Origin: an uncultured Mycobacterium sp.
Lineage (GTDB): Bacteria > Pseudomonadota > Gammaproteobacteria > UBA4575
Length of the DNA stretch: 49,535 nucleotides
Assembly: GCA_964196535.1 (NCBI GenBank)
Contig: CAXMUG010000076.1
Coordinates: 1-49,535 of the forward strand
Direction of reading: 5' to 3'
In this document: positions 1-49,535 of the stretch, piece after piece
Layout of the letters: every line of letters starts with the position of its first letter
Position numbering within the stretch: position 1 is the stretch's first letter
Notes under the pieces: generated by a model
Databases searched by the model: none
What the model saw: the letters and a program-made list of their open reading frames with translations, nothing else
What the model was told of the DNA's origin: nothing
Made by a program: the position numbers and the translations under genes

Positions 1-480
1 GTCATGCAAAATTTCACAGCAAAAAAAATTGATCTGCTTATTGCGACAACGGTTATTGAAGTAGGGGTAGATGTTCCCAATGCAAGCTTGATGGTTATCG
101 AGAATGCTGAACGTTTAGGTTTGGCACAATTACATCAACTGCGCGGTCGAGTAGGTCGTGGTACAGAAGAGAGTAGTTGCGTATTAGTCTTTGACCCACC
201 ACTCACAGAAAATGCTAAAACACGTATTGATACCATGCGTAATACCAATGATGGTTTTAAAATTGCACAGGTTGATTTAGAAATACGCGGACCAGGCGAG
301 GTATTAGGTACGAGGCAAACTGGAATGCTACAACTACGTATTGCAAACATCATGCGTGACCAAGATTTGATTCCGCTTGTGCAAGAGTGTGCCAAGCAAC
401 TACTAAAAAATTATCCAAAGAATGTGGATGCGGTGATACAAAGATGGTTAGGGAGTTCGACTGAATATGGGCAGGTGTGA
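1..480 (+). CDS. recG: ATP-dependent DNA helicase RecG, C-terminal part (5' end outside the window)
   Basis: The frame is open to the window edge. Helicase C-terminal motifs IATTVIEVGVDVPNAS and QLHQLRGRVGRG are present. TGA stop at 478-480. Confidence 0.9.
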   Translation, partial: VMQNFTAKKIDLLIATTVIEVGVDVPNASLMVIENAERLGLAQLHQLRGRVGRGTEESSCVLVFDPPLTENAKTRIDTMRNTNDGFKIAQVDLEIRGPGEVLGTRQTGMLQLRIANIMRDQDLIPLVQECAKQLLKNYPKNVDAVIQRWLGSSTEYGQV

Positions 481-614
481 TTTAGTATAATGACTACTAG
501 CGACGTAAGGCGGAAATTCAAATGTATCAGTTTTTATAATTAACCCTTAGTTAAAAAAATGTTATAGTTAGTCTGAAAAATATACTTATCATTATATAAT
601 AATAAGGGGAATCG

Positions 615-1472
615 ATGAAAATCTTTTTTGCATCAATTTTTTTCATTGCGCTTGTTACTGCAAACGCTTTCGGTCATGAAACACCAGATACACTGAATCA
701 AATTAAGCAAACAGAAAAAATAAGAATTGGCTATCGCGAGTCGGAGCCGCCTATGTCTTTCTTAAATAAAGAGGGTAAGCCGATAGGGTATTCAATTGAT
801 TTGTGCAATCGTATCGTTGCTGGTTTGGAAATTGAAATTGGTAAAGAAGTTAGTGTGGAATATATTCCAGTAACTGCACATAGTAGATTCGATGCTTTGG
901 TTGAAAACCAAATAGATATTTTATGTGGCTCCACTACTAAAACGTTATCACGTGGGAAACTCGTTGACTTTACTCAACTTACTTTTGTAACAGGCGCATC
1001 ATTTATGACGCAAAAGGGAGAAGAGTTTAGTGAACTTTCAGCACTAAATGGTAAAAAAGTAGGTGTCGTTCGAGATACTACTACGCTAGAAGTACTGGGT
1101 AACCTGTTAAAGGAAACCTCAACGGATGCTGAAGTTGTTACCTTTAGTACCGCTCTTGAAGCACTTGATTCTTTGAGAAAAGGTAAGATCGCTGCCTTCT
1201 CATCGGATCAGGTGGTCTTAATTGGTTTAGTAATCACTGCTAAAGATGTAGATAATTTTTCAATTTCTCCAAATGTTTTTTCATATGAGCCATTTGCTTT
1301 TGCGGTAAGACGGAATGATGCAGACTTCAGGTTGCTTGCTGATAGTGTGCTATCCAGATTGTATCGTACTGGTCTTGTAGGCAAGACCTATAGTAAGTGG
1401 TTTGGGAAATTTTCCAAAGAAAGGCCACCGCTACATGATGCGCTATACCAATTAAATGCAACACCAGAATAA
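615..1472 (+). CDS. Periplasmic substrate-binding protein, amino-acid ABC type (family 3 SBP); no permease or ATPase gene adjacent
   Basis: 285 aa with signal peptide MKIFFASIFFIALVTANAFG. SBP-3-like blocks are present (IRIGYRE, IDILCGSTT, YEPFAFAVRRND). GGGGA RBS upstream. Confidence 0.75.
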   Translation: MKIFFASIFFIALVTANAFGHETPDTLNQIKQTEKIRIGYRESEPPMSFLNKEGKPIGYSIDLCNRIVAGLEIEIGKEVSVEYIPVTAHSRFDALVENQIDILCGSTTKTLSRGKLVDFTQLTFVTGASFMTQKGEEFSELSALNGKKVGVVRDTTTLEVLGNLLKETSTDAEVVTFSTALEALDSLRKGKIAAFSSDQVVLIGLVITAKDVDNFSISPNVFSYEPFAFAVRRNDADFRLLADSVLSRLYRTGLVGKTYSKWFGKFSKERPPLHDALYQLNATPE

Positions 1473-1677
1473 AGCATAAGGCTTATAAATTGATCCAGGC
1501 GGATATATTAATAAATTAAAAGTAATTGAGTATATCTGCAATTGGTCGATGGCCGAACATGATCATTTGGCCAGGAGATAATTTAATTGGTTGTGTCATC
1601 CATGATGCGATTTATTATTATGCGACTGCTTCTTGCATCCATGGTTGCTGAATGCAGGAGTTCGCAAATAGAATTAT

Positions 1678-1974
1678 TTAAAGTAAGTCGAAGTTCCCTA
1701 TCAATATAGTTGTGACATAAATACCAACTAGTCCCACTAAGGCAAAGAAAGAGATCGTTTTAATTAAATTAGATTTACCAATCGAGATTCCGCCAAAACT
1801 AAAAATTAGCCCAATTGCAGCGATTGCAAACGACACCCAAAATACAATATTCACACAGGAGGTTTGGCAGCTGCGTCCATCGAAGGTGCCAGATAGTAAT
1901 TGCGTGCCTAAAAAGATGGCTAGAGCCCAACTAATTAGAGCGCTGAGAACGGAGATAGTTGTGTTTAGTGTCAT
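1678..1974 (-). CDS. Hypothetical small integral membrane protein
   Basis: 98-aa ORF with about three hydrophobic helices. No family recognised. Confidence 0.4.
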   Translation of the reverse strand: MTLNTTISVLSALISWALAIFLGTQLLSGTFDGRSCQTSCVNIVFWVSFAIAAIGLIFSFGGISIGKSNLIKTISFFALVGLVGIYVTTILIGNFDLL

Positions 1975-2091
1975 AGCTGTAAAACTCGTACTTATTATGA
2001 ATGTTTCTAACTAAATTATTTTGTAACAGTCTTATATTGTAGCAAGCTTGGGCATTAGTGAAACCGCTATAGTGTGCATCTCTGCACATAT

Positions 2092-2433
2092 TTAAAGAAT
2101 TAGATATATGTTGTCATCCCTTATCGCAAAGGGCAGTGCTTTAAGACTTTTTTCTTTGCATGGTCCGTAGATACAAAGTCCGCTGTTAATTTCAAACATG
2201 GCGCCATGATTTGCGCACTGTATGTGGTTATTATCCAAGTCTAAAAATTGATCAGGGGTCCAATCAAGCGGGCCTTGGGTATGGGGGCATGAATTCTTGT
2301 ATACGTTGATCTGAGAATCTTTTTTGATGATGAAAAGCTCAAGTTTCGCGTCTTCTAGATCGATACTGAGTCCTTTGCTACCCGGGTCTGCTATCTCGTC
2401 TACCGTCGTGATTAATATTTCTTCTTGAGACAT
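2092..2433 (-). CDS. Small Rieske [2Fe-2S] domain protein
   Basis: 113 aa. CPHTQG...CANHG gives the CxH...CxxH Rieske ligand pattern. Confidence 0.8.
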   Translation of the reverse strand: MSQEEILITTVDEIADPGSKGLSIDLEDAKLELFIIKKDSQINVYKNSCPHTQGPLDWTPDQFLDLDNNHIQCANHGAMFEINSGLCIYGPCKEKSLKALPFAIRDDNIYLIL

Positions 2434-2503
2434 AAAGTTATTTGTGTTCTCCTAAATAATAGCTTCCTTTTTAAGACTTTAACAATCGAGTACCCAGGTT
2501 ACC

Positions 2504-2956
2504 ATGGAAGAAAAGAAACTTTTCTCGACATCAGAAGAAGCAGAAAAAGCTTTTTATGCTGCGTTTCAACAAGAGGATCTTGAAATGATGATGTCCGTTT
2601 GGGCGGACGATGAAGATATTACCTGTATCCATCCCGGTGGAAACCGTTTAGAGGGAACAAACAATATTCTTGAGAGCTGGGAGCAGATATTTAGCCACGA
2701 GAATGGGATTAAGTTTGAGATCAATCAAAAAAGAGTATTGATAGAGAATGATATTGCGATGCATCACGTTATTGAATCCATTTACATGGATGGCGAGCTC
2801 CAGTCGGAAATTATTGCTACTAATGTTTATCGCAAAAGTCCTAACGGTTGGCATATGATTTTACACCATGCATCACCAGAGCTTAGGTCAGCGTTTATCC
2901 CCGAAGAGGAAGAAAACCTAGAAGATCAAGAAGAGGAGAAAAAAACTTTTCACTAA
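2504..2956 (+). CDS. SnoaL-like / NTF2-fold (DUF4440-type) protein with acidic C-terminal tail
   Basis: 150 aa with an N-terminal AEKAFYAAFQQEDLEMMMSVWADD pattern typical of the family. Its stop overlaps the convergent Mrp-like gene by 4 nt (2953-2956). Confidence 0.6.
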   Translation: MEEKKLFSTSEEAEKAFYAAFQQEDLEMMMSVWADDEDITCIHPGGNRLEGTNNILESWEQIFSHENGIKFEINQKRVLIENDIAMHHVIESIYMDGELQSEIIATNVYRKSPNGWHMILHHASPELRSAFIPEEEENLEDQEEEKKTFH

Positions 2957-4662
2957 TAAATATAGTAAAAGATAAGGTACGTGCCGAGCAAGAACGCAAC
3001 CCACATCACCATACTACCAGTTGGCCAGCTTCTCGCAAGAATTCCTTGAGGCCCATGGTGTCGATGTAGACGAGTACCCACCAGGAATAGTATTTTTTTC
3101 AAGCTAGATAAAATACCAATCTCACCTGCTGCCGTTAAACTACCTAACTTTCTCGCAAGGTAAGCGCCGGGCTTACGATAAAACCAATCAACATCTAGAT
3201 TCACTGAATGTAATTCTGGAGGGTATATTCCTGTTCGAAGTAGCAAAGCGAATGCAAGTGCGGAGTAAAGCAATAGCTGTAACTGCGTGATTACATGAGT
3301 AACAGTGAAAGGATTGTAATCGATACTATATGGCAATATCTTATAAAATGTTTCTGGAAAGATTCCTATTCCCATCGATAAAATAGCAGCAATCCCCATT
3401 GCAATTAACATATTTTTTGGCGCTTCTTCGCAGCGAATTTTACTGTCATGCGCAAAAAATGCGAAAAAAGGAATTTTTATTCCGGCATGATGAAAAACGC
3501 CAGCAGAAGCAAATAGAAGAATAAGCCAAGAAAATTTATAGCCTTCGCGAGCAGCTGCTTCCATGATTAGTGATTTAGTCACAAACGCGCTAAATAACGG
3601 AAAGGCTGAAATTGAGGCTGCACCAATAATACAAAAGAATGTCGTATAAGGCATCGATTTATACAAGCCACCCAAATCAGAGCCATTCATTTTTCCAGTT
3701 CGCAGCAACACGGCACCCATGCTCATAAATAATAGTCCCTTAAATAGAATATCTGCAAAAGCATGTGCAGCGGTTCCATTAAGAGCCAGTTCAGTGCCAA
3801 TTCCAATTCCAACTACCATAAACCCAAGTTGGTTGATCATGATGTAGGTTAATACACGGCGAAGATCATTTTCGATTACAGCATAAAAAATTGGAAACAA
3901 AGCCATCACTAAGCCGATCCAAATGAGAAATTCAGTTCCAGGGAACGCCCTGGCAAGAGCATAGACCGCCATCTTTGTAGTAAAGGCTGATAGAACTACA
4001 GCGCCAGTAACTGTAGCTTCCGGGTAAGAATCTACTAGCCAACTATGGAACAGGGGGAAAGCGCATTTAATTCCAAATGCAATAAGAATTAGTAAAGCGC
4101 CAGGACTATCTAGACTCAGCTTTGTAAATTCAATCGTGTCATTAGCGTTAGCATATAAAATAATTCCAACTAATAAACACAATCCCGATGTGACTTGCAC
4201 AATTAAATAACGTAACCCAGCGTGGTAGGATCGCTCAGTTCGTCGTGCCAAGATCAAAAATACTGACGAAATGGCTGCCATTTCCCAGTATATAAACAGT
4301 GTTATCAAGTCTCCTGCCAACACAACGCCAAGCGCGCAGCCTGCGTAGATAAGGTTGACTACTTGTTGCCATGAATCACGTAAATGCAATGAATATATGA
4401 CCGCTATGAATGCGGCAATATGAAATATAACGGCAAATATGAAACTAAGTTCATCAACATGTAATGTTGACAAAGTGTAATTAAAAAGTATCAGCTCAGC
4501 TTGGTTTCCTGTTGGAAGTGTACAAAGTTGCAACAGTGATAAAATAGGTAAAAGCAGCATGTAGACAGTACGTAATTTACCTCGCAGCATTGGGATTAGT
4601 AGCGCACCAATAACCAAGATTACAGCTGGGTTTAGGCTATCAATCACCGAAGTAATCCTCAT
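2953..4662 (-). CDS. MrpD/MrpA/NuoL-like proton-conducting antiporter subunit with C-terminal amphipathic extension plus terminal TM helix
   Basis: About 570 aa and polytopic, with the Proton_antipo_M-like core (WLVDSYPEATVTGAVVLSAF..TKMAVYAL). The C-terminus has FYRKPGAYLARKLGSLTAAGEIGILSSLKKILFLVGTRL followed by a final hydrophobic helix. Start is ATG 4662 or GTG 4665. Confidence 0.8.
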   Translation of the reverse strand: MRITSVIDSLNPAVILVIGALLIPMLRGKLRTVYMLLLPILSLLQLCTLPTGNQAELILFNYTLSTLHVDELSFIFAVIFHIAAFIAVIYSLHLRDSWQQVVNLIYAGCALGVVLAGDLITLFIYWEMAAISSVFLILARRTERSYHAGLRYLIVQVTSGLCLLVGIILYANANDTIEFTKLSLDSPGALLILIAFGIKCAFPLFHSWLVDSYPEATVTGAVVLSAFTTKMAVYALARAFPGTEFLIWIGLVMALFPIFYAVIENDLRRVLTYIMINQLGFMVVGIGIGTELALNGTAAHAFADILFKGLLFMSMGAVLLRTGKMNGSDLGGLYKSMPYTTFFCIIGAASISAFPLFSAFVTKSLIMEAAAREGYKFSWLILLFASAGVFHHAGIKIPFFAFFAHDSKIRCEEAPKNMLIAMGIAAILSMGIGIFPETFYKILPYSIDYNPFTVTHVITQLQLLLYSALAFALLLRTGIYPPELHSVNLDVDWFYRKPGAYLARKLGSLTAAGEIGILSSLKKILFLVGTRLHRHHGPQGILARSWPTGSMVMWVAFLLGTYLIFYYIY

Positions 4663-4894
4663 CACGTTTTACAATTTTACGTATTTGTTTGGCTAGTAAT
4701 ACTAAAGCTATGCACGCGAAAAAACCGAACCAGGCAAAAAAGCCAAACCAAATTTCAAAAGAGAAATTAATATGCTTGTGGTAAACAAAATCAAGCAACA
4801 TTAATGCTGCACAGACGATGTACAGCCCATATACAACTTTATTAACGTTGTTTGTGTTATCAAGCCAGTATTTTTTATCTTTTTGATTACTCAT
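4640..4894 (-). CDS. 84-aa two-TM membrane protein embedded in the Mrp-like operon
   Basis: Two hydrophobic helices. Its ATG overlaps the upstream stop as ATGA (4891-4894), and its 3' end overlaps the next gene's start. Confidence 0.6.
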   Translation of the reverse strand: MSNQKDKKYWLDNTNNVNKVVYGLYIVCAALMLLDFVYHKHINFSFEIWFGFFAWFGFFACIALVLLAKQIRKIVKRDEDYFGD

Positions 4895-6357
4895 GGATTA
4901 AATGCTGGGTAAAGAAAATCATAGATATATTGCATATAAAAAAATAACAGGAATGTGCACAACGCTGTTACACATAAAGGCACAACGCATGCAAGAGGAG
5001 CTTCATTAATTCCAGGGCTTCCTTTACCTATAGTATGGTCAAGTGGCATAAAAAATCCACGTATGGCAATGGGTAATAAGTAAGCACAATTAAGTAACGT
5101 GCTTAGGCCAAAAGCAATTAGCACAATATAGTTTTCTTTGTTAAGACTGCCTTCAATTAAAAACCATTTGCTCCAGCTGCCTATTAAAGGCGGCAAACCG
5201 ATAATACTAATCGTCGCGATTAGGAATGCGGAAAAAGTAAATGGCATACGTCTACCCAAACCATCTAATTGGCTTATTTGAGTAAACTTTGTTGCCGTGT
5301 AGACCGCGCCAGCACAAAAGAACAAGGTAATTTTTCCAAATGCATGAGTAAAAATGTGCATTGCGCCACCAAGGGCGGCTATCGGGCTTGCTAATGCGGC
5401 ACCGATTACGATATAAGATAATTGGCTTATCGTTGAGTATGCAAGGCGAGCCTTAAAGTTATCTTTGCTTAGTGCAATCACTGATGAAATGAGCATGGTT
5501 GCAACTGCAATCCATAATACCCAATCCGATGCATTTTGAGTTGCAACGAAATCGATGCCAAAGATATAGATGGTTACTTTTAATACCGAAAACACTCCAG
5601 CTTTTACCACTGCTACTGCATGCAGCAAGGCACTTACCGGTGTCGGAGCGACCATTGCGGCAGGTAACCAACGATGAAATGGCATTAGCGCTGCTTTACC
5701 TATGCCAAACATGAATAGCGTAAATAAAATGATTGCACCAGTTTTTTCAATATTGCCTTCTAGTATTCCTCCAGGAATAAAATCCAAAGTACCAGCTTGT
5801 AACCAGGTGATCACTATTGCGGTTAAGAAAAATACTATAGAAGTGCCTAGTAGAATTCCTAGATAAGTACGGCCACCGACTTGAGCATCAGCATTTTGTT
5901 TATGTACAACTAATGGGAAAGTACATAAGGTCAATGCTTCATAAAAAATAAACAGCGTGGCTAAATTAGCCGCAAACGCGATTCCCATTGTGGCTGCAAT
6001 AGAAAGTGCAAAGAATAAATAAAATCGAGTTTGATTCTTTTCCTTATTGCCGCGCATATAACCGATCGAATAAATCGTGGTGATAATCCATAAACTTGAT
6101 GCTAACAATGCAAACATCAACCCTAGTGGTTCAATATGGAAAGCTAAAGAGAGGCCAGGGGCGATGGTGAATAAGGTATGAGATATATTTTGTTGTTCGC
6201 TACCTAGCAGCTGTGCGGTAAAAATAAATAAAATTACTGCAACAAGTAATGAAGAAGCTTCACGTAGTGAAGCATGGTTGCGAAACAATAAAACCAATAG
6301 ACCTGCAAGCAGTGGAATTACAATAGCTAATTCAAATTGTTGTAAAATTCCAGCCAT
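4891..6357 (-). CDS. mrpD: MrpD/NuoN-like antiporter subunit (paralog 2)
   Basis: 488 aa and polytopic. Motif FHRWLPAAMVAPTPVSALLHAVAVVKAGVF is typical of NuoL/M/N-MrpA/D proteins. Confidence 0.85.
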   Translation of the reverse strand: MAGILQQFELAIVIPLLAGLLVLLFRNHASLREASSLLVAVILFIFTAQLLGSEQQNISHTLFTIAPGLSLAFHIEPLGLMFALLASSLWIITTIYSIGYMRGNKEKNQTRFYLFFALSIAATMGIAFAANLATLFIFYEALTLCTFPLVVHKQNADAQVGGRTYLGILLGTSIVFFLTAIVITWLQAGTLDFIPGGILEGNIEKTGAIILFTLFMFGIGKAALMPFHRWLPAAMVAPTPVSALLHAVAVVKAGVFSVLKVTIYIFGIDFVATQNASDWVLWIAVATMLISSVIALSKDNFKARLAYSTISQLSYIVIGAALASPIAALGGAMHIFTHAFGKITLFFCAGAVYTATKFTQISQLDGLGRRMPFTFSAFLIATISIIGLPPLIGSWSKWFLIEGSLNKENYIVLIAFGLSTLLNCAYLLPIAIRGFFMPLDHTIGKGSPGINEAPLACVVPLCVTALCTFLLFFYMQYIYDFLYPAFNP

Positions 6358-6360
6358 TGC

Positions 6361-7869
6361 CTATAGAAATAAATTATTAATTGCGGTCTCAGCAAAACCG
6401 TAACTGAATGAAGTGTTGAGTCCAAAATAGAAGCTAGCTGCGACTAATAACCAGAGAGGGATGAGCATTTGTAAAGGAGCCTCAGCACACTCAGTAGGAT
6501 TCTTATCAGACTGTTTTATTGGGCTTTTTAAATATGCGTACTCTACAATTTTCCATATATAAATAACTGCGAGCAGTGAGCCGCCTACTATCACTACAGC
6601 CGCTAACCAATTTCCTTGTTCTAGCGCAGCAATTAATAAATACCACTTGCTAATAAAGCCTGCGGTGAAAGGAATACCTATTAAACTAAGCCCTAAAAGT
6701 AAGACGGCTGCCATTGTCCACGGCATACGTTTCCCTAGTCCTGCAAAGTTTGATAATTGCGCTGAGCCTGTGCGTAAAACAATACATGCCATAGCTAAAA
6801 ATAGCCCGCCTTTGATAATGGCATGATTAAACATATGCAACATGCCAGCGATGCTACCGCTTTTGGTAGCCAAACTAATGCCTAGTGTCATATAGCCAAT
6901 TTGGGCAACACTGGAATAGGCTAGCATTCTTTTAATATTTTCTTGGAAGATCGCTACAGATGAGGCGATAAAAATGGCAAGTACAGAAAGGGGTAACAAT
7001 ATCTTGTCTAGCTGAAACTCTCCAAAAGTTATTTCGTTAGAAAATAAACCAAAGAAGAATCTAAATAAAACATAGAGCGATACCTTGGTAGCCGTTGCGG
7101 ATAGAAATACTGTAATCATTGAGGGTGCGTAGGCGTATGCGTTAGGCAACCACAAGTGTAAAGGTAATAGGGCAAGCTTTAGTGAAATGCCGACGGTAAA
7201 AAAGGCAAATGCTGCATGCAGCGCTCTTGAATCGAGTAATTCCGGCACTCTGGCCTGTAAATCAACAATATTTAATGTTCCAGTAAGCATGTATAGCAGG
7301 CCAACACCAATCAATATAAATGTCGCGCCAATGGTTCCCATGATTAAATATTGGTAGGAAGCGGTTAAAGCTTTGCGGTTACTGCCTAGGGCAATAAGGG
7401 CATAGGAGGATAACGAGCTGATCTCTAAAAACACAAAAATATTAAATGCATCACCGGTAGTAACGATGCCTAGTAAACCTGTTAAGCAAAGTAAAAATGC
7501 GGAATAAAATAAGCTGATTTTTTCATGAGCAATTTCTTGCTCAACACTTTTTCGTGCTGCGAGCATGGTGATACTTGCTATCCCAGACACGATGAGCAGA
7601 ACATAACTACTCAAATGATCAACGCGATATTCAATCCCCCATGGAGCCGCCCAACCGCCAAGTTGATAACTAATTACACCATGTTGTGAAACTTCTTTCG
7701 CAAGTAGTACAGCAATAATAAAAGTTGTCAGGCTAACCAGTGTGGCAAATAGCCAGGCAAGATTGTTGCCTAATTTGTTCCCAGATTTAGCTAATGGAAG
7801 AAGCGCACATAGCGGTGCAGAGATTAAAGGCACCACGACTTGTAAAACAACGAGATGTTGGCTTAACAC
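6361..7869 (-). CDS. mrpD: MrpD/NuoM-like antiporter subunit (paralog 1)
   Basis: 502 aa and polytopic. Motif LHLWLPNAYAYAPSMITVFLSATATKVSLYVL. 1-nt overlap with mrpC. Confidence 0.85.
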   Translation of the reverse strand: MLSQHLVVLQVVVPLISAPLCALLPLAKSGNKLGNNLAWLFATLVSLTTFIIAVLLAKEVSQHGVISYQLGGWAAPWGIEYRVDHLSSYVLLIVSGIASITMLAARKSVEQEIAHEKISLFYSAFLLCLTGLLGIVTTGDAFNIFVFLEISSLSSYALIALGSNRKALTASYQYLIMGTIGATFILIGVGLLYMLTGTLNIVDLQARVPELLDSRALHAAFAFFTVGISLKLALLPLHLWLPNAYAYAPSMITVFLSATATKVSLYVLFRFFFGLFSNEITFGEFQLDKILLPLSVLAIFIASSVAIFQENIKRMLAYSSVAQIGYMTLGISLATKSGSIAGMLHMFNHAIIKGGLFLAMACIVLRTGSAQLSNFAGLGKRMPWTMAAVLLLGLSLIGIPFTAGFISKWYLLIAALEQGNWLAAVVIVGGSLLAVIYIWKIVEYAYLKSPIKQSDKNPTECAEAPLQMLIPLWLLVAASFYFGLNTSFSYGFAETAINNLFL

Positions 7870-8246
7870 TAGGAATCTGCCTCATTATCATCTTCGTATT
7901 CTTTTTCATCCTGTGAATGAATAATGTTTTCATCAATCGTGCCGTATTCACGATAAATACGCGCAATGATTGCAAGACCTAAAGCAGTAGTCGCTACTCC
8001 AACAACAATAGCGGTCAGTATTAATACATGTGGCAAAGGGTTGCTGTAAATCGTAATGCCTTCCGCAAGTATAGGGGCCGTACCGCCTTCCACATTGCTC
8101 ATTGAGATGAATAAAATAAAAACAGAGGTTTGAAAGATACTAAGACCAATCATTTTTTTTATTAAATTGGCATCAGAAATGACAATGTAAAAACCCAGCA
8201 TCATTAGAATGATGGCTACCCAATAATTATAATAATCAGCAAACAT
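7869..8246 (-). CDS. mrpC: Cation:proton antiporter subunit C (MrpC/MnhC, NuoK-like)
   Basis: 125 aa with three TM helices. The pattern LIKKMIGLSIFQTSVFILFIS is MnhC-like. Confidence 0.8.
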   Translation of the reverse strand: MFADYYNYWVAIILMMLGFYIVISDANLIKKMIGLSIFQTSVFILFISMSNVEGGTAPILAEGITIYSNPLPHVLILTAIVVGVATTALGLAIIARIYREYGTIDENIIHSQDEKEYEDDNEADS

Positions 8247-8671
8247 TATTTATCAGCGTATTCATCTAGCATATAAAAAATCATAATCATAACTGCGGCA
8301 ACCGTAATGCCTACGCCTAATTCGATAATAAAGATGCCTATATGTTGTCCATACAGGGGGTCATGGGCTAGAACATTATAGTCAAGATAATTACCACCCA
8401 TAAATAATGAAGCAACTCCTACTCCTGCATAAAGAAGTAAGCCAATAGAAACAAAGTACCGTACTACGCTAGTTGGGAATATTTTTTGTGTTTTTTCTCT
8501 TCCGTATACCAATGCATAAAGAATTACTGCTGCAGCGAAAATTACTCCGGCTTGAAAACCTCCGCCGGGGCCATAGTCGCCATGAAATTGCACATAAAAA
8601 GCATATAACAAAACAGCGGGAACAATAAGGTTGCATACTTCGCGTAAGATAAGACTTCTTTTTTTATTCAT
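8246..8671 (-). CDS. mrpB: Cation:proton antiporter subunit B (MrpB/MnhB)
   Basis: HGDYGPGGGFQAGVIFAAAVIL is the MnhB signature. The preferred start is ATG 8671, which overlaps the upstream stop as ATGAATAA. The track's longer start at 8722 is less likely. Confidence 0.8.
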   Translation of the reverse strand: MNKKRSLILREVCNLIVPAVLLYAFYVQFHGDYGPGGGFQAGVIFAAAVILYALVYGREKTQKIFPTSVVRYFVSIGLLLYAGVGVASLFMGGNYLDYNVLAHDPLYGQHIGIFIIELGVGITVAAVMIMIFYMLDEYADK

Positions 8672-9233
8672 TCTTATCTGTCTTGTTAAGGTTTTGGTTT
8701 TTTGATTTTCGTGAACCGCCAAGCAATAACATCACTCCAATTGCAGCGGTAAATACTACAGTTACCTCTCCTAACGTGTCGTAGCCACGATAGCTTGCGA
8801 GTACTGAGGTGACGATATTCGGAATGCCAATTTCTTCATCACTTTGTTCTATATAGCGTGGTGCGACATACGTATGAATAGGAGCCATTGGATCGCCAAA
8901 TTTCGGCATATCCAGCGTACCGTAAATCAATGCGGCAGCGGTTATGGTGGTTACAGCTATGGGAAGTAATTTGCTATGGTGAGTTACTGATTGCTCTCTG
9001 CCTGTTATCGCAATTGCACCTAGTAATAAAACTGTAGTGAGTCCTGCACCTACAGCAGCCTCGGTAAAAGCAACATCCACTGCATCAAGAATTACAAATA
9101 AACCAGCAGACAATAAACTATATATACCACTTAATAGTACGGCTGCGAGTAAGTTTTGTAAGCGAAGTAAAATAATTGCAGTAAGGGCTAACAGGGTCAG
9201 CAAGGAAAAATTGATGATGGTTTGAATGTCCAT
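8664..9233 (-). CDS. MrpB-related / DUF4040 (MbhD-MbhE-like, equivalent to the MrpA C-terminal domain) subunit
   Basis: 189 aa. The N-terminal half is hydrophobic and DUF4040-like. The C-terminal motif NIVTSVLASYRGYDTLGEVTVVF is typical of the MnhB/MrpA C-terminal domain. Confidence 0.75.
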   Translation of the reverse strand: MDIQTIINFSLLTLLALTAIILLRLQNLLAAVLLSGIYSLLSAGLFVILDAVDVAFTEAAVGAGLTTVLLLGAIAITGREQSVTHHSKLLPIAVTTITAAALIYGTLDMPKFGDPMAPIHTYVAPRYIEQSDEEIGIPNIVTSVLASYRGYDTLGEVTVVFTAAIGVMLLLGGSRKSKNQNLNKTDKNE

Positions 9234-9256
9234 TGTGCTTTCAGATACAACCTAAA

Positions 9257-9562
9257 TTAATGGTTGTCAATTTCGGTTTCCCTATCTGTGAGCTTTGCTG
9301 CACTAGCTAGTGCATGTACAGCGGTTGGCCCAGTTAGCATCATAAAGAATAATATAAACACAAGTTTGATAATGACGATGGGATCTTGAGTCTGTGTAAT
9401 CAAGCCTAAAAGAATAAGAATAGCGCCTAAGCTGTCAACAATACTTGCAGCATGAACTCTAGAATAAAAATCAGGTAAGCGAATTAACCCTATTGAACCC
9501 ACTAGGCAGAAAAAACTTCCTAATATTAGCAAAACCCATCCTAGTACAGTCATAAATAGCAT
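9257..9562 (-). CDS. mrpG: Cation:proton antiporter subunit G (MrpG/MnhG)
   Basis: 101 aa. The GSIGLIRLPDFYSRVHAASIVDSLG motif is MnhG-like. Confidence 0.8.
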   Translation of the reverse strand: MLFMTVLGWVLLILGSFFCLVGSIGLIRLPDFYSRVHAASIVDSLGAILILLGLITQTQDPIVIIKLVFILFFMMLTGPTAVHALASAAKLTDRETEIDNH

Positions 9563-9577
9563 AAATTACTCGTTAGA

Positions 9578-9847
9578 TTATTCGCTAGGTGTTTTGCCTA
9601 AATTTCCATAGCGGAAGAGTTTTAGTACAGCGATGGTTGAAATAAAGTTGATCAATGCATATAACAAGGCGATATCCATAAAATCTGGCCGACCGGTTAA
9701 GAATCCAAATAAAGCAATTAATAGTACGGTTGCTGTACCAAATGTATTGATTGCTAATATCCGATCAAAAACAGTGGGGCCTAATGCCGCGCGTATTAAA
9801 ATAATTAACATTACTACAAGAATCGCAATCGTGGCAGCAATGAACAT
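9578..9847 (-). CDS. mrpF: Cation:proton antiporter subunit F (MrpF/MnhF)
   Basis: 89 aa with three TM helices. The LGPTVFDRILAINTFGT motif is MnhF-like. Confidence 0.8.
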   Translation of the reverse strand: MFIAATIAILVVMLIILIRAALGPTVFDRILAINTFGTATVLLIALFGFLTGRPDFMDIALLYALINFISTIAVLKLFRYGNLGKTPSE

Positions 9848-9852
9848 TTATT

Positions 9853-10350
9853 TTAATTTACCGAGTCCGCGGTTGGTTTGGATTCTAAAGCTGAAATTCT
9901 TTTGCTCATTTCACCAGTTTGTAAATCTTCTGCCAGGGCAATAGTTAGTGAATGAACTTCTATACTGTTTGAATCAAGATTTAAGCTGTAGGTGCCTGGC
10001 GTGAGTGTGATGCAATTTGCATATATTGCAGTGGCTAGATCGCCATGCTGAGAAGCATCTAGTGTCATAATATTAGGCTCAATCGGTAGCTTAGGGTGTA
10101 AAATCCTGTAACTTACAATTAGGTTGGATTTAACAACTTCGATAAAAAACCAAGGTAAAAATTTAGGCAATTTGAGATTGGTTTTTAAAGTTGAAAAATC
10201 ACTGCTGAACAAGCCTAACTTTTCTGATACCCAAGCAACAAATATGCAACTGAGTGCACCTAATGAAAGCAGTAAGGTGCCAAAGTGGCCCGATAAAAGT
10301 AACCATAAAGAAAACAGCACAACTGATGCAACGAGTATACGAATGAACAT
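9853..10350 (-). CDS. mrpE: Cation:proton antiporter subunit E (MrpE/MnhE)
   Basis: 165 aa with N-terminal TM helices followed by a soluble domain. It is the first gene of the tightly packed operon. Confidence 0.7.
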   Translation of the reverse strand: MFIRILVASVVLFSLWLLLSGHFGTLLLSLGALSCIFVAWVSEKLGLFSSDFSTLKTNLKLPKFLPWFFIEVVKSNLIVSYRILHPKLPIEPNIMTLDASQHGDLATAIYANCITLTPGTYSLNLDSNSIEVHSLTIALAEDLQTGEMSKRISALESKPTADSVN

Positions 10351-10492
10351 TCTTAGTTTATGGTTTCAGGCTTATTGTGTAATGAGAACTGATAAGCCCA
10401 AAATACTCAAGCCTAGACAATTATTCAAGTTAATCTAGTAGATTATCTATATTGCCAAGTAGATCATTTCTGATCTCTTTATATTAAGAAAA

Positions 10493-11674
10493 CTATATGC
10501 TGCGTGTGGCCAGCTTGAGTCCTTTTTTTGCACAACGATGTGCATCATCCATTTCGTCAAGTTGTTCATGCAATGCAGCTAGCTCAGCATAGGTTTCGGC
10601 CAATGGTTTGCGCGTTAAACTTGATTCAAAATAAGCTTTGGCTTTGCCCCAAAGTTGAGCTTTTTTGCAAATACGCCCTAAGGTTAGATAGAGATTTTCA
10701 TCATTAGTATGTTGCTCTACCCATTGCTCGGCTTTAATTAGTGCTTGGTTAGGATCTTTGACCTCTATTAGACCGTACTCATGTACTAGCGTAGGGCACC
10801 AATTTTTAGCCAATGCATCGCTAACAGTACTTTCGGCAAGCTCATACTTGCCTTGTTGGCGAAGTGCGGTGACATAAGATAGCGTCAATTCATTGTCAGA
10901 TGAAATATTTTCTCTGTACTTTGTGCCTATGTCGTCAATATTAGATTCATTTTGGCTATTGTTGAGTAACCCTTGAATAGCTCTTTTTTCAATCTGACTA
11001 TAAGTATGTTGATCAATATATTTACTATTTTTCAATTGCGGGATAATGCCTGATAGTTTTTCCCAGTCTCCAAGTTGTTCATAGACTTTGGCAAATAAAC
11101 AAGCAATTTTAGGATTAGAACGAATGGTATGTTCATGTTGGCTAAGACTAGCTAATGCTTGTTCAGGCATGCATTGGTCGAGTAATAATTCTGCACGCAG
11201 CACATCGAGTGCAGAATGATCGGTAGGGCTGCTTGTTTTAGCTTCTGCAAGATGAGCATCACGCTCGGCAAAATCACCGCGCATGTGCGCTGCGCGTGCC
11301 GCCCATATGTAGTTTACCATTGCTGAATTGGAATGCACTGCGCCACTTAATAGTAGCTTTTCAGACTGCATCCAGTCTCCATGAGTAAATTTGGTTAGAC
11401 CTTGTTGGGTGTTGCCCAATGCTTTTTTCTGCCGACGTTTATCCATTGCAGATTGGATACGTTTAGGCGCACTAAAAACTAATGCAAATAAACGCAGCAC
11501 AATATAGAAAACGGTAAACAATACGAATAAGCCAATAACGAATTCAACGAGTGGTAATTCATAGGTAGTTTCACCATAAGTGAAACTAGCAAAGCCTGGA
11601 GCTTGCATCGCTAAAAATACCGCTGCTGTAAAAACGATAAGAAAGAAAATAAATACTAGTAATGCGCGAATCAT
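10493..11674 (-). CDS. hemY: HemY-like heme biosynthesis-associated TPR membrane protein
   Basis: 393 aa with two N-terminal TM helices plus TPR repeats. Position after hemX matches the hemCDXY order. Confidence 0.8.
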   Translation of the reverse strand: MIRALLVFIFFLIVFTAAVFLAMQAPGFASFTYGETTYELPLVEFVIGLFVLFTVFYIVLRLFALVFSAPKRIQSAMDKRRQKKALGNTQQGLTKFTHGDWMQSEKLLLSGAVHSNSAMVNYIWAARAAHMRGDFAERDAHLAEAKTSSPTDHSALDVLRAELLLDQCMPEQALASLSQHEHTIRSNPKIACLFAKVYEQLGDWEKLSGIIPQLKNSKYIDQHTYSQIEKRAIQGLLNNSQNESNIDDIGTKYRENISSDNELTLSYVTALRQQGKYELAESTVSDALAKNWCPTLVHEYGLIEVKDPNQALIKAEQWVEQHTNDENLYLTLGRICKKAQLWGKAKAYFESSLTRKPLAETYAELAALHEQLDEMDDAHRCAKKGLKLATRSI

Positions 11675-11688
11675 TTATCTGTGCCTAA

Positions 11689-12801
11689 TTAACTATTATT
11701 AATTGTTTCCATGGTTTTAATAAGCAAAGCGTTAGCTTCGGTGATATCTGGAAGTTCTGGTTCCAAGTTAATATCATTAAGCTCACTTAATTCCTCAATT
11801 ATTTCTCTTTTATCATACAGGGTATCGGTAGACTCGAGCCAAGCTAGTGCTGCTTCAAGTTCTTGGTGGTATGCATCATCATCGCGACTGGCAACGGCAT
11901 ATTTTGCACCTAAAAGCTTCATGCGTAAAAACTCATAGGCTTGTAGGCTTTCTTGCTCGTTAATAAACATTTTTAGCTTTTGTTCTTCTCGGGTAACTTT
12001 TATTGAATCATTGATGGAATTTTTTACCCCATCTACCAGCTTTCCCCAGCCGGAGAGTTCTTCACTATTCGATTTTTCTTTGTCATCTGCAGAGTTTTTT
12101 TCTTGCTGATGTTTTGCATTTTTGATTATGCTTTGCTTTAGGCCCGCTAGAATATTGTCTATATGTAAACTGATGTCGACCCAGTCAGGGTAGGGAAAGT
12201 TTTTTAATTTTCCAACTTGCTTAGAAACAGATTCTCGCACTGGTAATAAACGCGGATCATTAAGTTCATGCAGCCTTGAGCTTGCTGCCTTCAACGCAGT
12301 GATGGTGCCAGGCACATCTCGTTCGATACGTAAACGATGATTAGCCATGCGTAATATATGTTCGGTTTCCTTTAGACCCCAACCAAGTTGGCTACGATTC
12401 ACATGTTGTAAAGTCTCTTGCACGGCTAATTCAACGTCTTTTTGAGCTTTAGCTTGGTATTCAATTTGACTTGATAGCTCCCCAACCGTTTGATTGATTG
12501 AACTAACATTAATCTCAATCTGTTTTTTAAAATTCTGTAATTTTATACTTTCATCGATAGTGGCTACTTCATGTGAAATAGATTGTCGATCTACCGCAGC
12601 TTGATCCATGCGCTTATTGAGATCAAGCCAAACTTTATAACCTAGAGCGATACCTGTGCCTGAGAGCAATAGTGCAAGCAAAGAGAGCAGGCCTATTAAA
12701 AAGCGACCGCTACCACCAGATTTTGTGGCTGATTTTTTGCCAGGTTGATTGGGTTGGGTTTGATTAGAGGCTTGCTTATTGTCTGACATTTTGTCTCTCA
12801 C
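11689..12801 (-). CDS. hemX: HemX-like membrane-anchored coiled-coil protein
   Basis: 370 aa with a Lys/Gln-rich N-terminus, one TM helix and a long coiled coil. Located between hemD and hemY. Confidence 0.75.
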   Translation of the reverse strand: MRDKMSDNKQASNQTQPNQPGKKSATKSGGSGRFLIGLLSLLALLLSGTGIALGYKVWLDLNKRMDQAAVDRQSISHEVATIDESIKLQNFKKQIEINVSSINQTVGELSSQIEYQAKAQKDVELAVQETLQHVNRSQLGWGLKETEHILRMANHRLRIERDVPGTITALKAASSRLHELNDPRLLPVRESVSKQVGKLKNFPYPDWVDISLHIDNILAGLKQSIIKNAKHQQEKNSADDKEKSNSEELSGWGKLVDGVKNSINDSIKVTREEQKLKMFINEQESLQAYEFLRMKLLGAKYAVASRDDDAYHQELEAALAWLESTDTLYDKREIIEELSELNDINLEPELPDITEANALLIKTMETINNS

Positions 12802-12838
12802 ATTTACTTATTATAGTCGTCTTAGTTATGGGGAGCAT

Positions 12839-13609
12839 TTACGCCCAAGTACTTAAAGCTGCCAGCATTGCTCCGTCACTAGGATTTTCCGCTATTATAG
12901 AATTTTTTGCGAATCCAACTCTAGCTGTAGCATCTGCAATGCGTTTACTGCCCACAATAAATGCCATATCGCTTAACCACTGTTGCTCTTCTAAGGTGCA
13001 CAGTGACCATAAGTTTTGTGCTGACTCTACACTGTGTAAAAGTATAGCCGTATCATGTTTGGGAAGCTGAATTAGGTTGATGCGATTGCGTTCACTCGGC
13101 AACTGTCGTTGATACACCTCTGCATAGTCAACTTTTGCATCTCTTGCTTCAAGGGTCTGGCGTAAATGTTCACGTCCACCGTCGCCACGTATTATTAAGA
13201 TCTTTTGCTGTGCGATATTATGAAGAGCTGGATCGTTAAGTAAATCTTCGCTGGTAAAGCCTGTTTCTGGAACGATAGTGACTTTGCAACCATACTGCTC
13301 TAATGCGGCTTTAGTTGCTGGGCCTACGGCTGCCAACGTAGAATTATTAAATCGTATACCTAATTCTTGTGCAGCGCTCATAGCGTAGTGCACAGAATTT
13401 GTGCTGATAAATATTATGACTTGGTAGCTTGCAAGATTACTAAAATAGTGTTTTGCGGTTTCAATGTTACTGGAAGCACTAATACTTATTACAGGGAAAT
13501 GAATAACGGTAGCTTGGCGAACCTCTAATAATTCAAGGATATTCTGCGCTTTCTCCAGTGGGCGTGTTACGACGATAGTTTTTTCAGCAAGTAATGATTT
13601 TGCAGACAT
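12839..13609 (-). CDS. hemD: Uroporphyrinogen-III synthase
   Basis: 256 aa. Located directly downstream of hemC, with a HEM4-like pattern (VTRP....L..LG, AVGPATA-like AAVGPATKAAL). Confidence 0.85.
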   Translation of the reverse strand: MSAKSLLAEKTIVVTRPLEKAQNILELLEVRQATVIHFPVISISASSNIETAKHYFSNLASYQVIIFISTNSVHYAMSAAQELGIRFNNSTLAAVGPATKAALEQYGCKVTIVPETGFTSEDLLNDPALHNIAQQKILIIRGDGGREHLRQTLEARDAKVDYAEVYQRQLPSERNRINLIQLPKHDTAILLHSVESAQNLWSLCTLEEQQWLSDMAFIVGSKRIADATARVGFAKNSIIAENPSDGAMLAALSTWA

Positions 13610-13713
13610 GTATTGAATATCCTCAGCTGAATAGATGGCAGCTGAACTATCTTACCCGAAATATTTTATAATTATGGTGTGAGGAATGGGGCTGCGTCAA
13701 TACTAGCAAGCAT

Positions 13714-14631
13714 CTATAGACATGCCTTGAGGATTTCGTCTGCTCCTAACTTGACTAATTCAGCCGCTACCCGTTGCCCGATTGCTATTGGGTCTGTCTG
13801 TGGACCTTGTGCTTCACTGCGACAAAGTTTACTGCCATCCGGCATGCCCACTAAGGAGCGCAAATGCAGCTGATTAGCATTAAGTTGTGCAAATCCAGCG
13901 ATGGGTAATTGGCAACCGCCTTCCAAGCTTTGGCTAATCGCACGCTCCGCCGTTACACAAATATTTGTTTCTAGGTGATTCAAGGGTGCAATTAATTTTT
14001 CTATTTCAATATCATTTTCTCTACATTCAACTCCAATAGCGCCTTGGCCAATCGCGGGAAGCGATACTTCAGTGGAAAGTTGTGAGCGAATTCTGTCGTT
14101 AAATCCAAGACGTTGTAATCCGGCTACCGCAAGAATAATGGCATCGTATTGACCATCATCTAATTTTGCTAAGCGTGTATTTACATTGCCGCGCAATAAC
14201 TTAATTTCTAAATGTGGGTAAGCTGCCATGATTTGGCAGGCACGTCGAGCACTAGCTGTGCCGACTATAGCTTTATCCGGAAGCGCATCTAAGTCGTCAT
14301 AAGTATTCGACACAAATGCATCGCATGGGTTGGCGCGTTCTAATATAACCGGCAAGTGTAGGCTGGGTGGCAGTTCAATCGGAACATCTTTCATTGAATG
14401 CACAGCAATGTCTGCACTTCTTTCAAGTAAGCCACGCTCTAATTCTTTTACGAATAAGCCTTTGCCTCCTTGGGTAGCGAGCGACTCTTCTAGTAACTGA
14501 TCACCTGTGGTGGTCATTTTGATTAATTCAATAGATAAGCTCTCACCGTGTGCTTCCGTTAATAAACGAGAAACTTCTTCGGCTTGCCATAATGCCAGCG
14601 CGCTTTTTCGGGTAGCGATTCTTATATGCAC
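13714..14631 (-). CDS. hemC: Hydroxymethylbilane synthase (porphobilinogen deaminase)
   Basis: 305 aa. Motifs IRIATRKSALALWQAE, VHSMKDVP and RGNVNTRLAKL are present. Confidence 0.95.
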   Translation of the reverse strand: MHIRIATRKSALALWQAEEVSRLLTEAHGESLSIELIKMTTTGDQLLEESLATQGGKGLFVKELERGLLERSADIAVHSMKDVPIELPPSLHLPVILERANPCDAFVSNTYDDLDALPDKAIVGTASARRACQIMAAYPHLEIKLLRGNVNTRLAKLDDGQYDAIILAVAGLQRLGFNDRIRSQLSTEVSLPAIGQGAIGVECRENDIEIEKLIAPLNHLETNICVTAERAISQSLEGGCQLPIAGFAQLNANQLHLRSLVGMPDGSKLCRSEAQGPQTDPIAIGQRVAAELVKLGADEILKACL

Positions 14632-14696
14632 AAGCTAAAAGGTAGGTATTCCCTTGCGGTTTGAGCACAAGGGATGAAAATATATGCTAATAATAA

Positions 14697-15428
14697 TTAA
14701 CGCGATTTAAGAAATTTACGCACTTCTGCTACATGTCGACGACTAATTTCTAGACGATCTTCAATCTCGCGGAAAGTCACTACAAAACGTCCATCTTGGT
14801 TTTTTTCCATGCCGCTGATGTAGTTGGTGCTGACTAAGGCATTACGATGAATGCGTATTACTCTATTTTCAAACTCATTCTCTAGATTCTTCAGAGCATC
14901 TTCAATTAACACCTCACCACCAAGGTGTCGAACCGTGATGTATTTTTGATCAGCTTGAAAATAAAGAACTTCATCTACTGGGATGAGTTCCAAATTGCCG
15001 CGGATGCGTGCACAAATGTGGCTGCGACCTTGGTTATCGGTTTCTTGGTTTAATGTTGCGATCTGTGCCCTGGTAAGTTTCTTGGCGCGCGCAATCGAAG
15101 TTTCAAGCTTTTCTTGCCGCACTGGCTTAACAAGATAACCTACTGCAGAAGTATCAAATGCCTCTAAAGCATGCTCGCTATAGGCAGTGGTAAAAATAAT
15201 TGCCGGTGGCTCGTCCATTTCAGTTAGATGACGTGCAGCTTCCAAGCCATCCATGCCAGGCATGCGAATATCCATCAACACCACATCAGGGCGGATAGAC
15301 TGCACCATTTCTACGGCTTCGATACCATTGGTAGCTTCGCCTGTACTTGAAACATCATCAATACTGCTAAGCATATGCGCTAGTCGGTCACGTGCTGGTG
15401 CTTCGTCGTCTACGATCAAAATTTTCAT
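14697..15428 (-). CDS. algR: LytTR-family two-component response regulator (AlgR-like)
   Basis: 243 aa. Receiver domain (KILIVDDE..., DVVLMDIRMPGMDG) plus a C-terminal LytTR DNA-binding domain. algZ-algR-hemC synteny as in Pseudomonas. Confidence 0.9.
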   Translation of the reverse strand: MKILIVDDEAPARDRLAHMLSSIDDVSSTGEATNGIEAVEMVQSIRPDVVLMDIRMPGMDGLEAARHLTEMDEPPAIIFTTAYSEHALEAFDTSAVGYLVKPVRQEKLETSIARAKKLTRAQIATLNQETDNQGRSHICARIRGNLELIPVDEVLYFQADQKYITVRHLGGEVLIEDALKNLENEFENRVIRIHRNALVSTNYISGMEKNQDGRFVVTFREIEDRLEISRRHVAEVRKFLKSR

Positions 15429-15526
15429 ACATCTGCCTCGATAGGAATGTTAAATGAAACCTTATAAAAACCCTGTGCATGGCGAATATCCATACTGCTG
15501 AAATCACCATAGGCCAATTGTAGCCT

Positions 15527-16540
15527 TTATCTGATGTTTTCTTGCGCCATTTTATTGCCAGGGCGTTTTCGGTCAATATTTATATCTCCAACTGGGTTGC
15601 TAATTGTAAGGTGTAAATCGTGCTGTGTGGAAGTAATGTCGATATTTACTGTGCCGCCTTTGGTGAGGGGCTCCACTCCATGGTAAATAGCATTCTCAAC
15701 TATAGGTTGTAGGATTAGGGCTGGGACCTTGGTCTTTAAGCTTATACCTTCTTCTATTTTTAATTCAATAGTAAGGCGATCACCAAGCCGCAGTTTTTCC
15801 ATATTAATGTAACGGCGAGTGAAATTTAGTTCTTCTTGTAGCGAAACCTTGTCCTGGTGACCCAAAGAAGCACGAAACAGGTCAGCCAAATCTTCAACTG
15901 CTTTTTCTGCCAGTGCCGGGTTGGTTAGCGTCAGACTCGCAATAGTATTCATACTATTAAATAAGAAATGTGGTCGAATTCGAGCTTGTAAGGCCTGGAT
16001 TCTTGATTTTGCCTCTACTTGTATATTGGCTCTCCATTGATGCTGCACATAGAAATAACGTAATGCTACAGCTGAAACGATGGCGCTGATAGCCATATTG
16101 CGGATCAAGACGTCGCTAGTCAGAATAGCTAAAAGATTAAGCGTTTGTACAATTTCAGGCGAGGCCGCCCAAAGTGCTTCAGTTGGGGTGACCAGAATGG
16201 AAGCCACCGAAACGATCAAGGTGATCGTTAAGCTCAGTGCGTAGTAGGTGATCGCAGCAGTAGCAGGATGGAGTTTGTGTAGAAATTTACGACTTACACA
16301 TAATACAAGTATGTTGCCAATGGCGATAAAAGTGACAAAAAGAGAAACTAATGACAGATACACCCAGAAATTTGGTCGCGAGACACCGCCTGCAAGGGTT
16401 AATACAAAAGATAGTAGTTGGGCAATTAATATCGCTAAAAAAATGATTCGCGCATTACAAAAGTCAGGCAGAAACGTATGCTCCGCAGCATCTGCTTCAC
16501 TAGTCTTTGACTGATTCTTTGGGTCTGATTTATCTGTCAT
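15527..16540 (-). CDS. algZ: LytS/AlgZ(FimS)-type sensor histidine kinase, ended by an in-frame TAA; the conserved frame continues to 15425
   Basis: 337 aa with TM helices, HFLFNSMNTIASL (His_kinase) and ENAIYHG (N box). After TAA (15527-15529) the same frame encodes RLQLAYGDFSSMDIRHAQGFYKVSFNIPIEADV, the missing end of the ATPase domain. That frame stops in an ATGA overlap with algR (15425-15428). Confidence 0.85.
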   Translation of the reverse strand: MTDKSDPKNQSKTSEADAAEHTFLPDFCNARIIFLAILIAQLLSFVLTLAGGVSRPNFWVYLSLVSLFVTFIAIGNILVLCVSRKFLHKLHPATAAITYYALSLTITLIVSVASILVTPTEALWAASPEIVQTLNLLAILTSDVLIRNMAISAIVSAVALRYFYVQHQWRANIQVEAKSRIQALQARIRPHFLFNSMNTIASLTLTNPALAEKAVEDLADLFRASLGHQDKVSLQEELNFTRRYINMEKLRLGDRLTIELKIEEGISLKTKVPALILQPIVENAIYHGVEPLTKGGTVNIDITSTQHDLHLTISNPVGDINIDRKRPGNKMAQENIR

Positions 16541-16651
16541 TACAATTTATAAACAAGTATGCGTGAGTCGTTCTTGGGTGAGCTAATGTTATACTTTGGC
16601 CCACTATTTAGAAGCTGTTTATTAGAACCTATATATTTAAATGAACCAAAA

Positions 16652-18046
16652 ATGAGTAATAAAGGTACAAAACTATGGGGCGGTCGTTTTACTGAGGCCA
16701 CAGATGAATTTGTTGAGCAATTTAACGCATCTGTAGGGTTTGATAAACGACTATTTAAGCATGATATCCAAGGATCTCGTGCGCATGCTGAAATGCTGGC
16801 TCATATAGGCATTCTAAATAGCCATGACTGCGATGCAATACTAAAAGCGCTAGACAGTATAGAAGCTGAAATCGAGGCAGGGAACTTCGAGTGGAAAACC
16901 GAGCTTGAAGATGTACATATGAATATCGAAGCACGTCTGACCGAGTTGGTGGGCGAGGCTGGTAAGCGAATTCATACAGGGCGATCTCGTAATGATCAGG
17001 TGGCTACTGATGTGCGACTTTATCTTCGCGATGCTATTGACGATATAGATAAGCGACTTGAAGCGTTGCAACAAGCTATTCTGAGCATTGCTGAGCAAGA
17101 AAGCGCAACTATTATGCCGGGTTTCACGCATTTGCAAGTGGCACAAGTGATCACGTTTGGACATCATATGTTGGCTTGGTTTGAAATGATATGTCGCGAT
17201 CGTGTGCGACTGCAACAATGTCGCGTGAGCACCAACGTAATGCCATTAGGCTCTGCCGCACTTGCGGGCAGTAGCTTTGCTTTGGATCGAGAGTTCGTTG
17301 CAGAAAAGTTAAAGTTTGCTACACCCAGTCATAATAGTTTAGATGCAGTGAGTGATCGAGATTTTGCCATCGAGTTTTGTGCCTTTGGAGCTATCTTGTT
17401 CGCACACATGTCACGCATTGCAGAAGAGTTAGTGCTGTGGACTTCTACACAATTCAATTTTATCGATCTGCCAGACCGGTTTTGCACGGGTTCTTCTATC
17501 ATGCCGCAGAAAAAGAATCCCGATGTACCGGAATTGGTGCGTGGCAAAACAGCGCGTGTGTATGCAAATCTATTTGCTTTATTAACCTTGATGAAAAGCC
17601 AGCCCTTGGCCTATAACAAAGATAACCAAGAAGATAAGGAGCCGTTATTTGATACGGTAGATACAGTTCACGACTGTGTGGTGGCATTTGCCAATATGAT
17701 TCCGCATATCAAAGTAAATCGAGAAGTGTTGATGCTTGCTGCACAGCAAGGCTATGCAACAGCTACTGATCTTGCGGATTACTTAGTGCAAAAGAAAGTA
17801 CCGTTTCGTGATGCACACGAAGTGGTAGGCAAAACAGTTAAATACGCTATTGAGAAAAATAAAAAGTTAGATGAGTTAGATTTGCATGAATTACAAAAAT
17901 TCAGCCCATCCATTTCTGATGATGTATTTAAAATTCTTTCAGTGGAAGGCTCAGTCGCATCTAAGAACACCTATGGTGGAACGTCACCTATTCAAGTCAT
18001 TGCGCAAATTAAGCTCGCAAAAGAGCGCCTTGAGGATTTTAACTAA
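16652..18046 (+). CDS. argH: Argininosuccinate lyase
   Basis: [13 protein letters not shown] start, and the [16 protein letters not shown] fumarate-lyase signature. The track's upstream start (16559) adds a non-conserved extension. Confidence 0.95.
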
Positions 18047-18061
18047 AACGTATTTAAATAG

Positions 18062-18724
18062 TTACTGCCAGCAGTTTAGAAGAAATTCGCGTATATCTTG
18101 AATTTCTTCTGCGCACACCGTGTGCGCGCAGGGGTAATCATGCCAATCAATCTTAAAGCCTTGTTCTTCGAGCACATCTTTAGCCAAGTTCGCAAACGCA
18201 AGAGGTACAACATCATCATAGATACCGTGAGCCATGAATATTGGTAAATCACGTTGTGTGTCTTTAGTAAAACTCTCCAGTTCTTCGCGTATAGGCAAAT
18301 AGCAAGACAAGGCGAGTAGCCCCCCTAAGGGCTGTTGATATGTAAGGCCGGTATATAGAGTTAATGCGCCGCCCTGTGAAAACCCCGCTAAAATAATCTT
18401 GTTTGCGTCAATACCATCGCCAATCTCCTGCTGTATAAGTAGCTTAATTTCCTCACTAATTTTTTTAATACCTACCGTATCTTCCTGACTGTTCTTTTCA
18501 AGGCCATAAATGTCATACCAAGCTGGCATCTGCATGCCATTGTTTAAGGTAACTGCTTGAATGGGTGCATGAGGGAAAATAAATCTGGCTTTCACTGAAG
18601 CAGGCACATTTAGCTCGGCAACAACGGGTTCAAAATCGTGGCCATTTGCACCCAAGCCGTGCAACCAAATTACCGTGCAATCAGGATTATTTTGAGTTTC
18701 AATTTGAATTGTGGGAAGAGGCAT
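18062..18724 (-). CDS. Phospholipase/carboxylesterase-family alpha/beta hydrolase
   Basis: 220 aa with GFSQGG nucleophile elbow, HG..D and a C-terminal His. Similar in size to Pseudomonas carboxylesterase II. Confidence 0.8.
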   Translation of the reverse strand: MPLPTIQIETQNNPDCTVIWLHGLGANGHDFEPVVAELNVPASVKARFIFPHAPIQAVTLNNGMQMPAWYDIYGLEKNSQEDTVGIKKISEEIKLLIQQEIGDGIDANKIILAGFSQGGALTLYTGLTYQQPLGGLLALSCYLPIREELESFTKDTQRDLPIFMAHGIYDDVVPLAFANLAKDVLEEQGFKIDWHDYPCAHTVCAEEIQDIREFLLNCWQ

Positions 18725-18813
18725 ACTTAATAATGTTCCGGAATAATGTATTGGGTAAGGTTTCTTGTCGTGGGATTGGTCTATACAATAGCGGCGAAAT
18801 ATAGAGTATATAG

Positions 18814-18963
18814 ATGTTACACCTCAAACCATATTTTCTCGCCATTCTTGTTGGCTGCACGTTATTGCTTGGTGCATGTGGGCAAACAGGAGATTTATAT
18901 CTGCCTGAAGAAGAAGCAGAGCCTAAAGAGGCCGAGTCAAAAAAAGAAAAATCAAAAAACTAA
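18814..18963 (+). CDS. lptM: Small lipoprotein, LptM (YifL/LppL)-like, 49 aa
   Basis: My own translation is MLHLKPYFLAILVGCTLLLGACGQTGDLYLPEEEAEPKEAESKKEKSKN. It has a lipobox LGAC followed by GQTGDLYLP, which matches the family's GxKGPLYLP motif. Its position directly upstream of lysA matches lppL-lysA in Pseudomonas. It is below the ORF-track length cutoff. Confidence 0.75.
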   Translation: MLHLKPYFLAILVGCTLLLGACGQTGDLYLPEEEAEPKEAESKKEKSKN

Positions 18964-19018
18964 AAATTTTTGAAACTTTCCCATCACCTATTGTTAATTA
19001 TATTTGCTGTAAAAAGCC

Positions 19019-20266
19019 ATGAGCGTATTCGAATACAAAAATAACCTTTTGCATGCAGAAGATGTAAATCTACAAGAGCTAGCAGATGCTTATGGCACGC
19101 CTTGCTATGTGTATTCAAAAGCAGCGATCGAAACTAACTATCGTGCTTATGAAACTGCGTTAAGCCAATGGTCATCACGTGTCTGTTACGCAGTAAAAGC
19201 TAACTCCAATTTAGCGGTGTTAAATTTGTTAGCAAAACTGGGGGCAGGTTTCGATATTGTTTCCATCGGCGAGCTTGAACGCGTTCTTCGTGCTGGGGGA
19301 AATGTTAAGAAAGTTGTGTTTTCTGGTGTGGCCAAGCGTGCAGATGAAATTCGACGTGCATTGGTAATGGGAATTGATTGTTTCAATATCGAGTCCACCG
19401 CGGAGTTACAACGTTTAGATGCCATTTCAAGAGAAATGGATATTCATGCGAAAGTTTCTTTGCGGGTGAATCCTGATGTGGATGCCGCTACACACCCTTA
19501 TATATCTACTGGTTTAAAAGAAAATAAATTTGGTGTGGATATTAATGATGCACTGGAAATTTATCAGCAAATCGTAGCGTGCAGTCACCTACAAGCAGTC
19601 GGCGTGGATTGTCATATAGGTTCGCAGCTATTGGATTTGAGTCCATTTCAATCTAGCTTTGAAAAAGTTTTTACGTTGGTAGATCAATTGTCTGAGGCGG
19701 GTATTGATTTAAAGCACATTGATATCGGTGGTGGCTTGGGTATTCGTTATGAAAATGGTGAGCAACCTCCCACCATGCAACAGTATGCAGAAGTGCTAAC
19801 GCCCTTTATGCAAAATCGAGACGTTGAGATATTTATTGAGCCAGGCCGTTCCATCGTTGGCGATGCGGGGATACTTCTCACCCGAGTTGAGCACATAAAG
19901 AATACCCGTGATAAAAACTTTGCTCTGGTAGATGCGGCAATGAATGATTTAATGCGCCCTTCATTATATTCAGCCTGGCATGACATCACTGCAGTTGAAC
20001 AAACGGATGGCAAATCCGTCAGCTATGATGTGGTGGGGCCAGTGTGTGAAACCGGGGATTTTCTAGGTAAAGAACGAGACATGTCTATACAAGAGGGGAG
20101 CCTGCTGGCCGTGCATGCGGTAGGAGCCTATGGATTCGTAATGTCGAGCAATTACAACACTCGCTTACGTGCTGCAGAAGTTTTGGTTGATGGAGATCAA
20201 GCGAATCTAATTCGAATGCGAGAAACGTTCGATCAGTTATTGGCCAACGAAATCATTCCTGAATAA
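19019..20266 (+). CDS. lysA: Diaminopimelate decarboxylase
   Basis: 415 aa. YAVKANSNLAVLNLL (PLP lysine), GGGLGI and CETGD motifs. Confidence 0.95.
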   Translation: MSVFEYKNNLLHAEDVNLQELADAYGTPCYVYSKAAIETNYRAYETALSQWSSRVCYAVKANSNLAVLNLLAKLGAGFDIVSIGELERVLRAGGNVKKVVFSGVAKRADEIRRALVMGIDCFNIESTAELQRLDAISREMDIHAKVSLRVNPDVDAATHPYISTGLKENKFGVDINDALEIYQQIVACSHLQAVGVDCHIGSQLLDLSPFQSSFEKVFTLVDQLSEAGIDLKHIDIGGGLGIRYENGEQPPTMQQYAEVLTPFMQNRDVEIFIEPGRSIVGDAGILLTRVEHIKNTRDKNFALVDAAMNDLMRPSLYSAWHDITAVEQTDGKSVSYDVVGPVCETGDFLGKERDMSIQEGSLLAVHAVGAYGFVMSSNYNTRLRAAEVLVDGDQANLIRMRETFDQLLANEIIPE

Positions 20267-20280
20267 CTAGGGTTTTCCTA

Positions 20281-20940
20281 ATGGATAGGACAGTTGAACC
20301 AGAGTTAATGAATGACCCTGAACAGGTGCTTGCCTATACAAATGCAGATTTCGAGCTTGCGCATCAAGCTGTAATCGAAAACTTCAGTCAAATTTTCCCA
20401 GATGACCCACCATTACAAAATATGCTGGATTTGAGATGTGGCTCAGGCGATGTCACCGTGCTTTTTGCGCATCGATACCCTAGCTGCAAAATTGATGCAG
20501 CAGATGGTGCAGAAAAAATGCTCATGCAAGCTGAAATTCTTATAAAAAAAGAATCTTTAAGTGAACGCATAACGCTGCATCATCAACCATTAGCAAATTG
20601 CACTTTTAAAAAAACCTACGATGCAATTATTTCCAACAGCCTGTTACACCACTTGCATGAGCCGCAACATTTATGGTCAATCATTAAACAATATACGAAG
20701 ACCGATACTGCGATTTATGTGTGTGATTTGTTTCGACCTGAAACAATGCAAGAAGCAAGAGAGTTAGTTGATCAATATGCGAACAAGGAACCAGAAATTT
20801 TGCGCAAAGATTTTTATAACTCATTGCTAGCAGCCTTCACACCGGATGAGGTGCGCGCTCAGATTGAAAATGCGAAATTAGGTAGCTTGAACATAGATGT
20901 CGTTAGCGACCGGCATATGCTTATTTACGGATACATATAG
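20281..20940 (+). CDS. Class I SAM-dependent methyltransferase
   Basis: 219 aa. Motif I-like MLDLRCGSGD, followed by DAIISNSLLHHL. Confidence 0.7.
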   Translation: MDRTVEPELMNDPEQVLAYTNADFELAHQAVIENFSQIFPDDPPLQNMLDLRCGSGDVTVLFAHRYPSCKIDAADGAEKMLMQAEILIKKESLSERITLHHQPLANCTFKKTYDAIISNSLLHHLHEPQHLWSIIKQYTKTDTAIYVCDLFRPETMQEARELVDQYANKEPEILRKDFYNSLLAAFTPDEVRAQIENAKLGSLNIDVVSDRHMLIYGYI

Positions 20941-21374
20941 TGGACCAACAAACTGAAATTATTTATAACTTGCCTAGCAATATAGAATTAATTGCGCTTT
21001 TTGAGCGAATTAAAAGCATTGCTGTTATAGGGTTATCACCTAAACCGGATCGTCCTAGTCACCGTGTAGCAAAACATATGCAAGAATTTGGTTTTGAAAT
21101 CATTCCAGTTCGACCTGCAGTGAGGGAAGTGCTTGGTGTTAAGGCGTATGCTTCTTTATCAGAGGTTCCATGTGCAGTGGATTTAGTGAATGTATTTCGA
21201 GCGCCAAAATTTATAGCGGAACTAACTGAGCAATGTATAGACAATAAAGTTAGCGCATTGTGGTTCCAAGAAGGCGTGGTTGATATAGATAGTGCTAATC
21301 GAGCATGCAAAGAAAACATATTCACAGTTATGGATAAGTGTATTTACAAAGAGTATGTTCGTTTAATGAAGTAA
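20940..21374 (+). CDS. CoA-binding domain protein (YccU/YneT-like)
   Basis: 144 aa with a GTG start abutting the upstream stop. IAVIGLSPKPDRPSHRVAKHMQEFGFEIIPVRP is typical of the CoA_binding_2 family. Confidence 0.7.
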   Translation: MDQQTEIIYNLPSNIELIALFERIKSIAVIGLSPKPDRPSHRVAKHMQEFGFEIIPVRPAVREVLGVKAYASLSEVPCAVDLVNVFRAPKFIAELTEQCIDNKVSALWFQEGVVDIDSANRACKENIFTVMDKCIYKEYVRLMK

Positions 21375-21465
21375 CGTTTGTAGTGCTCTAAAGAATATTC
21401 TTAACGAATAGGTTTAATTAACATTTTTTTACTAACATAAAGCCATATTTATATAGTGGGTTGTT

Positions 21466-22296
21466 ATGAAATTTCGATTTGCAAAAATGCACGGATTAGG
21501 TAATGATTTCGTCGTCTTCGATGCTGTGAATCAAGACTTGCAATTATCTAGCGAAAAAATTCGTTGGATTGCAGATCGAAAATTAGGTGTAGGCTGCGAT
21601 CAAATTTTAGTCATAGATTCTGCAACGGATGCGGATGTTGATTTCAATTATCAAATCTACAACAGCAATGGTGAAGAAGTTGAACAATGCGGAAATGGCG
21701 CACGTTGTGTCGGAAGGTTTCTGGCTTTGAATGGATTAACAAATAAAACTTCGATAAACATCAAAACTATTAGTGGTGTATATCAAATTTACATTCGCGA
21801 AGATGATATGATTACTGTGAATATGGGTGCACCCATTTTTGAACCTGAAATAATTCCATTTTCAGCGCACACACAGGCATCGAGTTATGAAATCGATGTA
21901 GAGGGTGAGCAAGTGAAGATTGGAGCAGTTTCAATGGGCAATCCGCACGCAGTGCTACAGGTGAATGATATTGATAATGCACCTGTAGAAATTTTAGGCC
22001 CCAAACTAGAGAAACACTCGATGTTTCCAAACAAAGCCAATATAGGCTTTATGCAGGTGTTAAACCCGCAACACATCGCTTTACGCGTGTATGAAAGACA
22101 CGTAGGCGAAACCAGTGCCTGTGGTACCGGTGCTTGTGCTGCAGTTGCAGTTGGGCAGACTCAAGGTCTGCTTGATAAAAATGTAACAGTAGACTTGCCT
22201 GGTGGAAGCTTGCAAATAGAGTGTGAAAACAATGCTGCTCCAGTGCTAATGACTGGACCCGCACAATTTAGTTTTGAGGGGAGCCTTAACTTATGA
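21466..22296 (+). CDS. dapF: Diaminopimelate epimerase
   Basis: 276 aa. FAKMHGLGNDFVV, catalytic CGNGARC and SACGTGACA motifs. Confidence 0.95.
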   Translation: MKFRFAKMHGLGNDFVVFDAVNQDLQLSSEKIRWIADRKLGVGCDQILVIDSATDADVDFNYQIYNSNGEEVEQCGNGARCVGRFLALNGLTNKTSINIKTISGVYQIYIREDDMITVNMGAPIFEPEIIPFSAHTQASSYEIDVEGEQVKIGAVSMGNPHAVLQVNDIDNAPVEILGPKLEKHSMFPNKANIGFMQVLNPQHIALRVYERHVGETSACGTGACAAVAVGQTQGLLDKNVTVDLPGGSLQIECENNAAPVLMTGPAQFSFEGSLNL

Positions 22297-23030
22297 CAAC
22301 GCAGACCAAGCCTAAAGTATCCGCTACAGCCGAAGGCCCAGCACCAAAAGCGAAAATTACACGTGATCATGTAGCACGGTATTTGCGCACGCATAGTGAT
22401 TTCTTTACGCATCATGCTGATTTGATCGAAACCTTAGCTATTCCGCATGAAACAGGAGTGGCAGTCTCATTAGTAGAGCGGCAAGTTGAACTATTGCGCA
22501 ACAAGAATAAAGAGCTTGATCAAAAGCTGCACCAGCTCATTAAAGTTGCAAAAGATAATGAGAAAGTCAGTCATCGACTGCATGCCATCACGCTTGGCTT
22601 AGTATCTATTCCAGGCTTTGATGAAACACTAAGTGGCATTCATGACTTAATGCACGCAGATTTCCCAGGTACTAGGGTAAATATACGTTTATTCGATGCG
22701 TTGCCTGAAACTACGGTTAAAGATTGCGATGCAATAGAACAAACACTGCAAAAATCCAAACTCATTCAAGACCTTTTCTCTAGTCGCCGACGTGGCGTAG
22801 CGTTTCTTACTAAGCGCCAAATTGAAAACGTGTTTGGTGATGAAAAAGAGAAAAAACCTATTCGTTCAGCCGCTGCAGTTGCATTAAAGAAGAACCAGCA
22901 ATTAGGCGTATTATTTTTAGGTAGCACTGATGCCAATCGTTTTCAAAACGGTATGGGAACTTTGTTCTTGGGTAACTTAGGTGAAATTCTTGGTTCAAAG
23001 TTACAACAATTTGTTCCCGTTGCAGTTTAG
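22293..23030 (+). CDS. DUF484 (YigA-like) protein
   Basis: 245 aa. 4-nt overlap with dapF, ITRDHVARYLRTHSDFF start, and position between dapF and xerC. Confidence 0.8.
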   Translation: MTTQTKPKVSATAEGPAPKAKITRDHVARYLRTHSDFFTHHADLIETLAIPHETGVAVSLVERQVELLRNKNKELDQKLHQLIKVAKDNEKVSHRLHAITLGLVSIPGFDETLSGIHDLMHADFPGTRVNIRLFDALPETTVKDCDAIEQTLQKSKLIQDLFSSRRRGVAFLTKRQIENVFGDEKEKKPIRSAAAVALKKNQQLGVLFLGSTDANRFQNGMGTLFLGNLGEILGSKLQQFVPVAV

Positions 23031-23171
23031 TAAGCTAAATTCTTGAGCAAATAAATACCGATTAACAAAAATTGTGTTCGCTTTATCTTGTAAAAAACTA
23101 TAAAAATATACAAAAACTATAAATAAATGCTAACGTAGTACTTTATTTAGCCAGGTTTAATAAACCCAGGT

Positions 23172-24185
23172 GTGTTTATGGAAGTAGTTACTAGTCCTGA
23201 AAGTGAACAACAAACAGGGCAACCCAAAGAAGTAAAACAAGCTACACAAAAACTTTTTCAACGTTACCTGCGCTATCTTAAAGATGAACGCCGGTACTCT
23301 CCAGCTACGCTAGATAGCTATCAAAGAGATCTTCTTCAATTCATAGATTTTATCAATGCAGTAAATGTCACCGATTGTTGTGATGTAGATAGCCTGCATG
23401 TGCGCAATTACGCGGGTTCACGTCGACGACGTGGTATATCCGCAAGAAGCTTGCATCGTTCCTTAAGTGCCATTCGTGGTTTTTATACCTTCTTACAACG
23501 TGAGCAATTAATCGAAAACAACCCAGTTGCTGATGTCAGCGGGCCCAGTATTGAGAAAAAATTACCCAACCTGTTAGATGTAGATGAAATTAATCGTCTA
23601 TTAAATGAAGGGCCGCAAAACCCTCTTAAGTTACGTGACTACGCAATGATGGAGCTCATGTATTCATCTGGTTTGCGTTTGGCGGAAATGGTGAATTTGA
23701 ATTTAGATGCAATTGACCTCGCTCAGGGGCAGGTGCAAGTTTTAGGTAAAGGCAATAAAACGCGATATTTACCGATTGGCTCCAACGCTTGCAAAGCCTT
23801 AAATAGATGGCTAGAAGCGCGTACCAACATTGTCGCCGAAGGCGAGCTAGCTGTGTTTATTAATAATCGCGGTAATCGTTTATCGCCACGTGCAGTGCAA
23901 CAGCGCATGGCCCAGGCTGGTAGAGAACAAGGTTTAGATAAACATGTGCATCCTCATATGTTGCGACATTCTTTCGCAAGTCACTTATTGGAATCAAGTG
24001 GTGATCTACGTGCGGTACAAGAAATGTTGGGGCATGCTGATATCAGTACCACGCAAATCTATACGCATCTAGATTTTCAACACCTGGCCCAGGTGTATGA
24101 CAAGGCCCATCCGCGTGCGAAGAAATCTCAACAATCTGATTCACAACCCGACCTCATCGAAAATTCCTTCCCCAAAGACGACTAA
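23172..24185 (+). CDS. xerC: Tyrosine recombinase XerC
   Basis: About 335 aa. ARSLSAIRGFY, HPHMLRHSFASHLLE and LGHADISTTQIYTH motifs. dapF-DUF484-xerC synteny. Start is GTG 23172 or ATG 23178. Confidence 0.9.
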   Translation: MFMEVVTSPESEQQTGQPKEVKQATQKLFQRYLRYLKDERRYSPATLDSYQRDLLQFIDFINAVNVTDCCDVDSLHVRNYAGSRRRRGISARSLHRSLSAIRGFYTFLQREQLIENNPVADVSGPSIEKKLPNLLDVDEINRLLNEGPQNPLKLRDYAMMELMYSSGLRLAEMVNLNLDAIDLAQGQVQVLGKGNKTRYLPIGSNACKALNRWLEARTNIVAEGELAVFINNRGNRLSPRAVQQRMAQAGREQGLDKHVHPHMLRHSFASHLLESSGDLRAVQEMLGHADISTTQIYTHLDFQHLAQVYDKAHPRAKKSQQSDSQPDLIENSFPKDD

Positions 24186-24243
24186 ACCTCACTTTTAGTC
24201 GCGTAATTAAACCGCGATATAGGCTTCATTCCACAAGGGTTCC

Positions 24244-24272
24244 CTTGAAAAAGGGTTATGGTGTTCTCATAT
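24244..24272 (+). promoter_or_regulatory. Candidate sigma-32 (heat-shock) promoter for hslVU
   Basis: CTTGAAA (24244-24250), a 14-nt spacer, then TCTCATAT (24265-24272). The consensus is CTTGAAA-N13-15-CCCCATnT. It lies 74 nt upstream of the hslV ATG. Confidence 0.5.
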
Positions 24273-24345
24273 AGTTTATTTGAGAATACCTTTCTACTAA
24301 AAAACCAGCTCATCATTCCCAAAACTTATATATGGAACCATTCAA

Positions 24346-24864
24346 ATGACCACAATTGTCTCGATACGTCGTAACGGCAAAGTAGCACTCGGCGGTGACG
24401 GCCAAGTATCCCTTGGCAACACCATCATGAAGGGCAATGCGGTAAAAATCCGTCGCCTGTATAAAGATAAAGTCATTGCAGGCTTCGCCGGTGGTACAGC
24501 AGATGCGTTTACTTTATTCGAACGTTTTGAAAGCAAATTAGAACAACATCATGGGCACCTGACTCGCGCTGCGGTAGAGCTCGCTAAAGATTGGCGCACC
24601 GATCGCATGTTACGCAAATTAGAAGCCTTGCTTGCGGTTGCAGACGATACTGCATCACTAATTATTTCCGGTAATGGAGATGTGATTGAACCAGAAGATT
24701 CATTGGTAGCGATTGGCTCCGGTGGACCGTTTGCACAATCTGCCGCACGTGCACTGTATGAAAATACGGATCTAAGTGCGAAAGAGATTGTAGAAAGATC
24801 TTTAAATATCGCTGCCAGTATTTGTATCTACACCAACACCAGTATTTCTATAGAAGAACTATAG
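24346..24864 (+). CDS. hslV: ATP-dependent protease subunit HslV
   Basis: 172 aa. The [25 protein letters not shown]-terminus includes the catalytic Thr2. Confidence 0.95.
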
Positions 24865-24901
24865 ATTCCTAATAAACAAATTACAGATAGAACGAATTTA
24901 T

Positions 24902-26230
24902 ATGTCAAACATGACGCCACGAGAAATCGTACAAGAACTCGAAAAACACATCGTCGGCCAGGATGAAGCCAAGCGTGCAGTGGCCATCGCATTGCGGAAT
25001 CGTTGGCGGCGTCTGCAATTACCTGAAGAGCTACGGGTTGAAGTCACACCGAAAAATATTTTAATGATTGGTCCAACCGGTGTAGGTAAAACTGAAATTG
25101 CACGTCGCTTAGCAAAATTAGCGAACGCGCCTTTCATAAAAGTTGAAGCGACTAAATTCACCGAAGTAGGTTATGTCGGTAAAGAGGTCGATTCAATCAT
25201 TCGTGATCTGGTCGATACCGCAGTAAAAATGACCCGTGAAACCGAAAAAGAGAAAGTACGCTTCCGTGCAGAAGAAGCGGGCGAAGAACGAATTTTAGAT
25301 ATTTTAGTACCGTCGCGTGTTGACCCTTTGTCCGAAGATAAGCCAGACGAAAACAATGAAACCCGACAGAAATTTCGTAAAAAACTTCGCGAAGGCGATC
25401 TTGATAAGACCGAAATTGAAATTGATTTAGCTGCAACACCCGTGGGTGTAGAAATTATGACGCCACCGGGTATGGAAGAAATGGCCGATCAGCTTCAAGG
25501 TATGTTCAAAAACATGAACACCGGTAAAAAGAAAACCCGCAAAATGCGTATCGAAGAAGCCATGAAGGCGTTAACCGAAGAAGAAGCGCATAAACTGGTA
25601 AATGAAGAAGAGTTAAAAGCCGATGCACTAGAGAGTGTTGAACAAAACGGCATCGTATTTTTAGATGAAATCGATAAAGTAGCTAAAAGTGGCAACACCA
25701 GTGGTGCAGATGTATCGCGCGAAGGTGTGCAACGTGATTTATTGCCTTTAGTAGAGGGTTGTACTGTTAACACGAAATACGGCATCGTGAATACCGACCA
25801 CATTCTATTTATTGCCTCCGGTGCATTCCATGTTGCTAAACCATCGGACCTCATTCCAGAGCTTCAAGGCCGTTTACCGATTCGTGTAGAACTCAAAGCA
25901 TTGTCAGTAGATGATTTTGTACGTATTTTGACAGAACCGGATGCCTGTTTAACTGAGCAATACACAGCGTTAATGAATACTGAAGGTGTTACGCTGGATT
26001 TTGCTGAAGATGGCGTGCGAAAAATTGCACAAGTCGCACATGATGTGAATGAATCTACCGAGAATATTGGTGCGCGTCGATTACATACGGTAATGGAACG
26101 TCTACTAGAGAGTATTTCTTATAATGCTCCGGATGAAAGTGGCAAGTCATTTACGATTGATGCAAGTTACGTTGATGAAAATATCGGCGAGCTTGTTAAA
26201 GACGAAGATTTAAGTCGTTACATATTATAA
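24902..26230 (+). CDS. hslU: ATP-dependent protease ATPase subunit HslU
   Basis: 442 aa. Walker [26 protein letters not shown], and C-terminal DLSRYIL. Confidence 0.95.
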
Positions 26231-26253
26231 ATTTATTATTAAAGGAAATTACT

Positions 26254-26616
26254 TTGGCCATAGCAACTCCAACCAATATTCAGTTACATCAAAAATCTCG
26301 TATGCTAGAGATAGAGTTTGATGATGGCCAGCAATTTGAACTAAGCTGTGAATATTTACGCACGCATTCTCCTTCTGCAGAAGTGCAAGGTCATGGGCCT
26401 GGGCAAGAAGTGCTTCAACTAGGCAAAGAAGATGTAAACATCACAGCAATTGAGCCAGTGGGCAACTATGCTGTCGTATTAGTGTTTGATGATAACCACA
26501 GCTCAGGAATTTTTTCTTGGGATCATTTATACAATCTTGGTATAAATAAAGAAGCGAATTGGTCACGTTACTTAGAGCGATTGAAAGAAGCGGGGCATGA
26601 GAGAAAAGGTTCTTAG
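26254..26616 (+). CDS. DUF971 domain protein (gamma-butyrobetaine hydroxylase-like N-terminal domain)
   Basis: 120 aa with a TTG start and AAAGGA RBS. The CEYLRTHSPSAEVQGHG pattern is typical of DUF971. Confidence 0.65.
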   Translation: MAIATPTNIQLHQKSRMLEIEFDDGQQFELSCEYLRTHSPSAEVQGHGPGQEVLQLGKEDVNITAIEPVGNYAVVLVFDDNHSSGIFSWDHLYNLGINKEANWSRYLERLKEAGHERKGS

Positions 26617-26676
26617 TTTTTACTTCGGCAAGAAAGGAAGATTTGCCTTGATTTTGAAAAGCTTTGCTCGTGACTT

Positions 26677-26868
26677 TTAGCTATTAGTCATATCCCACCA
26701 TGCAACTAATACGAACCCTGTAAAACAGATAAGTGTGACGAGAAAGTATTTCGATTTTCTTTGTTTTTGACGAATCGGATCGAGTGCGATCCAAGTGGAA
26801 ACCACAATGCCAATAAAAAATATCACCATAAGTATGGAGGGTATTTTTAATGCTGCGAGTGATTCCAT
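26677..26868 (-). CDS. Hypothetical small two-TM membrane protein
   Basis: About 63 aa from ATG 26868 (the track gives TTG 26889). Two hydrophobic helices. No family recognised. Confidence 0.35.
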   Translation of the reverse strand: MESLAALKIPSILMVIFFIGIVVSTWIALDPIRQKQRKSKYFLVTLICFTGFVLVAWWDMTNS

Positions 26869-27010
26869 TCTGATATTCCGAAAAACCAACCTAATGAGGT
26901 AACTCTAGCAAATTCAATCTAATACTAGCAGTACTAAATCTAATCCCCATTGACCGCTTATTTTGTTTAAACTGTGCGGATAGTTCGATAATTAAAATAG
27001 CCTCACACCC

Positions 27011-27775
27011 ATGCCAGAAGAAATTAGACAAGCCAAATCCACGCACTTTGGCTATCAAGACGTAAGCCCTGAAGAAAAGACTGAAAAGGTCACTGCGGTC
27101 TTCGAATCGGTAGCGGGTAATTACGATGTCATGAATGATGTGATGTCATTCGGTTTGCATAGGGTATGGAAACGTCATTTTGTACATCTGGCTAATATTC
27201 GTCCTCATTTTCAAATTTTAGATCTCGCAGCGGGTACGGGAGATGTCTCTGCCTTATTTGCACCAAAGATTGGTGACCGGGGTTCGATCACTTTGTGTGA
27301 TCCAAATGGTGCAATGCTGGAAGAGGGCCGTCAGCGGATGGTGGACAAAGGTCTGCTGAAGAATATTCATTACGTGCAAGCAATGGGGGAAGATCTTCCC
27401 TTTCCGGAGAATCACTTTGATCGTGTGACTATTGCGTTTGGTTTGCGCAACTTCACGGATAAAGATAAAGCCTTACGCACCATCTTTAAGTTATTAAAAC
27501 CAGGTGGTCAGTTGATGGTGTTGGAGTTTTCTAAACCTAAACAGTGGTTGCAAGGCGTATACGATACCTATTCATTCAAACTGTTGCCAAAGATGGGCGA
27601 AATCATTGCTAAAGATGCGGAGAGTTATAAATACTTGGCTGAATCGATTCGCAAGCACCCCGACCAAGAAACCTTGAAGTCCATGTTTGAAACTGCAGGG
27701 TTTGAGAAATGTGATTATCTAAATTTGAATGGCGGTATTGTTAGTATTCATCGTGGTTACAAACTCTCTCTGTAA
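27011..27775 (+). CDS. ubiE: Demethylmenaquinone/ubiquinone C-methyltransferase UbiE
   Basis: 254 aa. [34 protein letters not shown] and [13 protein letters not shown] motifs. Confidence 0.95.
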
Positions 27776-27790
27776 AATCAAATAAATTAA

Positions 27791-28417
27791 ATGCTCGTTA
27801 ATTTAATCAACAATGCGCTGAAGAAGTATTTAGACATCGATCCGGAAATTTCTGCCAAGCTAAGTAAGTTTGAAGGTCAATGTTTGTTGGTGCATTTAAC
27901 CGATATAGAAAAAGAATTTATGGTCACCCCTGTAAATGCAGGTGTCGTGGTAAGCGAACACGTAGTAGATGAAGATACTTCAGGAGAACCCGAACTTAAT
28001 ATTACGACTACCATACATTCAAATATCATCAGTCTCGCAAGAATGGGTTTAGGGTCTGAATATCAGTCGATGTTAAATAGCGGTTCGTTAAAAATTGAAG
28101 GCGATGTAGAGTTTGCCAATCAACTGCGATCTATCTTTATGCAGGTTGATATCGATTGGGAAGAGGTGGCTTCTAAATATGTCGGTGATGCAGCTGCCTA
28201 TCAAGTGGGATTGTTTGTTAATAAATTTAAAAATTATAAAAAACGTTCAGTGGATAACTTTCGTTTAGATGTGAGTGAATTCTTGCAAGAAGAATCACGC
28301 ATTCTGCCGACTAAAGTTGAATTAGACCGTTTTATGGGTGATGTGGATGATTTAGATGCCAATGTGCAACGATTGGAAGCACGAATTCAACGTTTAATGA
28401 ATACTGTGGAATCATAA
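27791..28417 (+). CDS. ubiJ: Ubiquinone biosynthesis accessory factor UbiJ (SCP2 domain)
   Basis: 208 aa. Located between ubiE and ubiB. SCP2-like N-terminal domain and coiled-coil C-terminus. Confidence 0.75.
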   Translation: MLVNLINNALKKYLDIDPEISAKLSKFEGQCLLVHLTDIEKEFMVTPVNAGVVVSEHVVDEDTSGEPELNITTTIHSNIISLARMGLGSEYQSMLNSGSLKIEGDVEFANQLRSIFMQVDIDWEEVASKYVGDAAAYQVGLFVNKFKNYKKRSVDNFRLDVSEFLQEESRILPTKVELDRFMGDVDDLDANVQRLEARIQRLMNTVES

Positions 28418-28419
28418 CG

Positions 28420-29982
28420 ATGCGTTATTTACGTTTACTGTTCCGAATTCTGCACATCAATTTGGTTTTATTTAGGCATGGCTTAGAAGAGGTACTGCTT
28501 GCCGTACCATTTTTCCGTCCAATTCGTTTCTTATTATTTTTAATGCCATGGCATTGGTTTCGTAAATTAGAAACCAGCCATGGTGCGCGTATTCGTCGTG
28601 CGTTAGAAGATCTAGGGCCTATCTTTGTTAAGTTTGGACAGGCCTTGTCTACACGACGCGATTTATTGTCTGAAGACATCGCAGATGAGTTAGCTAAACT
28701 ACAAGATCAGGTGCCTCCATTTGAAGGGGTGGTTGCACAAGAAATTATCGAAAAAGCCTTTAAAAAGCCTGTAAGTGAAGTATTTAAAGAATTTAGTGTA
28801 GAGCCATTAGCCTCTGCATCGATCGCGCAGGTGCATTGTGCAACCTTGCACGACGGTACTGAAGTGGTGGTTAAAGTGTTACGCCCGGGAGTTGAGAAGC
28901 GCGTACGCAGAGATTTAGAACTGATGCATTCCTTAGCTTCTATTGCGCATCGCTATTGGGAAGATGGCAGACGCTTGCGCCCTAAAGATGTAATCGATGA
29001 ATATGAACAAGTCATCATGGATGAATTAGATTTAATGCGCGAAGCAGCCAATGCAAGTCAGCTGCGCAAAAACTTTGCAAATTCAACCGACTTGTATGTT
29101 CCGGAAGTTTATTTTGAGTTGTGTCATCGTAATGTAATGGTTCAGGAGCGTATTCGAGGTATTCCTGTAAATGACATGAAGGCGCTACGTGAGCACGGCG
29201 TAAATCTTAAAAAGCTATCAGATCGTGGCAGTCATATCTTTTTTACCCAGGTGTTTAGTCATAATTTCTTTCATGCAGATATGCATCCTGGAAATATTTT
29301 TGTTTCTTATGAAAACCCTGAAGATCCAAAATACATCGGCGTAGATTTTGGCATCATGGGAACTTTAGCGTTAGAAGATCAACGCTATCTTGCAGAAAAT
29401 TTATTAGCCTTTTTAAATGCAGATTATCGTCGCGTTGCTGAACTACATTTAGAGTCCGGCTGGGTGCCATCTGATACTCGTGTGGATCAATTTGAGTCTG
29501 CAATTCGTACAGTGTGTGAACCCATCTTCCAAAGACCGTTAAGTGAAATTTCATTTGGTAGTTTGCTATTGCGCTTATTCCAAACTGCACGCCGTTTTAA
29601 TATGGAAGTGCAGCCGCAATTGGTTCTGTTGCAAAAAACATTATTAAACATTGAAGGTTTGGGTCGCACCCTAGATCCAGATTTAGATTTATGGAAAACG
29701 GCAAAACCATTTTTAGATCGTTGGATGAGCGAACAAGTTGGGCCACGTGCTTTGATTTCCGGTTTGCGAAAGCAGCTACCACGTTTAGCTGAAAGATTAC
29801 CTGAGATGCCTGATTTAATTTATTCAGGCTTGAAAACCTTTGAGCAGGGTCAAACCAGGCTTGAAATGCATAGCCAAGAGCTTATAGAGCTTCGCCAAGA
29901 AATAAAAAAGTCTAATCGTAATTTATTATTTGCTCTAGCAATCGGGTTTGCTGGTGTAATTTCTGCAATCTACTTCTTCTAA
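28420..29982 (+). CDS. ubiB: Ubiquinone biosynthesis regulatory protein kinase UbiB
   Basis: 520 aa. LGPIFVKFGQALSTRRDLL, ASIAQVH, FHADMHPGNIF, and a C-terminal TM region. Confidence 0.95.
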   Translation: MRYLRLLFRILHINLVLFRHGLEEVLLAVPFFRPIRFLLFLMPWHWFRKLETSHGARIRRALEDLGPIFVKFGQALSTRRDLLSEDIADELAKLQDQVPPFEGVVAQEIIEKAFKKPVSEVFKEFSVEPLASASIAQVHCATLHDGTEVVVKVLRPGVEKRVRRDLELMHSLASIAHRYWEDGRRLRPKDVIDEYEQVIMDELDLMREAANASQLRKNFANSTDLYVPEVYFELCHRNVMVQERIRGIPVNDMKALREHGVNLKKLSDRGSHIFFTQVFSHNFFHADMHPGNIFVSYENPEDPKYIGVDFGIMGTLALEDQRYLAENLLAFLNADYRRVAELHLESGWVPSDTRVDQFESAIRTVCEPIFQRPLSEISFGSLLLRLFQTARRFNMEVQPQLVLLQKTLLNIEGLGRTLDPDLDLWKTAKPFLDRWMSEQVGPRALISGLRKQLPRLAERLPEMPDLIYSGLKTFEQGQTRLEMHSQELIELRQEIKKSNRNLLFALAIGFAGVISAIYFF

Positions 29983-30015
29983 TTTTTTCCAACGTAAGTA
30001 AATATATTTTTCTCA

Positions 30016-32214
30016 ATGGATGTAACTCCTATCTTAGACCCTCTTAACGAGGCGCAACGTGAAGCCGTAAGCTGCGAAACCGTACCTGCATTAGTTATCG
30101 CAGGTGCTGGCAGTGGTAAAACCCGAGTACTAGTGCATCGTATCGCATGGTTATGCGAAGTCGTTGGGGTGTCACCATTTAGCATTCTGGCGGTAACCTT
30201 TACCAATAAAGCAGCAGCGGAGATGCGTGCACGTGTAGAGGAGTTGTTAAATAATAATTTAGGCGGCATGTGGATGGGCACCTTTCACGGTATCTCACAT
30301 CGTTTATTACGTGCCCATTGGCAAGAGGCAAACCTAAAACAGAGCTTTCAAATTTTAGATAGTGGCGATCAAATACGCTTAATGAAACGTGTCATTCAAG
30401 GTTTGGGTTTGGATGATACTAAGTGGCCTGCAAAAAATGCTTGTTGGTTTATCAGCTCGCAAAAAGAAGAAGGTTTGCGACCGAAAGATATGAGCGACAA
30501 TGGCGATATTACCCAACGCCAACTAATTAAAATTTATGCAGCCTATCAAGATGCCTGTGAGCAAACTGGGTTGGTCGATTTTGCGGAATTATTGTTGCGC
30601 AGTTTGGAATTATTAAAACACCGTCCCGATATTCTTAGCCATTATCAAACCAAGTTTCGCCACATCTTAGTAGATGAGTTTCAAGATACTAATTCAATTC
30701 AATATCAATGGTTGAAGCTGCTCGCTGGTGAGCAAAACCCTATATTTGCAGTAGGAGACGACGATCAGTCGATTTATGGTTGGCGCGGTGCGCGTGTAGA
30801 AAACATTCAAAATTTTGAGAAAGATTTCAAAGGTGCACAGCTTTTTAAACTAGAACAAAACTACCGGTCCACCAACAATATTTTATCCGCTGCAAATTCC
30901 TTGATTGATAACAATCAGGGTCGTATGGGTAAGAAGTTGTGGACTGATGGCGACGACGGCGACCCGATTTATTTATATGCATCGTTTAACGAGCAAGATG
31001 AGGCACGATTTGTTGCCGATAAACTTAAGCAATGGCTAGAAACCTGTAATGGTCGTCGTGACGATGTCGCGATTCTATATCGTTCTAACGCGCAGTCACG
31101 CATGTTTGAAGAAATCTTTATTTCGCAAAGCATTCCATACCGAGTGTATGGCGGATTACGATTCTTCGAACGTGCAGAAATTAAAGATGCTTTAGCGTAT
31201 TTGCGTTTAGCGAAAAATGTTGATGATAATCCATCTTTTGAGCGCATCGTCAACGTGCCAACTCGAGGTATCGGTCAACGTACAGTTGCTTTGGTGCGTG
31301 ATTTTGCCAAACAACATGAGCTCACCATGTGGCAAGCGGCAGAAAAAATTCTGCAAGCTAGTTTGCTGGCAGCGCGTGCTTCTAATGCGCTTGCGCAGTT
31401 TATGAATTTGATGACCAAGCTTTCTAAAGAAATTACAGATTTAGAATTAAGTGAGCAGGTGGATCATATTATCCAAGTATCCGGTTTGGTTGCGCATCAC
31501 GGTAAAGATGCCAGTGAGAAAGCTAAGTCGCGGGTAGAAAACTTAGAAGAACTCGTAGTTGCTGCGCGTGGTTTTGTCGTTGATAACGATTTATATGAAG
31601 GTATGCCGCCATTAGATGCATTCTTAACCCATGCAGCACTTGAAGCAGGTGAAGGCCAAGGCGCCAAGTGGGATGACTGTGTGCAATTGATGACCTTGCA
31701 TGCTGCGAAAGGTTTAGAGTTTCCATTAGTGTTTTTAGTCGGTTTGGAAGACGGCTTATTTCCTTCCAGTATGTCGATGGAAGAGCCCGGTCGTTTAGAA
31801 GAGGAACGTCGTCTTTGCTATGTAGGCATTACTCGTGCGCGACAACAATTAGTTATGACCTATGCAGAGTCAAGACGCCAATATGGTTCGGATAATTACA
31901 ATCCGCCATCCCGATTCATTAGTGAAATACCGGGTGAATTAGTTGCTGAAGTACGGCCAAGATCTACCGTGACACAGCCTTCATACCAGAGTTCTGCTCC
32001 ATCGATGATGATTAATGGCGCCAGAGCCAATAGCGAAGCTTTGAATGATACCGGCATTAAAATTGGTGGGCGGGTGTCGCATACTAAGTTTGGCGAGGGC
32101 GTAGTGTTAGACTGTGAAGGCAAAGGCAGTAGCGCAAGAGTTCAAGTACATTTTGAATCAGCAGGTAGTAAGTGGTTAGTGTTGGCCTATGCAAACTTAA
32201 ATGTAATTGCTTAA
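30016..32214 (+). CDS. uvrD: DNA helicase II (UvrD)
   Basis: 732 aa. Walker A AGAGSGKTRVL, VDEFQDTN, and YRSNAQSR. The C-terminal GGRVSHTKFGEGVV domain favours UvrD over Rep. Confidence 0.9.
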   Translation: MDVTPILDPLNEAQREAVSCETVPALVIAGAGSGKTRVLVHRIAWLCEVVGVSPFSILAVTFTNKAAAEMRARVEELLNNNLGGMWMGTFHGISHRLLRAHWQEANLKQSFQILDSGDQIRLMKRVIQGLGLDDTKWPAKNACWFISSQKEEGLRPKDMSDNGDITQRQLIKIYAAYQDACEQTGLVDFAELLLRSLELLKHRPDILSHYQTKFRHILVDEFQDTNSIQYQWLKLLAGEQNPIFAVGDDDQSIYGWRGARVENIQNFEKDFKGAQLFKLEQNYRSTNNILSAANSLIDNNQGRMGKKLWTDGDDGDPIYLYASFNEQDEARFVADKLKQWLETCNGRRDDVAILYRSNAQSRMFEEIFISQSIPYRVYGGLRFFERAEIKDALAYLRLAKNVDDNPSFERIVNVPTRGIGQRTVALVRDFAKQHELTMWQAAEKILQASLLAARASNALAQFMNLMTKLSKEITDLELSEQVDHIIQVSGLVAHHGKDASEKAKSRVENLEELVVAARGFVVDNDLYEGMPPLDAFLTHAALEAGEGQGAKWDDCVQLMTLHAAKGLEFPLVFLVGLEDGLFPSSMSMEEPGRLEEERRLCYVGITRARQQLVMTYAESRRQYGSDNYNPPSRFISEIPGELVAEVRPRSTVTQPSYQSSAPSMMINGARANSEALNDTGIKIGGRVSHTKFGEGVVLDCEGKGSSARVQVHFESAGSKWLVLAYANLNVIA

Positions 32215-32240
32215 TGCATATTTAAAAATGCGCGTTATTA

Positions 32241-32272
32241 AAAAGTACATCAGATTAGCAAGATGTACTTTT
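32241..32272 (+). terminator. Candidate uvrD terminator hairpin (AT-rich)
   Basis: Perfect 11-bp inverted repeat: AAAAGTACATC (32241-32251), a 10-nt loop, then GATGTACTTTT (32262-32272), ending in T4. Confidence 0.4.
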
Positions 32273-32294
32273 CACATAAGTAAATGAGTTGATT

Positions 32295-33416
32295 ATGCAA
32301 AGAAGAAAATTTTTACAATATGCGGGTGCCACTGCATTTACGGGTGCAGCTGCCGGTTTGGCAGGTTGCAAAGGCGAAGAGAAGGGTGAAGCGAATTCGC
32401 AAACCTCGGATGTTTCGCCAAGTAAAACCTGGGAATGGAAAATGGTCACCACTTGGCCGAAGAATTTTCCTGGTTTAGGTACGGGTGCTGAGTTTTTAGC
32501 TAAACAAATTAATGCCATGTCGAATGGTCGTGTCAATGTAAAAGTATACGGCGCAGGTGAGCTCGTGCCAGCGTTTGAAATTTTTGATGCGGTGGCAAGT
32601 GGCGCTGCACAAATGGGTCATGGCTCTGCGTATTACTGGAAAGGAAAGTATCCCGCGCTACAATTTTTCTCTACTACACCGTTTGGAATGACGGCGATGG
32701 AAATGAATGCATGGCTTTACCACGGTGGCGGCATGGAGCTTTGGCAAGAAGCCTATAAGCAATTTGGTTTGGTGCCCTCTGCTGCAGGGAATACCAATGT
32801 GCAAATGGCAGGTTGGTTTAACAAAGAAATCAATTCGCTAGAAGATCTAAAAGGTTTGAAAATGCGCATTCCTGGTTTGGGTGGGGAAGTGTTAAAACGT
32901 GCAGGTGGCACACCGGTTAATCTACCAGGTGGTGAATTATTTACTTCATTGCAGTCTGGAACGATAGATGCGACTGAATGGGTGGGTCCATATAATGATC
33001 TAGCCTTTGGATTTCATAAAATTGCCAAATACTATTACTATCCCGGCTGGCATGAGCCAGGCACCACGCTTGAATGTTTTATTAATCAAAGTGCCTTTGA
33101 TGAATTGCCCGCAGATCTACAAGCTATTGTGCTGGCGGCTTGCCGTGTGGCGAACCAAGATATGTCTTTGGAATATATCGCACGTAATAATGATGCTTTA
33201 GATACTTTAGTGAATGAGCACAATGTAGAATTGCGTAAATTACCTGATGACGTTATTAGCAAGCTTGCTGCATTATCGAAAGAAGTTACCGCTGAGCTGG
33301 GTTATACAGACCCATTAGCACGCAAGATATTTGATTCATATACTGAATTTTTTAATAAATCACGTGCTTGGTTGGATATTTCCGAACGCGCCTACTTGAA
33401 CTTACGTACTGGATAG
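32295..33416 (+). CDS. TRAP transporter substrate-binding protein (DctP family) with Tat-type signal and lipobox
   Basis: About 373 aa. RRKFLQYAGATAFTGAAAGLAGC combines a twin-arginine motif with an LAGC lipobox. A DctP-like body follows. ATG at 32295 (the track gives TTG 32289). Confidence 0.85.
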   Translation: MQRRKFLQYAGATAFTGAAAGLAGCKGEEKGEANSQTSDVSPSKTWEWKMVTTWPKNFPGLGTGAEFLAKQINAMSNGRVNVKVYGAGELVPAFEIFDAVASGAAQMGHGSAYYWKGKYPALQFFSTTPFGMTAMEMNAWLYHGGGMELWQEAYKQFGLVPSAAGNTNVQMAGWFNKEINSLEDLKGLKMRIPGLGGEVLKRAGGTPVNLPGGELFTSLQSGTIDATEWVGPYNDLAFGFHKIAKYYYYPGWHEPGTTLECFINQSAFDELPADLQAIVLAACRVANQDMSLEYIARNNDALDTLVNEHNVELRKLPDDVISKLAALSKEVTAELGYTDPLARKIFDSYTEFFNKSRAWLDISERAYLNLRTG

Positions 33417-33484
33417 ACTAAAACTGTCAGCTGATTCATAAATAATAATAACCATAATAAAATACAGGTAAAGGAGCAGTTAAC

Positions 33485-33724
33485 GTGGATGATCTTTTTA
33501 TCAAATGGCGCACTATGTGGGATGCCAAGGAATACACTATTCAGTTATTTTTTATGGCTAATTTTTTAATTGCCCTATATATAGCATCGCTGCCATTACG
33601 TTCTACTGGTAAAGATATTACTGGAGCAAATCGTGGCATCATGATTGCGTTTGGAATTGGCTATGCAATATTAATTATTTTCGCATACTTGCAATTGGTT
33701 CCAACTTTTTCACCATATGGTTAA
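33485..33724 (+). CDS. Hypothetical 79-aa two-TM membrane protein between TRAP genes
   Basis: GTG start preceded by AAGGAG (33471-33476) at good spacing. Two hydrophobic helices. Followed by a terminator. Confidence 0.5.
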   Translation: MDDLFIKWRTMWDAKEYTIQLFFMANFLIALYIASLPLRSTGKDITGANRGIMIAFGIGYAILIIFAYLQLVPTFSPYG

Positions 33725-33751
33725 TCTGAACAATCTTTAAAAAAATAAACG

Positions 33752-33784
33752 GCGCCCATAAATGATTTTTTAGGGCGCTTTTTT
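33752..33784. terminator. Bidirectional rho-independent terminator between convergent genes
   Basis: GCGCCC (33752-33757), a 15-nt loop, GGGCGC (33773-33778), then T6 on the + strand. An A/T run precedes it for the - strand. Confidence 0.6.
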
Positions 33785-33812
33785 GCCCATAAGATTGTAA
33801 GAATATATTTCC

Positions 33813-35186
33813 CTAATAGATTTTATCCGGTAGCCAAGTTGCTAGTTCTGGGAAATAGGCAATTAATAATAAAGCAAATACCTGAATTGCTATGAACGGT
33901 GCAACACCTTGATATATTTGTTTGGTTTGAATTTCTTTTGGCGCTACACCGCGCAAATAAAATAATGCAAATCCAAACGGCGGAGTAAGAAAAGAGGTTT
34001 GCAAGTTAATCGCAATCATTATCCCTAACCAAACTGGATCTACACCGAGAGTAAGTAGCACTGGTCCCACGATGGGTACGACTACAAATGTGATTTCAAT
34101 GAAGTCGAGGATAAAACCCAGTAAAAACATCAACAGCATGACGATAAAGATTGCTGAAAACGTACCGCCAGGTAAGTGTGTAAGTAACTCGTGAACTGCT
34201 GCGTCGCCTCCATAGCCACGAAAAACCAAAGAGAAAATAGAAGCGCCGATAAATATCATAAACACCATGCATGTCACGCGTACCGTACGCTGCATGACGT
34301 CTCTTAAGCATTGCAAATCAAGTCGGCGATTAAAGAGTGCTAATAATAATGCCCCTACGGCACCTACCGATGCCGCTTCGGTTGGCGTGGCTACGCCCTT
34401 AATAATCGAGCCTAAAACCAAGATAATTAATAAAATTGGTGGTACCAGGGCGCTTGTTACACGTTTAAACCATGCTGCAAAATTTATATCTTCATGTTTT
34501 TGCATTGCAGGCATTGCAGCGGGTTTTGTCCAAGCAATGAAAATTAAATACACAAGATACAGTCCTACTAACAGCAAGCCTGGAATGATCGCACCTACGA
34601 ATAAATCGCCTACCGAAACGGTATCCGGTGAGAAATTGCCTTGGCTAAGTTGCGATTGTTGATAAGCAGATGAAAGAACATCACCAAGTAAAACTAAAAT
34701 AATCGAAGGTGGGATAATTTGACCGAGAGTCCCAGATGCGCAAATGATCCCAGTAGATATTTCAGGCTGATAACCTCTTTTCAACATCGTAGGTAATGAC
34801 AGCAACCCCATGGTGACAACGGTTGCACCAACAATCCCTGTGCTGGCAGCTAATAGCATGCCAACAAGCACCACGGAGATACCAAGTCCACCACGTAATG
34901 TGCCAAATAATGATGCCATGGTGTAGAGTAATTCATCTGCAATCTTAGAGCGCTCTAGCATCACGCCCATAAATACGAATAGTGGTACCGCAATTAGCGT
35001 TTGGTTAGTCATGATGCCAAATAATCGACTTGGAAAGGCTTGTAGCAGCGCAGGATCAAAAATGCCGGCGAGGATTCCTGCAAAGGCAAATATTAACGAG
35101 ACGCCTGCTAGTGTGAAAGCTACTGGGTAACCAAATAACAACGCACAAATGACCGCTAGAAATAATATGAACGCAATGATTTCCAT
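33813..35186 (-). CDS. TRAP transporter large permease (DctM family)
   Basis: 457 aa and polytopic. Directly downstream of the DctQ-like gene. Confidence 0.9.
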   Translation of the reverse strand: MEIIAFILFLAVICALLFGYPVAFTLAGVSLIFAFAGILAGIFDPALLQAFPSRLFGIMTNQTLIAVPLFVFMGVMLERSKIADELLYTMASLFGTLRGGLGISVVLVGMLLAASTGIVGATVVTMGLLSLPTMLKRGYQPEISTGIICASGTLGQIIPPSIILVLLGDVLSSAYQQSQLSQGNFSPDTVSVGDLFVGAIIPGLLLVGLYLVYLIFIAWTKPAAMPAMQKHEDINFAAWFKRVTSALVPPILLIILVLGSIIKGVATPTEAASVGAVGALLLALFNRRLDLQCLRDVMQRTVRVTCMVFMIFIGASIFSLVFRGYGGDAAVHELLTHLPGGTFSAIFIVMLLMFLLGFILDFIEITFVVVPIVGPVLLTLGVDPVWLGIMIAINLQTSFLTPPFGFALFYLRGVAPKEIQTKQIYQGVAPFIAIQVFALLLIAYFPELATWLPDKIY

Positions 35187-35200
35187 TTCTATTTATCTAG

Positions 35201-35704
35201 TTATTGCTTTGGTGTTTTTAACTTCAGCCAAGCGCGTCCGGCTAAAGAGATAGCTTGTAAGAAAAGCAATACAGCCATTAATGGGATGAGTGATTTTATA
35301 ATATAAACTAGAGGTAAACCTCCGGCTTCTCGCGAGCCTTCTAGCAACTTCCAGGAATTCAGTACATAGTCAAAGCTAGCCCAGAGAATGAATCCTGCGA
35401 AGGGTAGTAATAAAAATAAGGTTCCAAATAAATCTACTTTAGATTTATTGCGCAGAGACATATCTTGGTAAAAAATATCAACGCGCACATGCTCATTGTG
35501 TTTTAGGGTGTACGCACCTGCGAGCATAAAAATAAATGCATGCAGGTAAGTAGTGGATTCTTGCAGTGCAATGCGTCCAAAGTTGAATCCGTAGCGCAGC
35601 ACAACCACTAAAAAAGTTATAAATACCATTGCTAACACAAACCAAGCAGCAAGCTTGCCAACGCGCTCATTTAACGCATCGATTTTGTCGCAAAAATTTT
35701 GCAT
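35201..35704 (-). CDS. TRAP transporter small permease (DctQ family)
   Basis: 167 aa with four TM helices. Located upstream of dctM. Confidence 0.85.
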   Translation of the reverse strand: MQNFCDKIDALNERVGKLAAWFVLAMVFITFLVVVLRYGFNFGRIALQESTTYLHAFIFMLAGAYTLKHNEHVRVDIFYQDMSLRNKSKVDLFGTLFLLLPFAGFILWASFDYVLNSWKLLEGSREAGGLPLVYIIKSLIPLMAVLLFLQAISLAGRAWLKLKTPKQ

Positions 35705-36646
35705 TTAATTACTTAAACTAGGCGAATGTGCTATGCGTGCTAATAAAATATTTTTAAAAGTGTCTGGGTCTTTGATGTGAGTAATTTCACCATCTTTTGG
35801 AAAAATCTTATCTTGCAGGCGTGATAACCAGAAGCGTAGTGCCGCGGCACGCAACATATATGGCCAAACGTTTAATTCTTGCGGATGAAAAGCTCGTTCA
35901 GCTTGGTAGGCATTTATTAAAGCATTATAGCAATCCATGTTTAGCTCACCACTGTCACTACTACACCAATCATTCGCAGTAACTGCGAGGTCATATAGAA
36001 ATGAGTCGTTGCAAGCATAATAAAAATCGATAATTCCTGTCAGTGCTTGATCCTTAAACATCACGTTGTCACGGAATAGATCTGCATGGATGACACCTTT
36101 GGGTAGATCATCAGGCAACTCTTGTTTGCGGAAATGAATTTCTTGTTCCAGAATGATTTGCTCATCATTCGATAGATGGTTAGATACTCGTTCTGCAGTC
36201 TTTTCAGCCCAAGAGAACCCACGTGGATTTTCCAGCACTCCTTCGTATGATTTACCTATCGTATGCATCTGTGCAAGTGCGTGACCTACCGCAGTACAGT
36301 GAGCTTTGTTTGGTTCTAGCTCATTTTTACCTTCGAGGCGCCGGACAATGGCAGCAGGTTTATCTTTTAATACACGCACATAATTATTGTGCAAGTCGGC
36401 GATGGGGTGTGCTGTCGGCATTCCATGATCCGATAGATGCGCCATGAAATTTAAATAATAAGGCAAGGTATCAAATCCGACTTCTTCAAATATGGTCAAG
36501 ACAAACTCACCATTTTCAGTGGTAACAAAATAATTGGTGTTTTCGATGCCCGCGTTGATACCTTGGTAGCTTACTAATGCACCTAAGGAATAATTACTTA
36601 GAAAAACTTCAAGCTCAGATTGCTCGATGTTTGTGTAGACGGACAT
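35705..36646 (-). CDS. thrB: Homoserine kinase, Pseudomonas type (ThrB, aminoglycoside-phosphotransferase fold)
   Basis: 313 aa. MSVYT..., GIENTNYFV and VIHADLFRDNVMF motifs. Divergent from polA as in Pseudomonas. Confidence 0.9.
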   Translation of the reverse strand: MSVYTNIEQSELEVFLSNYSLGALVSYQGINAGIENTNYFVTTENGEFVLTIFEEVGFDTLPYYLNFMAHLSDHGMPTAHPIADLHNNYVRVLKDKPAAIVRRLEGKNELEPNKAHCTAVGHALAQMHTIGKSYEGVLENPRGFSWAEKTAERVSNHLSNDEQIILEQEIHFRKQELPDDLPKGVIHADLFRDNVMFKDQALTGIIDFYYACNDSFLYDLAVTANDWCSSDSGELNMDCYNALINAYQAERAFHPQELNVWPYMLRAAALRFWLSRLQDKIFPKDGEITHIKDPDTFKNILLARIAHSPSLSN

Positions 36647-36681
36647 ACTTTATTAACTGTAATTTTTATATTTACTATTGA

Positions 36682-36762
36682 GAAAGCTCTGATTTAACTC
36701 GATACTTGGTTAAAAATATCTTTGCCTCGTAGTGACCATTACACTAATAAATCAGAGCTTTC
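36682..36762. repeat. Perfect 15-bp inverted repeat with a 51-nt spacer in the thrB/polA divergent intergenic region
   Basis: GAAAGCTCTGATTTA (36682-36696) and TAAATCAGAGCTTTC (36748-36762). Confidence 0.7.
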
Positions 36763-36918
36763 ATAAGAGGAAGATAATTTCTTAATGAATTCGATCAACA
36801 ATTAAGCTATCAGATACCTGATGCAAGATGTGGAATATATTTAACCACTTTCATGTTTCAAATTTAGCGACATGATAACGTTCCAGCTGACCGATCACTA
36901 GCAATAACTTCTTAATAC

Positions 36919-39711
36919 ATGTCTAAAAAATCACAAGCAAATGCCAAGGCCAAGGCTAAATCTACACCGCCAATTGTTTTAGTTGATGGGTCTTCGTATC
37001 TGTACCGCGCTTTTCATATACCTAACCTGCAAAACTTGGAAAATTCTGAAGGTATGCCCACCGGCGCTATTCGAGGTGTAGTTAGTATGCTGAATAGATT
37101 ACTCGGAAATGAAAAACCAAGCCATATTGCAGTTGTGTTTGATGCCAAAGGCAAAACCTTCCGTCATGACATGTACAAAGAATATAAAGCCAATCGTCCA
37201 CCGATGCCGGAAGAGTTACGTGTTCAAATAGAACCTCTGCACGACACAGTACGTGCATTGGGTTTACCGCTGATTTCAGAAAGTGGCGTTGAAGCAGACG
37301 ATGTGATTGGCACACTTGCCAAGCAAGCAGCCGATCAAGGCTACGAAGTGCTGATCTCAACCGGTGATAAAGATATGGCGCAATTGGTAAATGACCAAGT
37401 CACCTTGGTTAACACCATGACTGATACAAAAATGGATGCCGATGGAGTGATGGAGAAGTTTGGTGTTGCACCGCATCAAATCATTGAGTACTTGGCGTTG
37501 ATGGGTGATAAATCTGACAACATTCCAGGTGTACCAAGTGTTGGACCAAAGACTGCTGCTAAATGGCTGAATGAATATGAAACCTTAGATGAAATCATTA
37601 AGAACGCCGATGCAATTAAAGGCAAAGTCGGTGAAAAATTTCGTGCGCATATCGATCAACTGCCTATGTCGGTTGACCTCACTACAATTCGTTGTGATCT
37701 GGACTTATCCACCAGCATTGATGAATTAAAAATCCAAGCAGAAGATGCGCCAAAGCTAAGACAACTTTATACGCAGCTCGAATTTAAAACTTGGCTGAAA
37801 AAATTAAATGAGCAGCGCGGCGAAAAAAACTTTGATGGTAACGATGAAGTTGCAGAAGAAAGCAAAACGGTAAAGACAGTAGACATCGAAAAAGCTTCTT
37901 ATGAGCTAATACTTACTCAAAAAGATTTCACTCGTTGGCTAAAGAAACTTCAGCAAGCTGATTTAGTGGCTTTTGATACCGAGACCGACAGCTTGGATTA
38001 TATGCAAGCTAATGTGGTGGGCTTATCTTTTGCAGTTGAGGCAGGTGCGGCGGCCTATGTGCCGCTTGCACATAACTATTCTGGCGCACCTGAACAATTA
38101 GATCGCAAAGAGGTATTAAAAAGTCTTGAGCCAATTTTGAATTGCGACAAGGCTAAGATCATAGGTCATAACTTAAAATATGATCGTAGTGTTTTATTAA
38201 ATCATGGCATTCAACTCGATGGCATTCAACACGATACGATGTTGGAGTCCTATGTGTGTAATTCTGTTGCTAGCCGACATGACCTAGACACATTGTGCGA
38301 AAAACATTTGCAACATACTAATATTCATTTTGAAGATGTTGCGGGTAAGGGTGTTAAGCAAATTACCTTTGATCAGGTTGATTTAAGTGTGGCACTTGAT
38401 TATGCAGCGGAAGATGCCGATATGGTGTTGCGTTTGCACCAAGAGTTTTGGTCTGAGCTAACGAAAAAGAAGAAGCAAAAAGAGCTCTATGAAACTATCG
38501 AGTTGCCAATGCTGAAAGTGCTTTCCAATATCGAACGCAATGGGGTAATGCTAGACGACAAGATACTTGCTAAGCAAGGCAAGCAATTAACCAAAAGAAT
38601 TGCTGAAGTAGAAAAAGAAGCTTATGAATTGGCAGACGGCCCGTTTAATTTAAGTTCGCCGAAACAGATCCAAGAAATATTATTTGAAAAGCAGGGCATA
38701 CCGGTTATTCGTAAAACCCCAAAAGGGCAGCCTTCAACTGCTGAGGATGTATTGCAAGAATTAGCGGTTGATTACCCATTGCCAAAAATAATTTTAGAGC
38801 ACCGCACTTTGAGTAAACTCAAATCAACTTATGTAGATAAATTACCTACGTTAATTAATGCTAAAACCAAGCGTGTACATACTTCCTACCATCAAGCGGT
38901 GGCGATTACAGGGAGATTGTCTTCTTCTGATCCAAATTTACAAAACATCCCGATTCGTACAGAAGAAGGTAGACGTGTGCGACAGGCTTTCATTGCGCCT
39001 AAGGGTTATCAAGTTTTGGCTGCGGATTATTCGCAAATTGAATTGCGTATTATGGCGCACTTATCTCAAGATGAAAGACTGTGTGAAGCGTTTGCACAAG
39101 GTGAAGATATCCATCGTGCTACGGCAGCAGAAGTATTTGATCTTGAGTTAGATGCAGTGGAGTCTGAACAGCGTCGTGCTGCAAAAGCGATTAATTTTGG
39201 TTTGATCTATGGAATGTCAGCATTTGGATTAGCTAAACAATTAGGTATTACGCGAACAGAAGCTCAGCAATATATAAGTTTATATTTTGAACGTTATCCA
39301 GGTGTGAAAAAATATATGGATGGCATTCGTGAACTAGCACGTGAACAAGGCTATGTAGAAACATTATTCGGTAGAAGACTTTATCTGCCAGACATCAATA
39401 ATAAAAATGTGCAACGGCGCCAATATGCTGAACGCACGGCAATTAATGCGCCTATGCAAGGTACCGCGGCAGACATTATTAAACGTGCAATGATAAATAT
39501 TGATGCTTGGTTGCAAGAGAAAAATCCAACCACCACCCCAAAATGCAAAATGATTATGCAAGTGCATGATGAATTGGTTTTTGAAGTGGAAGATAGTGTG
39601 ATTGAGTCGACAAAAGAAAGTGTAATAACACAAATGGAGGCGGCTGCAGAGTTATCCGTGCCATTAGTTGTAGATGCAGCTATTGGGGTAAACTGGGATA
39701 AAGCCCATTAG
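36919..39711 (+). CDS. polA: DNA polymerase I
   Basis: 930 aa. 5'-nuclease domain (LVDGSSYLYRAFH), 3'-5' exonuclease domain (AFDTETDSL), and polymerase motifs (DYSQIELRIMAH, QVHDELVFE). Confidence 0.97.
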   Translation: MSKKSQANAKAKAKSTPPIVLVDGSSYLYRAFHIPNLQNLENSEGMPTGAIRGVVSMLNRLLGNEKPSHIAVVFDAKGKTFRHDMYKEYKANRPPMPEELRVQIEPLHDTVRALGLPLISESGVEADDVIGTLAKQAADQGYEVLISTGDKDMAQLVNDQVTLVNTMTDTKMDADGVMEKFGVAPHQIIEYLALMGDKSDNIPGVPSVGPKTAAKWLNEYETLDEIIKNADAIKGKVGEKFRAHIDQLPMSVDLTTIRCDLDLSTSIDELKIQAEDAPKLRQLYTQLEFKTWLKKLNEQRGEKNFDGNDEVAEESKTVKTVDIEKASYELILTQKDFTRWLKKLQQADLVAFDTETDSLDYMQANVVGLSFAVEAGAAAYVPLAHNYSGAPEQLDRKEVLKSLEPILNCDKAKIIGHNLKYDRSVLLNHGIQLDGIQHDTMLESYVCNSVASRHDLDTLCEKHLQHTNIHFEDVAGKGVKQITFDQVDLSVALDYAAEDADMVLRLHQEFWSELTKKKKQKELYETIELPMLKVLSNIERNGVMLDDKILAKQGKQLTKRIAEVEKEAYELADGPFNLSSPKQIQEILFEKQGIPVIRKTPKGQPSTAEDVLQELAVDYPLPKIILEHRTLSKLKSTYVDKLPTLINAKTKRVHTSYHQAVAITGRLSSSDPNLQNIPIRTEEGRRVRQAFIAPKGYQVLAADYSQIELRIMAHLSQDERLCEAFAQGEDIHRATAAEVFDLELDAVESEQRRAAKAINFGLIYGMSAFGLAKQLGITRTEAQQYISLYFERYPGVKKYMDGIRELAREQGYVETLFGRRLYLPDINNKNVQRRQYAERTAINAPMQGTAADIIKRAMINIDAWLQEKNPTTTPKCKMIMQVHDELVFEVEDSVIESTKESVITQMEAAAELSVPLVVDAAIGVNWDKAH

Positions 39712-39918
39712 GTTTAAATGGCTAATTTTAATTTCAGTTAGTTACCTCTATGTGTAGTGGTGTGGCGTAGAAAAATTTCCACTTATCATATTGCCCTCAC
39801 CCTTTATCTTGCTCTATGCGCAGAACAGTAAAGGCAGAAATATAATTCTCGCTAATTCACTTGGAGCTGGAACGCTTTACTAAGTGAAAATTAATTACTC
39901 TCGTTAATAGGACGGATA

Positions 39919-40332
39919 ATGATACGGAACATCATTACAGCAGCCATACTTCTTGCAGCATTAGTATCGATGGCTTCGGTCGCGCAAGTCACTAGTGCAG
40001 TTGAGCCAGAACTAAATTTGGATATATCTGCTTATAAAGATAATTTAGCTGTCGCAAACCAATTGTATGCTCATCCATTTTCATGGACACCCGATTTGTC
40101 ACAGCGAGCAAGAGTTATTAAGCTGCATGAGCAATTGGTTTCACCTAAACCTGTAGGAACAACAGGTTTTTCAGATGAGCCTGCTGTAACAGAACAGCGC
40201 CTAATTTCGTTTGAAATTTACCAAGGTGATGGCTTAGACGATCTACGTGAAAGATCAAAATATCACAACAATATAACGCTTCCGGATGAAGACACTGAGG
40301 CTTATGGGGTCTCTGTAAAACAGCGTTTTTAG
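39919..40332 (+). CDS. Hypothetical secreted protein
   Basis: 137 aa with signal peptide MIRNIITAAILLAALVSMASVAQV. No family recognised. Confidence 0.45.
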   Translation: MIRNIITAAILLAALVSMASVAQVTSAVEPELNLDISAYKDNLAVANQLYAHPFSWTPDLSQRARVIKLHEQLVSPKPVGTTGFSDEPAVTEQRLISFEIYQGDGLDDLRERSKYHNNITLPDEDTEAYGVSVKQRF

Positions 40333-40428
40333 ATTTCTTAATACCCAAACGCCGATTTCTTGGCGGGTATGAAGCAATATGCTGTTTACTTTTTAGCCAT
40401 ATCTACCGCTTATTTACGCTATTTTGGC

Positions 40429-40455
40429 GAACTTTTTCTAGTAACGATCCTCTAA
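40429..40455 (+). promoter_or_regulatory. Candidate sigma-E (RpoE/AlgU)-type promoter
   Basis: GAACTT (40429-40434), a 16-nt spacer, then TCTAA (40451-40455). Known consensus is GGAACTT-N16-TCnAA (E. coli) and GAACTT-N16/17-TCTGA (AlgU). Confidence 0.55.
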
Positions 40456-40460
40456 CGTAT

Positions 40461-40573
40461 AACGCAATAGCGTTACCCGCTTCCCTCCCTTAGCGGGATA
40501 CAAAGACTCGGTCTCCCCAACCGAGTCATTTTTAGCCCCGGCAATCTAAATGTTTATCCGGGGCGTTTTTTTT
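40461..40573 (+). ncRNA. Candidate envelope-stress sRNA at the Spot 42/ErsA syntenic position (polA-engB gap)
   Basis: The predicted start is about 6-8 nt after the -10 element. Hairpin 1 is 40460-40475 (TAACGC/GCGTTA). Hairpin 2 is 40476-40497 (CCCGC/GCGGG) with the 12-nt loop UUCCCUCCCUUA. Terminator hairpin 40505-40527 is followed by T5. A second GC-rich hairpin at 40536-40563 is followed by T8 (40566-40573). The 3' end could therefore be ~40533 or ~40573. Confidence 0.5.
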
Positions 40574-41186
40574 CATTCTCATCGGCCATCGCTGAATCCA
40601 ACCACGCTCTGATTTTATTTTGAGCTTGGCTTAAGCCCACTTGCTTAGTGGCTGAGAATGTCTGAATGCCACATTCAAATCCTTCTTGCTCCAGTTTAGA
40701 GCTGACTTGAGTCATGGTTTTTACCGTATGATTTCGATTTACCTTGTCCGCCTTGGTCAATAAGATATATAGCGGAAGATGATTTTGGTTTGTCCAGCGA
40801 ATCATAGTCCAATCAATTTCTGTGAGCGGGTGACGTATATCCATCAACAATACTAATCCACATAGCTGCTTTCTATGCATCAGGTAATTCTCCATTAACT
40901 TCTGCCACTGTTGCTGCACTTTGACGGGGGCTTTGGCGTAGCCATAGCCAGGCAGATCAACCAAACATGTGTCTCCATCTAGTTTGAAGAAATTAACTAA
41001 CTGCGTACGCCCTGGGGTCTTACTAGTGCGACACAACGAATTTTGGCGGCAGAGAGTATTGATTGCACTCGACTTGCCTGCGTTTGAACGTCCACAGAAA
41101 GCAATTTCGGCTTTAATGTCATCTGGAAAATCTTTCTCAGAGGAGGCGCTGCGTAAGAATTGTGCTTGTGAAAGCAGGGTAGTCAT
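40554..41186 (-). CDS. engB: Ribosome biogenesis GTP-binding protein YihA/EngB
   Basis: 210 aa. G1 GRSNAGKSS, G3 DLPGYG and G4 TKADK motifs. Confidence 0.95.
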   Translation of the reverse strand: MTTLLSQAQFLRSASSEKDFPDDIKAEIAFCGRSNAGKSSAINTLCRQNSLCRTSKTPGRTQLVNFFKLDGDTCLVDLPGYGYAKAPVKVQQQWQKLMENYLMHRKQLCGLVLLMDIRHPLTEIDWTMIRWTNQNHLPLYILLTKADKVNRNHTVKTMTQVSSKLEQEGFECGIQTFSATKQVGLSQAQNKIRAWLDSAMADENEKKRPG

Positions 41187-41464
41187 TTAGTTGCCTATAT
41201 GGGTGGATATTCAGTAAGTAAGATAGATTTTAACGCGTTTGAGCTGAACAATTACGCCTACAACATTTCTGCTCATTATCAGTGAGTTTTTTTGGTTAGG
41301 TAATAGATCTTATGGTTTGGCTGTTTTGCGACCATCAGTACTATATGCTATACCTGTGAGCAGTTTTGGGCGGGTCTAATTCAATATAAGCTTGAACCCT
41401 ATATATAGTTTAATAACAAAGTCTAGTTACCAATATTAATTTTCTGTAGTTAAGGATTCTATAC

Positions 41465-42106
41465 ATGAAGAGAAAACAGTGTTTGCTAATCGCAGTATTA
41501 ATTTTAGCCGGATTTTATGTGGGCGGTGCACAAGCCGCAGGTGATGCAGAAGCTGGCAAACAAAAATCTGAGCCATGTGCTGCATGTCATGGCGTTGGTG
41601 GAGTGAGTGCTAATCCAGCTTGGCCTAAATTAGCCGGGCAAGGCGAAAAATATTTAGTCGATCAACTGCATCTTTTTAAAGAAAAAGTGCGCGTGAATAC
41701 ACTGATGAACCCTCAAGCTGAAAATTTATCTGATCAAGATATACAAGACATCGCAGCATATTATTCAAGCCAAGCAGCTAACAGCGGTAGTGCGGATCCA
41801 GATAAAGAATTTCAAAGCGAAAAGTTACATGTTATTGGCGAGCGAATTTATCGTGGTGGTAATGAAGAGACGGGCGTGCCAGCCTGCATGTCTTGTCATG
41901 CGCCTGACGGTATTGGCAATGAAGCTGCAAAATTCCCTCAATTAGCGGGCCAACATTCGGTATATACCGCAGCACAATTAAGGTCTTATCGCAGTGGTGC
42001 TAGATATCAGCCTGATGACAATTTGAACATGATGAAAGATATCGCAACCTATTTAAGCGATACTGAAATCGACGCAGTTGCTGAATATATTTCGGGTCTA
42101 CACTAA
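41465..42106 (+). CDS. Dihaem cytochrome c4
   Basis: 213 aa with a signal peptide and two CxxCH motifs (CAACHG, CMSCHA). engB/cc4/dsbA synteny. Confidence 0.9.
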   Translation: MKRKQCLLIAVLILAGFYVGGAQAAGDAEAGKQKSEPCAACHGVGGVSANPAWPKLAGQGEKYLVDQLHLFKEKVRVNTLMNPQAENLSDQDIQDIAAYYSSQAANSGSADPDKEFQSEKLHVIGERIYRGGNEETGVPACMSCHAPDGIGNEAAKFPQLAGQHSVYTAAQLRSYRSGARYQPDDNLNMMKDIATYLSDTEIDAVAEYISGLH

Positions 42107-42245
42107 ACGCTTGCTAGGAATTGAAACCAGGAAATTAACCCGATAAGTTAACAAGATAAGCGGTAGAAATCGTCTAACAATGTCAGAACTACTGTTTATT
42201 ATCAGTGTCTAAATTAGTAACAAACACTCTGCCTAATAATAAAAT

Positions 42246-42956
42246 ATGAATATACACAATCTCTATCGAATTATTTCGAGCGTACTTGCAGGACTAGTTT
42301 TTTCAATACTGTTGGTTACGGCCAATGCAGGCGATGAACACAATCATGAGCCAGTTGCTAATTTTGTAGAAGGTAAGCACTACCATCCCATTAGGCCTGC
42401 AGTTGAGACGGATGTAGAAGATGGCCAGGTAGAAGTGTTGGAACTATTTTGGTATGGCTGCCCACACTGCTTTCAGTTTGAGCCGTATTTGACGGGCTGG
42501 AAAGATACCAAGGCAGACTACATAAGTTTCACTCGTATGCCTGCTGTGCTTAATCGGGGCTGGTTAGCGCATGCACGAGCCTATTACGCATTAGAAACCA
42601 TGGGTGAGCTAGAAAGAATGCACCCAATATTTTTTGAAGCGATTCATGTTCAGGGTAGACGTTTACGCGATGTAGAATCGATGGCACGGTTGCTATCCCA
42701 GCATGATGTCGATGTAGAAAAATTCAAAAGTGCTTATGACTCTTTATATGTAGAGACGAAAATTAATCGCTCGGAGCAGTTAGTTCGTCAATACGGTTCA
42801 AGCTCAGTGCCTACAGTAATCATTAATGGTAAATATCGCACTTCTGCAAGTGATGCAGGTGGCTATGAAAATGTTCTACGCATCATAAATATGTTGGCAG
42901 AAAAAGAATCAAGTTCAGTTGCTGCTGCAAGCTCTACAGAAGAGAGTGCTGAATAG
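42246..42956 (+). CDS. dsbA: Thiol:disulfide interchange protein DsbA (with Ser/Ala/Glu-rich C-terminal tail)
   Basis: 236 aa with a signal/anchor helix. Active site FWYGCPHCFQFEP. VPTVIINGKY (cis-Pro loop). Confidence 0.9.
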   Translation: MNIHNLYRIISSVLAGLVFSILLVTANAGDEHNHEPVANFVEGKHYHPIRPAVETDVEDGQVEVLELFWYGCPHCFQFEPYLTGWKDTKADYISFTRMPAVLNRGWLAHARAYYALETMGELERMHPIFFEAIHVQGRRLRDVESMARLLSQHDVDVEKFKSAYDSLYVETKINRSEQLVRQYGSSSVPTVIINGKYRTSASDAGGYENVLRIINMLAEKESSSVAAASSTEESAE

Positions 42957-43272
42957 TTTGCTAAGTTTATTCTTTGCTGCGAATTTGGGTATCTAATTCC
43001 TGATAGTCGCTAATCAATTTATCGAAATCAATCCGACCACTTCTTCGTGATTCCATTCTAGGCTGTTTATTTCTGAGATTATTAAAAATCTTTCTGACGG
43101 TATCTTTATCTTCCTTGTCCACTTTACGCTACCTTGATACATCCATATTTATGGTCAAGTTATTTTAGGGGATACGTGGCTGACTATGGTCTGGATGTAG
43201 ATAAGAGGGAGGGCCGAGGTGATAGATGGGGTTGATGGCTTTAAATTACGAGCCTAGTTGCAACTTGAAAAG

Positions 43273-43779
43273 TTAATATAAACGTCCACCACTGACGATT
43301 CGTGGTCGCCAAAAATCATCGCTTAAGTTACTCACCGTTACTCGCTTGCCACTTTTTGGAGCATGTATAAATCGACCGTTGCCCAGATAAATTCCAACAT
43401 GCGAAACGCTAGCTTTATTTAGAGTAAAAAAAACTAAATCTCCAGAATGTAATTTACTAAGACTGATGTTCTTTGCGCTTTTATGTTGTTGCAACGATGT
43501 GCGTGGTGTACGGATTCCTAATTTACCGTGTGTGTAATAAACCAAGCCACTGCAATCAAAACCCTTTGGTGACGCTCCCCCATATTTATACGGACTGCCC
43601 AATAATGATTTGGCTAAATCCGCAATTTCATCACCTGTATTAATACTTTTCTGATTACTTTTGGCGGCCGCTACCTTGGTTTTACTTGTTGTCTCACTGT
43701 GTTTAAGTGTATGTGAGCAGGCTATAAGCAAGCCTGAACAAAGCATCAAGAATGTGAATGAGCGAAGTATAGAAAGCAT
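43273..43779 (-). CDS. NlpC/P60 (C40) peptidoglycan endopeptidase lipoprotein
   Basis: 168 aa with lipobox LLIAC. YKYGGASPKGFDCSGLVYY (catalytic Cys) and SHVGIYLGNGRFIHAP (His). Confidence 0.9.
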   Translation of the reverse strand: MLSILRSFTFLMLCSGLLIACSHTLKHSETTSKTKVAAAKSNQKSINTGDEIADLAKSLLGSPYKYGGASPKGFDCSGLVYYTHGKLGIRTPRTSLQQHKSAKNISLSKLHSGDLVFFTLNKASVSHVGIYLGNGRFIHAPKSGKRVTVSNLSDDFWRPRIVSGGRLY

Positions 43780-44004
43780 ACAATAAAAATACCTAAATGG
43801 AACTTGAGTTCAATTTTATAGCAAGCAGCTGAACACCTATAAGTGAGATGGTATAAAGACTAAATTATACTGGATGAAAGCCAGTCATTAATACTTTCAA
43901 CTAAATGAACACAGATATCTCACTTAATAGAGTAATCTCTCTCTCTTTATTTAGTTCAAACTATGAATTAACATAAGAAAAAAACTACTTGGTTGGAGCA
44001 AAGT

Positions 44005-44535
44005 ATGTTATTTCCCCCGATTCCGCAAAATGAATCTAGTCGATTAGTCGCATAGCGTGCACTGGAAATCCTCGATACATCCCCTGATGTTCGCTTTGAT
44101 TGCATTACACGGTTTGCTGCAGAAAAGCTTCAAGTGCCAATCGCACTGATTACACTTATTGATTCCGATCGCCAGTGATTTAAGTCTGCATGGGGAATTG
44201 AAGCAACAGAAATATCAAGAGATATTTCCATTTGTGCTCATGCAATTTGTGAAACTACAAGCAGCCATCCTTGGGAGCGTATTTACGAAATATGTGATAC
44301 GAACGAAGGCAGTCGATTTTTTGATAGTCCGCTTGTGGTAGGTGAACCTTGGGTACGCTCTTATATTAGTTTTGTTTTACAGTCTGATTCAGGAATGAAT
44401 ATTGGCACTCTATGCTTAGTTGGTGCACAACCTAGAAGATTCGATAATGATGAAATTGATTTGCTTATAGAACTTGCATCAATGGCTGAAGATTTAGTGA
44501 ATGGCCGCAATCTTCACCCTAAAACCACCAATTAG
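44005..44535 (+). pseudogene. Stand-alone GAF-domain protein gene interrupted by two in-frame stops (TAG 44053-44055, TGA 44176-44178)
   Basis: The single frame reads MLFPPIPQNESSRLVA*RALEILDTSPDVRFDCITRFAAEKLQVPIALITLIDSDRQ*FKSAWGIEATEISRDISICAHAI...PLVVGEPWVRSYISFVL...GTLCLVGAQPRRFDNDEIDLLIELASMAEDL. This matches the familiar pattern of this GAF family (E.RL.AL..L.ILDT, DRQWFKS, D.SFCAHA, GTLC). GGAG RBS upstream. Confidence 0.8.
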
Positions 44536-44588
44536 CTTACTAATTATTTAAACTGTAATTTGGATTTCAATGATCAGGTAACGTACTT

Positions 44589-46421
44589 TTATAAATCATA
44601 AATCCACGGCAATAGCCATGAATAACTTAGCCACATAATTATCGTGAGTGGTGTGCCGACTTTTACAAAATCCATAAATTTATAACCACCAGCATTCATG
44701 ACTAACAAATTGGTTTTGTAGGCCATCGGCGTGATGTAGCTCATATTGGCGCCAAATAATACAGCCAAGATAAAAGGAGCTGCAGGTTGATCTAGCTGTT
44801 GAGCAATGCTTATCGCAACAGGTGTACCGATTACTGCAGCTGCATTGTTGGAAACAATATTAGTAAGTAATGCCATTAGTAACATTAAACCGCTTAGTAC
44901 AATCGGTGCACTTGCGCCCGCTGTGAGATAAAGAAATACACCGGCTAAGTATTCTGTGCCACCTGTAGCCAGTAGTGCAGCACCCATAGCTAAACTTGCA
45001 ACAACGATCAGAACAATAGGTGTGCTGAGTGCTTGTGTAGCATCACGCCAGTTTAAACAGCCCGTAACAATCAACAACAACACCCCGCACACCGCACTTA
45101 TGGCAATGGGCAGAATACCGAGTGCAGCAGTTGCCACTATGGCAATCATGATCCATAAAGCTAGCAGCGCTTTAGCAGAATGTGGTAGATCTTCTGTGGA
45201 GTCTAATACTAAAAGTTCACCACTTTGTTTCAGTTTTTTCAGTGCTTCGGCTTTACCTTGTACCAATATAATATCGCCAGTACGTAACCAGACTTCACGT
45301 ACACCTGAATGCAGTGTGTCGATGGTTGTACCTGCGTGGTGTAATGCAAGTGGGATAAGTTGATATCGGTCATGAAAACGCAAACGCGAAAGCGTTGTGT
45401 TTTCTAGCGGTGAGCCTTGTGAAACGACAATTTCTGCTAATTGTTGTTGTGAGGTGGACTTTAATTCATCTCCTGCGATGATTTCATTGTTTTTAGAATA
45501 AAGTGTCGCAGCTAGGACGTCTTCATATTCTTTTAATTCTTTTGGTGTGTCGCGAACGAACAAGCGATCACCTGCTTTAATTTCTACATCCGGCAATAAT
45601 GAAAGTTGTGTATCTTCGCCGCGTTGAATACGTTCTACCTTCATCGCGCCACTGGTGAGCTTGATGAGTTGCGCTAGAGTTTTTCCTACTGCACGACTTT
45701 CTTCGGGTATGTGTAACTGTGCTAGAAATACGCGTGGAGAGGTATCGGATAAAGGTGTGTCACGTTCAGAAACAATAAGTGGTGCAATCAGCCACAAGTA
45801 TGCAATGCCAATTACCGATACAATACTTGCTGGCAGTATAAAATCAAACATAGAAAATTTTTCCACACCCATGTCAGAGGCAACGGATACCACTAGTAAG
45901 TTGGTAGAAGTTCCTATAGTAGTGCACATGCCGCCCACCAGTGTGGCAAAGCCCATTGGCATTAACACACCGGAAGGTGAGCGATTAGTTCGTAGTGAAA
46001 CGCTCACTAAAATGGGCAGCAGCAGAACGACTACAGGAGTGTTATTAATAAATGCACTTAACACTGCGCCAATTATTAGCGTTAATAACAAAGATAGTAA
46101 TGGGCTGACTCGCCAGAGTTTTGCAAGTGAACGGCCGATGGGCTCGAGTGCGCCGGTACGTACTAATGCTTGCCCAGCAATCATCAAAGCGCATACCGCT
46201 ATTAATGCCTCGTGACCAAATCCGGAGAATAGTTCTATGGAGTGGAATTTGTTTCCATCAATTTGATATGGAAATAGCTCAAATCCAACCGCCAAGATTG
46301 CGATAACCAATAAGCTAGAAGTTTCTAGTGGTATATTTTCTCGCGTGAACAGAATTAAGGCGATAATGGTTAACAGCAAAATGCCTATGGCATGTGGGTC
46401 TGGGCTGGCTGGGAAAGGCAT
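44589..46421 (-). CDS. SLC13/DASS-family permease with two central TrkA-C (RCK_C) domains (YfbS-like)
   Basis: 610 aa. TM-rich N- and C-terminal halves flank a soluble ~170-aa region with RCK_C-like repeats (GKTLAQL..., VERIQRGED; LENTTLSRLRFHDRYQLIPLALHHAG). Confidence 0.8.
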   Translation of the reverse strand: MPFPASPDPHAIGILLLTIIALILFTRENIPLETSSLLVIAILAVGFELFPYQIDGNKFHSIELFSGFGHEALIAVCALMIAGQALVRTGALEPIGRSLAKLWRVSPLLSLLLTLIIGAVLSAFINNTPVVVLLLPILVSVSLRTNRSPSGVLMPMGFATLVGGMCTTIGTSTNLLVVSVASDMGVEKFSMFDFILPASIVSVIGIAYLWLIAPLIVSERDTPLSDTSPRVFLAQLHIPEESRAVGKTLAQLIKLTSGAMKVERIQRGEDTQLSLLPDVEIKAGDRLFVRDTPKELKEYEDVLAATLYSKNNEIIAGDELKSTSQQQLAEIVVSQGSPLENTTLSRLRFHDRYQLIPLALHHAGTTIDTLHSGVREVWLRTGDIILVQGKAEALKKLKQSGELLVLDSTEDLPHSAKALLALWIMIAIVATAALGILPIAISAVCGVLLLIVTGCLNWRDATQALSTPIVLIVVASLAMGAALLATGGTEYLAGVFLYLTAGASAPIVLSGLMLLMALLTNIVSNNAAAVIGTPVAISIAQQLDQPAAPFILAVLFGANMSYITPMAYKTNLLVMNAGGYKFMDFVKVGTPLTIIMWLSYSWLLPWIYDL

Positions 46422-46588
46422 GATGGGTCCAGGTTAAGTCATATTTAGAGGTATTATGTCGAATAGAATAGTGAGACTACCTAGAAATTTACCCATTTTT
46501 AACTGCTATAGGTGATTGGTTTCATGCCGCGCATTCACTATAATTCTCCACGTTTAAATAAGGTATCAACAACAAATTAGGAGTTTGT

Positions 46589-47074
46589 GTGAAGGATAAT
46601 CAGTTTGCAACGACATTGATGACTATTGTAGGTGTGCTAATAGCGCTCACAGTCGTTATTTTAGTTATTTCAAATACACTCACAAGCACTGATTATTCTG
46701 AAGATAGTCTTGTGCAGGGAAATATTGAAGAACGAATTAAACCCGTTGGCGCTCTAGCTATCGCAGGTGTAACTCCGGTTAATGCAACTGAAAGCACTGA
46801 TGATACAAACGTAGCAGCTAATGACACAGGAGCTAGCAAAAGCGCTGAAGAGCTCTACACAGGTTGTGCTGCATGCCATGACTCAGGTGTGCTTAATGCA
46901 CCTAAACTAGGTGATAATGCAGGATGGGGTCCACGTGTAGTGAAAGGTGCTGATGCACTTTACTCTAGCGCTATAAATGGTATTGGTGGAATGCCAGCTA
47001 AGGGTGGTCGTGCGGATTACTCGGATGACGACATTAAGAAGGTCGTTGACTACATGCTGGAATCGGTTAAGTAA
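46589..47074 (+). CDS. Membrane-anchored cytochrome c5-family monohaem cytochrome
   Basis: 161 aa with a GTG start after an AGGAG RBS. N-terminal TM anchor, CAACHD haem motif, and GGMPAKGG. Confidence 0.85.
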   Translation: MKDNQFATTLMTIVGVLIALTVVILVISNTLTSTDYSEDSLVQGNIEERIKPVGALAIAGVTPVNATESTDDTNVAANDTGASKSAEELYTGCAACHDSGVLNAPKLGDNAGWGPRVVKGADALYSSAINGIGGMPAKGGRADYSDDDIKKVVDYMLESVK

Positions 47075-47111
47075 GCTAACTATTTGTTGCTTAATCTAAT
47101 TGCTATTGAGC

Positions 47112-47544
47112 CTACTTGTTTAGTGGGCGATCATATTGTCGATAACTAATTGCCTCACAGAGGTGATTAGTTTCGAAGCTATCCGAAATATCTAGATCTG
47201 CAATGCTTCGCGCGAGTTTAAGTGTGCGGTTGTAACCACGTGCAGATAATCCTAGTTGTTCAAATGCTTTATCCATGAGTTTGTCGCAGTCGTCATTAAG
47301 CGCACAAAATTTCTCAATTTCTTTGTTGGTCATATAGGCATTGGGTTTATGTTGCCGATTAATTTGCAGCTCTCGCGCAGCGCAAACTCTCGCTTGTACG
47401 TCATGACTTGTTTCGTTGCTATTGGGTGTTTTTTTTAAGCTGTTCTTTAGCAGCACGCGGTACATCAATGTGTATATCTATTTGATCCAGCAAAGGCGCA
47501 TCCATACCCGTTTGTGCACGAGAATAGGCTGTAGCAAGACTCAT
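47112..47544 (-). pseudogene. comM: comM/yifB (Mg-chelatase-like competence protein) remnant with a large internal deletion plus a homopolymer frameshift
   Basis: From ATG 47544 the frame reads MSLATAYSRAQTGMDAP (the ComM N-terminus). This is fused directly to LLDQIDIHIDVPR, a motif normally about 370 residues downstream. The frame breaks at an 8-nt A run (T8 on the + strand, 47429-47436). The shifted frame continues with the ComM C-terminal domain (...DVQARVCAARELQ...GLSARGYNRTLKLARSIADLD...HLCEAISYR). Confidence 0.8.
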
Positions 47545-47586
47545 TAGAAATTATTTTTTTATGAGTTATTACTTATTGTAGTTTAT

Positions 47587-47850
47587 TTATTTTTTATTAA
47601 TTTCTTCTAGGTTGTGAATTCGTTGCTCTAGTTCTTTAACGCGTTGCTGGCTTTTTGATAGCAGCATAACTTGCACATCAAATTCTTCACGAGTAACTAG
47701 GTCTAGGCGTTGAAAAGCGCCTTCAATGGTAGCGCGTGCATTTTTTTCCAAACCTGCTTTTGCCGTTTTTAAATCTTCAGGTACGGCTGAGCTAATTTTG
47801 CGCACGATCTCGCTTACTGTTTGGTCTAAAGCCCCAGTGTCAAATTTCAT
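47587..47850 (-). CDS. ubiK: Ubiquinone biosynthesis accessory factor UbiK (YqiC/BMFP family)
   Basis: 87 aa coiled-coil protein with LDLVTREEFDVQVMLL motif and AGGAGA RBS. Adjacent to comM as in other gammaproteobacteria. Confidence 0.8.
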   Translation of the reverse strand: MKFDTGALDQTVSEIVRKISSAVPEDLKTAKAGLEKNARATIEGAFQRLDLVTREEFDVQVMLLSKSQQRVKELEQRIHNLEEINKK

Positions 47851-47905
47851 TCCATCGTCTCCTATGTCTAAGTCACTAGTTTAACGGAATCATCAAAAAA
47901 AACAG

Positions 47906-47956
47906 CGCACCTTAATAGTGCACCCTTGCTTTTTAAAGGTGCATTATTTTGGTGCA
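47906..47956 (+). promoter_or_regulatory. Two candidate NtrC-type enhancer sites
   Basis: cGCACCTTAATaGTGCA (47906-47922) and TGCAttATTTTGGTGCA (47940-47956). Each matches 10 of 12 specified positions of TGCACC-N5-GGTGCA. Confidence 0.5.
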
Positions 47957-48003
47957 GTTCATTTATATGTAAATAACTTATTGATTTATATGTATTAAAA
48001 AGT

Positions 48004-48019
48004 TGGCACGTGCCGTGCA
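48004..48019 (+). promoter_or_regulatory. Sigma-54 (-24/-12) promoter upstream of the TorF-family porin gene
   Basis: TGGCACGTGCCGTGCA. GG at 48005-48006 and GC at 48017-48018 are separated by exactly 10 nt. The consensus is TGGCACG-N4-TTGCA. It lies 60 nt upstream of the porin ATG. Confidence 0.7.
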
Positions 48020-48078
48020 TTAGTACATGCAGTAGTAAAACTTAAATATAAACAACGCCCTTTTAGGGAGGAAATTAG

Positions 48079-48738
48079 ATGAATAAGAAACTACAGAACT
48101 TTGGTACTTCTACCGTTCTGGTAACCGTTCTGGCGGCAGGCACAGCAGTGCTATCCACTACCGCATCAGCAGAAGCGACGCTTTCAGGAAACGCAGGGAT
48201 TCTGTCTGAGTATATCTTTCGAGGCATCGTTCAAAACGATACCGCATCGGGTAACGGTGGCATCGATTTAGAAGTCGGTGGTTTTTATGCAGGCACTTGG
48301 ATTGCTGATGTGGATGATGGCGTTGAGTACGACCTCTATGCAGGGTATGTACATGAATTCTCAAATGGATTTTATCTGGGCGCGGGTGGTACCAGTTACC
48401 AGTATTCCGACAGCTTTGATAATGAATACAACGAAGCGAATTTTTATGCGGGTTGGTCTAACGATCTATGGTCATTAGATCTTGAATACACCAAAGGTGA
48501 TTACAACGGTGATTTTGTTGATGACAACGGCAACATTGAAGGCGATGAGTATGACTTTATCGCTGCAACCGTTGGTTGGAATGGTGTGTATTTAACCTAT
48601 GGCGCGTTTGGTGATGATGCAGACGATCAACTCGGCGAATATTTTGAACTTGGATATGGTTTTGAAGTTGCAGGTTTTGATGTCACGGCAGCCGTTGTGC
48701 AGACCACCCGCAAGCGCCGGCGTCCATTGATTCATTGA
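48079..48738 (+). CDS. TorF-family putative outer-membrane porin, 3' end replaced at a composition junction (~48685)
   Basis: Signal peptide, then ATLSGNAGILSEYIFRGIVQNDTASGNGGIDL...YAGTWIADV...EYDLYAGY, typical of the TorF/TIGR02001 beta-barrel family. The last ~15 codons (..QTTRKRRRPLIH) are GC-rich and lack a beta-barrel C-terminal signal. AGGGAGG RBS. Confidence 0.7.
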   Translation: MNKKLQNFGTSTVLVTVLAAGTAVLSTTASAEATLSGNAGILSEYIFRGIVQNDTASGNGGIDLEVGGFYAGTWIADVDDGVEYDLYAGYVHEFSNGFYLGAGGTSYQYSDSFDNEYNEANFYAGWSNDLWSLDLEYTKGDYNGDFVDDNGNIEGDEYDFIAATVGWNGVYLTYGAFGDDADDQLGEYFELGYGFEVAGFDVTAAVVQTTRKRRRPLIH

Positions 48739-49294
48739 GCAGACGGCACATCTCGGCGTGCTCTGCGTCGGTTGGCAGGCGTCCGGCCTTCGCGTCCTCC
48801 AGTCCGAGGACCGAGATCAGGATGGGGCTGATCGGAACGTAGGGCACGATGTTCATTGCTTTCGGCGTGCGTTCAACGCTATCCATATATTCTGGGAACG
48901 TTTCCCAATCCCACGGCATCCCGGCTTGCATCGACGCCAACGGTATCGCCTCGACCCGGGTCATCGACAGCATTGAACGTTCACGCGCCTCCGGCGCCAC
49001 CGGCGCGAAGCCAAACCCGCAATTACCAATGACGACCGTGGTGATGCCGTGCCAACTGGAGATGGAGCAATAGGGGTCCCAGAAAACCTGCGCATCGTAG
49101 TGCGTATGCAGATCGACGAAGCCCGGGGCCACGATCATGCCGTCGGCGTCGAGTACCTTCGTCGCGCGGTGCGCTTCAATATGGCCGATCTCAGCGATGA
49201 CACCATCTTTGATCGCGATGTCGCCACGATAGCGCGGCGAGCGCGATCCATCAATTACCATACCGCCTTTGATCAGCGTATCGAATTCTGCCAT
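48683..49294 (-). CDS. N-acyl-D-amino-acid deacylase-family amidohydrolase, N-terminal ~200 aa only (truncated at the junction)
   Basis: From ATG 49294 (AAGGA RBS) the frame reads MAEFDTLIKGGMVIDGSRSP...APGFVDLHTHYD...GITTVVIGNCGFGFAP, the D-aminoacylase-type metal-binding N-terminus. Family members are about 480-580 aa. High GC. Confidence 0.7.
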   Translation of the reverse strand: MAEFDTLIKGGMVIDGSRSPRYRGDIAIKDGVIAEIGHIEAHRATKVLDADGMIVAPGFVDLHTHYDAQVFWDPYCSISSWHGITTVVIGNCGFGFAPVAPEARERSMLSMTRVEAIPLASMQAGMPWDWETFPEYMDSVERTPKAMNIVPYVPISPILISVLGLEDAKAGRLPTDAEHAEMCRLLNESMDAGACGWSAQRLP

Positions 49295-49535
49295 GGGTTC
49301 AGTCCTTATTCGGTTATCGAGATGCGGACCCACGATTATCCCATGGCGTAACCGCTGGGCAAAGATGCGCTCACGAATTACCCTATATCTGTAGAGGCCG
49401 AGGGCGGTAATGCGACGGCGTAGCGTGCTGAGGCGGAACGACGGTGGATCCACGTTAGCTTAACAACGCCCCCCGTGAGCGCAGTTTAGCGATTTCCAAT
49501 GCGTTATTTGGCGGTTCCGGTGCGCTCGATTGGGG

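Follow-up and report, generated by a model that had tools for sequence, protein, structure and literature searches.

A conserved engB-linked RNA gene of uncultured Gammaproteobacteria as a probable sigma-E-promoter branch of the anti-hemB/ncS04 family

Base-pairing small RNAs (sRNAs) usually evolve too fast for their ancestry to be traced past the family or order. Spot 42 is a CRP-repressed, sigma-70-dependent sRNA. The enteric and Vibrio sRNAs RybB, MicA, MicL and VrrA have RpoE-type promoters and repress outer-membrane proteins in envelope stress (reviewed in PMC5736990). In Pseudomonas aeruginosa, the ~132-nt sRNA ErsA depends on AlgU and represses both AlgC and OprD, a porin (PMC8395346), and Xanthomonas sX13 carries C-rich loops that repress mRNAs through G-rich motifs at their ribosome-binding sites (PMC3771888; Schmidtke 2013).

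Another family, anti-hemB (Rfam RF02837), is known from Burkholderia (Weinberg 2007; Sass 2017), where covariation of the motif was found to be comparable in both directions (Weinberg et al., 2007; PMC1950547). Its B. cenocepacia member ncS04, the only one for which such data are reported, was mapped at 105 nt, seen on Northern blots, transcribed in the anti-hemB orientation and reported to bind Hfq, and its level was unchanged under every tested condition, without stress induction (PMC5688073). A 2026 preprint still reads the anti-hemB family as an antisense regulator of hemB.

The element described here lies at 40429-40573 on the + strand of a 49,535-nt stretch of DNA from an uncultured gammaproteobacterium (the window). 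With a probability of roughly 0.7, it is an independently transcribed, trans-acting sRNA gene with a sigma-E/AlgU-type promoter and C-rich loops that would pair with G-rich Shine-Dalgarno sites; we infer its expression, sigma-E dependence, targets and repression of outer-membrane proteins from sequence. The original prediction of a sigma-E-dependent sRNA at the Spot 42/ErsA locus named the right slot, as comparison with the P. aeruginosa and E. coli loci places the element after polA and convergent with engB. The features of the locus are as follows.

36919-39711, + strand: polA (open reading frame), lying upstream as it does in the ErsA, Spot 42 and sX13 loci
39919-40332, + strand: clade-specific open reading frame of 137 aa between polA and the sRNA
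40429-40434, + strand: -35 box GAACTT (GAACTTT through 40435), sigma-E/AlgU-type (ECF), read from the sequence
40451-40455, + strand: -10 box TCTAA, exactly 16 nt past the -35 hexamer
40456-40573, + strand: sRNA body, ~113 nt from the predicted start, given as the extent matched by covariance models built from the window clade only (R1, 129.7 bits) and from the family (R2, 109.8 bits)
40460-40465 with 40470-40475, + strand: hairpin H1, 5'-terminal stem-loop TAACGC/GCGTTA with loop AATA (sequence and minimum-free-energy fold)
40461-40463, + strand: predicted transcription start, 6-8 nt past the -10 box, placed by analogy with ErsA
40476-40481 with 40492-40497, + strand: hairpin H2, stem CCCGCU/AGCGGG (sequence and fold)
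40482-40491, + strand: loop of H2, UCCCUCCCUU (TCCCTCCCTT in DNA letters)
40484-40490, + strand: CCUCCCU anti-Shine-Dalgarno motif in the H2 loop
40505-40512 with 40520-40527, + strand: hairpin H3, stem GACUCGGU/ACCGAGUC (fold)
40513-40519, + strand: loop of H3, the second C-rich loop, CUCCCCA
40529-40533, + strand: T5 after H3, not conserved
40535-40541 with 40558-40564, + strand: hairpin H4, GCCCCGG/CCGGGGC, the conserved intrinsic terminator (sequence, fold and covariation)
40566-40573, + strand: T8 after H4
40554-41186, - strand: engB/yihA (ribosome-biogenesis GTPase; open reading frame, PDB EngB matches at 1e-48 to 1e-55)
40554-40556, - strand: engB stop codon, in the H4 loop and beside the H4 3' arm

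By anchoring a genome scan on EngB, an unbiased set of 21 proteobacterial loci was obtained, 19 of which have sequence downstream of engB. All 19 carry the element at the same place, with EngB identity down to 43% and with Woeseiaceae among the carriers, and each has the promoter at fixed spacing, H1, H2 with its CCUCCCU and the terminator; H3 is present in 18, the exception being L017. Relatives found in this work also include Acidiferrobacterales and Steroidobacteraceae, and the RNA is present in the complete MAG chromosomes OZ242278.1, OZ244849.1, OZ244850.1 and OZ244046.1. An R2 search found no match in the examined EngB loci of other phyla, in L021 or in Methylomonas, and no significant match in Stutzerimonas (L037). 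Methylomonas methanica, the nearest cultured EngB relative (55% identity), also has no polA beside engB.

The -35 and -10 boxes had been proposed as a close match to RpoE/AlgU promoters, and both the motif and its conservation agree with that proposal. Within the window, GAACTT-N16-TCNAA occurs once against 0.08 matches expected; GAACTTT is invariant in the 19 EngB-anchored relatives, and TC(T/A)A(A/T) stands at an identical fixed distance in 20 of 20 sequences, while the sequence of the spacer varies freely. This invariance of boxes and spacing also favours the earlier view of the sRNA as a gene in its own right with its own promoter. The RpoE/AlgU consensus is reportedly GGAACTT-N16-TCAAA or GAACTT-N16/17-TCtgA (names attached to these being Rhodius 2006 and Firoved 2002), and the P. 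aeruginosa ErsA promoter at the equivalent place reads GAACTT-N17-TCAGA. The predicted start is compatible with lengths in related loci: at the ErsA locus (L036), where the -10 box ends at 3912, a start at ~3918-3920 would give the published length, and the mapped B. cenocepacia ncS04 exceeds the 83-nt Rfam match by ~22 nt, as would be expected if transcription began at the homologous 5' hairpin present in L034 (Burkholderia).

The fit to this consensus, the similar promoter of AlgU-dependent ErsA at the same locus, the invariance of boxes and spacing across orders and a search of 39700-41500 that found no sigma-70-like promoter all make it rather unlikely that a genuine sRNA here depends on another ECF sigma factor or on the housekeeping sigma and so lies outside the envelope-stress regulon. 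Such a reading does draw on the AAC-containing -35 box being common to many ECF groups, on the lack of rpoE or rseA among the 16 window open reading frames, a subset of the total, that were scanned against Pfam, and on the Burkholderia homologue, which has no GAACTT/TCNAA promoter and behaves constitutively (PMC5688073). Since that homologue shows neither the motif nor a change in level, sigma-E control is not a family-wide trait; for the window promoter, the motif and its conservation suggest sigma-E/AlgU dependence.

The RNA itself is predicted to be compact and highly structured, as a 123-nt stretch has a minimum free energy of -43.3 kcal/mol against -23.7 +/- 3.5 kcal/mol for shuffled sequences (z = -5.6; 0 of 200 shuffles as stable). 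The hairpins, terminator and T8 of the original prediction are all present, but its count of a three-hairpin unit plus an extra one gives way to a fold of four hairpins. Its 12-nt loop UUCCCUCCCUUA is the loop at 40482-40491 with the closing U-A pair left open. Of the two + strand terminators that had been proposed, H4 with its T8 is conserved, a T-run following H4 in nearly all members, but the T5 after H3 is not kept: the same position reads ATTCTTG, CTACTTG, CATCTCTT and others in relatives. Both H3 and H4 match a simple terminator scan. Judged by its sequence in relatives, H3 is thus a conserved hairpin that looks functional and carries another C-rich loop, not a conserved first terminator, and its loop motif UCCCCA(A/U) recurs in most members. 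The H4 3' arm had been said to overlap the engB stop codon; the arm, together with the T-run, lies antisense to the closing codons of engB (..KKRPG*), but the stop codon itself sits in the H4 loop. An ATG at 40550 was considered as the start of a small open reading frame inside the RNA, and this candidate was rejected because it sits in the terminator and is not conserved.

Compensatory changes in the stems, which had been suggested as a check across related polA-engB gaps, are abundant. In a 97-sequence alignment, which was fitted to the covariance model, double changes affect all but one of the 27 base pairs (26 pairs, 517 cells) and 97.9% of cells are paired, a result matched by none of 500 shuffles, while slid controls are only 31-48% paired. 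An alignment that was not fitted to the model gives 98.6% paired, nine pairs with double changes and again 0 of 500 shuffles. Among the 97 sequences, all six pairs of H1 have double-sided changes (for example, UAACGC/GCGUUA, UAGUAC/GUACUA and GAGCGC/GCGCUC), as do five of the six when MAFFT alone is used for alignment; five of six stem pairs of H2 covary in distant members (for example, CCUGUU/AACAGG), as do seven of seven modelled pairs in H3 and eight of eight in H4. RNAalifold on a 67-sequence MAFFT alignment recovered H2 and H4 only, missing H1 and H3 because MAFFT misaligned their variable sequence, and the structure was therefore given by hand on a clean 19-sequence alignment and complemented by the model-guided alignment. 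The promoter boxes and stems, whose lack of conservation would have counted against the prediction, both proved to be conserved, and on these comparisons the element is a real, conserved RNA gene.

The same data bear on the strand that is functional. Following the 'hemB motif' reading (Weinberg 2007), the - strand could carry the functional structure, a cis-regulatory or 3'-UTR element belonging to engB or to another gene farther down that strand; the - strand also folds well (z = -5.1), and the Burkholderia motif covaries comparably both ways (PMC1950547). We regard this as very improbable, since ~139 G-U or U-G cells in the alignment, including wobbles in H3, mark the + strand and would turn into A-C mismatches on the other, and the conserved promoter upstream and T-runs downstream face the + strand. 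In addition, ncS04 is transcribed in the anti-hemB orientation (PMC5688073), and in the window clade that side offers no - strand gene to regulate, since the 137-aa open reading frame or polA that comes next is encoded on the + strand. Nor is the element readily explained as two adjacent intrinsic terminators with chance hairpins and no RNA gene: the matches of H3 and H4 to the terminator scan would suit this account, but the comparative data effectively refute it, as promoter, H1 and H2 persist where EngB identity has dropped to 43% and the flanks can no longer be aligned, compensatory changes pervade the stems, and the element is homologous to an expressed Burkholderia sRNA.

A metagenome scan using the promoter-plus-loop pattern matched 118 loci, and having been picked by those two features the set therefore gives no independent support for them; about 99 of these are metagenomic copies of the element. 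It does describe the neighbourhood, as 87 of the 118 matches are convergent with engB, with the -35 box 111-269 nt from the engB end in 82 of the 87, and six further loci have polA upstream as their sole recognised neighbour. The remaining 25 have neither gene; ~19 are apparent chance matches inside coding sequence, and the other six are true members, of which two sit in different surroundings. The -35 box lies 7-146 nt past the end of polA in 35 of 56 metagenomic loci, and in another 20 the gap is 683-911 nt, which fits the inserted 137-aa open reading frame. The gene that had been noted as splitting polA from the sRNA in the window is thus present, and the metagenomic gaps restrict its insertion to the window clade. 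There is no hemB beside the element, its window neighbours being the 137-aa open reading frame, polA and engB; across lineages, it is the convergent engB that anchors the sRNA locus.

This near-universal arrangement (87 of 87 engB-bearing metagenomic loci, and likewise Burkholderia) is also what would be seen if the element were mainly cis-acting, either as an antisense control of engB through RNase III cleavage or transcriptional interference, or as a site of shared bidirectional termination. Antisense overlap of the H4 3' arm and T8 with the final codons of engB speaks for such a role, as does the resemblance of H3, read on the - strand, to a terminator for engB. We nevertheless consider a mainly cis-acting role unlikely, because in L008 and L063 the element lies 200-285 nt from engB without overlap, true members L056 and L136 are away from engB altogether, and a terminator role accounts for neither the invariance of the CCUCCCU loop, nor the covariation in H1 and H2, nor the dedicated promoter. 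A trans-acting sRNA remains our preferred reading.

The relationship to anti-hemB, which was absent from the original prediction, is well supported by sequence and structure comparison. At Rfam gathering thresholds nothing was found across the whole window, and the link comes from a permissive scan, in which RF02837 matches 40474-40573 over the full model (1-81) at 39.3 bits (E 8e-8), below its gathering cut-off of 49.5 bits; H2 is the core of this match. Eleven distinct sibling loci exceed the gathering score (for example, L089 at 74.9, L050 at 54.8 and L144 at 53.8 bits), with a Burkholderia positive control at 85.6 bits. In the reverse direction, R1 matches Burkholderia at full length (L034 4225-4334, - strand; 25.1 bits, E 1e-3), R2 does so at the same place, ncS04, with 45.6 bits (E 2.5e-9), and both matches extend over the 5' hairpin, which is missing from the Rfam model.

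Both RNAs have a 5' hairpin directly ahead of the CCUCCCU hairpin, CCCGC-UUC(U)CCUCCCU(G/U)A-GCGGG, behind which come a second hairpin and then an intrinsic terminator, and both lie just downstream of and convergent with engB. They differ in host (a gammaproteobacterial MAG lineage versus Burkholderia), in promoter (sigma-E-type only in the window element), in the H3 loop, which is C-rich (CUCCCCA) in the window element and U-rich in Burkholderia, and in the other neighbour, which for anti-hemB is hemB, with the RNA placed upstream and antisense to it, and here is polA, with its inserted open reading frame. Judged by these sequence features, the element is a distant relative of Burkholderia ncS04 rather than a wholly new kind of element, and its best reading is as a gammaproteobacterial, sigma-E-promoter branch of the anti-hemB/ncS04 family whose conserved neighbour is engB, not hemB. 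The RNA can be traced across Burkholderiales and several orders of uncultured Gammaproteobacteria of marine and soil origin, and its place beside engB is generally kept. The data re-read Rfam's 'anti-hemB' as an engB-linked, probably trans-acting anti-Shine-Dalgarno sRNA, and the family gains a testable regulatory input in Gammaproteobacteria, the RpoE/AlgU-type promoter.

Position and promoter also link the element to ErsA, and position and proposed mechanism link it to sX13. Its membership in the ErsA or Spot 42 families, for which a covariance-model check had been proposed, was rejected because their models gave no match: at E<=10 neither ErsA (RF01719; P. aeruginosa positive control at 137.8 bits) nor Spot 42 (RF00021) was found in 40250-40700, leaving positional equivalence. 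ErsA shares the gene order polA, sRNA, convergent engB, then cytochrome c4 and dsbA, the closely similar promoter, a C-rich apical loop (CCCCCUCCCC) and a CCCCGC...AGCGG hairpin, but has a long unstructured U-rich 5' region in place of H1 and H2 and its C-rich loop in the terminator. The best R2 match in the P. aeruginosa locus is exactly ErsA on the right strand, if weakly (11.3 bits, E 1.2; still weak at 14.5 bits, E 0.018, with filters off in 28 kb). Spot 42 occupies the slot polA, spf, convergent yihA/engB and ends in a GC-rich terminator (CCCCAG...CUGGGGCG-U6), but it has single-stranded U-rich seed regions without C-rich loops and a sigma-70 promoter as opposed to the conserved ECF-type boxes here; the R2 match to E. 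coli spf (L156 1212-1310, + strand; 28 kb, filters off) is marginal at 16.6 bits (E 0.005) and is mostly terminator score.

Like the window element, sX13 of Xanthomonadaceae lies downstream of polA and is a compact multi-hairpin RNA with C-rich apical loops, but its 5' region is unstructured, its loops are of the 4C/5C type in place of CCCUCCC, and it acts independently of Hfq. We know of no sigma-E promoter described for it. The sX13 model (RF02232) gave no match in the window at E<=10, and five sibling copies match it at full length with sub-threshold scores (24-26 bits, E 0.15-0.5; gathering score 50). RybB, MicA, MicL and VrrA are functional analogues only: they use 5' single-stranded seeds instead of apical anti-Shine-Dalgarno loops, and Rfam models revealed no kinship with them in the window region.

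Position, promoter type and marginal model scores thus leave room for a tentative proposal, which we think could be true but would not favour, that the polA/engB slot holds one ancient sRNA gene older than the split of Beta- and Gammaproteobacteria, ancestral to anti-hemB/ncS04, the window RNA, sX13, ErsA and perhaps Spot 42. The lineages concerned are Burkholderiales; a Thiotrichales-labelled clade, Woeseiaceae, Steroidobacteraceae and Acidiferrobacterales; Xanthomonadaceae; Pseudomonas; and enterics. On this possible history, equally tentative in its details, the locus and mostly C-rich anti-Shine-Dalgarno loops would have been kept while promoters (sigma-E, sigma-70, CRP) and targeting modules were swapped. 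If true, few trans-acting sRNA lineages could be followed further back, and this one would offer a natural example of how sRNAs are rewired.

As to how the RNA might act, an RpoE/AlgU-type ECF sigma factor would recognise the promoter, and transcription from ~40461-40463 to the H4 terminator would yield an RNA of ~113 nt. Covariation shows that it folds into the four hairpins, with H1 capping the 5' end and H2 and H3 displaying UCCCUCCCUU and CUCCCCA, apical loops that resemble the 3' end of 16S rRNA. These loops would pair with GGGAGG-type Shine-Dalgarno regions of target mRNAs and block ribosome binding, a model taken from the experimentally shown action of Xanthomonas sX13 and from the proposal for the Burkholderia homologue. 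An anti-Shine-Dalgarno loop in H2 had been predicted, and CCUCCCU is indeed invariant in all EngB-anchored relatives and in Burkholderia ncS04. The U-rich linker ahead of H4 and the long U tail would fit Hfq binding, as reported for the Burkholderia homologue; sX13 works without Hfq, and Hfq dependence of the window RNA is therefore uncertain. The likely targets are envelope or outer-membrane proteins with strong G-rich ribosome-binding sites, and the element may provide an envelope-stress arm of post-transcriptional control in abundant uncultured sediment bacteria.

Within the window, a candidate target site is offered by the following features.

48065-48071, + strand: Shine-Dalgarno sequence AGGGAGG, a candidate target site only, from the loop-2 duplex ranking
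48079-48738, + strand: gene of the Gcw_chp family (PF09694), by Pfam

The duplex of AGGGAGG with the H2 loop is predicted at -13.9 kcal/mol, the best of 49 translation-initiation regions (mean -3.9, sd 3.1) in a naive in-window ranking. Such a ranking is weak evidence, since with a generic anti-Shine-Dalgarno loop like this one it may do no more than sort sites by Shine-Dalgarno strength. The pairing singled out in the original prediction is therefore the best in the window, but the gene behind it, described there as a porin, is a Gcw_chp-family member and not a demonstrated porin. On the - strand, a Shine-Dalgarno role for GGGAGGGAA was rejected because a start codon is absent at usable distance. 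Strong G-rich ribosome-binding sites are rare in the AT-rich host genome.

The gap between the 137-aa ORF (39919-40332, plus strand) and the convergent engB gene (40554-41186, minus strand) contains the boxes and hairpins that the original prediction had placed between the polA side and engB; its reading was largely right as a whole and the finding is real. The features of this sRNA element (40429-40573, plus strand), as read from the sequence, are the following.

Features of the element; H1 to H4 are its hairpins, 5' to 3'
40429-40434, plus strand, -35 box GAACTT, followed by a 16-nt spacer to the -10 box
40451-40455, plus strand, -10 box TCTAA
40460-40475, plus strand, H1, TAACGC-AATA-GCGTTA
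40476-40497, plus strand, H2, CCCGCT-TCCCTCCCTT-AGCGGG
40505-40527, plus strand, H3, GACTCGGT-CTCCCCA-ACCGAGTC, then T5
40535-40564, plus strand, H4, GCCCCGG-16 nt-CCGGGGC, then T8
40554-40556, minus strand, engB stop codon, inside the H4 loop

The element folds far better than its shuffles (z = -5.6; 0 of 200 equally good), the window has a single GAACTT-N16-TCNAA site where 0.08 would be expected, and a scan of the vicinity found no sigma-70-like promoter near the element.

To find relatives, the EngB protein, a query that is uninformative on the RNA, was searched against 185,579 species genomes. The window's clade (L001-L017; EngB 64-99% identical) consists of uncultured MAGs that carry the label Thiotrichales or Gammaproteobacteria, and L018-L020 are farther relatives (43-46% identity), Woeseiaceae among them. 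The element was found in 19 of 19 loci with sequence past engB, always on the engB-convergent strand, and was absent from the engB loci inspected in L021 and Methylomonas methanica. The unit common to the 19 loci comprises a promoter (GAACTTT and TC(T/A)A(A/T), always 15 variable bases apart), a 5' hairpin, a second hairpin whose CCUCCCU loop is invariant, and a GC-rich terminator; a third hairpin, its loop of the UCCCCA type, is usual, not universal. Single-sequence folds gave the same four hairpins in each relative, and three in L017. Two terminators had been proposed originally, and the one at H4, with its T-run, stands; the T-run 3' of H3 is not kept in the EngB-anchored relatives, which makes H4 the terminator and H3 a hairpin that looks functional and bears the second of the C-rich loops. 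In L017-L020 the end of polA lies directly upstream of the element, the same layout as at the ErsA and Spot 42 loci.

Nineteen window-clade sequences, aligned with MAFFT alone and given a structure written by hand, had 98.6% of cells paired and 9 pairs changed on both sides; 0 of 500 shuffles reached it, and slid structures paired at 26-43%. When 96 members were aligned with R1, a covariance model made from that alignment, 97.9% of cells were paired, a figure somewhat inflated by the fitting of this alignment to the model, and the compensatory changes that the original prediction had proposed seeking in relatives' stems were present in 26 of 27 pairs (517 cells; 0 of 500 shuffles on any measure, slid structures paired at 31-48%). 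About 139 G-U/U-G cells, mostly in H3 and H4, would read as A-C mismatches on the opposite strand and, together with the upstream promoter and downstream T-run, settle the plus strand. These analyses show, on this strand, a conserved structured RNA gene whose ECF-type promoter and two C-rich apical loops are likewise conserved.

Rfam at curated thresholds gave no match in the window, and the best match in a permissive scan of 40250-40700 was the full-length anti-hemB model (RF02837; 39.3 bits, E 8e-8), below its gathering score of 49.5. Anti-hemB is a CMfinder motif of Betaproteobacteria (PMC1950547); in B. cenocepacia it corresponds to ncS04, a 105-nt transcript on Northern blots with reported Hfq binding and a level unchanged in the conditions tested (PMC5688073). 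Eleven distinct sibling loci pass the gathering score, 12 of 12 siblings scanned permissively score 37-54 bits, and Burkholderia ncS04 was found by R1 at 25.1 bits and by R2, a later covariance model from the element's family alone, at 45.6 bits (E 2.5e-9). At the Burkholderia locus (L034), reached via B. thailandensis EngB (sequence from the PDB), the anti-hemB RNA (85.6 bits with RF02837) lies, like the window's, just downstream of engB and convergent with it, has hemB divergent on its other side, and carries an H1-like 5' hairpin (GCACGC-GTC-GCGTGC) that immediately precedes the one with CCUCCUCCC. These results make the element a divergent anti-hemB/ncS04 homologue, in a family whose conserved anchor is engB, not hemB. 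In a 2026 preprint anti-hemB is associated with low-salinity isolates and interpreted as a hemB antisense regulator (bioRxiv 10.64898/2026.09.01.748597); the engB anchor, the sub-threshold marine-sediment gammaproteobacterial members and the anti-Shine-Dalgarno loop speak against this interpretation, and also against a complete salinity association. Unlike the element, the Burkholderia homologue has no GAACTT-N16-TCNAA in its upstream region (L034 4335-4413, minus strand); the TATGAT-like sequence found there instead fits a constitutive ncS04, and implies a promoter swap within the family.

The element occupies the ErsA/Spot 42/sX13 slot. The Spot 42 (RF00021) and ErsA (RF01719) models, the check first proposed, gave no match at E<=10 in the permissive scan of 40250-40700; the claimed Spot 42/ErsA locus was borne out by gene order, as the P. 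aeruginosa locus (L036, reached via DsbA) has polA, ErsA, engB, cytochrome c genes and dsbA in the order of the window. The ErsA promoter reads GAACTT-N17-TCAGA, compared with GAACTT-N16-TCTAA. The best R2 match in this locus falls exactly on ErsA at only 11.3-14.5 bits (RF01719, 137.8 bits), and that in the E. coli locus exactly on spf (16.6 bits, E 0.005, 28-kb search, filters off), mostly through the terminator. Five siblings match sX13 (RF02232) full-length at sub-threshold scores of 24-26 bits; sX13 is located downstream of polA, and its C-rich loops repress mRNAs by base-pairing to G-rich RBS motifs (PMC3771888). The links of the element to these three RNAs are suggestive, not established.

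Pseudomonas-like gene order extends over 12839-15428 and 35705-42956. The former holds hemD (12839-13609), an unannotated ORF (13714-14631; presumably hemC, as expected by synteny) and an AlgR-like LytTR response regulator (14697-15428); the latter holds an APH-family kinase (homoserine-kinase-like, by synteny), polA, engB, cytochrome c4 and dsbA, as in P. aeruginosa. Neither rpoE nor rseA was among the window ORFs scanned.

A metagenome scan by promoter-plus-loop pattern yielded 118 loci, a set informative only for the remaining RNA parts and the locus. engB was found by tblastn in 87, convergent in every one, with EngB 34 to 99% identical to the window's and, in 82 of these, 111-269 nt (median 150) from -35 box to engB end. 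In 6 more the contig stops before engB and polA lies upstream; of the 25 with neither gene, about 19 look like chance matches and 6 are true members. Named relatives of host proteins, for some hosts, are Acidiferrobacterales, Steroidobacteraceae and unclassified Gammaproteobacteria. The element is not of a new kind; it is a new, divergent anti-hemB/ncS04 member with an ErsA-like sigma-E-type promoter. What is added is that the family is widespread in uncultured Gammaproteobacteria, engB-anchored and, in these bacteria, probably wired to the envelope-stress sigma factor.

The six members on contigs without engB and polA (L056 4549-4661, minus strand; L136 4259-4381, plus strand; L078, L122, L079, L115) have the same promoter and score 65-84 bits with R2; they may be relocated or second copies. 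In L056 the RNA is flanked by a radical-SAM gene and aceE, in L136 by gltA (citrate synthase) and an AAA ATPase gene. Several chance matches (L042, L044, L049 and the pairs L038/L129, L046/L110, L048/L073, L111/L116) recur almost unchanged across samples; they probably fall inside coding sequence of abundant organisms and have no relation to the sRNA family. Distances between polA and the -35 box form two groups in the metagenome set (7-146 or 683-911 nt), as a clade-specific insertion of the 137-aa ORF would produce. This ORF, between polA and the sRNA promoter, has a signal-peptide-like N-terminus, no Pfam match, and a C-terminus (..YGVSVKQRF*) kept in L001-L005 and L008-L011. In a GC-rich subfamily (L050, L083, L119, L143, L144, L099, L101) the H3 loop lacks the C-run and has a conserved UCACGAGACCUGU-type loop, which suggests a possible different second targeting module. 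In many GC-rich members (L062, L090, L118, L108, L056, L089) a third C-rich motif, CUCCCCCU or one like it, is present in the H4 loop and resembles the ErsA terminator loop CUUCCCCCUCCCCAUA (L036 4010-4040); by eye, the terminators of L118 and ErsA seem to align.

The 3' arm of H4 and its T-run are antisense to the final engB codons, and since the engB end (..K K R P G stop) reverse-complements the 3' arm and U-tail of the sRNA terminator (40554-40573, both strands), the two transcripts must overlap by at least about 20 nt. In the window's clade the EngB C-terminus is therefore shaped by the sRNA terminator, and the antisense overlap could add a cis effect.

RpoE/AlgU would transcribe the sRNA under envelope stress, because its promoter fits the consensus and the ErsA promoter at the same locus is AlgU-dependent (PMC8395346). 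The loops would block initiation by pairing to Shine-Dalgarno regions of the GGGAGG type, a mode demonstrated in sX13 and suggested for sRNAs of B. cenocepacia. Hfq would assist: a U-rich linker and a U8 tail point to this, as does the Hfq binding reported for ncS04. Loop 2, the apical loop of H2, was matched to 49 start regions of the window (mean -3.9 kcal/mol, sd 3.1), and its best duplex (-13.9 kcal/mol) was with AGGGAGG, the Shine-Dalgarno of the 48079 gene; this site had been predicted as a loop partner, and the gene's product is a Gcw_chp-family protein, where a porin had first been named. It is a lead only, because the loop is a generic anti-Shine-Dalgarno sequence. A second perfect complement of loop 2, AGAGGGAGGGCC (43203-43213, plus strand), sits between dsbA (42246-42956) and an NlpC/P60 gene (43273-43779, minus strand), with no convincing ORF seen 3' of it; on the minus strand the site reads CCCUCCCU, in the NlpC/P60 3' region.

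Follow-up and report, generated by a model that had tools for sequence, protein, structure and literature searches.

The right-hand end of the 49,535-nt contig analysed here (the whole stretch of DNA, referred to below as the window) is very probably an artefactual chimera, in which DNA of a second, GC-rich gammaproteobacterium was joined to the porin gene of the host at a stretch of 19–20 nt common to both. In the window, a metagenome contig, the host would be an uncultured gammaproteobacterium (about 41% G+C), and positions 48706–49535 would come from the second, GC-rich gammaproteobacterium inhabiting the same marine sediment. A truncated porin, a truncated amidohydrolase and a missing glnK-amtB pair would all result from this chimeric join.

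Composition break and truncated genes

The G+C content was 40.9% in positions 1–48690 vs 58.9% in positions 48691–49535, and a two-segment likelihood fit over the window placed the change point at 48682–48688, which makes the break stepwise rather than gradual and falls inside the interval 48680–48700 suggested by the earlier note. Its hand counts of about 37 and 65% G+C were reproduced by direct counting of the two 60-nt lines concerned (36.7% for 48421–48480 and 65.0% for 48781–48840). Other 845-nt windows of the contig varied from 35.4 to 46.2% G+C (sd 2.2%), leaving the tail about 8 sd out. The tetranucleotide comparison proposed in the same note also separated the two sides, with an L1 distance of 0.72 between the tail and the rest of the contig as compared to 0.33 ± 0.03 (at most 0.48) for windows of the same length taken from the left side. 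The two genes also differed in the G+C content at the third codon position (GC3), with 39% for the porin vs 71% for the amidohydrolase; all three measures, i.e., G+C, tetranucleotide content and GC3, shift at the join. The features around it are as follows:

48079–48705, plus strand: genuine part of the TorF-family (Gcw_chp) porin gene, codons 1–209 of 247 (assigned by PF09694, TIGR02001 and related loci)
48686–48705, no strand: crossover interval CGGCAGCCGTTGTGCAGACC, the sole stretch present in both parental genomes
48706–48738, plus strand: spurious terminal part of the porin ORF (RKRRRPLIH and the stop codon), an antisense, out-of-frame reading of the amidohydrolase gene
48686–49294, minus strand: first 203 codons of an Amidohydro_3 gene (PF07969) of the other, GC-rich gammaproteobacterium
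49295–49535, no strand: upstream region of the amidohydrolase gene of the GC-rich organism, up to the contig end (similarity to OFTM106, locus L012, extends to 49387)

The porin ORF (48079–48738) had profile matches to PF09694 and TIGR02001 with its N-terminal part only (positions 3–101 of 230 and 8–143 of 244, respectively) and did not match the family over its full length; in its native form the organism's gene is intact and encodes 247 aa. The comparison was made with ten other contigs of the same organism carrying an identical UbiK, taken from ENA, Logan and NCBI assemblies. All nine of the ten that reach the site encode the 247-aa porin. The native protein is identical to the window ORF through residue 209, after which (codon 209, T, 48703–48705) the window ORF departs from it and lacks the native C-terminal 38 residues, including the conserved ...HRSFDIMKWGS end. 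The ending RKRRRPLIH, by which the truncation had been noticed before, was found neither in any of the native porins of the 90%-identity cluster nor in the native DNA; the truncation itself is real for this contig and consists in the loss of native sequence after codon 209. At the nucleotide level, the nine related contigs with sequence in this region were 99.6–99.97% identical to the window, each alignment ending exactly at 48705. Past this position the native DNA reads GACTTAGGTGATGATCC..., encoding ...AAVVQT-DLGDDPADLTSGGSTGDGDETSAYVSIHRSFDIMKWGS, and its next 830 bases have 38.9% G+C. An exact search of the JGI metagenome contigs with the native 39-mer spanning the join gave no match.

Downstream of the porin, glnK (P-II) and amtB were present in six of the ten related contigs, i.e., in every one extending far enough, and the longest of them also carried speE and speA beyond amtB. 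The expectation that glnK-amtB normally follow the porin was therefore correct, and the pair is absent from the window because the contig ends; both genes are located on another contig of the same run. Judging from the gene order of these relatives, the real locus of the organism is ubiK, the 247-aa porin, glnK and amtB.

A remnant of comM/yifB is located further upstream at 47112–47544 on the minus strand. Residues 14–40 of a 41-aa ORF (47419–47544) match positions 374–400 of the YifB profile, albeit weakly (E = 0.038), and an overlapping 118-aa ORF in another frame (47112–47468) matches the YifB C-terminus (profile positions 391–499; Mg_chelatase_C). From these matches, approximately 350 internal codons appear to have been deleted, together with a frameshift. 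The same pair of ORFs (41 aa plus 114 or 117 aa) was present in ten of ten related contigs, and because of this recurrence the remnant is regarded as a fixed pseudogene of the lineage and not as an artefact.

The convergent GC-rich gene belongs to the Amidohydro_3 family and is named N-acyl-D-amino-acid deacylase by JGI. Its PF07969 match covers only profile positions 1–86 of 472: the window holds residues 1–203, including the region of the HxH metal-binding motif (DLHTHYD), and the catalytic domain is incomplete, the closest homologue having about 577 aa. The earlier estimate of about 200 out of some 500 expected residues was thus right with respect to the truncation and slightly low with respect to the full length. 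The fragment remains family-like to its final residue, ...GACGWSAQRLP (DAGACGWSAQRLP), after which the homologues continue with PTGPAAVQ.DYDGTPM..., and its apparent stop codon at 48683–48685 is host porin sequence read backwards.

The taxonomic placement of the right side, another of the checks suggested beforehand, gave as the closest genome match the MAG 'Gammaproteobacteria bacterium OFTM106' (JAJFJQ010000008.1, locus L012) with 98% amino acid and 84% nucleotide identity. Its amidohydrolase has 577 aa and lies in the middle of a 222-kb contig with about 55% G+C. The nucleotide similarity between OFTM106 and the window ends at 48687 on the left and at 49387 on the right. For both sides of the join, the taxonomic level reached was that of 'Gammaproteobacteria bacterium' MAGs. 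Members of the amidohydrolase family occur very widely among proteobacterial MAGs from marine and freshwater habitats, and OFTM106 alone has at least two paralogues (L012 and L024, the latter in JAJFJQ010000030.1) with 98 and 85% amino acid identity to the fragment.

Contigs from four runs (X21, X22, X11 and X23) covered parts of the region 49295–49535 with strain differences. Upstream of the amidohydrolase start, the X11 and X23 contigs carried a different stretch of 87 nt in place of 49388–49474, and those of X21 and X22 differed from the window over its final 15 bases. Such a pattern suggests either a strain-variable intergenic region or errors at the contig end.

Parental sequences at the crossover

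Logan contigs of public runs were aligned to the window; among these runs, X1 and X2 belong to a sediment study from 2018, X4 to the 2024 study that includes the source run and X11 to another study from 2024. The host-side contigs of X1, X2, X4 and X11 matched the window through 48705 and then read GACTTAGGTGATGAT..., while the GC-rich contigs of X11 and X21 (a seawater run outside the set of 20 in which the left side was recorded) matched it rightwards from 48686/48687 and ran unbroken leftwards past the join. To the left of 48686/48687 the latter contigs read ...GGGGCCAGACGT(T) (CAAGCTGCGCCCCAGCGGGGCCAGACGT(T)), encoding the expected ...LPTSGPAGAQLD, and their minus-strand translation in this part, LP-TSGPAGAQLD, is a family-typical amidohydrolase continuation. 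Each side of the join is therefore uninterrupted elsewhere: the host side in the nine related loci and in X1, X2, X4 and X11, the GC-rich side in X21, X11 and OFTM106. Since each parental sequence runs natively past the join in other contigs, the two parents share only positions 48686–48705.

The length of the shared stretch depended on the GC-rich strain, being 20 nt against the X21 type and 19 nt against the X11 type, which has a T at 48686; given the stop codon at 48683–48685, it is at most 22 nt. It corresponds to codons 203–209 of the host porin on the plus strand and to codons 197–203 of the amidohydrolase on the minus strand, and the 20-mer has 65% G+C. The strain SNP at the wobble position 48686 (T in X11 instead of C) accounts for the end of the alignment at this point and for a unitig break in X4. 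Because GC-rich contigs of both X4 and X11 ended at 48687 in the alignments, recurrent formation of chimeras in several libraries was also considered and ruled out, as the X11 contig continues natively for 58 nt to the left.

Occurrence of the join and its probable origin

The exact chimeric porin occurred only in the deposited contig and in a 3046-nt Logan contig of run ERR13301389, which corresponds in extent and coordinates to the run coded X3. Over 45795–48840 this Logan contig agrees with the window at 100% identity, ending 135 nt past 48705, and from the identity we infer that X3 was the source run of the deposited contig. X4 and X8, sister runs from the study that includes X3, lacked the join, as did X1, X2 and X11; all five were native at this site.

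The coverage of the two sides in X3 was discontinuous, in agreement with what the comparison proposed in the earlier note was meant to reveal in a chimera; the depths given here are contig means, not per-base read depths. On a JGI relative that is 91.6% identical to the native locus (L092) and served as a reference for the X3 downstream contigs, the chimeric X3 contig (depth 6.86) stopped at the join, and a separate X3 contig of 1580 nt with a depth of 9.4, starting about 78 nt after the join, carried the native 3' end of the porin into the glnK-holding downstream region. The fraction of sampled 31-mers seen at least two times in the run was only 0.30 for the GC-rich tail vs 1.00 for the left side; by a Poisson-model estimate, the former value implies a mean k-mer depth of about 1.1. 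The only other X3 piece of the GC-rich side had a depth of 2.4. With the native continuation at 9.4x and the GC-rich tail sparse, the X3 host population has the normal locus, and the GC-rich DNA in the source sample is that of a separate organism of much lower abundance.

These depths bear directly on the reading of the tail as a fixed, very recent foreign insertion (a genomic island or HGT fragment) in the host chromosome, for which the sharp step in G+C and codon usage and the truncation of two genes would speak. The junction of an integrated element is expected at host depth, but here the native continuation stood at 9.4x next to 6.9x on the left and the GC-rich side at about 1–2x, and all nine related contigs reaching the site were native. 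The observation made earlier that repeats, att-like sites, tRNA and integrase are lacking at the junction also held: no tRNA was found anywhere in the window, the repeats near the junction were only short and at chance level with no flanking direct repeats beyond chance, and the 830-nt tail, consisting of the 5' part of the amidohydrolase gene and its upstream region only, contained no mobility genes. A fixed insertion was therefore rejected on account of depth and of the native contig in the same run, its probability being practically negligible. A real but rare recombinant is a different matter: here, GC-rich DNA would have entered the porin in a minority of the S3 host cells by illegitimate recombination at the 19–20-nt stretch, displacing the 3' end of the porin. 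Illegitimate recombination is known to proceed through microhomology, the join-spanning 31-mers occurred at least two times in the run, and a low-frequency variant would likewise produce a low depth on the right side together with a coexisting native allele. Yet the join was found in one run and not in X4, X8, X1, X2 or X11, the join-bearing contig stops 135 nt beyond the crossover, that is about one read length, and there was neither a second junction nor a mobile-element gene, att site or tRNA. Furthermore, the event would have destroyed two genes and cut the link to glnK-amtB, and free contigs of the GC-rich organism occurred both in this sample and in its sister samples, providing the template for a hybrid formed in vitro. 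We consider such a recombinant improbable; if true, it would be a snapshot of illegitimate recombination between lineages before its removal by selection.

The remaining question concerns the role of the assembler. A stretch shared by two genomes, located at a contig end beside low coverage, is the classic setting for a k-mer chimera, and the join does lie in a sequence common to both genomes, at the end of the contig and adjoining low coverage, so that the two genomes might have been connected in a de Bruijn graph by a common k-mer, no hybrid read being involved. However, the 19–20 nt (at most 22 nt) shared here are too short for this at k = 31, yet the Logan contig carries the join within a 3046-nt match of 100% identity. 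The Logan assemblies were made with k = 31 and 31-mers seen once per run were discarded (PMC12424806), which also argues against an error of the assembler alone. Hybrid reads must therefore exist, and every join-spanning 31-mer is seen at least two times in X3; for this, a single short chimeric fragment read by two overlapping mates would suffice, as would PCR duplicates. The stop of the join-bearing contig about one read length past the join fits such a short chimeric fragment. A pure k-mer graph artefact was rejected on the basis of the k = 31 Logan contig and is very improbable. Of the two readings offered in the earlier note, the assembly chimera was thus upheld by the intact parents found elsewhere, the shared 19–20 nt, the restriction to a single run and the native depth, and the recent foreign DNA was not; the first was also refined, in that the join is not purely an error of the assembler, being present in a k = 31 assembly of the same run.

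Under the preferred reading of an artefactual chimera, the two genomes share the identical 19–20-nt stretch by chance, and in one run at least two reads or mates would carry a hybrid molecule crossing over inside it. This molecule may have arisen while the library was being amplified, most likely by template switching or by annealing at the 20-mer with 65% G+C. The host path is broken 75–80 nt downstream of the join, next to a porin loop that varies by indels, leaving no competing extension. The assemblers may have been led by the hybrid reads into the GC-rich genome, whose thin coverage gave out at 49535, the end of the contig. Strain heterogeneity breaking the true path would thus have made the hybrid reads the only available extension. 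Consistent with this, the native contigs of X4 and X11 stop at +75 and +79 after the join, and the porins of the cluster vary by indels in a loop 14–20 codons past it, e.g., SGGS-----TGDGD vs SDGGNLSTPPGDGD.

The C-terminal loop is indel-variable among strains, whose porins range from 244 to 252 aa, and occupies +36 to +80 of the native sequence after 48705 (about 9066–9110 in L002 and 2050–2093 in L092). In three runs the assembly breaks off at +75 to +80 from the join, and in two longer contigs (L007 and L009) the sequence ends some 260 nt after it, adjoining SNPs at approximately +263 and +279.

Chimeric contig ends combining different genomes are well known in metagenome assemblies. The window resembles such inter-genome chimeras of metagenome assemblies and MAGs, which stem from misassembly or contamination, in the abrupt change of composition and coverage, the position at a contig end and the location of the join in a short sequence common to two co-occurring genomes, with the parents intact elsewhere and no reproduction across samples. 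Unlike in the usual chimeric contigs, the join was already in the reads, so that the link was not created by the assembler, which carried a hybrid molecule forward. The similarity to PCR template-switch chimeras includes a crossover within a perfectly shared, fairly GC-rich 19–20-mer able to prime a heterologous template, low abundance and occurrence in a single library; other routes in vitro, such as annealing in the course of end repair or ligation, would leave an identical picture, and a PCR origin is only the probable one. Genomic islands and products of homology-facilitated illegitimate recombination have in common with the window the step in G+C and codon usage and the microhomology at the junction. 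The differences are that mobility genes, att sites and tRNA are lacking here, that the junction is not at host depth, and that the native allele occurred both in the sample itself and in every related contig reaching the site.

Consequences for the deposited sequences

The MAG to which the contig belongs is publicly deposited, and the last 830 bases of the contig are, with the high probability stated above for the chimera, contamination from another organism. Two artefactual protein records derived from it are found in the public protein collection: a porin of 219 aa with a false C-terminus, with NCBI and Logan as sources, and an amidohydrolase of 203 aa with a false stop. As both records trace to the 49,535-nt contig, the chimera has spread into databases.

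The deposited contig should be trimmed at 48705, and the significance of the finding is one of data hygiene only. It provides a worked example of a hybrid read promoted to a contig exactly where strain variation broke the true path. For the organism itself this means that horizontal gene transfer, a loss of glnK-amtB or a truncated porin inferred from this contig would mislead.
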